Part shown: one piece after another, positions 1 through 43,540 of the stretch | Position numbering within the stretch: position 1 is the stretch's first letter | Layout: each line of letters starts with the position of its first letter | Assembly: GCA_039679545.1 (NCBI GenBank) | Contig: JBDKUT010000090.1 | Coordinates: forward strand, 1-43,540 | Origin: Thermotogota bacterium | GTDB taxonomy: Bacteria; Bipolaricaulota; Bipolaricaulia; UBA7950; UBA9294 | DNA: 43,540 nucleotides | Reading direction: 5' to 3' | Position numbers and translations under genes: made by a program | The notes under the pieces: model-generated | Databases searched by the model: none | Told to the model about the DNA's origin: nothing | Seen by the model: only the letters and a program-made list of their open reading frames with translations

Positions 1-1
1 C

Positions 2-1969
2 GCCGCACGCAGGCGAGGAGGCTTCGGTCGCCTCAAGCTGGTACGTGTAGACGACCGTGTGCCCGCGCACGGAGTCGGTTCGATCGATCCTGACCCCGAG
101 CGGTCCGTCGGGCGTGGCGTCGTCGACGGTCGCTGAGGCGGAGCTGCCGTCAACGGTTACCGCCAGGCTGCCCGGAACGTACGCAAGACCGTTGCTCGGG
201 AGGGTGGCGTACTGGTACTCGTCGAACGAGACGGGGTCGAGGCTCGCATCGTTCGCAAAGACGTGCGTGTCGGTGAAGGTCGCCGGATCTCCGCACCGCA
301 CGAGGGCCTCAGGAGTTACCGTCATCTCCGACGTGTAGAGGAGTTCGCACTCGATCACGATCGGCGCCGTGGCGGACGCCGTCCTTGTGCACCCACAGCA
401 GTCGACGACGCTCGCCGAAAGCCCGTTCGCCGTCTCGGTGTAGCAGGCCCCGCAGTCGCTTGGAACGCGGATCGTCACAGAGGACGAGAAGCTCGGATCG
501 ACCGTCGGGTCGAAGGTCCACGCGATGTCGCCCGAGGGCAGGACGGTGCCGCCGCCGGCGCTCACGACGACGAAGCCGTCCGGCACGGAGTCGACGACGG
601 AGACCAGGTCCACGATTCCCGTTCCGCACGACGGCGACCCCGAGTACGTCACGCCGACCGTGTACGTGAGGTCTTGGCCGAGCTTCACGAGGGTGGGACC
701 CGACTTCGTCGCGGAGAGCGACGGCCCGCCCGTTCCTCCGACGGAGCCGATCTGCGGGCGCCCTTTGTGCTCGATGCCGCAGTCGTTTTCATACGCGAGG
801 GTGTAGATCGGCGACCCGCTCGGGGACCCCGCGCACCAGTCGCCGGCGAACGTCACGTGAAACTGGAGGGAGTACGTCGACGACCCCGAGATGAGGGGAA
901 TCGAGAAGCAACCGTCGGCGTACGTTGCCGTCCCCTGAACGTCGTCGACGGCGAGTCCCGAGAGATTCACGCAGAGTCGCACGTTGTGGGCGTCACCGGT
1001 GCCGGCGTTCTCGATCGGGATCGTGACGGTTTCGCCGAGCGTGCAGTACGGAACGGTGATCGCTGGAGCCGTGAACACCAAGTTTGGGAGCGCCAGGACG
1101 AGGGCGATCGACGCGGTCGCCGTCGTGCTTCCGCACGAGCCGGGAACCGCCGTGTCTTCGCAGACTTCGCCGGAGTTGCACCCCCAACGAGCGTCGGCGG
1201 CGTCAGAGAGGTCTTGGCAGGCGACGACGCGCGCCGTGATGGAGAGCGGTACGGAATCGCCGGCCGCGACCTCCTCCAGCGCCGGTGTGGTCGCGGCGCT
1301 CCAGACGATCGCGCCGCCCGAGAGCCCCCCGCCGTCGGATGCCGACACGAACTCGAGCCCTGCGCCGAGGACGTCCGTAACCACGACGTTCGCCACAGAT
1401 CCGAGCCCGGTGTTCTCCGCTGTGACCGTCCACGTGACCACGTCCCCCACCGAGGCCTCGACGACCGACGGAGCCTTGCTGATCACGATGGCTCCAGGAA
1501 GGATCTCGATCGACGTGGAGTGGGTGTTCCGAAGCAGCACGCCGGGGGCGGCGCAGTTCTCGAAGTCCACGGTCGCGACGTCGTTGCCCGAGACGGCAGC
1601 GCAGTCCGTCGCAAGATCGAACGAGACCCTGATCTCGCCTCCGGGAGGCAGGGTGTACGCCGATCCCCGGATGGCGTCCACATTCCAGGTCCCGTCCGTG
1701 GGGTCCACGGCGTAGGTCTCGCCGGCTTCGACGAGCGTCAGCGCAGAGGTCCCTGCGACGATGGAAAATCCCGCGTTGGGAACGGCGTTTATGATGACGA
1801 TCCGGCAGGCGCTCTCGGTCGCGCTCGCGTTCGTCACGGTCACCGTGAACGTCGCCTGAGCGCACCGGCTCATCTGACTGGGGCCGACGATGCCTTGGGC
1901 GACGCCGGCGAGCGGAATCACGAGGAGCACGAGACAGATCCACAGTCCGAGTGTCGTCCGATCACGCAC
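2..1969 (-). CDS. Large secreted Cys-containing surface protein with Ig-like/DUF11-like repeats (3' end runs off the window; absent from the ORF track)
   Basis: The minus strand has RBS AAGGAG followed by GTG at 1969. It translates MRDRTTLGLWICLVLLVIPLAGVAQGIVGPSQMSRCAQATFTVTVTNASATESAC..., a Sec signal followed by beta-rich 'FTVTVTN' modules. Both ends were read by hand and the same frame is open at the window edge (...HTVVYTYQLEATEASSPACG). Confidence 0.8.
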   Translation of the reverse strand, partial: MRDRTTLGLWICLVLLVIPLAGVAQGIVGPSQMSRCAQATFTVTVTNASATESACRIVIINAVPNAGFSIVAGTSALTLVEAGETYAVDPTDGTWNVDAIRGSAYTLPPGGEIRVSFDLATDCAAVSGNDVATVDFENCAAPGVLLRNTHSTSIEILPGAIVISKAPSVVEASVGDVVTWTVTAENTGLGSVANVVVTDVLGAGLEFVSASDGGGLSGGAIVWSAATTPALEEVAAGDSVPLSITARVVACQDLSDAADARWGCNSGEVCEDTAVPGSCGSTTATASIALVLALPNLVFTAPAITVPYCTLGETVTIPIENAGTGDAHNVRLCVNLSGLAVDDVQGTATYADGCFSIPLISGSSTYSLQFHVTFAGDWCAGSPSGSPIYTLAYENDCGIEHKGRPQIGSVGGTGGPSLSATKSGPTLVKLGQDLTYTVGVTYSGSPSCGTGIVDLVSVVDSVPDGFVVVSAGGGTVLPSGDIAWTFDPTVDPSFSSSVTIRVPSDCGACYTETANGLSASVVDCCGCTRTASATAPIVIECELLYTSEMTVTPEALVRCGDPATFTDTHVFANDASLDPVSFDEYQYATLPSNGLAYVPGSLAVTVDGSSASATVDDATPDGPLGVRIDRTDSVRGHTVVYTYQLEATEASSPACG

Positions 1970-1993
1970 GTGCCGCTCCTTTCGCAACCGGAC

Positions 1994-4234
1994 CTACGGG
2001 GTGCCGGCTCCAAGCTTAGCGTTCACTTCGAGGAACCCTTCCGCCGGAGCCGAAGCCGTCGGCCATGCTATTGCGTAGGCGTCCGTTTTCGCGCCCCGCA
2101 CCAGAACGACGACGATCTCCGTCGACCTCACGTCGGCTTTGTCTTGGCCCTCCGCCGAAGCCGCGCTCGCCACAAGCCGATGCTCGCCGAATGGGACTCG
2201 CAGGAAGAAGAACCTACCTTCAGCGTCGGTCACCGCCCGCGTCGCGGCATCTTCGTCCAACGTGACGCGAAGCCCGGCGACGAGGGGCTCCCCAGGGTCG
2301 AACGACCCGTCGCCGTCCACGTCGACGTAGACGAAGCCTTTCAGCTTCGTGGTCGTCCGCAGCGCGGCGAATGCGACGACAACCTCGCCCCCGGCGTCAA
2401 GGAGGAGGGACGTCTTCGTCGACGCGAACGCGTAGCCCCGGCTCGAGAGGAGGTCCAGCGAGGACGGCGTCAGAGCCGCGGTCCACGTTCCTTCGTCGAG
2501 CTCGAACACGACTGCGCCGTCGCTCCCCGTGGTCAGCGTTTGGCCGCCGATCGAGACGCTGATCCCGGCAAGTCCCGGCTCTCCGCCCGAAGGGGCTCCG
2601 TCGCCGTTCGAGTCCTCGTAGACCAGCACTCGAACGGACTGGGCAGGACGAATCTCGACCGTCGCTGTCGCTTCCGAGACGTCGCCGGTCAAGACGTTGC
2701 GGTAGGAGTCGCGGACCTCGACCGTCACTCGCCCCGAGTACGGTTCGGACCACACATGGTCGACAGACGAGGCGGCAAGCCAATCTGTGTCGTAGGTCCA
2801 GTCGCCGTCAAAATCCCACCGATACTCGAGCGTGTCTCCGACGTCGAGGTCAACCGAGAGGCCCGCATCCAGCCGCACAGGGGCGCCGACTCGGCCCTCG
2901 TAGAAAACGCCGGCATCAGCAATGGGAGGCGTATTCGCGTACCTCACGCCGATCGTCACGACGACGGGATCGGACAGCTGGGCACCATCGAACGCGCGGT
3001 ACCCGAACGAGTCGACTCCGAAGAAGCCGGACCGCGGGAAGTACGTGAACCCGCCGTCGGGTCGGAGAGTCACAGTGCCCGCGGCGGCCGACTGCGCGAG
3101 AATCGCTGTGAGGCGGTCTCCCTCCGGGTCGGCGTCGTTCTCCAACACTCCGGGAGCAACGACGGACAATCCCCCCGCCGCGGCCAACTCGTAGGCGTCG
3201 CCAACCGCCGTCGGCGGATCGTTCACCGCAGCCACCGTCACGGCCACGGTTGCCGTCCCGGAGACATCGCACCCGTCGGAGGTGCGATAGGTGAACGCAT
3301 CGACTCCGTTATAGCCCGCCGCCGGCTCGTAGGTCACGGCCCCGCCCGGCGACAGGTCGAGCGTGCCGTGGTCCGGACCGTCGACGAGGAGCGCCTCGAG
3401 CGCATCCTCATTCGGATCGATGTCGTTCGCAAGAACGCCGGGCGCTGCGAGGTTCATCGTGCCATCCTCGGCGACGGAGAACGCGTCGGCGATCGCTGTC
3501 GGGGCCTCGTTCTCAATCGTCACCGTCACGACGGCCGAGCTCACGCGTCCTCCGGGCGCGGTCACCTCGTACTCGAAGCTGTCCGTTCCACACGCGCTCG
3601 GCCCCGGCACGTAGGCCACGCTCTTTCTGTCCGACGCCACCTCGGCCGTCCCGTCAAGGGGCGACGCGAGGACGCGGCTCACCTCGAGGTCGGTCGACCC
3701 GCCGCTCACGACGAACGCAGTCTCGAACGTCGTCCGCGTGTAGGGAGGTTCTCCCGTGTACGACGGGTGGTCGGAGGCACACGAGCAGTCGCCACTCTCG
3801 AGGGGGGATTCGGTCGGGCAAGGGATTTGGTCCGTCTCCGATGCGTCGGCCTCGACGTAGAAATCGTTTGCCAGCACGGGAATCGAGACCTCCTCGCCCC
3901 GGCGGGCGGAAGCCTCATCGAGGACTGCGATCAGCCCGCCCCCACCGAACTCGATCCCGTATGTGCCAATGTGCTCCTGGCAAAGGGTCGCGGCGTCGGC
4001 GTCGCGAGCGTGCTCGATCGTCAGCTGGTGCATGCCGGCTGAGAGGATCCCGAGGTCCCACGTCGTTCCGATCGATCCGAACGCCGTGGAGCCGAGCCGT
4101 CGGCCGTCGACGTACACGTTCGCTTGGTCGTCGGTCGAGTTCGTACCGTTGTCCCAAACGCGCACCGTGATCTGAGCGTGTGCGCTCAGTCCGACCGCAA
4201 CGAGCAGGGAAGCCAAAACGCACAGGCGCAGCAC
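1994..4234 (-). CDS. Secreted Ig-like (Big_9/cadherin-like) + PKD + SdrD-B-like domain surface protein
   Basis: Signal peptide; repeats of 'NxxPxAxxD...GVLxNDxDP...PxxG..GxDxFxY'; PKD 'YRWDFDGD'; two SdrD-B-like 'VYEDSNGDG..GEPGLAG' units. The likely start is GTG 4234 after AAGGAG (the track start 4267 overlaps a TACAAT -10). Confidence 0.85.
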   Translation of the reverse strand: MLRLCVLASLLVAVGLSAHAQITVRVWDNGTNSTDDQANVYVDGRRLGSTAFGSIGTTWDLGILSAGMHQLTIEHARDADAATLCQEHIGTYGIEFGGGGLIAVLDEASARRGEEVSIPVLANDFYVEADASETDQIPCPTESPLESGDCSCASDHPSYTGEPPYTRTTFETAFVVSGGSTDLEVSRVLASPLDGTAEVASDRKSVAYVPGPSACGTDSFEYEVTAPGGRVSSAVVTVTIENEAPTAIADAFSVAEDGTMNLAAPGVLANDIDPNEDALEALLVDGPDHGTLDLSPGGAVTYEPAAGYNGVDAFTYRTSDGCDVSGTATVAVTVAAVNDPPTAVGDAYELAAAGGLSVVAPGVLENDADPEGDRLTAILAQSAAAGTVTLRPDGGFTYFPRSGFFGVDSFGYRAFDGAQLSDPVVVTIGVRYANTPPIADAGVFYEGRVGAPVRLDAGLSVDLDVGDTLEYRWDFDGDWTYDTDWLAASSVDHVWSEPYSGRVTVEVRDSYRNVLTGDVSEATATVEIRPAQSVRVLVYEDSNGDGAPSGGEPGLAGISVSIGGQTLTTGSDGAVVFELDEGTWTAALTPSSLDLLSSRGYAFASTKTSLLLDAGGEVVVAFAALRTTTKLKGFVYVDVDGDGSFDPGEPLVAGLRVTLDEDAATRAVTDAEGRFFFLRVPFGEHRLVASAASAEGQDKADVRSTEIVVVLVRGAKTDAYAIAWPTASAPAEGFLEVNAKLGAGTP

Positions 4235-4329
4235 CCAACGTCTCCTTCCGTTCCTCCGCGGAAGCATTGTACTGGGGGGGTGCAGTGCGATGTGTGATCC
4301 ACATCACGCTCGCCAGCAAGGGCTCCCGA

Positions 4330-5766
4330 CTACTCGATCAGTCCCCAGCCGGACTCGGTATCGCGGCCCGGATCGCCAACGTCGAGCGCAGCACGTCGGA
4401 GGATGTCGACCAGTTCGGCGACGGTCAGCCCGGGGTGTTGCGCAAGGTGGAGAGCGGCGATCCCGGCGATGCGCGGCGCGGCAAACGATGTTCCGGACAG
4501 TGAAGCGAGAAACCCTCCCGGCAGAAGCGACAGGACGTCGACTCCAAGGCTCACAAGATCGAGGCTCGCTCCGGTGTTCGAGAACGTGGCGACGTTGCCC
4601 GCTGCGTCCGTCGCGCCGACCGTCAGCACGTCGGCCCGGTTCGCGATCGGCCCGATGTCGCCGGAGCCGTTCCCCGCAATCGCTACGATCAGAACGTTGG
4701 CTGCGGCCGCGCGCGCGATCGCCTCACGGACGACTCCGGGCGGCTCCTGCGTCGCATACAAAGACAGGTTGATGACCCGCGCTCCATTGGCGACGGCGTA
4801 GTCGACGGCATCCGCAAGCCGTCCCCAGTCCGACGTGTAGAAAACCCCGCTTGAGTCGAGGAACCGAAGGTCCATGATCGAGACGGTGATCGGCCACCCC
4901 GTTGGGCTGTTCTGCTCGAGCGAGTCTGCGACGAGGGAAGCCACGGCCGTACCGTGCCAGTGAAGCGGCGTTCCCGACAGGCTGTTCGCGTCGTTGTCGC
5001 GGAAGTCCCAGCCGAAGATGTCGTCGACGTACCCGTTCTGGTCGTCGTCGATCTCGTTTCCGGGGATCTCGAACGGGTTCCGCCACATGCGGCACGTAAG
5101 CTCGGGGAGGGACCAATCGATGCCCGTGTCGATCACGGCGACGACCACGGGCGCCGGCGCGTTGGAGCCGATATCCGTCACGGGTCCCGCGGCGTACGTC
5201 CGCGCGCACGTGAGGAGCGTATCGACCCGGTGAACCTCGCCCAGGGGAGCGATCATCCGAGCCGTTGCGTCGTTCAGGTGCGCGCTCGAGCAGAACACCG
5301 AGACGTGCTGGTGGTGTTCACCGAGCGCCACGGCACTCCCCGCAGACGGCGCCAGACTGCAGTAGCGGATCGTGACGTCGGATGAAGGGCACTCCTTCGT
5401 GCCGTTGACGAGGACGCACAGGCTGGCGGCAAGAATCGTCAGCCCCTCGACCCAGATCCGGCGCGACGACAGGATGGACAAGCTTCCCGTAAGCACGCAC
5501 CGGCGCGAACTCTGCTCGACGGCGTCCCAGCACGGGGTACCCACAACCACCGAAAGGTCGACTCGGCCCTCAATCCACAAGTCGGTCTTGTTGAGCACGA
5601 CGACGTCTTCGTCGTAAATTCCGGGAGCGATGTCGACCGTGTCTCCCGATCCGGCAAGGTCCACGGCGCTCTGGATCGTCGGGCACTCCTCAGGGACCGA
5701 AATGACCCGGCCCGACACAGAGAACGCGACGCCGAGCATGCCGAGAACAAGGACCCACACCCGCAT
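4330..5766 (-). CDS. Secreted S8 (subtilisin-like) serine peptidase with N-terminal pectin-lyase/beta-helix-like region
   Basis: Catalytic triad motifs VAVIDTGID, HGTAVA and GTSFAAP, oxyanion AGN, and the DDDQNGYVDD Ca loop. The N-terminus has 'VPEECPTIQSAVD..GDTVDIAPGIY'. Confidence 0.9.
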   Translation of the reverse strand: MRVWVLVLGMLGVAFSVSGRVISVPEECPTIQSAVDLAGSGDTVDIAPGIYDEDVVVLNKTDLWIEGRVDLSVVVGTPCWDAVEQSSRRCVLTGSLSILSSRRIWVEGLTILAASLCVLVNGTKECPSSDVTIRYCSLAPSAGSAVALGEHHQHVSVFCSSAHLNDATARMIAPLGEVHRVDTLLTCARTYAAGPVTDIGSNAPAPVVVAVIDTGIDWSLPELTCRMWRNPFEIPGNEIDDDQNGYVDDIFGWDFRDNDANSLSGTPLHWHGTAVASLVADSLEQNSPTGWPITVSIMDLRFLDSSGVFYTSDWGRLADAVDYAVANGARVINLSLYATQEPPGVVREAIARAAAANVLIVAIAGNGSGDIGPIANRADVLTVGATDAAGNVATFSNTGASLDLVSLGVDVLSLLPGGFLASLSGTSFAAPRIAGIAALHLAQHPGLTVAELVDILRRAALDVGDPGRDTESGWGLIE

Positions 5767-5808
5767 TCCGCGCCTCCACGTCCACTCCAGAAGAAGGATC
5801 CGACGACC

Positions 5809-7041
5809 CTAGAACCTCGTCGACAGCCCCAAGTAGAGGGTCCAGGAGCCATCGTTCTCGAACTCGGCCTCGATCGACCCGAACGTCGTTGCTCCAAGCG
5901 GAAAGAAGACGCCCCCGTCGAGGCGGCCCCAACTGAACAGGGTTGCCACCCCGCGCTCAAAGTAGAGGTCGAAGGTCCACTCGGTGGCGAGGCCGCAGCA
6001 GCCGGGAACAAGCCCGGATGCAGACAGGCGTTCGAAGTACGTGGTTTCTCCCGCCACGGCGAGGTTGTGCGCCGCTGCGTCGGGGCCGCTCGCGTCGAAA
6101 CAGGTCGCAGAAGAAACCTCGACGGCGTCGCCGAGCGCACACGAGACCTCGATCCCGTAAATGGAGATCCCGTCAATGAACGGGAAGTCGCCGAGGAACT
6201 CGACGTACGGCTGCACTCCAGCGCAGGCCGAACCGATCAGCGCCCGCAACGTGGGCTCGAACTCCTTCCCGGCCGTGTCGAGCCTCGCGTGCAAGTCAAG
6301 GGTCGTCTCAAGGAACGGCGTCGAGAGGAGCGCAATGGGAATCCCCCGGGCGAAGAACTCGAGGGCGTCAAACCCGGTGTCGGACAGGGAGAGCCTTGCC
6401 TGCACCGGGATTCCGCAGTCGAAGAGGAGCGTGTCGAGGCGGATCTGGGCTGCGTCGAACGCGACGGGGACCTGCTCGGACGTCTCGGACGGACACGTCC
6501 CGATCAGGAACCGCGCGAACATGTTCCATGTCATCCCCGCCACCGCGCCGCGGATCGCGAACTGGTCGTAGGAGTTGCTGGTGCTTCCCGAGAGGAAGAG
6601 CGTGTTTCCGAACCGAAGGTCACCGATCCGCCAGCTTAGGAGCCAGAATAGGTAGCGGAACCGCTCCACGTCGCTGGCCGACGGGTCGAACACGGCCTGC
6701 GCCCGGGAGTCGAAGGGACCGAGCTTTCCGTCGGCTCCGAGAGCGAGGAAGGTGAAGTCGTTGTCTGAGAGGCTGGCACGTGTGAAGAACGCCCACCCTT
6801 CGGGGGCGCGGAGACGCAGGAGAAGCGTGAGGTCGCTCACCGACACGCGGAATGACGGGCTTGGATCGTACGAGAGAAGCACGCGCCCGCCAATCTCACC
6901 GTCGAAGGCGAACGAACTCGCCTGCGCGGCGAACACCCCGCTCGCCGCAGACAACAACACGAGAACGAGCCCTCGGCGCGCCCTCCTACGCCAGTCACCA
7001 CGGTCCACTCGCTTGTCTCCCAAACCCCCGCCCGGAGACAC
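5809..7041 (-). CDS. Putative outer-membrane beta-barrel protein
   Basis: Signal peptide, alternating hydrophobic/polar beta-strand pattern, and C-terminal WTLYLGLSTRF resembling a BamA beta-signal. Start position uncertain. Confidence 0.6.
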   Translation of the reverse strand: MSPGGGLGDKRVDRGDWRRRARRGLVLVLLSAASGVFAAQASSFAFDGEIGGRVLLSYDPSPSFRVSVSDLTLLLRLRAPEGWAFFTRASLSDNDFTFLALGADGKLGPFDSRAQAVFDPSASDVERFRYLFWLLSWRIGDLRFGNTLFLSGSTSNSYDQFAIRGAVAGMTWNMFARFLIGTCPSETSEQVPVAFDAAQIRLDTLLFDCGIPVQARLSLSDTGFDALEFFARGIPIALLSTPFLETTLDLHARLDTAGKEFEPTLRALIGSACAGVQPYVEFLGDFPFIDGISIYGIEVSCALGDAVEVSSATCFDASGPDAAAHNLAVAGETTYFERLSASGLVPGCCGLATEWTFDLYFERGVATLFSWGRLDGGVFFPLGATTFGSIEAEFENDGSWTLYLGLSTRF

Positions 7042-7111
7042 TCACACACGGCCAGACTACCCGCCGCGGGCCCCTCAGACAAGACCCCCGGAGCCCGCCC
7101 CTCACTTCCCC

Positions 7112-10100
7112 TCACGGCAGCACCGTCAAGAGCACTGCGTAGACCATCCCCGCGGCGCTGCGCACCCACAGGGCGTAGTCTCCGGTCGGAAGGTTCGAGG
7201 TTTCCACGACCAGCGTCGACGCTCCGTCGACGACGCTCGTCTCCACAAGGAGTTCGCTCGCCGGAATCGCGAGTCTTCCGCGCACTCGATCGGTCAGACA
7301 CACCATGGCCGGCCCCGTCATCCACGCGCTGGGGTCGCCGGGCAGCGCCACGGCGAGAACTGTCCCGATCAGAATGGCACGCGCTCCTTCCGCCGGAAGG
7401 AGCGACAGAATCTCGCCCATTGGGGGAGGATTCACCGTCCCAGGGGTGCCGAGAATGATGTTCCCAGCCTTGTCGTGCCCCGAGATGAACGGCCCCCAAT
7501 TCGTGCTCCACTCTGCGCTCCCAGCTTCGACGAAATCCTGATCCCGCTGCATCGACGCAGGAGGGATCGCGTTTCCGCCGGGCCAGCCGGCGCCGCGTCC
7601 CGCAAGCGCCATCACCCGATCGACGACGCACCCGTACGGATCGACCAGTTCCATCAGGGCTCCAGCGTCCGGAAGGTCCAAGAGGCGACCGAGAGCAAGT
7701 TCGTCCGCATACACCTGCGTCGCGACGACATCGCGCACAGCGTCGTCCGTGGCGCGCTCGAGAAGCACGATGTCCTGGTCGGGGCCGGCGTTCACGTCAA
7801 TGCGGAACCATCGCCCGTCGACGGTCGCAACGCCGACCGACGGGACCCCGGAGAACGCTCCGGCCGATCCGGACAGGCCGATGACCCGCCAGAAGCCGTC
7901 GAGCGCCGCCGCCGGGACGATCGGGCGCCAACGCACCGTCCAACCGGTGAGGTCGATCTCCTCGGACTCGACGTTGCGCAGCTCGATCCACTCGTGCCTG
8001 GGGTCAACGGCCGTTCCCGCCCAGGCAATCTCCGAGATGATCATCTGTTGCTGACACCCGGCGAGCGCGCCGCCGCCGCCCGCGACGAGCACGGCCAGGG
8101 TTTGGATGACCCCTTCCGCGCACAGACCCGACGAATCGCAGGCCCGAAAGACGATCTGGTCGAGGCCGGCGTACCCCTCTGCGGGGAGGTAGGTGAAGGC
8201 GCCCGTCGCTGGATCGAAGGAGCCGATCGTCCCGTGGCTCGGTCCGCCGACGATCGTGAACGAGATGGAAGCTCCTTCCGGATCCTGCGCGATCAGTTGC
8301 AGGTCCACGGAAACGCCCGCCGTAACGGTCGTCTCAAACGAGGTCACAATCGGCGCTTCGTTCACCGGGAGAACAATCACCGTGACGACCGCCGCGGAGC
8401 AGGCGCCCGACGGGTCGCAGGCCCGGAAGACGAACTGATCGTTGCCGTCGAACCCCGTGTCAGGAACGTAGACCACTCCGCCCGTCGTCGGATTGATCGA
8501 CTCGATCCGCCCGTGCGCCGGCGGGCCCGGGATCGAGTACGTGATCGCGTCGCCATCCGGGTCGGCGGCCCGCAGCAGGATGTCGAGCGGCGTATCCTCG
8601 GGCGTCGACAGGATTTGCGTCTCGCTGACCGGCGCGTGGGCGACGGCCACGACGAGGAGTTCGATCGTTCCTTCGTCGCAGGCGCCGGAGGGATCGCAAA
8701 CCTCGAACATGAACGAGTCCGCCCCCGAGTACCCGGGATCCGCCGTGTACGTGAGCTCGCCGGAGACCGGATCGAACCCACTGATCGTGCCGTGCGTCGG
8801 CCCCGATACGAGCCGGTACACGAGCGGGTCGTCATCGGGGTCCGTCCCCGTCAGGAGGATCGGGTTCGGTGCGTCGTCGGAAACCGTGACCTGATCGTCA
8901 CCTGCGAGCGGCGCGCCGTTCACCGGGCGAACGACGAACGACACCGTCCCTGCGTCGCACGCCCCCGCCGGGTCGCAGACGGAAAACCGGAACATATCGG
9001 TCCCGTCGTAGTGCGGGTCCGGGACGTACGTCACGGCCCCCGAATCTGGATCGAATCCGACGAGCGTTCCGTGCTCCGGCGGGACGAGGATGGCGAACGT
9101 CACTGCGTCTTCGTCCACATCGGACCCAGCAAGCTCGATGGCGAGAGTCTGGTCCTCGTCAAGCACCAATGTCTGATCCACGGCCGCCGGCGGATCGTCC
9201 ACCGCGACGACCTCAATCGCGACGACGGCCGTGTCGCAGGCCCCGGCAGGGTCGCAGGCGCTGAACGTGAGCGAGTCGAGTCCGTTGTAGTTCCCGTCAG
9301 GAACGTACATCAGGGCACCCGTGGCGGGGTTAAGCCCGAGGAGCGTCCCGTGCGTCGGCCCAATGACGATGCGATAAGAGATAGAGTCTCCGTCGACGTC
9401 GCTCGCCGAGAGGTGAATCCCTAGGCTGACGTCCTCACGCGTCCACACGTCCTGTGGAGATGCCTCCGGAGGGTCGTTGACGGGCGACACGGTCAGCGCG
9501 ATCGTCGCCGTGTCGCAGGCTCCCGTCGGCCCGCAGACGGTGAACGTGAACGAATCCGGTCCGCTGTAGTTCGGATCCGGAACGTACGTCACCGCGCCTG
9601 TCGCGGGATCGAACCCGACGAGCGTCCCGTGCGCCGGTCCGGCCACGATCGAGAAGGCCAGGACGTCCCCGTCGACGTCCGTCCCCTCGAGTTGCAAGAG
9701 AAGCGAGGTGTCTTCGTTCAGCGTCCCCGCCATCCCAATCGCCACCGGCGGGTCGTTGACCGGCGTGACCGCGAGTGCAGCCGTCCCCGTGTCGCAGGCC
9801 CCCGAGGGGTCGCAGACGGTGAACGTGAAGGAGTCCGATCCGTTGTAGTTCGGGTCGGGGACGTACGTCAGGGTTCCGGTCGTGGGGGCGAATCCGACGA
9901 GCGTCCCGTGCGTCGGCCCCGTCAGGATCGTGTAGGTCAGGGCGTCCCCATCCGCGTCGGTTCCTGCCAGTACGAGGGTCAGCGATCCGTCTTCGCTCAA
10001 CACGTCCGTCGGGTCGACGGCACGGGGAGGATCGTTCACAGGGTGAACGGTGAGCGATACGATCCCTTCGTCGCACACGCCTCGCTCGTCGCACGCCGTG

Positions 10101-12628
10101 AATGTGAACGAGTCGGGGCCGGCGTAGTCCGGGTCGGGTACGTACGTCACGCTCCCCGTCGTCGGGTCGTAGCCGACCAGCGTCCCGTGCTGCGGCCCGG
10201 CAAGCACCGTGGCCGGCAGCATGTCACCGTCCACGTCCGTGCCGACGAGCTGGACGACGACCGAGGTGTCTTCGTCGAGCTCCGCGGACTGATCGACGGC
10301 CGTCACCATGTCGTCGAAGTAGACCACCGTGAGCGCTACGGTGGCGGTGTCGCAGGCCCTCGACGGGTCGCAGACCGTGAATGTGAACGAGTCCGGGCCG
10401 CTGTAGTCTTGATCGGGCACGTAGGTCACAGCCCCGGTTGTCGGGTCGAACCCGACGAGCGTCCCGTTCGTCGGTCCCGCGAGAATCGCGTACGTCAGCG
10501 TGTCCCCCTCAGAATCCGCCGCAGAAAGCTGGATGGACAGCAACTGGTTCTGGCTAAGGACTTCGGTTTCGTCGAAGGCGACGGGGGCGTCGTTCACCGG
10601 TCGAACCGTCAGCGTCACCGTTCCCTCGTCGCACGACCCGGAGGGGTCGCAGATCGTGAACGTGAACGAGTCGGGGCCGTTGTAGGCTTGATCGGGAGTG
10701 TATGTCACCGCCCCAGTCGTCGGGTTGAGCTCGGTGAGCGTTCCGTTCTGCGGCCCGGATCCGATCGCGAACGTCAGCGCGTCGTGGTCCGCGTCCGTCC
10801 CCGTCAGCTCGAGCGCGGCCGACGTGCCCTCATTCAACATCGCCGCCTGGTCGACGGCCACCGGCGCATCGTTCACCGGCGTGACCGTGACGCGAACCCA
10901 AGCCACATCCCGATGGCCGACGCAATCCTCGATGGTGTAGCGGAACTCCGCCACTCCATGGGCATCGGCGGAAGGCGTGTACTCGATAGCGTCTCCACCG
11001 ATGGTCGCGTCGCCGAACGTGGGCGTCGTCACCGACACGATGGTTAGGCCTCCCTGGCACCGGTCGGAGTCGTTCCCGAGAACGTTGACGAGAACGAAGT
11101 TGTCTTCGGAGGTCGACGTGAGATCGTCCACCGCATCCGGGGCGACGGAGTCAACAATCTTGAGTGTCGCCCTCGCCTCGGTCGCATTGCCGCAAGCGTC
11201 CGTGGCGGTGAAGGTGACCGTCGCCGTGCCGGTTCCGGAGCAGCGCGCGCTGACCCTGTCGAAGTCGTTCGTCACCGTCACCGGTCCGCACGCGTCGGAA
11301 GCCCTCGCGGAGGCAAGCCAGGTGGCGATATCGCCCGCGTTCCCCGACCCATCACACTCGAACGTCGCGTCCGAGACCCGCAGGGTGGGTGGCGTCGTGT
11401 CGATGAGGTTGATGATCTGAACCCCCGTCACGCGGTTCCCGCAGGCATCGACCGCACTCCACGTCCGCTGGACGCGGTTCGCACTCCCGCAGCTCCCCGA
11501 GGTGATCAAGTCGGTGTAGCTCACGTTCGGCGGCGGATCCTCGTTGTCGAACGCGACGGCCTCCCCGGTGACGGACGGATCGAACGCTTCGTCGCACTCG
11601 ACGGTCGCATCGGGTGGGAGGCTAAGCGTCGGCGGCGTCGCGTCGAGCGAGACGACGGTCGAGGCTTGGGAAACACAAGAGGATGCATCCGTGACGGTCA
11701 CCGTGTACGTCCCCGCGTTGGCCGCGCTGGCGCGCGGGATCGTTGGGTTCTGCAGACTGCTCGAAAAGCTCGACGGCCCCGTCCACCGATACGACACGCC
11801 GCCGTCGGCGTAAAGCGCAATCGTTTGCCCCGGGCAGTACGGCCCGCCGTTGTCAGCCTCCGCGGCCGGCGGCTCAATGACGATCAGATCGTGGCGGGCG
11901 GTGTTGGTCGTTCCGTTGGCGTCGGTCACGGTCAGCGAGACGGCGTAGTCCCCGGGAGCCGTGTACTTGTGCGACGGGCTCGCGACTGTGCTCGTCGAGC
12001 CGTCGCCGAAGTCCCACAGGTAGCGGTACGGGGTCTTGCCGCCCGACGTCTGATCGGTGAACGACGGCGTCGCCCCAAGGCAGACGCTGGCCGGCGCGGT
12101 GAAGCCCACCGAAAGGAAGGCGTTCACGATAGGCACGGACTTGTTCGACCCGGCGCCCGCCCAGCAGTGCGTGGCGCGGGCGGCGCACTTCGGTGTGTCG
12201 GCGCACGACTCCGTGGTCACCGCGTAGGAGAGAACGGTGTTGCGAAGCTCCATGTGCGTCGAGCACGTCACGTTGGAGAAGCCAGCGACGAACGACGACT
12301 CTCCGGGAGGCACGTCGCCGAGGCACTCGTCGAAATGCTCGACGAGGGAGCCGTCTACGTAGAGGTCGGCGAGGAGCCGAAGCGCGTAGACCGTCTTCCC
12401 CATATGGTTGGAGAAGATGACGTACACCGTGATCGTCGTTGGGTCGCCCGTGACGCAGCTCCCGCCCGAAACCTCGGCCCAAACCTTCACGATCTCGGCA
12501 TCTTTGGCGTTGCAGCCCCAGCTGCAACTCGGGTAGTTGTCTGCCCCCTCAGATGCGGTCGCCGCAATGCAGAGGATGAATACACCGACCGTGAGTCCCT
12601 TTCTCATGAATCGTCCCACCGCGCCCAT
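7112..12628 (-). CDS. Giant (~1840 aa) secreted adhesin-like protein: PKD, HYR-like, 11 Big_9/tandem-95-type repeats, lamin-tail-like domain
   Basis: PKD 'YLWDFGDG..HKYTAPGDYAVSLTVTD'; 'DTTPPTL' HYR-like units; ~93-aa repeats; 'IISEIAWAG...HEWIELRN' LTD motif. RBS AGGAGG precedes ATG 12628. Confidence 0.88.
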   Translation of the reverse strand: MGAVGRFMRKGLTVGVFILCIAATASEGADNYPSCSWGCNAKDAEIVKVWAEVSGGSCVTGDPTTITVYVIFSNHMGKTVYALRLLADLYVDGSLVEHFDECLGDVPPGESSFVAGFSNVTCSTHMELRNTVLSYAVTTESCADTPKCAARATHCWAGAGSNKSVPIVNAFLSVGFTAPASVCLGATPSFTDQTSGGKTPYRYLWDFGDGSTSTVASPSHKYTAPGDYAVSLTVTDANGTTNTARHDLIVIEPPAAEADNGGPYCPGQTIALYADGGVSYRWTGPSSFSSSLQNPTIPRASAANAGTYTVTVTDASSCVSQASTVVSLDATPPTLSLPPDATVECDEAFDPSVTGEAVAFDNEDPPPNVSYTDLITSGSCGSANRVQRTWSAVDACGNRVTGVQIINLIDTTPPTLRVSDATFECDGSGNAGDIATWLASARASDACGPVTVTNDFDRVSARCSGTGTATVTFTATDACGNATEARATLKIVDSVAPDAVDDLTSTSEDNFVLVNVLGNDSDRCQGGLTIVSVTTPTFGDATIGGDAIEYTPSADAHGVAEFRYTIEDCVGHRDVAWVRVTVTPVNDAPVAVDQAAMLNEGTSAALELTGTDADHDALTFAIGSGPQNGTLTELNPTTGAVTYTPDQAYNGPDSFTFTICDPSGSCDEGTVTLTVRPVNDAPVAFDETEVLSQNQLLSIQLSAADSEGDTLTYAILAGPTNGTLVGFDPTTGAVTYVPDQDYSGPDSFTFTVCDPSRACDTATVALTVVYFDDMVTAVDQSAELDEDTSVVVQLVGTDVDGDMLPATVLAGPQHGTLVGYDPTTGSVTYVPDPDYAGPDSFTFTACDERGVCDEGIVSLTVHPVNDPPRAVDPTDVLSEDGSLTLVLAGTDADGDALTYTILTGPTHGTLVGFAPTTGTLTYVPDPNYNGSDSFTFTVCDPSGACDTGTAALAVTPVNDPPVAIGMAGTLNEDTSLLLQLEGTDVDGDVLAFSIVAGPAHGTLVGFDPATGAVTYVPDPNYSGPDSFTFTVCGPTGACDTATIALTVSPVNDPPEASPQDVWTREDVSLGIHLSASDVDGDSISYRIVIGPTHGTLLGLNPATGALMYVPDGNYNGLDSLTFSACDPAGACDTAVVAIEVVAVDDPPAAVDQTLVLDEDQTLAIELAGSDVDEDAVTFAILVPPEHGTLVGFDPDSGAVTYVPDPHYDGTDMFRFSVCDPAGACDAGTVSFVVRPVNGAPLAGDDQVTVSDDAPNPILLTGTDPDDDPLVYRLVSGPTHGTISGFDPVSGELTYTADPGYSGADSFMFEVCDPSGACDEGTIELLVVAVAHAPVSETQILSTPEDTPLDILLRAADPDGDAITYSIPGPPAHGRIESINPTTGGVVYVPDTGFDGNDQFVFRACDPSGACSAAVVTVIVLPVNEAPIVTSFETTVTAGVSVDLQLIAQDPEGASISFTIVGGPSHGTIGSFDPATGAFTYLPAEGYAGLDQIVFRACDSSGLCAEGVIQTLAVLVAGGGGALAGCQQQMIISEIAWAGTAVDPRHEWIELRNVESEEIDLTGWTVRWRPIVPAAALDGFWRVIGLSGSAGAFSGVPSVGVATVDGRWFRIDVNAGPDQDIVLLERATDDAVRDVVATQVYADELALGRLLDLPDAGALMELVDPYGCVVDRVMALAGRGAGWPGGNAIPPASMQRDQDFVEAGSAEWSTNWGPFISGHDKAGNIILGTPGTVNPPPMGEILSLLPAEGARAILIGTVLAVALPGDPSAWMTGPAMVCLTDRVRGRLAIPASELLVETSVVDGASTLVVETSNLPTGDYALWVRSAAGMVYAVLLTVLP
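8090..10880 (-). repeat. Ten degenerate ~279-bp (93-aa) coding repeats, each with a CxxxGxC pair
   Basis: The recurring unit 'VNDxP.A...GTD.DGD...GPxHGTLVGFDPxTGxVTYVPD.xYxGxDSFTFxxCDPSGACD' has ~279-bp spacing (for example gttcaccgg at ~10871 and ~10592). Confidence 0.85.
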
Positions 12629-12775
12629 GGGATCCCTCCTCGGGTCAAACACAGCCCTTTCCTCAGAACAAGGTAAACCGCAGCCGTTCCATGCTACCTG
12701 GGGCAGCCCCCGATGCCTAGACCGGAAATGCTCTAGAAGACGAGCTTTTACTGGAGGAATTGGCAGGAAACCGGA

Positions 12776-13294
12776 TCAGTGTGCAATCAGGCGGACGACG
12801 TTCTTCACCCAATAGCTGCCGGCGGATACCGCATCGTACTCTTCGTTTGAGACGCGCCCGTCCTCGGGGAGAACGGCGATGCGGAATCCGTCCTCCCAGG
12901 TCGGAACGGAGACACCGTCCTTCGCGTAGGCGATGACGACAGGGTAGCCAGCGTCCTCAACTCGTTTGCGCTCTATTGAGACACGGTACCCGTCAGCGGC
13001 CACGACATCTACGGTTGCGTAGTCCACGCCTTGGAGGATGTCGGTCAGCCGAACGCCCGAGTATGCGCCCGCGTCGCGCCAGTTGCCGAACTGATTCTGA
13101 TACTCACCCTGGCGGGTGAGGGTAGGCAGTCGGCGCAGGGCGGCAAGCGTCAAGGTTCGAGTCGCGCCGGACGGAAAAGAAACCTCGACCGCTGGCCCTC
13201 TCGGCGAGAGAGCCCATCGGACGGCAAGCGGCGTCGCGACGGCGACCGTGAGAATCACAAGCCCAACGAGCATCCCCTTTCGAACGTTCTGCAT
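12776..13294 (-). CDS. Membrane-anchored protein with one molybdopterin-oxidoreductase-like (Oxidored_molyb-like) domain
   Basis: N-terminal TM, then 'YSGVRLTDIL...VVAADGYRVSI...IAYAKDG...YWVKNVVRL'. ATG 13294 overlaps the ecfT stop (TGATG). Confidence 0.75.
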   Translation of the reverse strand: MQNVRKGMLVGLVILTVAVATPLAVRWALSPRGPAVEVSFPSGATRTLTLAALRRLPTLTRQGEYQNQFGNWRDAGAYSGVRLTDILQGVDYATVDVVAADGYRVSIERKRVEDAGYPVVIAYAKDGVSVPTWEDGFRIAVLPEDGRVSNEEYDAVSAGSYWVKNVVRLIAH

Positions 13295-14046
13295 CAGACC
13301 CACCCCCCACGCCCCGCGACAACCGCCATCGCGACAGCCGCGCCCGCGATTCCGAGCGCGACGAGGCTCCACACGCTCCGGGGGTCTTCGCGACTCGTCG
13401 TTCGCTTGGAGTAGAGCCCGAAGCACCGGCCTTTCATCGAGATCGCGATCGAGTCGACGCGGTGAAGCCCCGAAACGAGGACGGGCACGAACGTGTAGCG
13501 GGCCGCGTGGGCGATCCGTCGCGGACTGCGCACGGAGACCTCGATCCCTCGGACCCGCTGGGCCTCACGTACGGATCGCAGCTCGTCTTGAAAGAAGGGG
13601 ACGAAGCGCAGCGCCAGAATGAACAAGTACCCGTACCGATACGGAATCCCTGCTCGGATCAACCCTTGCGCGAGGCGGTCCGGATCGGTCGTTCGGACGA
13701 AGAGCGCGCTCGCGGCGAGGATGACAAGGAAGCGGAGCGCCATCCTTCCTCCGGCGAGGAGTCCGCCTGCGGTAATCCGGACGGGAGACCTGACGAAGAC
13801 GTGTCCTGTGTGAATCGACAGCGCCTGGGCGATGAAGAGAACGAGGGCGAAAAGGACAACGAAGCGAAGACGTCGGAGAAACTGTGTGGGGGGGTCTCCG
13901 GAGGCGATCGCCAGGCACCCTACCCCAAGGAGGATGACCCCTTCGACAATCAAACTTGGAATCGCAAGCACGACCCCGACCAGGGCAAGCAAGAGGACGA
14001 AGCCCGCCATCGGCGAAGAGCGATGGAGCCCTCTTTCTCCGGTCAT
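13294..14046 (-). CDS. ecfT: ECF transporter transmembrane T component (CbiQ/EcfT)
   Basis: Several TMs, 'LALRFVP', and the conserved coupling motifs 'AQRVRG' and 'SMKGRCF'. Confidence 0.9.
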   Translation of the reverse strand: MTGERGLHRSSPMAGFVLLLALVGVVLAIPSLIVEGVILLGVGCLAIASGDPPTQFLRRLRFVVLFALVLFIAQALSIHTGHVFVRSPVRITAGGLLAGGRMALRFLVILAASALFVRTTDPDRLAQGLIRAGIPYRYGYLFILALRFVPFFQDELRSVREAQRVRGIEVSVRSPRRIAHAARYTFVPVLVSGLHRVDSIAISMKGRCFGLYSKRTTSREDPRSVWSLVALGIAGAAVAMAVVAGRGGWV

Positions 14047-15482
14047 AACCAGGCCTCGGGGGTGAACGCTGTTTCTCCCAGTTCTCGCAGCCGGCCGAAG
14101 ACTTCGTCCGAAGAACCGAGAAGGCGCACGTCTCGACCGAGGTAGAGAACACGATCTGCCAGCGCCGCGGCAAGCGGGATGTCGTGCGTCACGAGGACGG
14201 CCGTTCCGCCGGCCGCGACCATCTCCTGCATCCGCGAGATCATCCAGAGAACATTCTTTCGATCCTGGCCGATGAACGGCTCGTCGAGCAAAAGCAGGTT
14301 CGGTCGGCGCACGAGCGTCGTCGCCATCGTCAGGCGCCGTTGCTCACCGAGACTTAACGACAGCGGCGCCGCGTCCTCCAGGCCCGCGAGGCGTGCGTCG
14401 TGGAGTTCGGCATCGACGCTTGGGGTGCCCCGCGGGCCTTCGAGTTCCATTTCCTTCCGCACCGTCCGCTCGAAGATCTGGTGGTGGGGGTGCTGGAAGA
14501 CGAAGCCGATCCGCGTTCCCGGAGCCCGTTCGATCGTCCCTGCCTGCGGACCCGCAAGCCCCGCGAGCAACCGTAGAAGCGACGTCTTGCCGCCGCCATT
14601 CGGACCGATCACAACAAGGACTTCGCCGGCACGCAGGGTGAAGGAGACGTCGCGCCAGAGTGGCTCGGCGTAGCCGAACGAGATCCGATTGACGGTAACC
14701 CGCGGAGGACCGCCCGTCGCCTCTCGGGGAGGAAGCGCCCACGCACCGCGTAGTCCGACTTCGGTGTAGTCGATGCGCTCCCGCGCCGGGTAACGTTCGA
14801 CAGCCCTCCCACGGTCGAGGAGAACCAAGCGTGGGGCGAGCGCGCGAAGGGCGTCGATCCGGTGCTCGATGATCACGAGCGTTCGCTTCCCGGCACAGCC
14901 GAAATCGGAAAGGGTCGCGAACAGTGCCTGCACGCCACGCGGATCGAGGTTCGCTGTGGGCTCATCAAACAGGAGGACTCTCGGCTCCATCGCGAGGATC
15001 GACGCGATGGCGAGACGTTGCTTCTCCCCGCCGGAGAGCGTCGTGGTGACGCGATCTCGTAGGTGTGCAATCCCGAGCTCGGCGAGGCAGCGCTCGACGC
15101 GGGCCCGGACTTCGGAGACCGGGAGGCGCAGGTTCTCGGGCCCGAACGCGACTTCCTGCCACGCCGAGAGCGTACAGATCTGCGCGTCGGGATCCTGCTG
15201 GACCAGCCCGATGCGGGTCGCCAGCGCTTCGGGCGCGACATCGCGGATGGAGTCGCCGCCCAGGCGAACCTCGCCGGAAATGGCTGCCGGTATCATCGAC
15301 GGCACGAACCCCCCGAGTGTCCTGCAGAGGGTTGTTTTCCCGCATCCCGAGGGACCGGCGACGGCGACGACCTCTCCCTCGGCGATGGTCTCGGAGAACT
15401 CGACGAGCGCGTCGCAGTCTCGATCCGGATAGCGCACGGAGAGCTTCGAGATCGCGATGTCGAACCGCTCACTCGACGGCAA
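14043..15482 (-). CDS. ECF transporter fused double ATPase (A-A')
   Basis: Two Walker A motifs (GPSGCGKTT, GPNGGGKTS), Q-loops QQDPD and FQHP, signatures LSGGEKQR and LSLGEQRR, and two DEP Walker B motifs. Confidence 0.92.
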   Translation of the reverse strand: MPSSERFDIAISKLSVRYPDRDCDALVEFSETIAEGEVVAVAGPSGCGKTTLCRTLGGFVPSMIPAAISGEVRLGGDSIRDVAPEALATRIGLVQQDPDAQICTLSAWQEVAFGPENLRLPVSEVRARVERCLAELGIAHLRDRVTTTLSGGEKQRLAIASILAMEPRVLLFDEPTANLDPRGVQALFATLSDFGCAGKRTLVIIEHRIDALRALAPRLVLLDRGRAVERYPARERIDYTEVGLRGAWALPPREATGGPPRVTVNRISFGYAEPLWRDVSFTLRAGEVLVVIGPNGGGKTSLLRLLAGLAGPQAGTIERAPGTRIGFVFQHPHHQIFERTVRKEMELEGPRGTPSVDAELHDARLAGLEDAAPLSLSLGEQRRLTMATTLVRRPNLLLLDEPFIGQDRKNVLWMISRMQEMVAAGGTAVLVTHDIPLAAALADRVLYLGRDVRLLGSSDEVFGRLRELGETAFTPEAWL

Positions 15483-16518
15483 CCCGCACCACCCTCTCTA
15501 CCCAGTACGCACCGTCGTACCCTGGGGCGACGAGGCGAAGGTCGTCGCCATCGAGGATCAAGAGGACATCCGGGTTGTCCGTGAGTTCCGAGAGAGGAAA
15601 CCGAGCCTCGTACCCGTCCGACGCAACGATCCGTACCGTTACCGCATCCACGGATGGACCCGCACGCTCGAGGATGAGGTTCACAGGGACGCCTGTGTAG
15701 TCGGCCGGAGGCACATAGGTCACGCTGCCGCGCAGCTCGGTCCGCACGGTCCGCTCTTCCGCCTTCCACGTCCCGTAGACGAACTCGTAGGGTGCCTCCA
15801 CCGCGCCCGCGATGGTCGCGGCGCCGGGCGTCGGGAACGGGTCGTATACCTTGAGGTAGAAGTAGACGCCTCCTGCCAGGAAGCCCAGAACGACGGCGAA
15901 CGTGACCGCGTGGCGCCAGCCGATCACGCGCCGCCGATCGGGCTTAACCGAATCCGTAGGGCGGATCAGCCGCGACGCCACGAGCACCCGTTCGATGTCC
16001 CATGCAAGGTATCCGCCGAACACGGCCCCGGAGACGAGCGCTGCGGAGACCATAAGAGCGAGAAAACTTGTGGCGACACCGGAGAAGTAGATCGCCTGGA
16101 ATACCAGGACGTTCGAGGCGCTCGCGAGGGCTCCCGCGATCATCGTGATGAGGAGTCCGCGCCGGCGCGTGACCCCGAGTCCGAGGTCGACGAACAAGCC
16201 CTCGACCGCGGACACAAGGAGGATGACGACTCCGTGCGTCCCGCCGGTGAACAGCTCGACGGCCCCCTTCGTGAGGCCGGTCAGCGTTCCGGCACCGAAT
16301 CGGCCGACCAACGCGCGGGCGAGGAGCGGCCAAACGATGTGGAGCCCGGAGATCAGCTGGCCGGCTCCGAAGGGGACCCCGAACAGCCGGTTAACGAGAT
16401 TGCCGAGATACCCGATGTAGGTGGAGAGAACCCCGCCGACGGCGGAGAGAAGCGCCATCAGGACGATGTCGCGGACATCGAACCGGTAGTAGCGCGTCTC
16501 CGAAGCGGCGGGGTTCAC
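15469..16518 (-). CDS. ECF S component (YkoE-like) fused to an extracytoplasmic Oxidored_molyb-like domain
   Basis: About 6 TMs with 'FDVRDIVLMALL..GG', 'GRFGAGTLTGL' and 'EGLFVDL'; an extra TM; then 'YTGVPVNLIL...IVASDGYEARF...LRLVAPG..GAYWVERV'. Confidence 0.85.
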   Translation of the reverse strand: MNPAASETRYYRFDVRDIVLMALLSAVGGVLSTYIGYLGNLVNRLFGVPFGAGQLISGLHIVWPLLARALVGRFGAGTLTGLTKGAVELFTGGTHGVVILLVSAVEGLFVDLGLGVTRRRGLLITMIAGALASASNVLVFQAIYFSGVATSFLALMVSAALVSGAVFGGYLAWDIERVLVASRLIRPTDSVKPDRRRVIGWRHAVTFAVVLGFLAGGVYFYLKVYDPFPTPGAATIAGAVEAPYEFVYGTWKAEERTVRTELRGSVTYVPPADYTGVPVNLILERAGPSVDAVTVRIVASDGYEARFPLSELTDNPDVLLILDGDDLRLVAPGYDGAYWVERVVRVAVE

Positions 16519-16526
16519 GGCCGACC

Positions 16527-18044
16527 CTACGGCTTCACCAGAGTGATCGACGCAAGGAACTTCACCGACTTCAGGCTGATCCCGGCGGGAAGCACCACGG
16601 AATCGTCATACACGAACCGCATGGCGCCGTCCTTCGACGTGTCAAGAAACGCTCCGTCCTTCTTGAATGCGACGATGAATTTGTCGTTGTGAGCGATCAC
16701 GCTGAGCGGCACCGTTTGGCTGTACCCGTCACTCGCCGTGAGGACGACGTTGTACCCGAGCGTCAGGAGGGCGTCGTTGAAGTCCGTGTCATCGTAGTGG
16801 ATCCCCTCTTCAATCGCCGGGAAGATGTCATCGTCGATGTAGGCAATCAGACGCCACAGCGGGAGGCCCGTGTAGGTGGCGGTCACGCCCTTCGTCGTTG
16901 CCGTGATCGTTGAGGTGTGGCACGGACAACCGATCCCCGCCTCGAGTTCAGCGCGCTGGAAGACACGGGTCACAACCCCGGTCGCCGTCAGCGTGTACGG
17001 CTGGTACTCGCCTTGAACCTCGATCTTCTGAACCATCCGCGCTGAGAGCGAACTCTGGAAGTGGGGCGTGTCCGAGCCGACCTGCACGATGCGGAAGTAC
17101 CCCGGGTCGAGCGGCATGTAGGCGCCGTTCTCCTTGTAGGCGAGGATCCAGGTTCCAGCCGACGTGTCAAGGAACATGTCGGCCTTGTAGTTCATCGAGT
17201 ACCCATCCGACGCCGTGACGAGGATCGTTGCATCCGCCGGGACATTGCCGATGAGGGCCGTCATCGGGACCCCGACGTACGCCGCGGTGTAGTCGACGCC
17301 GGCCGAGTTCGTAAAAGTACCGGAACCCGACACCGTCTCGAACGCCTCGACTTCCGCCAGGGTATAGGTGAACGTCGATTCGCCGCGGACCACGGTCAAC
17401 GTAACGTCGGAGGCCGGAGCCGACGGTGCGGCCGTCGGAGCCAATTGCGCGGCTGCTGTTGCCGCTTCGCCCAGATCAGGCAACGTCCCGCCGCCGTAGT
17501 TGACGATGACGTACGCCACGTTTTTGACCATCAGGCCCGTCGTCGAGGGCTTGTCGCCGAAGTAGTGGCTGTACTTCTCGCCGAGCGTGGCCAGCATATC
17601 GTCGTTCGAGAACTTCCCGTCCGGCGCGAGGAAGACGAGCATCGGCGCCCCTTCCCACGTCGGGTCCCCGCGGTCGAGGGCCAGAATCACGTCGCCGGCC
17701 GCCGTTCCTCCGGCAAGGACCGAAGCGGGGATCACTTTTGCGTAGCCATCAGCCGCAATGACTGAGACAAGGGCGTCTGAGGCCACGACGCCGACCGAAG
17801 CGAGGACGTCGGCGAGCCGCACGCCCGAGTACGTCGCTTCTCCCTTCCAGTTCGGATCTGCGGGATCCGACACCGGCCCCTGGTAAGCGACGGTGCCCTG
17901 CACCTTCGTGAACCTGTCAAGCGCCACCCAAGCGCTCGCGTCGCCCACCTTGACGTAGATCGGCGAGAGCGCCGCGCTCGCCGCCACGCTAACGAACACC
18001 ATCATCACTACGAGAGCCCAACAGCACTTCTTCATACTACTCAC
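16527..18044 (-). CDS. Secreted protein with three tandem Oxidored_molyb-like domains
   Basis: Sec signal (MKKCCWALVV...ASAA; the start may be ATG 18035). Three copies of YxG(V/L)x(L/M)xxxx...A(A/S)DGY...I(L/V)A, an Ala/Pro linker, and CPCH in domain 3. Confidence 0.8.
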   Translation of the reverse strand: MSSMKKCCWALVVMMVFVSVAASAALSPIYVKVGDASAWVALDRFTKVQGTVAYQGPVSDPADPNWKGEATYSGVRLADVLASVGVVASDALVSVIAADGYAKVIPASVLAGGTAAGDVILALDRGDPTWEGAPMLVFLAPDGKFSNDDMLATLGEKYSHYFGDKPSTTGLMVKNVAYVIVNYGGGTLPDLGEAATAAAQLAPTAAPSAPASDVTLTVVRGESTFTYTLAEVEAFETVSGSGTFTNSAGVDYTAAYVGVPMTALIGNVPADATILVTASDGYSMNYKADMFLDTSAGTWILAYKENGAYMPLDPGYFRIVQVGSDTPHFQSSLSARMVQKIEVQGEYQPYTLTATGVVTRVFQRAELEAGIGCPCHTSTITATTKGVTATYTGLPLWRLIAYIDDDIFPAIEEGIHYDDTDFNDALLTLGYNVVLTASDGYSQTVPLSVIAHNDKFIVAFKKDGAFLDTSKDGAMRFVYDDSVVLPAGISLKSVKFLASITLVKP

Positions 18045-18756
18045 TCTCTCCTTCGGCCGTACTCGGCCAAGCCTCGGCCGGGCACGTCCGAACCGCCACG
18101 GCCGGAATCAGCGCAAACACGTGTTCCCCGACGTAGTGCAGAGTCTCCTCTTCGGAGGGAGACTCGAGTGCATTAAGCTCAAACCCTCGCCCCTCGAGGA
18201 CAAGGTTGGTGACCTGGCCGAGCCGACGGACCTTCTGTACGCGCAGTCGGAAGATATTTTCCTTCCGTTCAAGGATCGGCGCGGGATCCGCTCTGAACGC
18301 CACGACCACCTCGGGCGGAATCTCGATCAAGAGGTCTTCGTTCGCGGAGAACGAGAAGACGGTGAGCGTCTCCTCTCCCAGTTGCACGTCACAGCGTGCG
18401 CCAACGCGACGCGTCACGGAGACGGAGAACGTGTTCTTCCGGAGTAGAGCCGAGTCTCCCGGACGGTACGCTGCGATGTCGGGCAGGGCGTCGCCGACGT
18501 TGAGCCTCTCAGACCAGAGTAGCTCGTCGACCACCTCACGCGCCGTGCCTGCCGCGACGAGAAGATCGGACAGATCAAGATCGAGGGAACGCGAGAGCTT
18601 CCGGAGACTGGCGAGGTCCGGCGCGGGCCGAGTGCCCGTCTCCATGCGCGAAAGACGGCTGTAATCGATACCTGTACGGTCCGCGAGGTCGCGCAGGCTG
18701 AGCCCCTTCTGGAGCCGGCCGGTTCGGACCACGTCGCCAAACACTCTACGAGTCAC
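18037..18756 (-). CDS. XRE-family HTH regulator with C-terminal TOBE/OB-like domain
   Basis: HTH 'GLSLRDLADRTGIDYSRLSRMETG'. The C-terminus resembles the ModC/WtpC TOBE region ('ENIFRLRV...VGEHVFALIPAVAV'). The probable start is GTG 18756, 7 nt after a TACGCT -10. Confidence 0.75.
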   Translation of the reverse strand: MTRRVFGDVVRTGRLQKGLSLRDLADRTGIDYSRLSRMETGTRPAPDLASLRKLSRSLDLDLSDLLVAAGTAREVVDELLWSERLNVGDALPDIAAYRPGDSALLRKNTFSVSVTRRVGARCDVQLGEETLTVFSFSANEDLLIEIPPEVVVAFRADPAPILERKENIFRLRVQKVRRLGQVTNLVLEGRGFELNALESPSEEETLHYVGEHVFALIPAVAVRTCPAEAWPSTAEGESE

Positions 18757-18897
18757 GTTGCGTAGCGTATCCAAGCTGTTGACGGGCGGCAACAGCCGTC
18801 GCGCAGAACTCCCACGTGCGTAGTGGTGCCGTTGTCCTTGCAAACGAGATCAGCCCGTCCTACCCTCTCCCGCCATCACGAACGGCGGAGGGCACAC

Positions 18898-20193
18898 ATG
18901 GCGACGATTTCCATCTCCGAGGCAAGGAGCCACGTCGGAGAGGAGGTCACCCTACAGGGGTGGCTGTACAACAAGCGATCGAGCGGGAAGATTCTCTTCC
19001 TGCAAGTTCGCGACGGAAGCGGGGTCCTGCAGGCGGTGCTCGCTGAGCCGGACAACCCGAGTCTGTTCTCCCTGGTCAATCGCCTTCCGCGCGAGACGTC
19101 GTTCCGAGTGACGGGAACGCTCCGCGAGGATCGCCGCGCTCCGAGCGGCTGCGAGATGCAGCTTGGCGGCCTCGAGGTCATCCAAGAGCCGACGGAGGAC
19201 TTCCCGATCGAGCTGAAGGAGCAAACGCCCGGCTTTCTTATGGACCATCGGCACCTGTGGATCCGCACGGGAAGCCAAGTCCCAATGCTGCGGATCAGCG
19301 ACGCGACGTTCCGGGCGTTCCGAACGTTCTTTTACGAGCGAGGCTTCGTGGCCACGGAAGCCCCGATCCTGACCGGGGCGTCCGTCGAGGGGACAACGAC
19401 GCTGTTCGAACTGGACTACTTTGGGGACAAGGCCTACCTAAGCCAGAGCGGACAGCTCTACCTCGAGGCGACGGCGATGGCTCTCGGGAAGGTGTACTGG
19501 ATCGGACCCGCCTTCCGCGCCGAGAAGTCGAAGACGCGCAAGCACGTCACGGAGTTCTGGATTGCCGAAGCGGAAATGGCGTTCTACGACCACCGAGCGA
19601 ACCTCGCCCTGCAAGAAGACCTCGTTCGGTACATCGTCGAATCCGTCGTCAAGGAGCGGAAGGACGAGCTCGGGCAGCTCAAGCGGGACGTGGACCAGCT
19701 TCTCGAAGAGGTTCGCGGCCCGTTTCCTCGCATCGACTACGGCGACGCCGTGAAGCTTCTCCGGGAGAAAGGCCATGAGGTCGACTTCGGCGACGACTTC
19801 GGCGCTCCCGAGGAGGAGACGCTCGGGAACCACTTCAAGAAGCCGGTATTCATCGAGCGGTTTCCCGTGCCGATGAAACCGTTCTACATGAAGCGCGATC
19901 CGGAAGACCCGAGCCGCGTTCTCGCTGCCGACCTGATCGCTCCGGAGGGGTACGGCGAGATCATCGGCGGAAGCCAGCGCGTCGACACGGTCGATGAGCT
20001 CCTGCGCCAGCTCGACGAGAACCACCTTCCTCGCGAGCCGTACGAGTGGTACATCGACCTGCGAAAGTATGGATCGGTGCCCCATTCAGGGTTCGGCATG
20101 GGTCTCGCTCGAGTTGTCACCTGGATCTGCGGAGCCGCCCACATCCGGGAGGTCATTCCTTTCCCGCGGCAAATCAACCGGCTCTACCCGTAG
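18898..20193 (+). CDS. asnS: Asparagine--tRNA ligase
   Basis: OB-fold 'GWLYNKRSSGKILFLQVRDGSG', 'YLSQSGQLY', motif 2 'FRAEKSKTRKH', 'GEIIGGSQR', motif 3 'PHSGFGMG'. Confidence 0.95.
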   Translation: MATISISEARSHVGEEVTLQGWLYNKRSSGKILFLQVRDGSGVLQAVLAEPDNPSLFSLVNRLPRETSFRVTGTLREDRRAPSGCEMQLGGLEVIQEPTEDFPIELKEQTPGFLMDHRHLWIRTGSQVPMLRISDATFRAFRTFFYERGFVATEAPILTGASVEGTTTLFELDYFGDKAYLSQSGQLYLEATAMALGKVYWIGPAFRAEKSKTRKHVTEFWIAEAEMAFYDHRANLALQEDLVRYIVESVVKERKDELGQLKRDVDQLLEEVRGPFPRIDYGDAVKLLREKGHEVDFGDDFGAPEEETLGNHFKKPVFIERFPVPMKPFYMKRDPEDPSRVLAADLIAPEGYGEIIGGSQRVDTVDELLRQLDENHLPREPYEWYIDLRKYGSVPHSGFGMGLARVVTWICGAAHIREVIPFPRQINRLYP

Positions 20194-20201
20194 TCGGTCG
20201 G

Positions 20202-22292
20202 CTAGAACTTCATCAGGATGTCGACAACGGCCGCACCGTGAACATCGGCAATCACGGGGTTGAGGTCGATCTCGCGAAGCTCTGGAAGGTCGACGCCGAG
20301 CCTGCCGACTGCCTGAAGCGTTCGAACGAGGGCCGGGAGATCGACGGCCTCCCGGCCACGGAATGCCTCGAGAAGTCGGAATGCCCGGATCGAGCGAACC
20401 GTCCGTTCCGCCTGGCCCAAGGTAATCGGGGCGACCGCAAAGGCGACGTCGCGGAGCGCTTCGACCAACGTGCCTCCAATGCCGAACATCGCAACCGATC
20501 CGAACGCCGGATCCCGCTCTAGACCGTAGATCAGCTCTCGTCCGGCAAGTGTCTTCTGCAGCATGATGCGGGCTCCGATCGGGCCCAGGGATTCCGCCAC
20601 CTTGCGGAGTTGCCGGATCGCGGCGGCGAGCTCGGTTTCGTTCTTGATGCCGGTAAGCACGGCCCCCCGCTCGAAGCGGTGGAAGAGGAGAGGCGAGTCG
20701 AGCTTCGCGACCATCGGGAAGCCGAGCGATTCAACGACAGCGCGGCCGGGCCGATCGCCCTTCTCTACGTACGCATACGGGCAGACGCAAACCCCGTACG
20801 CGGACAAGATCTCGGCCCCCTGGTCGAAGTAGAGCCCCTGCTGGCCGGCGGCCCTTGCAGTCCGGATCACAGCCTGCGCTGCGGAAAAGTCGGAGGTCGA
20901 GAGTCCCTCGGCGAGGCGGCCTTCCTCGCGCACGGCGCGCGCGCGGTTGAGCACGGAGAGCGCATCAACCGCTGTTTCGGGCATGGCATACACGGGGAGC
21001 TTGGCACCCCGGAGCCGCCGCACGGTTTCGGTGGCCTCGTCGCTCAGGGTGCAAACGAGAACGGGCTTCTCCGTCTGCGCCTGAGCGACCGCGACGATAC
21101 CGTCCGCAACAGTTTCCGGCGAGTCCTTCAGGACGAGCGGCGGACGGAAGATGACGATCGCCGCGTCGGTCTCTTCGAGTCCAATTTCGAGGCTTCTCCG
21201 GTAGTCCGCCGCGCCGGCCGTCGCGATCATGTCGATCGGATTGCCAAGTCCGGCCTCAGGTGGGAGGAACTCTGCGAGCCGGCGCCGCACGTTCTCGGAG
21301 AGTGCGGGCACCTCAATCCCGAACTTCTCACACGCATCCGCTGCGATGATTCCCGCTCCTCCGGCGTTGGTCAGAATCACGACCCTGCCGTCGCGAGGAA
21401 GGACTCCGCGCTCGAGCGCCCGCAACGCCGTCAGCGTCTCCTGAATCGTCGAAACGCGAAGCGCTCCGCACTGTTGAAGAAACGCATCGACTACGGAGTC
21501 GGAGCTCGCAAGCGAGCCGGTGTGCGATGCTACCGCCGCTGCTCCGGCTTCGGTTCGTCCGACCTTGAGGACCACAACCGGCTTCCGACGCGAAATCCTT
21601 TCGACCAGAGGTCTGAACTCCCGTGGGTTTGCGAAGCTCTCGAGGTACAGGAAAATCGCTCTGCACGCGGGGTCGTTCTCCAGGTGCTCGAGGAAATCGT
21701 TCTCCGACAGGCCCGCCCGGTTCCCGAGGTTTACGAAGAGCGAGACGCCCAGTCCGGCATCCTCGAAGCACTCAAGCAGTGTCTCCCCGACGGACCCGCT
21801 TTGAGAGACAAAGCCGATCTCCCCTCCCTGTGGGAACCACCGTGAGAACGAAGCGTTCAGTCGGATGCCGGGGATGCTGCGGATGATCCCCATGCAATTC
21901 GGTCCGACAACGTTCAGGTTGTAGCGCTCGATCAGCGTCCGAAGCGCCGCCTCACGGGCCACGCCCTCCGGGCCGCTCTCCTTGAAGCCCGCGGTGATGA
22001 TGACCAGATTCCGAATGCCACGGCGTCCGCAGTCCTCAACGGCATCGAGCGCCAGGTCTCGATTCACGGCGAGGATTCCGAGATCGACGTCTTTCGGCAG
22101 CGCGCTGATGCTCGGGAAGCATCGGATCCCGTTGACGTCCTCGTACTTCGGATTAACAGGGTAGATCTCGCCGGAGAACCCGCACCGCTTCAGGTTGCGC
22201 AGGATCTCCCCCGCGACCGACGCCGGCTTCGGGCTTGCTCCGACGACGACAACCGAGCCCGGGGAGAGAAGTCCCGAAAGGTCCCTACCCAT
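20202..22292 (-). CDS. ADP-forming acetate/acyl-CoA ligase family (CoA-binding + ATP-grasp)
   Basis: 'VVGAS', 'GPNCMG', 'SQSG', phospho-His 'SHTGSL', 'NAGGAG', 'NPID', and C-terminal 'EIDLNPV'. Confidence 0.9.
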   Translation of the reverse strand: MGRDLSGLLSPGSVVVVGASPKPASVAGEILRNLKRCGFSGEIYPVNPKYEDVNGIRCFPSISALPKDVDLGILAVNRDLALDAVEDCGRRGIRNLVIITAGFKESGPEGVAREAALRTLIERYNLNVVGPNCMGIIRSIPGIRLNASFSRWFPQGGEIGFVSQSGSVGETLLECFEDAGLGVSLFVNLGNRAGLSENDFLEHLENDPACRAIFLYLESFANPREFRPLVERISRRKPVVVLKVGRTEAGAAAVASHTGSLASSDSVVDAFLQQCGALRVSTIQETLTALRALERGVLPRDGRVVILTNAGGAGIIAADACEKFGIEVPALSENVRRRLAEFLPPEAGLGNPIDMIATAGAADYRRSLEIGLEETDAAIVIFRPPLVLKDSPETVADGIVAVAQAQTEKPVLVCTLSDEATETVRRLRGAKLPVYAMPETAVDALSVLNRARAVREEGRLAEGLSTSDFSAAQAVIRTARAAGQQGLYFDQGAEILSAYGVCVCPYAYVEKGDRPGRAVVESLGFPMVAKLDSPLLFHRFERGAVLTGIKNETELAAAIRQLRKVAESLGPIGARIMLQKTLAGRELIYGLERDPAFGSVAMFGIGGTLVEALRDVAFAVAPITLGQAERTVRSIRAFRLLEAFRGREAVDLPALVRTLQAVGRLGVDLPELREIDLNPVIADVHGAAVVDILMKF

Positions 22293-22836
22293 TCCCTCTC
22301 ATTCCCTTCACCATGAGCCAGACGAGGCCCACCATGATTAGGAGATCCCCCATGCTAAACGCCGTCGCCCCCGGAATCCACGACGGCAAGAAGAGCCAAT
22401 CCCCGAGGACGTTGAGGTGCGAGCCTTCCCCCATCAGGACGACGTTACCGTAAGTTCCGTCGGTGAGCAGGGCCGCAGCGACAGAGCCGAGGCCTGCTCG
22501 CTCAAGTGCCGCCACCGACGAGGGCATGTACCCTCCGTTCGCTAGGACGACCACCACATTGAGCAGTGCACCAGCTCCGATCGCCCACACCGGCCGGACA
22601 GAGAGGTTCAGGAGAAGCCAGAGGAAGAGAATGGCGTAGGACAGGACGTGCAGCTCCGGCGTAGCAAAGGTGACGAGCGGACGTTCGGAGAAGAGCGGGA
22701 AAATGAGGATCTGGATCAGGAGAGCAAGCGGGATCAGCCAGAGGGCTCGGAAGGGAAGGGACGGAAGGTTGCGAAGACGACCACGCAGGACGTATCCGAG
22801 CAGGATCCCTACGCCAAGCGCATAGAGGAAGATCAT
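22285..22836 (-). CDS. DUF5317-family membrane protein (LspA-like Asp pair)
   Basis: 'GYVLRGRLRNL', 'LNVVVVLANGGYMP' and 'LGDW...AFSMGDLLI', with about 5 TMs. Confidence 0.8.
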   Translation of the reverse strand: MIFLYALGVGILLGYVLRGRLRNLPSLPFRALWLIPLALLIQILIFPLFSERPLVTFATPELHVLSYAILFLWLLLNLSVRPVWAIGAGALLNVVVVLANGGYMPSSVAALERAGLGSVAAALLTDGTYGNVVLMGEGSHLNVLGDWLFLPSWIPGATAFSMGDLLIMVGLVWLMVKGMRGNG

Positions 22837-22846
22837 CCGCTGGCGC

Positions 22847-24139
22847 CTAAGCCGCTACGGGCGCCGCGACCTCAATGCCCGTCTTGCGGAGGACTTCGAG
22901 CAGGGCATCGGCCACCGCAGGATCGAGGTCCTTGCCCCGCATCTCTTCGATCATGTGCAGGGTTTCCTCGCGCGAGAACGCCGGGCGGTATGGCCGGTCG
23001 GTCACGAGAGCGTTGTAGATGTCCGCCGCGGCGATGACCCGCGAGATCATCGGGATTTGCTCGCCGACCAGTCCATCCGGGTACCCGCTACCGTCCCAGC
23101 GCTCGTGTTCGTGGCGCACGGCGTCGGCGACACCGGAGTAGATCTCTAGCCCCGAAATGAGCTCAGCGCTCGTGACTGGATGGTTCTTCATCACCGCCCA
23201 CTCCTCGTCGTCGAGAGTCCCCGGTTTAAGCAGGATCGAGTCGGGCACGGCGACCTTGCCAATGTCGTGTACCTTGGCCGCGATCTGGATGCGCTCGAGG
23301 TCTCCGTGGCCGAATCCCAGCTGTTGCCCGATTCGGACAGCCAAGTCGGCGACTTCCGTTGAGTGAACTGCTGTGTAGTGGTCACGCGCATCGAGAAGCT
23401 GGGAGATCTTTTCGAACGTCTGCCTTGCCTCAGTCTGTAGTTTGAGATAGCTTCGGAACGAGACGTGGACGAGAAAGAGCGGGAAGACCGCGAGGAACAC
23501 GTGCCAGACCGAGAGGGTGTAGAGGACCGCGAGGAGGAGGGCTGAGACACAAAGAACGACGTACTGAACAAAGAACTGCCGGAGGCTGCCAAGCAAGGAA
23601 CTCCAGAACGGTTTTCTCTCAGAGAGCGAGATAATGCCCATCACGAGAGAGATGTTGACAACGAAGTAAACCAGGAACGTGCCAACGGCGAGCGCGTAGT
23701 CCCTTGCGTCGGCCAGTACGAGATTCGGACGCCCGAATGCGCGGAGAAGAAGCCCGGCAACAGCGACGGTAACGACCAATTGGCAGACGTTGAAGGTAAT
23801 GGGTGCGACGGCGTCAACCCAGCCTCTTCTGCGGTTTCCCGTACGAAGAAGGACCTCAGAGACCAGAGACGATATCAGGACAAGCGGGATGGCAAGGTTC
23901 GGTCCGAGGATGAACAGCGCTGAAAGGTAGATGGCAATGGAGCTAGAGATCTCCCACTTGTAGGCAGGAATCCACGTCGCGTAGACCTCTGCGAGGACCG
24001 CCAGAATAGCAAAGATCCCGAAGATCGTGAGCTGCTGCGGGGAAGGGGGCTCGAGGACGCTAAGGCTGTATCCAAGCGCTACAGCGGCCGCTAGTGAGAC
24101 AATGCAGACGAGAAGCACCGCACGAACCGGAAGTCTCAT
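22847..24139 (-). CDS. Multi-TM sensor fused to an HD-GYP phosphodiesterase domain
   Basis: About 7 hydrophobic segments, then 'RDHYTAVHS', 'HDIGK', 'HEHERWDGSGYPDGL' and 'AADIYNAL..DRPYR'. RBS GGGAGG precedes ATG 24139. Confidence 0.92.
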   Translation of the reverse strand: MRLPVRAVLLVCIVSLAAAVALGYSLSVLEPPSPQQLTIFGIFAILAVLAEVYATWIPAYKWEISSSIAIYLSALFILGPNLAIPLVLISSLVSEVLLRTGNRRRGWVDAVAPITFNVCQLVVTVAVAGLLLRAFGRPNLVLADARDYALAVGTFLVYFVVNISLVMGIISLSERKPFWSSLLGSLRQFFVQYVVLCVSALLLAVLYTLSVWHVFLAVFPLFLVHVSFRSYLKLQTEARQTFEKISQLLDARDHYTAVHSTEVADLAVRIGQQLGFGHGDLERIQIAAKVHDIGKVAVPDSILLKPGTLDDEEWAVMKNHPVTSAELISGLEIYSGVADAVRHEHERWDGSGYPDGLVGEQIPMISRVIAAADIYNALVTDRPYRPAFSREETLHMIEEMRGKDLDPAVADALLEVLRKTGIEVAAPVAA

Positions 24140-24262
24140 CCAGCCTCCCATGCGCGGCCTGCGTCCTCAAGCGTAACGCGCAAACCATGGTACTCCAGGA
24201 CATGCGACCAAGCCAGTTGGTGCGGGAACTAGTGGCGACGCTCCGACAGACCGCCTGAATTC

Positions 24263-24400
24263 CTAGCCAGGATGCCACTTGAAGCTCTCGCACAGCAGCA
24301 GCCCCAACATCGCCAACGACACCAGGTAGTACGCCGCCTTGCCGCCCAACAGCTTCTTCACTTTCTCCTCCCCGTTCCGGTTGAACCCACACCACTTCAT
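24263..24400 (-). CDS. Small prepeptide copy 2: MKWCGFNRNGEEKVKKLLGGKAAYYLVSLAMLGLLLCESFKWHPG (45 aa; not in the ORF track)
   Basis: RBS AAGGAG, ATG 24400 and TAG 24263. It has a basic N-terminus, a hydrophobic core and a polar tail, and is near-identical to the adjacent copy. Confidence 0.8.
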   Translation of the reverse strand: MKWCGFNRNGEEKVKKLLGGKAAYYLVSLAMLGLLLCESFKWHPG

Positions 24401-24431
24401 GCTCGTCTCCTTGTCTCCGTCTCCCGATCGA

Positions 24432-24569
24432 CTAGCCAGGATGCCACTTGAAGCTCTCGCACAGCAGCAGCCCCAACATCGCCAACGACACCAGGTAGTA
24501 CGCCGCCTTGCCGCCCAACAGCTTTCGCACTTTCTCTTCCGCCTTGCGATTGAATCCGCCCCACTTCAT
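24432..24569 (-). CDS. Small prepeptide copy 1: MKWGGFNRKAEEKVRKLLGGKAAYYLVSLAMLGLLLCESFKWHPG (45 aa)
   Basis: RBS AGGAGGT, ATG 24569 and TAG 24432. It is the first gene after a sigma70-like promoter. Confidence 0.8.
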   Translation of the reverse strand: MKWGGFNRKAEEKVRKLLGGKAAYYLVSLAMLGLLLCESFKWHPG

Positions 24570-24633
24570 GCCTACCTCCTCATCATCGGATCTCGCTGCG
24601 CCCCGTTGATAGAGGGTCGCAGCCTGGTGATAT

Positions 24634-24662
24634 AGAATAACCATCCATGCTTCTTTCATCAA
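24634..24662 (-). promoter_or_regulatory. Sigma70-like promoter for the prepeptide/HD-GYP/DUF5317 unit
   Basis: TTGATG-N17-TATTCT on the minus strand, with an AT-rich upstream tract (TTATATCTAATATGCAAAG). Confidence 0.65.
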
Positions 24663-24836
24663 CTTTGCATATTAGATATAAGGCAACCCTCAGGATTCCG
24701 CCCAGGACGCCGGTCACCTTCACTCTGGATTCTCTACCGCTCGTTGCTCTCACGGAATTCGAGCATCGGCCGAAGGACGAGACCGCGACGCTACTGGACG
24801 AACGGCCGCGCGCCGAATCGCGCACCCTCCTGTGGT

Positions 24837-24865
24837 TTGACTTCCCTCCAGCCCAGCGATACAGT
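24837..24865 (+). promoter_or_regulatory. Sigma70-like promoter of the rpsF operon
   Basis: TTGACT-N17-TACAGT, about 30 nt upstream of rpsF. Confidence 0.65.
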
Positions 24866-24894
24866 TTCGCGAAGACCAATTGAGAGGTGTCAGA

Positions 24895-25179
24895 GTGCGA
24901 GAGTACGAGATTGTTTACGTGATTCGGCCGGACTTGACCGATGAGCAGCGATCAGCAAAGGTAGAGCGGATCCAGTCGCTGATCACCGAGAACGGCGGGG
25001 ATCTCGTGAAGACCGAGGAGTGGGGACGGCGCGTCTTGGCCTACGAGATCCGCCACTATACGGACGGAATCTACGGCTTCACGGAGTTCCGTCTTCCCCC
25101 CGCCGCCGTGAAGGCGATCGAGGGGCGGCTGAACATCGACGAAGAGCTTCTTCGCTACCAGATCGTGGTGAAGAACTAG
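24895..25179 (+). CDS. rpsF: 30S ribosomal protein S6
   Basis: 'MREYEIVYVIRPDL...WGRRVLAYEI...GIY'. GTG start after GAGAGGT, in the canonical rpsF-ssb-rpsR order. Confidence 0.95.
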   Translation: MREYEIVYVIRPDLTDEQRSAKVERIQSLITENGGDLVKTEEWGRRVLAYEIRHYTDGIYGFTEFRLPPAAVKAIEGRLNIDEELLRYQIVVKN

Positions 25180-25185
25180 AGGGCC

Positions 25186-25605
25186 ATGTCTGCAAGCCTG
25201 AACCGCGTCATCCTGATCGGAAATCTCACGGGAGACCCCGAGCTGCGGTATACCCCCGGTGGGACCGCTCGGGCGCGGTTCTCCATCGCCATCAATCGGC
25301 AGTACAAGGACGCATCTGGACAGCTCCAAGAAGAGGTGACGTTCGTCCCAATCGTGACGTGGGGCTCCCAGGCGGAGAACTGCGCCAATTACCTACGAAA
25401 GGGACGCTCGGTCGCCGTCGAGGGTCGGCTCCGGATCGATTCTTTCGAGAATGCCGAAGGTGAGCGGGTCAAGATCACCGAGGTCGTTGCGTCAACCGTC
25501 CAATTCCTCGGCGGGCCGACGCGATCGAGCGACGAGCCGGGCACGGTAAGCGCCCCGGCACCGAGTGACGAGAGTCAGCCGCCTGAGGAGGAGGTTCCTT
25601 TCTAA
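25186..25605 (+). CDS. ssb: Single-stranded DNA-binding protein
   Basis: 'LNRVILIGNLTGDPELRYTPGG', 'VAVEGRL', and acidic tail EEEVPF. Confidence 0.97.
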   Translation: MSASLNRVILIGNLTGDPELRYTPGGTARARFSIAINRQYKDASGQLQEEVTFVPIVTWGSQAENCANYLRKGRSVAVEGRLRIDSFENAEGERVKITEVVASTVQFLGGPTRSSDEPGTVSAPAPSDESQPPEEEVPF

Positions 25606-25608
25606 GTC

Positions 25609-25845
25609 ATGTTCCACAAGCGAAGACGAAAGTGCCGTGCGTGCGAAAACCAGGTAACTCTGGACTACAAGAAGCCCGAAGAGCTGAAGCAGTACATGAA
25701 TCGGCTCGGCAAGATCCTCCCCAAGCGAGCGACGCGCCTCTGCGCGAAGCATCAGCGTCGCCTGGGCGTAGAGATCAACCGCGCTCGCAAGCTTGCTCTG
25801 CTTCCTTATGTCGGGGAGAGAGAAGCGATGAAAGTTCGTCGCTGA
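25609..25845 (+). CDS. rpsR: 30S ribosomal protein S18 (Zn-binding C+ type)
   Basis: 'CRAC...LDYK...GKILPKRAT.LCAKHQR...ARKLALLPY'. Confidence 0.95.
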   Translation: MFHKRRRKCRACENQVTLDYKKPEELKQYMNRLGKILPKRATRLCAKHQRRLGVEINRARKLALLPYVGEREAMKVRR

Positions 25846-25878
25846 GGCTCGCAAAGCCCCTTTCCGCGCGTCGCTTCC

Positions 25879-26871
25879 ATGAGGAATGACCGACTCGCGG
25901 GGTGGCTTGCCGGTCGAGCGACTCCCCCGGAACCTACTCAAGGAGCCAAAGACCTCCTCGACGTCCCAGACAGGGCACCCGAGGAGGTCATTCTTTCCGG
26001 GGTTCAGGAGCCGGAGTTTCCCGGGACTCTCACGTTTGCGTCCGAGGTACCGTTCGACCTTCGCTTCCCGTCGGTGGGGAACCTGCGGACAAGCGTAGAG
26101 CGCATGCTTCACCTGCTCTACGGCATCGGACCCTGCCGCAGTGAACAGCTCCGCCGGCAGGGGTACGAGACGCTTGCCGACCTCACATCCCATCCGCAGT
26201 GGGGCGAAGGCGCGCGGGCGCTGCTTGACAAGTGGGGACGCCGGTGGGACGCCAAGGCCGTCTTCCACACCTTGAGAACGTGGCTGCCGGCGTCAGATCC
26301 CCTGTTACTGGCTGCCCTCGGGCTCGTCCCGCGGGAGCACATCCTCTTCTTTGACCTCGAGACGTTGGGGCTGTCGAACGCCCCGATTTTTCTCATTGCA
26401 ACGGCTCGTCTTGCGGACCGTACGCTCCTCGTCCACCAGCACCTGGCCACCTCCTTGGGAGGGGAGCGCCCTCTTCTCGACCGCTTCAGCCGTGAGCTGG
26501 AGAAGACGACGGCCCTCGTCTCCTACAACGGTAAGGCGTTCGACTGGAACCTCCTGCGGGAGCGTTCGGCCTACTACAGCCAGCGTCTCCCTTCCGTAGA
26601 GATTCACGCGGACCTTCTGCATCATGTCCGCCGGCAATTCGTGGGGCTTCTTCCGGACGCGCATCTCGCAACAATCGAAGAGAACGTGCTCGGGGTTCGA
26701 CGAGCGAACGACCTCCCGAGCTCGCTCGTTCCGTCGTTCTACTCGATGTACCTCGAGACTGGAAGCCCCGCGCCGCTTCGGCCGATCCTCGACCACAACC
26801 GGCAGGACATCAAGAGCCTCGCACTCCTTCTGCGCACGCTCCTCGGAGAGGCGCCCGATGCGACTCGATGA
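25879..26871 (+). CDS. RNase H-like (DEDDh) exonuclease, YprB/MrfB-like, with HhH motif
   Basis: 'FFDLETLGL', 'SYNGKAFD', 'HADLLH', 'HNRQDI', and HhH 'LYGIGP'. It overlaps the downstream helicase gene. Confidence 0.85.
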   Translation: MRNDRLAGWLAGRATPPEPTQGAKDLLDVPDRAPEEVILSGVQEPEFPGTLTFASEVPFDLRFPSVGNLRTSVERMLHLLYGIGPCRSEQLRRQGYETLADLTSHPQWGEGARALLDKWGRRWDAKAVFHTLRTWLPASDPLLLAALGLVPREHILFFDLETLGLSNAPIFLIATARLADRTLLVHQHLATSLGGERPLLDRFSRELEKTTALVSYNGKAFDWNLLRERSAYYSQRLPSVEIHADLLHHVRRQFVGLLPDAHLATIEENVLGVRRANDLPSSLVPSFYSMYLETGSPAPLRPILDHNRQDIKSLALLLRTLLGEAPDATR

Positions 26872-29080
26872 GTTCTTGTCTGCGCTTGACTGCGACCCGA
26901 GCTACCAAGGCCAGGTGGTCTACGCGGCATCCGTGCCCGCCCACGCCGCGGAGCACGCGGAGATTGAGCTGCGTCCGGAGGTTGCGGCGACCCTTAGCGA
27001 GCGCGGCATTCGTCTCTACCGCCATCAGGTTGAGACGATCGAGGCCCTGCGCGCCGGCCGCGACGTCATCCTTACCACGCCCACCGCGTCCGGGAAGACC
27101 CTAGCGTTCCACATCCCTACCGTCGAGTGGTTGAGCGCCGACCCGAAGGCCACGGCCCTCTACCTCTACCCGCTCAAGGCGCTCGCCAACGACCAACTCG
27201 AGAAGCTGCGCGCCCTCGACGAGGAGTGCGGCGCGGATCTCTGTCCGAGCACGTACGACGGCGATACGCCACCGCAGAAGCGAGCTTGGATCCGGCGCTC
27301 TGCTCGCGTCGTACTGACGAACCCCCACGCGCTCCACCAGTACCTGCCGTGGCACCACCAGTGGGCTCGCCTCTTTGCGAACCTGAAGCTCGTCGTCCTC
27401 GACGAGGCGCATCACTACCGCGGTGTGGTCGGCGGGAACGTCGCAGAGCTCCTCGCTAGACTGTCTCGCGTCCTCAAGCACTACGGCGCTCGGCCTCAGT
27501 TTGTCGTCTCGTCGGCCTCCATCGCGAACCCCGAGGATTTCGCACGGGCTCTCACGGGGCGAGACGCCGTGTCGGTCGACGAGGACGGGTCGGCGCGCGG
27601 GCCGCGGAGCGTCGTGTTCTGGGATCCGATGGCCGATCCGTCGTCGTCGATCACCCGGCAGGCGGCAACGTTGCTCTCCTTCCTGACGGATCGGGGAATG
27701 CAGACGATCTGCTTCGCGCGCTCCCGCGTCATGGCCGAGCGGATTGCGAGCGCGGCAAGGCGCAACTCCTCAACGACGGCCATCCAGTCGTATCGCGCCG
27801 GTTACCTCGCACAAGAGCGAAGGGATCTCGAGGCCGACCTCCGCAACGGGCGCCTGCGCGGCGTCGTGTCGACGTCGGCCCTCGAGTCGGGCATCGACAT
27901 TGGAGGGCTCGACGCAGCCATCCTTGTCGGGTTCCCCGGGAGCCTACTCTCGGCGTGGCAGCAGGCGGGGCGCGCGGGTCGAGGATCGCGGCCATCGCTC
28001 GTCATCTACATCCCGTATGAAGACCCTCTCGATCGGTACTTCCTCCGCGACCCGGAACGGTTTCTCGCCTACACAGGCGAGCGTTTGGTGCTTCCGCACC
28101 GGACCCTCCGCCAACGTGCGGGACACCTCGCCTGCGCGGCCGCCGAACTCCCTCTGCGGTCGGAGGAGATCGCCGCGGAAGACGAAGAAGCGATGGCTGC
28201 GCTTCGCGAGAGTGGCCTCCTCGCCAGCACCCCGTCCGGAGCCATCTACCGCGGGTTGCGTCGGGCGCACGAGGCGTTTCCCCTCGAGGAGATGGCGGGG
28301 GAGACCGTGCGCTTGGTCTGCGCGGGTCGGACGCTCGAGACCATGGATCCGGTCCGCGCCCGCCGCGACGCGTATCCGGGCGCCGTGCTTCTTCACCGTG
28401 GGGAAACGTACGTCGTTCAAGCTCTCGACCTCGCCAAAGGCATGGCAACCGCGGTGCGCGAGGACGTCGACTATTCGACGCAGGGGCTTCGGACCAGCGC
28501 CGTCGAGATTCTCTCCGCGGGGACCTCGGTCCCGTCCGGTGGGACCCACGTCGCCCATGGGCGCGTCCGCGTGACGGAGTCGTTCGTGGGGTACAAGGCG
28601 ATCCACGACGACCGATCCGCCTCTCTTCATCCGCTCGCACTTCCCCCTCATGCCTACGAGACCGACGGCGTCTGGGCAACGTTCCGGAACCTCCCGCTGG
28701 AGATCGAGGGGACCGATCTCCTCGGCGCCTTGCACGGGGCGGAGCATGCGCTGATTTCGATGGCTCCGCTCCTCGTCCTCTGCGATGCTGCCGACGTCGC
28801 CGGCGTATCCATGTTGCTCCATCCGCAGACCGGCGCACCCACCATCCTCCTCTATGACGGAATCGAAGATGGGGCGGGGATCGCCGAGGTCTTGTTCGGG
28901 GAGTGGCCGAGGCTGGCGGCGGCGGCGCACGCCATGGTCTCTCAGTGCCCATGCGACGCCGGCTGTCCGGCATGCCTCCTCTCTCCGCGCTGCGGCAGCC
29001 AGAACCAACCCTTGTCAAAGCCCGGAGCAATGCGCATCCTTGCCCCGTCGGCCCCCGCGAGCCGGAAGGAGGACGCATGA
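26858..29080 (+). CDS. DEAH-box helicase with C-terminal DUF1998 4-Cys (MrfA/YprA/SftH/Hrq1 family)
   Basis: 'TPTASGKT', 'YPLKALANDQ', 'DEAH', 'QQAGRAGR', and C-terminal 'CPCDAGCPACLLSPRC'. ATG at 26858. Confidence 0.93.
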   Translation: MRLDEFLSALDCDPSYQGQVVYAASVPAHAAEHAEIELRPEVAATLSERGIRLYRHQVETIEALRAGRDVILTTPTASGKTLAFHIPTVEWLSADPKATALYLYPLKALANDQLEKLRALDEECGADLCPSTYDGDTPPQKRAWIRRSARVVLTNPHALHQYLPWHHQWARLFANLKLVVLDEAHHYRGVVGGNVAELLARLSRVLKHYGARPQFVVSSASIANPEDFARALTGRDAVSVDEDGSARGPRSVVFWDPMADPSSSITRQAATLLSFLTDRGMQTICFARSRVMAERIASAARRNSSTTAIQSYRAGYLAQERRDLEADLRNGRLRGVVSTSALESGIDIGGLDAAILVGFPGSLLSAWQQAGRAGRGSRPSLVIYIPYEDPLDRYFLRDPERFLAYTGERLVLPHRTLRQRAGHLACAAAELPLRSEEIAAEDEEAMAALRESGLLASTPSGAIYRGLRRAHEAFPLEEMAGETVRLVCAGRTLETMDPVRARRDAYPGAVLLHRGETYVVQALDLAKGMATAVREDVDYSTQGLRTSAVEILSAGTSVPSGGTHVAHGRVRVTESFVGYKAIHDDRSASLHPLALPPHAYETDGVWATFRNLPLEIEGTDLLGALHGAEHALISMAPLLVLCDAADVAGVSMLLHPQTGAPTILLYDGIEDGAGIAEVLFGEWPRLAAAAHAMVSQCPCDAGCPACLLSPRCGSQNQPLSKPGAMRILAPSAPASRKEDA

Positions 29081-30216
29081 GGCGCGTGACGGCTCTCGTG
29101 TTCCACGCTCCGGTCGGCGGAAGCGTCGGAGAGCGCGTCGTGGAAGAGGCCCGTCGGGCGTCAACCCGTGGCCTGTGCGCGAGCCTCCGAAGGTGTGGCG
29201 CGGAACCGCTCGTCGTGGCCCCCCTCGAGGTCGCCCGCGCCGGGATCTTCGACGTGGAGACACGGACACCGCCGGGCGTGGACAAGGCAGCGTTCCACTT
29301 CGGCCGCGCGCTCCAACGCTTGATCGTCGACCTGGACCTCGATCGCCTGCTCTACTTCGGCAGCGGAAGCGGAGGACTCCTCTCCGACGAGGAGGTCCGC
29401 AGCTTGATTGAGTTTGCAGACGCTGGGTCAGAATCCGCGGTCTTCAACAACTTCTACTCGTGCGACTTCGCGGCGTTCGCGAGCGCCAAGCAACTCCTCG
29501 CGATCTCCCTCCCGGCCGCGGACAACCCCCTCGGGTTCGCGCTTGCTGATGCCGGGATCCGATGCCTGTCGATGCCGCGCTCGGCGTCGACGCAGTTCGA
29601 CATCGACACGCCCTGCGACGTGTACCTCCTCGCGCGAACCGGTCGCGGCAACCCCGAGCTGCGCCACTTTCTCGAGGCCCGCGCGTGGGACCATCCGTCG
29701 ATGGACCGCGCCCTCGCCGTGCTGACGGAACGTTCAGCGTCGACGATCCTCATTGGTCGAGTGAATCCAACGACGTGGAGTCAGTTCGAACGGGAGGTGG
29801 CCTGCCGCACGAGCGCCCTTGTCGAGGGGCGCGGCCTGCGTGCCTCGGCGACCCTCCACGTCCCGTGGGTACGGCAGACAATCCACGAGGACGGAACCGA
29901 GCCGTTCTTCCGACGCCTTGAAGACGCCGCGGACGCCGCCTGGATCGACACGCGCCCGCTCCTCTCCTCCGGGGAGGATCTCCCCTCGGCGAGCGCCCGG
30001 TTCGCGAGCGACCTGTTTCTCCTCGACGAGGTTGACGATCCGACTTGGCGGAGCTTCACCGAGGCGGCGCTCCGGTGCCGCATCCCGGTGGTTCTCGGCG
30101 GGCACAGCCTCGTGAGCGGGGGCCTCTACCTCGCTGCAGAGGCCTGCTGGAAAGCTCGAAACGTAGTCCGTAGACTTCATCCGGATCCGTTCGGTGGGAA
30201 AAAGGAGCGACCATGA
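29077..30216 (+). CDS. Hypothetical protein, CofC/nucleotidyltransferase (GT-A)-like N-terminal region
   Basis: 'FDIDTPCD' resembles the CofC 'DVDTPxD' motif. ATGA overlaps with both neighbours. Confidence 0.5.
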   Translation: MRRVTALVFHAPVGGSVGERVVEEARRASTRGLCASLRRCGAEPLVVAPLEVARAGIFDVETRTPPGVDKAAFHFGRALQRLIVDLDLDRLLYFGSGSGGLLSDEEVRSLIEFADAGSESAVFNNFYSCDFAAFASAKQLLAISLPAADNPLGFALADAGIRCLSMPRSASTQFDIDTPCDVYLLARTGRGNPELRHFLEARAWDHPSMDRALAVLTERSASTILIGRVNPTTWSQFEREVACRTSALVEGRGLRASATLHVPWVRQTIHEDGTEPFFRRLEDAADAAWIDTRPLLSSGEDLPSASARFASDLFLLDEVDDPTWRSFTEAALRCRIPVVLGGHSLVSGGLYLAAEACWKARNVVRRLHPDPFGGKKERP

Positions 30217-33200
30217 CCCTGTCTCAATCCAATCAACGCATTCTCGACGTGGACGCTCAGACGGCGGCCCTCATTGCCGCCGAGGAGCGTCGCCAACGGG
30301 AGAAGCTCATTCTCATCCCGTCGGAGTCGTGGACGCCCGCTCCCGTCCGTGAGGCCCTCGGTTCGGCGTTCACGAGCGTGTACGCCGAGGGGTACCCGCG
30401 CAAGGCCATGATGAGGCAGACCGTTGAGCAGCTCGCCGACCTCGACGTGCAGCTCGCGAACTTCCGTCGGTACGCGGATCGACGCTTCTACAAGGGAGTC
30501 GAGATCGCGGACCTCGTCGAGTCTCTCGCCGCCCGGCGCGCCGCCGAGTGTTTCGCGACGCCCGACGTTCCCGCCGATCGCATTTACGCCAACGTTCAGG
30601 CCCTCTCCGGCGCCGCCGCCAACCTGGCGGTGTACGAGGCGTTCGTCGCGCCCGGCGAGACAGTGATGGGCATGGCGCTTACCGAGGGCGGCCACCTCAC
30701 GCACGGGTCCGAGTTCAACATCACAGGGCGCCGCTACCGGATCGTCTCGTACGCCGTCGATCCAACCACGGGAAGGTTGGACTACGACCAAATCCGGCAC
30801 CTTGCCGAGGAGCATCGACCGCGGATGATCATCGGCGGATTCACGTCGTACCCGTGGCAAGCGGACTGGGCGAAGTTCCGCGAGATTGCGGATTCGGTCG
30901 GGGCGATTCTCCTCGCCGACGTTGCCCACACGGCCGGACTCATCGTCGGCGGCGTCTACCCGAACCCGATCGGCCATGCCCACGTGGTCTCGTTCACGAC
31001 CCACAAGACGTTGTGCGGCGGGCGCGGTGCCGTTCTCCTGTCGACGGACCCGGTGATCGCCGCGAAGCTGGACTCGTCGATCTTCCCAGGACAGCAGGGC
31101 GGCCCCCACGTGAACAAGTTCGCCGCGTTGGCCGTGACGCTCAAACTCGCTCAGCAACCGGAGTTCGCAGCGCTACAGCGCCGCATCGTCGAGAACGCGA
31201 AAGCCCTGGCGAGGGCACTCGCCGACAACGGGCTGACTCTTGCCTACGGGGGCACCAACACCCACCTGCTTCTCGTCGACCTGAAGCCCCTTCCGAGCGA
31301 CACACGGTTCGTCATGATGGGCGAGATCGCGTCGCGCATCCTCGATCTGGCGGGAATCGTCTGCAACAAGAACACGCTCCCCGGAGACCGCAGCGCCGCC
31401 GACGCTCACGGAATCCGCCTCGGAACGCCGTGGGTGACACAGCGCGGAATGGGGGAGGCGGAGATGCGCGATCTGGCTCGGATCATCGCCGATGTGCTCA
31501 AGGCGATCCGCCCCTTCTCCTACTGCGGACTGCGCGGGGAGTCGTCGCGCGGGAAAATCTCGCTCCCCGTGTTGGAGACGGCGAAGCGCGAAGTCCACGA
31601 GCTCATCGGCCGCGTCGATCCCCGCGTGGGTGCTCCATCGCGGGATGCACGGCCCACGCCGAATGGCGCGTGGTCGGCGACCCGCGTGCGCGGCGGACGC
31701 GCCGGGGCGCTCCTTCAGGAGAGCGTGACCATCGACCTCTTCGCGCTGCCGTCCGGGGGGGCCGCGCCGGCCTACCTGTTCGACGAAGACGGCCACGCCA
31801 TCTCTAATGTGATCGTCGGCGCACTCGGTCGCGACGATTACCTCCTGTACGCACCGGCAAGGAACGCACGCGCTGTTCGGGAGTGGTTGGCCGGGCTGTC
31901 CGACGGGTATTCGGTGTTTGACACGCGGGACGTCCTGCGCAAGGTCCAAGGTCCCGCCGTCATCGAAGAGGTCGCGCTCGGCGCTCTGCCGCCGTCGGCC
32001 CAAGCGTGGAAGCCAGCTGCCGCGGCGGAAGACGCGGCCGGCGTCGACATCCGAGAGGCGTTCGCCAAACACCCGGAACGGTTCGCCCTTCAGAAATCGT
32101 ATTTCATCGGTCAACATCGCCTGCCGCAAGGAGCGCCGTCTACGTCTCCCGCGGAGTTCCGGTGGGACGCGCCCAAAGAGCCGCCGCGGAGGACGCCTCT
32201 CTACGATGCCCACGTGGCCCTCGGTGCCAAGCTCGTTCCGTTCGCCGGGTGGGAAATGCCGGTTTGGTACTCGTCTGCCCTCGAAGAGCACGCGGCCGTG
32301 CGAAAGTCCGCCGGTCTGTTCGACCTCGGGCACATGGGCGTGTTCCAGGTTGAAGGCGATCACGCCGTCGACTTCCTCGATGCGGTCACGTCCAACTACG
32401 CTGGGTGGTTGGAGAACGGGCAGTCGCAGTACGGCTACTTGTTCGATCCCGACGGGCGCGTCATCGACGACATCATGGTGTACCGCCGAGCGCGGAATCG
32501 GTTCTTTGTCGTTGTCAATGCCGCCAACGAGCAGAAGGACTGGGACTGGCTGTGCGGCGTCAACGAGGGGGAGTACCTCACCGACCGAGAAAACCCGGCT
32601 TGCCGCCCTTGTCCCCCGGTGACGATCCGTGACCTGAAGAAGGAGCGCGGCATCGTCGACGTCGCGATTCAGGGGCCCAAGAGCCAGGCCATCCTAAACC
32701 TCGTCCTCGGTCCTCAGGAGCGCCTCACGGTTGCGTCGCTCGATCGCACCCAATTCGCCGAGGTAGTTCCGGAAGGACACCAACTGCTGGTCGCGCGCAC
32801 GGGGTACACCGGTGAGCCCATGGGCTACGAGATCTACTCCGCCGCCCCCGACGCCGCCTGGCTGTGGAACCGTCTGCTCGAGGTCGGGTGCCCGTTTGGT
32901 CTTCTCCCCTGTGGACTCGCGTCGCGCGACTCGACCCGGACCGAGGCCGGACTTCCTCTGTACGGCCACGAGCTTGCCGGTCCTCACGAAGTCAATCCCT
33001 ACGAGGCCGGCTTCGGATCCTACGTCAAGCTCCACAAGACCTTCTTCATCGGTCGCTCCGCGTGTCGCGAGGTCTACCTGAGCCGAGCGGCGCGATCCGT
33101 CGTCCGTTTCCAGATCGATGAAGGAGCGCGGCCGGTTCGCGACGGCGCGCTCATGCTGGACCGAAATGGGACACTCGTTGGTCGCGTAACAAGTTCGGTG

Positions 33201-33425
33201 AGCCTCGGAGGAATCCAGGTGGGCCTCGCGCTCATCGAAGGAAACGCGGAGGCACTTCCCGCGGGGACCCCCATCGCCTTGGTCAACCTTCCGAGGGGCG
33301 TCGGGTCTCAAGGATCGTGGGCGGGCGCCAAGCCCGGGGATCGGCTGCCGCTTGGAGTGCCCGGACGGATCGTTCCTCGCTTCCTGTCCCGAGACAATGC
33401 ACCACCCGATCCCGAGGGCGAGTAG
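30213..33425 (+). CDS. glyA-gcvT: Serine hydroxymethyltransferase-glycine cleavage T protein fusion (GlyA + degenerate GcvT-N + GcvT)
   Basis: SHMT motifs 'LIPSE', 'YAEGYP', 'GGHLTHG', 'ADVAH', 'TTHKTL' (PLP Lys) and 'GIRLGTP'. GcvT motifs 'RTPLY', 'FAGWEMPVWY', 'GLFDLGHMG', 'RTGYTGE..GYEI' and 'RDSTRTEAGLPLYG'. All lie in one 1070-aa frame. Confidence 0.93.
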   Translation: MTLSQSNQRILDVDAQTAALIAAEERRQREKLILIPSESWTPAPVREALGSAFTSVYAEGYPRKAMMRQTVEQLADLDVQLANFRRYADRRFYKGVEIADLVESLAARRAAECFATPDVPADRIYANVQALSGAAANLAVYEAFVAPGETVMGMALTEGGHLTHGSEFNITGRRYRIVSYAVDPTTGRLDYDQIRHLAEEHRPRMIIGGFTSYPWQADWAKFREIADSVGAILLADVAHTAGLIVGGVYPNPIGHAHVVSFTTHKTLCGGRGAVLLSTDPVIAAKLDSSIFPGQQGGPHVNKFAALAVTLKLAQQPEFAALQRRIVENAKALARALADNGLTLAYGGTNTHLLLVDLKPLPSDTRFVMMGEIASRILDLAGIVCNKNTLPGDRSAADAHGIRLGTPWVTQRGMGEAEMRDLARIIADVLKAIRPFSYCGLRGESSRGKISLPVLETAKREVHELIGRVDPRVGAPSRDARPTPNGAWSATRVRGGRAGALLQESVTIDLFALPSGGAAPAYLFDEDGHAISNVIVGALGRDDYLLYAPARNARAVREWLAGLSDGYSVFDTRDVLRKVQGPAVIEEVALGALPPSAQAWKPAAAAEDAAGVDIREAFAKHPERFALQKSYFIGQHRLPQGAPSTSPAEFRWDAPKEPPRRTPLYDAHVALGAKLVPFAGWEMPVWYSSALEEHAAVRKSAGLFDLGHMGVFQVEGDHAVDFLDAVTSNYAGWLENGQSQYGYLFDPDGRVIDDIMVYRRARNRFFVVVNAANEQKDWDWLCGVNEGEYLTDRENPACRPCPPVTIRDLKKERGIVDVAIQGPKSQAILNLVLGPQERLTVASLDRTQFAEVVPEGHQLLVARTGYTGEPMGYEIYSAAPDAAWLWNRLLEVGCPFGLLPCGLASRDSTRTEAGLPLYGHELAGPHEVNPYEAGFGSYVKLHKTFFIGRSACREVYLSRAARSVVRFQIDEGARPVRDGALMLDRNGTLVGRVTSSVSLGGIQVGLALIEGNAEALPAGTPIALVNLPRGVGSQGSWAGAKPGDRLPLGVPGRIVPRFLSRDNAPPDPEGE

Positions 33426-33454
33426 CTTGTTTCGGATTGCGAGATGAGGAAGGG

Positions 33455-33889
33455 CTAGTTCATCCGCCGGTCGCCGGGGGTGGCCGGCGCGACGGAGTTC
33501 AGCCACTTGAGTTCGGTAGGGAGCACCGACTGGAGCGCGGTCGCGTATTCGCGCCACTGGTCACGCTCGCGAGTCACTTCCTGCAGGAGCTCGTGCGCCA
33601 GGGCGAACTCAACCTCGGGACGCAAGACGATGCAGATTCCGCTTGTCCCTTCGTCGTCGCAGAGTTCGCCCCGTAGACGATCGGCGGCCTGCTGGATCGG
33701 CAGGCCTTCCTCCCGGCGAAGCTCCTCGAGGCGGCGAAGGATGGCCACGGCTTCGCCGCGGAAGATGAGCCGATTCCGATCTCCCCGCGTGAGGTATCGC
33801 TGAAGGGTTTCGCCGAGAGCATCCACCCTCAACCGCACAGCGCGCTTTGAGAGCCCGAGGAAGCGCGCGACTTCGTCCAACGTGGCCAT
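33455..33889 (-). CDS. Hypothetical HTH (MerR-like) + coiled-coil protein, probably leaderless
   Basis: 'TLDEVARFLGLSKRAVR' HTH and helical C-terminus 'VTRERDQWREYA'. TATAAT lies 6 nt before the ATG. Confidence 0.7.
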   Translation of the reverse strand: MATLDEVARFLGLSKRAVRLRVDALGETLQRYLTRGDRNRLIFRGEAVAILRRLEELRREEGLPIQQAADRLRGELCDDEGTSGICIVLRPEVEFALAHELLQEVTRERDQWREYATALQSVLPTELKWLNSVAPATPGDRRMN

Positions 33890-33991
33890 GGGCTCATTAT
33901 ACGAAAAAGGTCACGGGTTTCGTGTAATGCGGACAACCTTCGGGTCTCGTTGTCTCTCCTGTCCCTGTCTCAAGGGAGCGTCGGCCTGGGG

Positions 33992-34471
33992 TCACACTCC
34001 ATCTCTCGCCGGCTCGGTCGCCGGGGTCGCCACGAGGCGGATGGCGCTCCCCTCGACCCGTAACGGATGCACGCCTTCTTTGCCAAGGGATGGTCTTTCC
34101 ACGCGCACGCGGACCCCACGGGCTTGCGCCCGCGACGCGAGGACGTCAGCCAGCACGTCGGCACGCAACGATTCGAGAGGCATCTCGCCTTCGAGCCCCG
34201 AACGTGCGTCGTCGAAGAACCGATGGATTCGCGAGACGACGGAGGCGCGCTCTGGCCGGTCGCAGAGCAGTTCGGCAGCGCGCTGGACGTAGCCCAGGCG
34301 AAGGTCGTCAAAGTCTCCGAACGAGGCGCGAAGCGTGGGCCGAGTCTCCGCCGTGATGACCCAGAGCACCCGTGCGCCGGTCGTGTAGGCGGCACCCATC
34401 TCATCAATCCACTCCGACACTTGATCCTCCCCGACGATTGGGAAGGCCGCTCCATCTTCGCGTCTGTCCAT
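33992..34471 (-). CDS. Hypothetical protein, possibly a degenerate aspartokinase N-terminal fragment
   Basis: Strong RBS AAAGGAGG before ATG 34471. Pattern similarity to the amino-acid kinase domain is weak (see findings). Confidence 0.55.
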   Translation of the reverse strand: MDRREDGAAFPIVGEDQVSEWIDEMGAAYTTGARVLWVITAETRPTLRASFGDFDDLRLGYVQRAAELLCDRPERASVVSRIHRFFDDARSGLEGEMPLESLRADVLADVLASRAQARGVRVRVERPSLGKEGVHPLRVEGSAIRLVATPATEPARDGV

Positions 34472-34495
34472 GCTCTCCTCCTTTCTCGCTCGTAC

Positions 34496-34532
34496 AAAAA
34501 AGAAAGACCGAAGGCCCATCGGCCTACGGTCT
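34496..34532 (-). terminator. Intrinsic terminator within a leader (attenuator)
   Basis: AGACCGTAGGCC-GATG-GGCCTTCGGTCT followed by TTCTTTTTT, about 25 nt upstream of the start of the 34471 gene. Confidence 0.85.
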
Positions 34533-34571
34533 CCACGCCCGCGACCGGCCGCGCTCAGGCGGCCTCGCGGG

Positions 34572-34673
34572 CTACTTCGTCGTCGTGGTCAGCTGCACAG
34601 GATGAACGGAGAGGCGGGCGCCACGAAGCGCCGACGCACGAGACGGCCTCTCACAACGTCTTTCCTGTGCCAT
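34572..34673 (-). CDS. Putative attenuator leader peptide MAQERRCERPSRASALRGARLSVHPVQLTTTTK
   Basis: ATG lies 9 nt after the -10. Four consecutive Thr codons (ACC ACG ACG ACG) precede AAG TAG and are followed directly by a GC hairpin and a terminator. Confidence 0.6.
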   Translation of the reverse strand: MAQERRCERPSRASALRGARLSVHPVQLTTTTK

Positions 34674-34682
34674 GATCGAAGC

Positions 34683-34711
34683 AGGGTAGCACGGTGCAGG
34701 CGGGTCGTCAA
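34683..34711 (-). promoter_or_regulatory. Sigma70-like promoter with extended -10 for the Thr leader
   Basis: TTGACG-N17-TACCCT with TG-n directly before the -10. Confidence 0.7.
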
Positions 34712-34795
34712 TCCCCCGTGTCCCCCGCGTGCCCTGTTTCCCTGAACGTTCGGTTCCGACTACCCTGGTAGGAGCGACATACGGAGGTGATTCAG

Positions 34796-35224
34796 GTGCG
34801 AAAGGAATTCCGGGAATTCATCACGAAAGGCAACTTGGTTCAAGTGGCCATCGCCTTCGTCATGGGCGCGGCGTTCGCCACCATGGCGAAGTCGTTCGTC
34901 GACGATCTGATCATGCCGCTCATCGGCAAACTGGTTGGGAACGTGGACTTCGCGAACCTGTACGTCAACCTGTCCGGCCAGACCTACGAGTCTGCGGCCG
35001 CCGCGCGCGCGGCGGGCGCCGCGGCGATCTACTACGGCGCGTTCATCAACACGGTGATCACGTTCCTCATCGTCGCGTTCGTCATGTTCCTCCTCGTCCG
35101 CGCGTACAACCGGATGCAGAAGAAGGCCGAAGCGGCGGCCCCGACGACGAAGGAGTGCCCGCGCTGCCGAACGCAGATCCCTCTCGGCGCATCGCGGTGC
35201 CCGCACTGCACGTCGGACATGTAG
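34796..35224 (+). CDS. mscL: Large-conductance mechanosensitive channel with C-terminal Zn-ribbon
   Basis: 'KEFREFITKGNLVQVAIAFVMGAAF', 'YGAFINTVITFLIVAF', and tail CPRC..CPHC. GTG start after GGAGGT. Confidence 0.93.
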   Translation: MRKEFREFITKGNLVQVAIAFVMGAAFATMAKSFVDDLIMPLIGKLVGNVDFANLYVNLSGQTYESAAAARAAGAAAIYYGAFINTVITFLIVAFVMFLLVRAYNRMQKKAEAAAPTTKECPRCRTQIPLGASRCPHCTSDM

Positions 35225-35262
35225 AGTCTCCCCCTCACGCGGATCTCGGGAAGGGAGGGTCC

Positions 35263-36072
35263 CTGGACCTCTTTGCAGCGCTTCGCGCGGTGGAGCCTGT
35301 GCTCCTCGCACAGCGAAGGTTGATTCGGCTGGATCCGAAGCGTGAGACCGTCTTCGTGGGCGACACCCACGGCGACCTCGACGCGACCGAGGAGGTCCTC
35401 GCCCGGTACTCCTCGCCCGATGCGGCCATCGTCTTCCTCGGAGATGTTGTGGACCGAGGCCCACAGTCGAGGGAGAACCTGGCGCGGATTCTCGCCGCCG
35501 TGGCTGCGGACTCCGAGCGAACGATCCTGCTGATGGGGAACCACGAGGCGTGGGACATTGCAAGGTTCTCCCCCGCCGACTTCTGGGACAGTCTCCCGTC
35601 CGATGAGGAGCCGACCGTCGCGCGGGTCCTCCGCTCGCTCCCGCTGGCGGCGTGGCATCCCGCGGGCGTCCTTGCCCTCCACGGCGCCCTCCCCGACCTG
35701 CGTTCGCTCGAGAGCATCAACGCCGTTGACCTCGGTTCGCCGGCGTGGCGGGACATCACCTGGGGCGATTGGCGAGATGTCGTGCGCGTTGATGGTCGAG
35801 CAGGCTTCACGGGCCGTCCGACGTATGGCGCCGACGTATTTCGCGAGCGATCGCGGCACCTGGGAGTTCGCGTCCTCGTTCGGTCGCACCAACCGGATGC
35901 CCCGACGTACCTCTTCGGAGATCGATGCCTCACGCTGTTCACGTCGAGCGCGTACGGAGACGGACGCCGCCACGTCGCCGTGCTTTCTTGGAACGTTCAG
36001 GTCGGAACGGCCCGAGACCTGGCTCTTGCGGAGGTTCGCTCTTGTTCGAGGGGACGCGGCCCGATACCGTGA
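35263..36072 (+). CDS. Calcineurin-like metallophosphoesterase (PPP family)
   Basis: GDTHG, GDVVDRG, GNHE, HG and RSHQ motifs. The start is uncertain (CTG 35263 after GGGAGG, or GTG 35290). Confidence 0.85.
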   Translation: MDLFAALRAVEPVLLAQRRLIRLDPKRETVFVGDTHGDLDATEEVLARYSSPDAAIVFLGDVVDRGPQSRENLARILAAVAADSERTILLMGNHEAWDIARFSPADFWDSLPSDEEPTVARVLRSLPLAAWHPAGVLALHGALPDLRSLESINAVDLGSPAWRDITWGDWRDVVRVDGRAGFTGRPTYGADVFRERSRHLGVRVLVRSHQPDAPTYLFGDRCLTLFTSSAYGDGRRHVAVLSWNVQVGTARDLALAEVRSCSRGRGPIP

Positions 36073-36126
36073 GGGTGATCGGATCGGGAGGGACGGCCCC
36101 GACATCGACACAAGGAGGGATTCTTG

Positions 36127-37236
36127 ATGTTCGATCCTCGCGTCTCCAAGCTTGCCGAGGTCTTGGTCCAGTACTCGGTCGGTGTTCATCCAGACGATAA
36201 GGTGTTCATCCAGGGCGGACCCGCGGCGATTCCTCTCATCAAGGCAGTCGTTGTGGAGGTCCTCCGGGCCGGGGGACATCCGTTCACGCGCATGACCGTA
36301 CCGGACCTAGACGAACTCGTCTATCGCCACGCGTCGGACGCGCAGCTGCGCCACGTCCCCGAGCCGACACGCCTCATCTACGAGACGTACGACGTGATGA
36401 TCACGTTCTGGAGCTCCGACAACACGAAGTCGCTGACGAACGTGCCGCCGGAGAAGCTGGTCCTGTCCAACCAGGCCACGAAAGACCTCTCGCGAACGTT
36501 CATGCAGCGGATGGCCACACAGGACCTCCGCTGGGTCGGCACGCTCTACCCAACGGCCGCTTACGCGCAGGACGCCGAGATGGGAGTACACGAGTACGAG
36601 GACTTCGTCTACAACGCCTGCCTGCCGGACCCCCAGGACCCCGTCTCCGTCTGGAAGAAGCTCTCGGCGTGGCAGCAGAAGCTTGTCGACTGGCTCGACG
36701 GAAAGAAAGAACTGCGTGTCGAGGGACCCAACGTCGACCTGCGAATGAAGATCGCCGGACGTACGTTCAAGAATTGCGACGGGAAGAACAACATGCCGGA
36801 CGGAGAGATCTTCACGGGCCCCGTGGAGGACAGCGTCGAGGGGCACGTTCGATTCTCGTACCCAACGGTCTTCCAGGGACGCAAGCTCACCGGTGTCGAG
36901 CTCTGGTTCAAGAAGGGAAAGGTCACCCAGGCCAAGGCGGACACGGGAGACGAGTTCCTCCAGAAGACGCTCGATGTCGACGCAGGCGCCCGCTCCGTTG
37001 GGGAGTTCGCCGTGGGCACGAACCGGGGGATCACCCGAGCGACGGGGAACACCCTTTTCGACGAGAAGATCAACGGGAGCTTCCACATGGCCCTCGGAGC
37101 CGGAATGCCCGAAACCGGGAGCCGAAACGAGTCGGCGATCCACTGGGATATGGTTTGCGATCTGATGCAGGGCGGGCGGATCTACGTGGACGACAAGCTG
37201 ATCTACGAAAGCGGGCAGTTCCTGATTGCCACGTGA
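36127..37236 (+). CDS. Aminopeptidase, M29 (AmpS/AmpT) family
   Basis: 'NMPDGEIFTGP', 'GEFAVG', 'LFDEKI..SFHMALG', 'SAIHWDMV'. Confidence 0.92.
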   Translation: MFDPRVSKLAEVLVQYSVGVHPDDKVFIQGGPAAIPLIKAVVVEVLRAGGHPFTRMTVPDLDELVYRHASDAQLRHVPEPTRLIYETYDVMITFWSSDNTKSLTNVPPEKLVLSNQATKDLSRTFMQRMATQDLRWVGTLYPTAAYAQDAEMGVHEYEDFVYNACLPDPQDPVSVWKKLSAWQQKLVDWLDGKKELRVEGPNVDLRMKIAGRTFKNCDGKNNMPDGEIFTGPVEDSVEGHVRFSYPTVFQGRKLTGVELWFKKGKVTQAKADTGDEFLQKTLDVDAGARSVGEFAVGTNRGITRATGNTLFDEKINGSFHMALGAGMPETGSRNESAIHWDMVCDLMQGGRIYVDDKLIYESGQFLIAT

Positions 37237-37243
37237 GAGGACT

Positions 37244-38602
37244 GTGGACCGCGCCCTTGTCCAAGCCATCGAACAGGCCGCGCTCGCCGATCAGTTGATC
37301 GCAGACCGCCGCGACTTTCATCGGTACGCCGAGTCGGGATGGACGGAATTCCGAACCTCGTCGCTGATCGCACGGCGCTTAGATAGGCTCGGTTTTGAGG
37401 TCCTCACCGGGCGAAGCGTCTGCGCGGCCGACGCCCGAATGGGTGTTCCGCCGGACTCGGTTCTCGAGATGCACCGTCTCCGAGCCATCGATCAGGGAGG
37501 CGACCCCGAGTACATCGAGGCCGCTCGCGGCGGGTTCACGGGGGTTGTCGCGTCGTTCCACGCCGGAACCGGACCCATGGTGGCCTTGCGATTCGACATC
37601 GACGCCCTCGACCTCGTTGAGAGCGATGCGCCGATCCACCGCCCGACTCGGGAGGGGTTCGCGTCCGTGAACGTCGGGACGTGCCACGCGTGCGGACACG
37701 ACGGCCACGCTGCCGTAGGGCTGGGAGTTGCCGAGGTCCTCGCGAGGCTTCGCGGGGCATTCCAGGGATCCGTAAGGCTTATCTTCCAGCCAGCGGAAGA
37801 GGGAGTGCGCGGCGCACGGTCGATCGTCGAGGCCGGACACCTCAACGACGTCGACGTCCTGATCGGACATCACCTGTTCACCGGATGGGATTTGGGAGAG
37901 ATGGCCCCGTCCATGAACGGCTATGCGGCGACCCGCAAGTTCGACGTCACGTTCGAGGGAGCGGCGGCGCATGCCGGTGGGTCGCCCGAAGAGGGGCGCA
38001 ACGCGCTGCTCGCCGCGGCCACGGCAACGATCGGGCTGCATGCGCTGCCCCGACATCGGTCCGGGTTCACGCGAGTCAACGTCGGACGCCTCGAGGGAGG
38101 AACCGGGCGGAACATCGTCCCGAGTCGCGCCGTCCTCGTGGCGGAGGTCCGCGGAGAGACGTCGCCCTTGTGCGATTCGATGTACGAACGTGCGATGCGC
38201 GTGGTCGAGTCCGCGGCGTCCATGTACAACTGCGGCACGACGGTACGTCCAATGGGCGAAGCGGGAACCGCAAGCTGCGACGCCGCACTGGCCGAACGGG
38301 TGAAGACGATCGGTGCACGGCTGGGCGGCTTCACCTTCCAGAGCGTGGATCGGATGGGCGGAAGCGAGGATTTCACGGAGATGATGCGGCGCGTTCAGTC
38401 GCACGGCGGTCTCGCAACGAACATCGGCGTCGGCGCCGATCTTCACGGCGTGCGCCGAGACGCTCTCGACCGCTCGGCCGTTCTCGGCGGGCACACCCCA
38501 ACTTTCGATTTCGATGAGCGGGCACTGGGGTTGGCAGTCCACCTCCTTGCCGCTCTAGCCATCGACACGATGAATTTGCCCGGCCGCGGCGCAGAATCGT
38601 AG
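37244..38602 (+). CDS. M20D amidohydrolase (AbgA-like)
   Basis: 'RRDFHRYAESGWTEFRT', 'RFDIDAL', 'HACGHDGH', 'FQPAEEG', 'GSEDF', 'HTPTFDFDE'. Confidence 0.9.
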   Translation: MDRALVQAIEQAALADQLIADRRDFHRYAESGWTEFRTSSLIARRLDRLGFEVLTGRSVCAADARMGVPPDSVLEMHRLRAIDQGGDPEYIEAARGGFTGVVASFHAGTGPMVALRFDIDALDLVESDAPIHRPTREGFASVNVGTCHACGHDGHAAVGLGVAEVLARLRGAFQGSVRLIFQPAEEGVRGARSIVEAGHLNDVDVLIGHHLFTGWDLGEMAPSMNGYAATRKFDVTFEGAAAHAGGSPEEGRNALLAAATATIGLHALPRHRSGFTRVNVGRLEGGTGRNIVPSRAVLVAEVRGETSPLCDSMYERAMRVVESAASMYNCGTTVRPMGEAGTASCDAALAERVKTIGARLGGFTFQSVDRMGGSEDFTEMMRRVQSHGGLATNIGVGADLHGVRRDALDRSAVLGGHTPTFDFDERALGLAVHLLAALAIDTMNLPGRGAES

Positions 38603-38713
38603 AACGGTATAGCGTTCGTAAGAACGTCGGAGATTCGCTGGACCGCACGTCCGCTCCATCATGCGATCAGGCGTCCAAGATGCTTGATGGGACATAAGGC
38701 CCACGCGACTCTC

Positions 38714-38743
38714 TTGACTCCCCCCAAGTGGAGCAGATATCCT
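38714..38743 (+). promoter_or_regulatory. Sigma70-like promoter upstream of the LysW-like gene (implies a ~285-nt leader)
   Basis: TTGACT-N18-TATCCT. Confidence 0.55.
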
Positions 38744-39034
38744 GCGAGCCTCTATCACAGATTGGCTCTTCACTTCACGAGCCCCCAGCGACCCACCGGC
38801 CCGTGCCGTGAGGAGAAGAGATGGCGGAGGACGGCTGCTCGGAATGAACGCCAGGATCTGCAAGATGGAGCGGCCTGCTCACTCCGAGGTTGCCTGATCG
38901 GCGCGGCATGGCGTTCGGTCGGAGGTGATCGCCGCTCTTCGGGTCGGGTTGGCGAGAGTTGTCGGCGTCGGAGAAGACCGGTTCCCGGTGGGCAAAGTTC
39001 TTCACCGTCGGGACTGGCGGACCATGGAGGAAAC

Positions 39035-39247
39035 ATGAGCAAGGTCGTTTGTCCTGTGTGCGACGCGGCGTTCGAGGTGGACAAGGACGAGCTCTGCCTT
39101 TTCAATCGCTTGCGGTGCGAGGAGTGCGAGGCATTGCTCGAGGTCATCGACGAGGATCCGATTCGCCTCGAGTGGATCGAGGAAGATGACGACCTCGACG
39201 AAGAAGAAGACCTCGACGAGGAAGAAGAGGAGGACGACTACATCTAG
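39035..39247 (+). CDS. LysW-like zinc-ribbon protein with poly-acidic tail
   Basis: RBS GGAGG; 'CPVC...CEECEALLEVIDEDPIRLE' matches the LysW pattern. The tail is EEDDDLDEEEDLDEEEEEDDYI. Confidence 0.8.
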   Translation: MSKVVCPVCDAAFEVDKDELCLFNRLRCEECEALLEVIDEDPIRLEWIEEDDDLDEEEDLDEEEEEDDYI

Positions 39248-39291
39248 CAGCGTTCCGTCGTCCTCAGCACGTGCGACAGGCAACGCTCAGG

Positions 39292-39340
39292 AGGAGAAGG
39301 GTGGGAAGCCTCGAAGGAGGCTGTCCACCCTTCTCCTTTT
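39292..39340. terminator. Long hairpin terminator between convergent genes
   Basis: AGGAGAAGGGTGG...CCACCCTTCTCCT with an inner AGCCTC/GAGGCT stem, followed by TTT. Confidence 0.8.
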
Positions 39341-39346
39341 CACGAT

Positions 39347-40408
39347 CTACAACCAACGACGACGACGAAAGTAATAGAGCATGCCGAGAGCCATCAGGAC
39401 CATGATTCCCAGAACCCCGAAGTAGCCGTACCGCGTAGCCAGCCCCGGCATCCAGGTGAAGTTCATTCCGTAGAGCCCCGCTACGAACGAGAGCGGCATG
39501 AAGATGGTGGTGATGATCGTCAGCATCTTCATCACCTGGTTCATTCGGTTGCTCAGGCTCGACAGGTACACGTCCATGACGCTGCTCAGCATCTCGCGGA
39601 ACGTCTCGACGGTGTCGATGATCTGCACCGTGTGATCGTAGGCGTCGCGAAGGTACGGAAGCGTCTCCGGAGCGAGAAGGCGGGAGTCGCCGTGTTGAAG
39701 TCGGCTTAGGACCTCGCGGAGGGGCCAGATCGACTTGCGCATGTACAAAAGCTCCCGCTGGAGAAGACGGATCTCGTCGACGTCCGATTGTGAAGGCGAG
39801 CAAGTCACCCGCTCATACACCTCCTCGACCCAATCCCCGATGTGCTCGAGCACAACGAAGTAGTTGTCGACGATGGAATCGACCAAGGAGTAGAAGAGGA
39901 AGTCGGCCCCGGCGCGACGGATCCTCCCTCGCCCGTCGCGGATGCGCTCTCGAACCGGATCGAACACGTCCCCGGGATTCTCCTGGAACGAGACAACCCA
40001 CGAGGGGCCGAGCACGAGGCTCACCTGCTCGTCCTCGATCTCCCGCCGCTCCTCGTGGTACTGCAGCATCCGGAGGGATGCGAACAGCAGTGAGTCGTAG
40101 TCCTCAAGTTTCGGGCGCTGCAGCGTGTGCATGATGTCCTCGAGGAGGAGCGGATGGATGTCGCCCATCCGCCCGACCTGCTCGATGATCGCGGCGTCAT
40201 GCACCCCGTCGACGTTCAGCCACAGCACCCCGGACTCCGTGTCTCGAGGAAGGGCACATGCAAGGTCCGGGTGAGTTTCCTCGACCGACGCCGCGTTATA
40301 TCGGAAGAGCGTCAGGCGCGTCGCCTCCTGACGGGCGTCCCCAACGTGTACGAGCGCCCCCGGATCCTGACCCGCCGTTCGCCGAGTCTGCCTCACAAAT
40401 CTCGCCAT
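39347..40408 (-). CDS. corA: Magnesium/cobalt transporter CorA
   Basis: 'HPLLLEDI...QRPKLE', 'MKMLTII..IFMPLSFVAGLYGMNF' (GMN signature), and 2 C-terminal TMs. Confidence 0.95.
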   Translation of the reverse strand: MARFVRQTRRTAGQDPGALVHVGDARQEATRLTLFRYNAASVEETHPDLACALPRDTESGVLWLNVDGVHDAAIIEQVGRMGDIHPLLLEDIMHTLQRPKLEDYDSLLFASLRMLQYHEERREIEDEQVSLVLGPSWVVSFQENPGDVFDPVRERIRDGRGRIRRAGADFLFYSLVDSIVDNYFVVLEHIGDWVEEVYERVTCSPSQSDVDEIRLLQRELLYMRKSIWPLREVLSRLQHGDSRLLAPETLPYLRDAYDHTVQIIDTVETFREMLSSVMDVYLSSLSNRMNQVMKMLTIITTIFMPLSFVAGLYGMNFTWMPGLATRYGYFGVLGIMVLMALGMLYYFRRRRWL

Positions 40409-40526
40409 GTCGTCACCGCAGGGAACGATACGTCCTGTGAAAAGGCTCGACAACTGGATGGCTTGTGGAGCTGTTCGTCAGGACGCTATCCTCTCACGTT
40501 CCGCACAACGACGAACGGGAGGATCG

Positions 40527-41261
40527 ATGAACAAAGCCGCTCTACGGCCGGTGATCTTCGAGATCCTGCGCAGGACTCCCCAGACGCACCTTCACGCCAT
40601 TGAGACCGAGATTCGGCAGCGCGTGGACGGCTACGCGCGCGCCGCCGCCGTGCGGGTTCATGAGGTCGTGTGGGATCTCCTCGTTCAGGGGGTGCTCGCG
40701 CCCGGAAAAAACTCGCTCAATCTTCATCTGCCGTTCGTCCACGTTACGGAGTACGGCGCGCAGAGTCTTGAAGAGGGGGCGGCCCTTGCGCACGACCCGG
40801 ACGCGTACGTCGCCAAAATCACCGAGGAATCGGGACGCCGTGCGTCGCCCGTCGTCGTCGAAAGCGGGCGGGATGCCCAACTTGCGTACAGCCATGGGCT
40901 CTATCGTGTCGTGGTCCTCCTCCTGGCGCGCGCCGCCGACGATGTGCGAGCCGCCCTCGCCATTGCGCTTTCCAAGGGATCCAAGCACGACGCGGAACAA
41001 GCCACGGCCCCCTCCATCGAGGCGCTGCGAAGAGCTCTCGCTCGGCTCGAGCTCCCGGCCGACGTCGCCCGCGACATCGACCCGCAGCTCGGCGGTTTGG
41101 AGACGGTGATCCTCCTCTCGCGCAATCGCGACGGGACGCCGCACGTTCCCGCCGTCGACCGCGATCGCGCCCTCGCTTTCCTGCTCTTGTTTCCCGGCCA
41201 GTGCGGGTTCGTCTACCATCTGATTGACCGGATCGAGCGCGAACGAGAAGCGGAGTCGTAA
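40527..41261 (+). CDS. Hypothetical protein, wHTH + possible degenerate HEPN-like domain
   Basis: RBS GGGAGG. 'WDLLVQGVLAPG...VHVTEYG' is wHTH-like, followed by a helical C-terminus with 'RNRDGT'. Confidence 0.55.
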   Translation: MNKAALRPVIFEILRRTPQTHLHAIETEIRQRVDGYARAAAVRVHEVVWDLLVQGVLAPGKNSLNLHLPFVHVTEYGAQSLEEGAALAHDPDAYVAKITEESGRRASPVVVESGRDAQLAYSHGLYRVVVLLLARAADDVRAALAIALSKGSKHDAEQATAPSIEALRRALARLELPADVARDIDPQLGGLETVILLSRNRDGTPHVPAVDRDRALAFLLLFPGQCGFVYHLIDRIEREREAES

Positions 41262-41299
41262 CCGCGTTGACGCTACGTCGCGAGCCCAAAGGAGGCCTC

Positions 41300-41737
41300 T
41301 TGGTCGCCAGCTTTCCTGCCGTTGTTGCCGCGTTGGCCGGAGGAGCCGCCATCTGTCTGCAATCGCTCTTCTCGGGAACCTTGGGAGAGCGCGTCGGGGT
41401 GATGGGAAGTGTGTTCGTCGTTCACGCCGGGGGGCTGTTGCTGGCCGCGTTCTTCATTCTCGGAGCACGGGGAGGGGGTCTCGCGGCGTGGCGCTCCGTC
41501 CCGTGGTACGCGCTGTGCGCCGGCTTCCTTGGGGTCGGAATCGTCGCCGCCGTGAGCTACACCGTGCCCCGCCTCGGCTTGGCCGCAACCCTAACGCTGA
41601 CCATCGCGGCTCAGCTCGTGCTCGGCGCCGTGCTCGACCACTTCGGCTGGCTGGGCGCAGGACCGCGACCGTTGGATGCGTCTCGAGCGGCGGGGATGGG
41701 CGTGCTCCTCGTCGGCACATGGCTCATGCTGCGGTAG
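41300..41737 (+). CDS. DMT-superfamily transporter (YdcZ/DUF606-like)
   Basis: 'AGGAAICLQ', 'PWYALCAGFLG', 'PRLG', 'AQLVLGAVLDHFGWLG'. TTG start after AAGGAGG. Confidence 0.88.
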   Translation: MVASFPAVVAALAGGAAICLQSLFSGTLGERVGVMGSVFVVHAGGLLLAAFFILGARGGGLAAWRSVPWYALCAGFLGVGIVAAVSYTVPRLGLAATLTLTIAAQLVLGAVLDHFGWLGAGPRPLDASRAAGMGVLLVGTWLMLR

Positions 41738-41754
41738 TGGGAAGAGGCCGTCTC

Positions 41755-42480
41755 GTGAATGAGAACGCACGGAGTCGCGGCAAGGAAGACCGTCCTGCCG
41801 GCCCGCGCATCGGCACACTCAACGAAAAACCGCTCCACGCGGCCCTTAAGGAGTGGCTCGCTGAGGATGGAGACCAGTTCGAGGTCCCCGTCGATGGGTT
41901 TGTCGCCGACATCCTGCGCGGAAACATTGTGATCGAAATCCAGACAGGGTCGGCGTCCGGGCTCGAGCGCAAGTTGCGGACACTGCTGAAGCGGCGCCAA
42001 GTCCGCCTCGTTCTTCCGATTCCCGCGGAGCGAACCATCGTGCACCTCGACGAATCGAACGCCGTACGACGAACTCGCAAGTCCCCACAACACGGCGGTG
42101 CCGTCGATGCATTCCGGGAGTTCGTGTTCCTGCGCAACCTGCTCGGCGACACGAACTTGTCCATCGATGCCTTGCTGATCCGCGAAACAGAGTTGCGTCG
42201 GGGGAACACAACACGTCGCAGACGGCGGGGCTCGGTACGCGAGGAACGCCACTTGGTCGAGGTGGTCGACTGCTTGTCGTTCCACCATCCGGCCGACTAC
42301 CTGGCGGTGATCCCCACCGATCTGCGGGAGCCTTTCACTACGGCCGACCTCGCCCGATCCATCAGACAGCCTCGATGGATGGCGCAGAAGATTGCCTACG
42401 TTCTTCGAGAGATGGGCGTCCTGACACCGTCCGGGAAGCGGGGCAACGCCATCCTGTACGAGCGAAGCCTGGGCTCTTGA
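41755..42480 (+). CDS. Hypothetical PD-(D/E)xK-like nuclease with C-terminal wHTH
   Basis: 'EKPLHAALK', 'ADI...IEIQT', and C-terminal 'FTTADLA...YVLREMG..GKRGNAILY'. Confidence 0.65.
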   Translation: MNENARSRGKEDRPAGPRIGTLNEKPLHAALKEWLAEDGDQFEVPVDGFVADILRGNIVIEIQTGSASGLERKLRTLLKRRQVRLVLPIPAERTIVHLDESNAVRRTRKSPQHGGAVDAFREFVFLRNLLGDTNLSIDALLIRETELRRGNTTRRRRRGSVREERHLVEVVDCLSFHHPADYLAVIPTDLREPFTTADLARSIRQPRWMAQKIAYVLREMGVLTPSGKRGNAILYERSLGS

Positions 42481-42533
42481 GCGCCCGCGCGTCGGGGAAG
42501 ACGCTGCCGGGCGGTGCGGGTACGATCCTGGCA

Positions 42534-43205
42534 ATGAACGACAAGATCTCGCCGCGTCATGAACTCCCGGAGTATACAACCGGGGAGCAGATCGCCAACA
42601 GCGTGACCCACGGCGTGGGCGCATTGCTCAGCCTCTTTGGAACGGCACTTCTGATCTACTTGACTGTCCCCAGTGGATCGGTTCGCCACCTCGTCGCTCT
42701 GTCGGTGTACGGGGCAAGCCTCTTCCTGCTGCACCTGTCGTCGACCCTCTACCACGCGCTCCGTCCTCCGCGGGCGCGAAGAGTGTTCCGGGTCTTCGAC
42801 CATTGCTCCATCTACCTCCTGATCGCGGGAACGTACACGCCCTTCCTCCTTCTCTCGCTGTGGGGTCGATGGGGGCTGACCCTCCTCATTGCGATTTGGA
42901 CGCTCGCAACGGCGGGGATCGTCTTCAAGAGCGTCTTCATGGGGCGCTTGCGACGGTCGTCGGTCGTCCTGTACGTCGCGATGGGGTGGATGATCGTGGT
43001 GGCCGCTCGTGAGGCGTGGCTTCGGGTTCCCCACGAGGCGATCGCCTACGTCGCCGCGGGAGGGCTTTTGTACACCGCCGGAGTCGGCTTCTACGCCTGG
43101 AAGCGTCTACCGTACAGCCACGCGATCTGGCACCTGTTCGTGCTCGGGGGGAGTGCCTGCCACTACGTCGCCATTCTCCTGTACCTCGTCCCGCGCTCGG
43201 TGTAG
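42534..43205 (+). CDS. Haemolysin III / PAQR family membrane protein
   Basis: 'EQIANSVTHG', 'SSTLYH', 'DHCSIYLLIAGTYTP', 'HAIWHLFV'. Confidence 0.93.
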   Translation: MNDKISPRHELPEYTTGEQIANSVTHGVGALLSLFGTALLIYLTVPSGSVRHLVALSVYGASLFLLHLSSTLYHALRPPRARRVFRVFDHCSIYLLIAGTYTPFLLLSLWGRWGLTLLIAIWTLATAGIVFKSVFMGRLRRSSVVLYVAMGWMIVVAAREAWLRVPHEAIAYVAAGGLLYTAGVGFYAWKRLPYSHAIWHLFVLGGSACHYVAILLYLVPRSV

Positions 43206-43297
43206 ACGGGACCTGGAGTTCACGGGAAGCTGTCGCTAGAATCGGTTTGTCGGATCCTTGCGTTTCTCAACCTCAAACGAGAAGGAGTCTTGGAGTC

Positions 43298-43540
43298 ATG
43301 CCTCTGCGTTGTGGTCTCGTCGGCGTTCCCGGGTGCGGGAAGACGACGATTTTCAACGCCGTGACGTCGGCCGGAACGTCAATCTTCGACGCCGCGGAAT
43401 CCCATCGCGCGACCGTCGCGGTGCCGGACCCACGCGTTGACCGGCTCGTCAACCTTTATCGAACAGGGAAGGTCGTCCGCGCCAGCGTTGAAATCGTCGA
43501 CATCCCGGGGCTCTCCGAAGGATCGACCGCGGACGGAGGA
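43298..43540 (+). CDS. ychF: YchF-family ATPase (5' part only; not in the ORF track)
   Basis: RBS and ATG 43298. Translates MPLRCGLVGVPGCGKTTIFNAVT...VAVPDPRVDRL...VEIVDIPGL. Confidence 0.8.
   Translation, partial: MPLRCGLVGVPGCGKTTIFNAVTSAGTSIFDAAESHRATVAVPDPRVDRLVNLYRTGKVVRASVEIVDIPGLSEGSTADGG

Follow-up and report, generated by a model that had tools for sequence, protein, structure and literature searches.

Two tiny genes, a membrane enzyme and a DUF5317 protein, encoded side by side on the minus strand of the window (the whole stretch of 43,540 nucleotides that was analysed), are likely to form an undescribed circuit for cell-to-cell signalling. The cassette is a real recurrent gene linkage, and we put the probability that it belongs to a new family of peptide signalling that acts on c-di-GMP turnover at roughly 55%. 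A preliminary description of this DNA had proposed such a circuit and named no characterised system of the same architecture; in agreement with this, our literature search found no description of a peptide/MASE9/DUF5317 module. The cassette runs in the order of two 45-codon ORFs, a MASE9-like sensor fused to HD-GYP, and DUF5317:

24634..24662, minus strand: promoter-like element TTGATG-17 nt-TATTCT, matching the sigma-70 consensus at 8 of 12 positions
24432..24569, minus strand: peptide precursor gene 1, 45 aa, Shine-Dalgarno (SD) sequence GAGGAGG; MKW, a hydrophobic core, then CESFKWHPG
24263..24400, minus strand: peptide precursor gene 2, 45 aa, SD sequence AAGGAG; CESFKWHPG tail as in gene 1
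23432..24139, minus strand: MASE9-like integral membrane sensor domain at the N-terminus of the HD-GYP protein; a hypervariable region and the predicted receptor of the peptide
22847..23431, minus strand: linker helix and HD-GYP domain (Pfam HD_5, E 1.5e-37), predicted c-di-GMP phosphodiesterase
22285..22836, minus strand: DUF5317, 183 aa (PF17248, E 6e-34), predicted processing peptidase
20202..22292, minus strand: ADP-forming acyl-CoA ligase, with an 8-nt overlap with the DUF5317 stop

Judging from its sequence, the promoter-like element probably marks the start of the cassette. As for the single minus-strand promoter claimed previously, the spacing of the element recurs in four of 11 aligned relatives (L032, L034, L036 and L037), but with only 8/12 matches it fell below the threshold of a promoter scan of the window, whose one match lies on the plus strand before rpsF; the accompanying terminator scan gave none, and the one RNA run examined has no contig covering the locus. 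A 76-aa version of the first ORF was rejected, since its TTG start is the predicted -35 box and both the SD sequence and homologues support 24569. The sensor ORF spans 24151-22847 (434 aa, the numbering used below for HD-GYP residues), while the SD-supported start at 24139 gives 430 aa. The acyl-CoA ligase adjoins DUF5317 in 19 of 140 loci, each from the family of the source genome, and is likely a co-transcribed passenger outside the module.

Both precursors, as had been noted, carry their own ribosome-binding sites and are built like signal peptides, with a basic N-region, a hydrophobic core and an exactly shared CESFKWHPG tail; the two genes are identical at 127 of 138 nt. Unitig depth ratios (two runs of one study) indicate that an array of about 4-5 copies has probably been collapsed to two in the assembly, and relatives have 1-5 copies. 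Of the genome's 27,715 short ORFs, these two alone score, at 52-54 bits against 7 for the next best, with a profile of Bipolaricaulota peptides that included the window's own in its training. Held-out profiles found peptide ORFs in 19/73 and 22/60 DUF5317 loci, and in 0/30 LspA control loci and 0/73 shuffled loci, so that together with the genome scan the window's micro-ORFs are not a chance occurrence; the profile from other phyla leaves the window's own peptides under 12 bits. The expectation that annotation would overlook such genes is supported: of the Pfam and NCBIfam families, none fits more than one of 92 peptide members. In relatives the micro-ORFs end in [G/A/S/C]-[A/E]-x-x-[K/R]-W, with Gly at position -4 in 63 and Ala at -3 in 78 of 91 peptides. 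The Cys of the window's tail is, by comparison with the relatives, incidental and unconserved: of 91 anchored peptides, 3 have a Cys in the tail region. A lipoprotein or thiolactone reading was rejected for the same reason, and the window's L-L-L-C lacks the small residue that precedes the Cys of a lipobox. A leader-peptide (attenuation) reading was also rejected, because peptide genes can also lie downstream of DUF5317 or divergent from it, can form arrays and can have a riboswitch of their own in front.

Similar micro-ORFs adjoin DUF5317 or the sensor in Bipolaricaulota, Bacillota, Actinomycetota and Chloroflexota, which supports the three-part architecture read earlier from this one locus. 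Where a DUF5317 locus offers 2.5 kb or more of upstream DNA, peptide and MASE9-like sensor are both present in 42/51 Bipolaricaulota and 37/60 other loci, and sensor-bearing loci also have a peptide in 42/43 and 37/38 cases, respectively; the profile behind these counts was trained on those same loci, and a few genomes are counted twice. When Bacillota loci were chosen by the sensor instead, a peptide ORF of at least 12 bits lay just upstream in 24 of 30 (one of the 24 had been in profile training), and among 251 Bacillota genomes DUF5317 and sensor co-occur in 78 of the 86 that bear DUF5317. The trio is retained in split loci, DUF5317 is found in 129/151 Bipolaricaulota genomes, and in 14 control genomes DUF5317 and MASE9 are both confined to the same two, T. 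maritima and T. thermophilus. In Actinomycetota, only 13 of 28 MASE9-like loci have a peptide next to them. A cultured carrier of the cassette is Desulfosporosinus nitroreducens.

We propose that the small genes encode signal-peptide-like precursors that would insert with the N-terminus in and the C-terminus out. DUF5317 would cut them at the outer membrane face, beside the small residue at -4 from the Lys, releasing an 8-9-residue tail, (C)ESFKWHPG. Binding of this tail to the MASE9-like domain of the adjacent protein would then switch the predicted c-di-GMP phosphodiesterase. Peptide and sensor types could confer strain specificity, and a riboswitch of the c-di-GMP clan could provide feedback.

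Is DUF5317 suited to such a role? It has five predicted helices and two aspartates, D146 (22399-22401) and D164 (22345-22347), invariant in 150/150 homologues and predicted to lie outside because the surrounding region is poor in Lys and Arg. LspA, whose own two aspartates are catalytic, ranks first of 48,161 solved chains for the C-terminal model (6RYP, Z 5.2, rmsd 2.7 over 83 residues), although this is below the Z 8 guide of the search tool and tied with an unrelated runner-up at Z 5.0; LspA 5DIR ranks fifth, and LspA residues 1-58 are unaligned. A second structural look placed three LspA entries on top, with Z 5.8 (6RYO), 5.2 and 4.8 against 3.1 for the next. Hhalign puts both DUF5317 aspartates on the LspA pair (P 0.0008, at a probability of only 5-25%); the helix motif alone is also matched by 8 of 60 shuffles, and Foldseek gives E 2.9 for the likeness. 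Other searches did not recover LspA: the full-length model had no Foldseek match in the PDB at E 0.001, the 50 VIA matches listed for it were helical hairpins with LspA absent, DUF5317 profiles hit no PDB sequence below E 0.2 and had no LspA among their hits, an ESM Atlas feature search with DUF5317 clusters excluded returned nothing usable, and up to E 0.1 DUF5317 matches PF17248 only and not the PF01252 (LspA/Peptidase_A8) profile. True LspA is a separate gene in 61/61 genomes. The models thus suggest a predicted aspartyl peptidase outside the LspA family, and the LspA likeness claimed at the outset stands in weak form, for the C-terminal core only. A search for literature on DUF5317 found no paper.

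It is also conceivable, but improbable in our view, that the general signal peptidase frees the tail, and that DUF5317, instead of maturing the peptide, modifies, exports, clears or co-receives it. The small residues at -4 and -3 are like those of a signal peptidase I site, the fold searches give weak evidence of a peptidase, DUF5317 also occurs in fusion with MFS transporters (10 of 25 long matches scanned), GAF-GGDEF or TPR domains, and in five Chloroflexota loci a peptide-DUF5317 pair precedes a soluble GAF-GAF-GGDEF protein. However, the MFS fusion is equally compatible with processing plus export, the two invariant aspartates align with the LspA pair, and the Glu or Gln found at -3 in 12/91 peptides excludes a signal peptidase I cut after that residue, given the specificity of this enzyme.

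The sensor was previously counted as a protein of about seven TM segments; the membrane part and the HD_5 domain are confirmed, but by eye alignment A4 shows about eight hydrophobic segments, and the domain is MASE9-like. In this alignment N117 is invariant and F116 and N162 are conserved above 90%. PF20972 matches 30 of 62 aligned homologues (best E 2e-10) and leaves the window's own domain unmatched, whereas in the ESM Atlas the latter finds an HD/MASE9 cluster with a feature score of 0.90 and TM 0.87 over 223 residues. With the Asn and aromatic positions and the predicted fold of MASE9, fused to HD-GYP, it resembles that family in structure, and we call it MASE9-like. The HD-GYP domain, the best-conserved part of the sensor protein, contains the HD motif (295-296, in HDIGK 295-299), with its downstream Lys, GxGYP (DGSGYP 353-358, GYP 356-358) and the late metal Asp (D377). 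The full motif is given as HHExh[D/N]GxGYP (Galperin and Chou, bioRxiv 10.1101/2021.11.05.467447), from which the window departs by reading EHE (348-350) for HHE, so the domain is not quite as intact as had been stated. The first His is replaced by Glu (E348 here) in 55/58 Bipolaricaulota proteins and kept in 14/15 motif-bearing proteins of other phyla and in the six other motif-bearing HD-GYPs of this genome. This phylum-wide change may alter phosphodiesterase activity. It could even mean that the peptide circuit exists but ends in Bipolaricaulota in an inactive or other-substrate HD-GYP serving as a cyclic-dinucleotide-binding effector; we regard this as very improbable, since the HD pair with the Lys after it, the second His, GYP and the later Asp are all retained, the domain is so well conserved, and Glu is able to ligate metal. 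A predicted phosphodiesterase in place of a histidine kinase, as first proposed, applies to this locus only; in relatives, MASE9-like sensors behind the same peptide also carry GGDEF-EAL, GGDEF-HD-GYP or HisKA-HATPase outputs.

Co-variation of peptide and sensor, suggested earlier as a check, was found in part. Between the window and its same-genus relative L033, identity is 95% in HD-GYP and 88% in DUF5317 but 59% in MASE9; the MASE9 data reject a monophyletic genus (p-AU 1e-63), which DUF5317 supports at 100/100. Nine loci with Glu or Gln in the tail (E/Q type) form one MASE9 clade (96/98), a grouping that DUF5317 rejects (p-AU 1e-5); the groups tested had been named after the identities were seen. 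Of newly added loci, 8/8 of E/Q type, drawn from genera already E-type, joined this clade and 15/16 others stayed out, the exception being L323, whose A-type tail sits in the E clade. Across all 39 paired loci, however, the tail tracks DUF5317 (partial r 0.29) more than MASE9 (0.12), and only within the family of the source genome does MASE9 lead (0.43 versus 0.31). From these trees, the hypervariable peptide tail and sensor domain appear to have been exchanged together against DUF5317, in few independent events and with one exception. None of the five sensor columns that separate the types falls in a predicted outer loop. The idea that Lys/Trp 65-66 of the sensor contacts the tail Glu found no support: loci with A-type tails (L319, L323 and L328) have W66 as well, and its loop is predicted cytoplasmic.

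The type-separating positions lie in membrane or cytoplasmic segments, which would suit a different arrangement, with MgrB-PhoQ as its model: the uncut precursor, a microprotein spanning the membrane once, binds MASE9 in the bilayer, DUF5317 degrades it as an off-switch, and signalling remains within the cell. We consider this unlikely, but it accounts equally well for linkage, co-variation and riboswitch. The [K/R]W found at both ends in 42/46 Bipolaricaulota peptides (at the N-terminus in 8/46 others) is as expected of a membrane anchor, the uncharged span has a median of 15 residues, and binding of the ligand inside the membrane has been suggested for MASE9 (Galperin and Chou). On the other hand, the peptides vary mostly in the short polar tail that follows the conserved small-residue pair, Glu at -3 in the window's clade makes the helix shorter, and three to five gene copies would be easier to reconcile with a signal that is released than with a subunit of fixed stoichiometry.

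In 13 Chloroflexota loci, out of 33 non-Bipolaricaulota loci scanned, a c-di-GMP-I-clan riboswitch precedes the peptide start by 33-40 nt; Rfam detects none in the window or in 20 Bipolaricaulota loci. With a little less than even confidence we extend the released-peptide circuit to a fourth ancient family of peptide signalling, spread over four phyla and with all parts unrelated to Agr, Com and RRNPP, in which an LspA-core DUF5317 matures a linear KW pheromone, MASE9 receptors are wired directly to c-di-GMP synthesis or breakdown, kin-type alleles are swappable and a riboswitch gives feedback. To our knowledge no ligand of MASE9 and no function of DUF5317 have been established, and our reading offers a candidate for each. 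If it is true, a peptide controls c-di-GMP turnover without a transcription step, the LspA-like core has a second, non-lipoprotein role, and Bipolaricaulota, common in anaerobic digesters and sediments, possess a near-universal communication system.

Among known systems, the closest to the sensor are the MASE9-HD-GYP proteins (PF20972; T. maritima TM1467, S. venezuelae HdgA), which share the eight-segment domain with conserved Asn and aromatics and, like the window's relatives, are fused to HD-GYP or GGDEF-EAL. The window differs from those described in encoding a candidate ligand and processor beside the sensor, and in EHE for HHE. A literature search on MASE9 or TM1467 found only the preprint of Galperin and Chou, which leaves the MASE9 ligand unnamed and does not use the word 'peptide' in its main text. 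In S. venezuelae, hdgA mutants are reported to develop normally, for which lack of activating signals was suspected (PMC6205966). To LspA (PF01252; 6RYO, 6RYP, 5DIR) DUF5317 is similar in a predicted helix-helix-strand-helix core (LspA residues about 60-155), the GxxxN helix motif, the F-[NS]-x-[AG]-D-x-x-I-x-x-G motif and two aspartates predicted at the outer face. It differs in two other N-terminal helices, with the first 60 LspA residues unaligned, in a 40-residue insert after NGGxMP, in lacking DR after GN, and in predicted substrates without a lipobox Cys. Bacillus ComQXP and the cassette are alike in a short mature peptide (predicted in the cassette) from the C-terminus, carrying a Trp that is nearly invariant, in a membrane receptor and in pherotype-like variation, but here the precursor has a hydrophobic signal-like core, receptor family and output are others, and no prenyltransferase recurs among the cassette neighbours. 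With staphylococcal Agr (AgrD, AgrB, AgrC) the cassette shares the logic of precursor, membrane processor and membrane receptor, a group-defining hypervariable block (from agrB to agrC in agr, PMC6834553) and, in some relatives, a histidine kinase output. No cassette part matches an Agr family, the peptides lack a conserved Cys or Ser that could form a ring, and, unlike in Agr, the predicted processor is of aspartyl type and lies outside the hypervariable block, and the predicted output is c-di-GMP turnover.

The cassette occupies the minus strand of the window and is laid out, with its flanking genes, as follows:

24662-24634, minus strand: promoter-like element (8/12 match)
24569-24432, minus strand: peptide precursor ORF 1, 45 codons, own Shine-Dalgarno (SD) motif
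24400-24263, minus strand: peptide precursor ORF 2, 45 codons, own SD motif
24139-22847, minus strand: membrane HD-GYP protein, SD-supported start to stop
22836-22285, minus strand: DUF5317, its stop overlapping the acyl-CoA ligase gene
20202-22292: ADP-forming acyl-CoA ligase, 8-nt overlap with DUF5317
24880-25845: rpsF-ssb, divergent from the cassette on its upstream side, then an rpsR-like ORF (named by eye)

The preliminary description, with two 45-residue ORFs each having its own ribosome-binding site, holds for both minus-strand ORFs. For its single promoter there is a candidate: the promoter-like element recurs in 4 of 11 aligned relatives but falls below detection in a promoter scan. 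In the DNA of L032 and L034, two relatives, near-identity extends as far as the -10 box of this element and divergence begins directly past it. The placement between acyl-CoA ligase and divergent rpsF-ssb is common within the family. Codon 14 is GTG, ATG in many relatives; together with a purine run resembling an SD just ahead of it (24528-24545; 24359-24376), it might serve as the start of a 32-residue form; two loci (L049, L091) show the short form alone. A 13-residue MKW extension of the precursors repeats the KW of the tail. Further along (25879-29080) lie an RNase_H_2 protein and a DEAD/DEAH helicase with an MrfA zinc-binding domain, which we take to be an MrfB-MrfA-like repair pair.

The peptide genes form a genuine family. 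Small ORFs near DUF5317 in other genomes, a check proposed at the outset, were found by profiles applied to held-out loci: a Bipolaricaulota-only profile gave ORFs of at least 12 bits in 19/73 loci of other phyla, and the other-phyla profile in 22/60 Bipolaricaulota loci (missing the window's own peptides), against 0/30 LspA loci and 0/73 shuffled loci. The loci sampled were the 60 of 132 Bipolaricaulota matches fetched with flanks and, out of 121 loci from a pattern scan, the 80 with flanking DNA. The closest named DUF5317 homologues are from Bipolaricaulota, where DUF5317 is present in 129 and the peptide profile matches (1-5 copies) in 105 of 151 genomes. Among DUF5317 loci with at least 2.5 kb of upstream DNA, peptide and MASE9-like sensor are both found in 42/51 from Bipolaricaulota and 37/60 others, counts that include a few genomes twice and come from a profile trained on the same loci; neither is found in 6/51 and 10/60. 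When loci were selected by the sensor alone, the peptide was present in 24/30 from Bacillota (27/30 at 10 bits; one locus in training) and only 13/28 from Actinomycetota (two used in training; excluding two loci from unpublished genomes), whose genomes have several MASE9-like sensors each. In the consensus (91 of 92 aligned peptides) a basic N-region precedes an uncharged span (median 15 residues), after which, counting back from the tail Lys/Arg, position -4 is a small residue (G in 63, A in 17) and position -3 is A (in 78) or E/Q (in 12); two variable residues, K/R, W (in 86) and 0-7 final residues follow. Any given Pfam or NCBIfam family matches at most one of these peptides. It is unlikely that signal peptidase I releases the tail of such precursors and that DUF5317 has another role.

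The assembly has probably collapsed the array at 24263-24569. Two runs from a single study, one of which may be the source, cover the 93-nt unit common to both genes at 4.4-4.6 times the flank depth and the junction between them at 3.0-3.4 times; read depth does not equal copy number, and this n and n-1 pattern fits about 4-5 copies. In relatives as many as 5 copies, or N runs, occupy this position. As a possible feedback element, an Rfam c-di-GMP-I-clan aptamer lies 33-40 nt 5' of the peptide start in 13/33 non-Bipolaricaulota loci (10 RF03167, 3 RF01051, assigned at clan level, with a GGC variant among the matches), all Chloroflexota by title; Rfam detected no such aptamer in the window or in 20 loci from Bipolaricaulota. 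In these 13 loci (e.g., L115:5435-5515) the aptamer stands before the peptide gene, 3' of DUF5317, and in several of them two distinct peptides, one with a GAGxRW and one with an EAGxRW tail, lie in tandem.

Peptide, sensor and DUF5317 are one module, real and widespread. Among 251 Bacillota genomes, 78 of the 86 with DUF5317 also have the sensor, which occurs in 34 of the remaining 165 (Fisher p 5e-28, inflated by kinship). The genes are not always arranged alike: some loci read peptide-sensor-DUF5317, others sensor-DUF5317-peptide, and in others DUF5317 is divergent from peptide-sensor. Where DUF5317 stands alone in Bipolaricaulota, 4/5 genomes have the sensor elsewhere with peptides directly upstream of it, and of the Chloroflexota genomes whose peptide and DUF5317 have no sensor beside them, 5/5 encode a MASE9-like domain at another place. 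In a Chloroflexota variant (L098, L109, L157, L162, L166) lacking MASE9 at the locus, an AAPFRW-type peptide lies directly 5' of DUF5317, and a GAF-GAF-GGDEF protein comes after DUF5317 (Pfam run on L109 and L162).

DUF5317 had been described as LspA-like. Its full-length model (pLDDT 95) retrieved only helical hairpins among solved structures. For the model of residues 55-182 (pLDDT 92), the top-ranking of 48,161 chains was LspA 6RYP from S. aureus (Z 5.2, rmsd 2.7, 83 residues); an unrelated chain came second (Z 5.0) and LspA 5DIR fifth. Foldseek placed 5DIR first (E 2.9), and VIA on its 31 top chains gave the LspA structures 6RYO, 6RYP and 5DIR 5.8, 5.2 and 4.8, the next 3.1. Across 150 homologues G89, N93, P105, D146, S161, G163 and D164 are invariant, and K/R distribution predicts residues 100-161 to lie outside. 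Two aspartates are catalytic in LspA; two hhalign alignments against 30 Bipolaricaulota LspAs set both D146 and D164 on them (P 0.007 and 0.0008, probability 5-25%), with 1/60 and 8/60 shuffles reaching the score in controls of the split tests. We read these results as pointing to a core remotely similar to the catalytic core of LspA, with an N-terminus unlike that of LspA and an insert of 40 residues; they are suggestive, because LspA had been named in advance, and amount neither to proof nor to family membership. The genome has a separate LspA of its own. Elsewhere DUF5317 occurs in fusions with MFS transporters, and isolated examples join it to GAF-GGDEF, MFS-PAS-GGDEF or TPR domains (L113, L121, L147, L160; P0185, P0187, P0204, P0250).

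In the mechanism that we infer throughout and slightly favour (probability about 0.55), the precursor would insert N-in/C-out, DUF5317 would cut it at the outer face, next to its small residue, and (C)ESFKWHPG would bind MASE9 and switch c-di-GMP hydrolysis. Somewhat doubtful is the alternative that the precursor stays uncut as a membrane microprotein, with DUF5317 as an off-switch.

The sensor of the favoured mechanism has no Pfam match in its membrane domain; 30 of 62 aligned homologues match MASE9, and the Atlas groups it with MASE9 clusters (features 0.90; structure TM 0.87). It is the sole MASE9-like protein of the genome, among 8 HD-GYP matches and 9 ORFs with a GGDEF-like motif. In the HD-GYP domain, described initially as intact, HD, Lys, GYP and the late Asp are conserved, but EHE stands in place of HHE (E348 in 434-residue ORF numbering, 23108-23110), as in 55/58 Bipolaricaulota proteins; His is kept in 14/15 motif-bearing HD-GYP proteins of other phyla, seven more lying outside the pattern. 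That the EHE domain is inactive we consider very improbable. A predicted phosphodiesterase rather than kinase output fits the window but not all relatives, whose outputs are HD-GYP, GGDEF-HD-GYP, GGDEF-EAL, GAF-GGDEF-EAL and HisKA-HATPase, with a peptide just upstream of four Actinomycetota MASE9-like kinases. Loci with the peptide family directly 5' of such kinases are L280, L281, L290, L294 and L102.

Co-variation of peptide and sensor, also proposed initially, is seen within the family. Identity of the window to L033, of the same genus, is 95% for HD-GYP, 88% for DUF5317 and 59% for MASE9; to L032 and L034, which have GA-type tails, it is 82-84% for DUF5317 and 45% for MASE9. E-type loci of other genera are nearer in MASE9 (50-59%). 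DNA identity to L033, L032 and L034 is 42-69% across the sensor gene's first 600 nt and 72-95% from the catalytic domain onward. In trees of 21 loci the genus forms a single clade for DUF5317 (100/100) and HD (84/90), and its monophyly is rejected for MASE9 (p-AU 1e-63), while nine E/Q-tail loci form a single MASE9 clade (96/98), rejected for DUF5317 (p-AU 1e-5) and not for HD (0.28), the groups having been named after identities had been seen. Of 24 further loci, 8/8 E/Q tails join this clade and 15/16 others stay out, L323 being the exception; in genera g11 and g2 sensor domains of different clades pair with different tails. Partial Mantel r with the peptide tail favours MASE9 over DUF5317 in 17 family loci (0.43 vs 0.31) but not in all 39 (0.12 vs 0.29).

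DUF5317 and a description of the module were absent from the papers searched, a set mostly without subscription papers. MASE9 and TM1467 appear there only in Galperin and Chou (bioRxiv 10.1101/2021.11.05.467447), whose main-text passages name no MASE9 ligand and whose supplementary MASE9 figure might show neighbours. Peptide and sensor domain appear to move as a block, in few independent events, a likeness to the agr hypervariable region (PMC6834553). The module would be a variant of peptide signalling built from unrelated parts.
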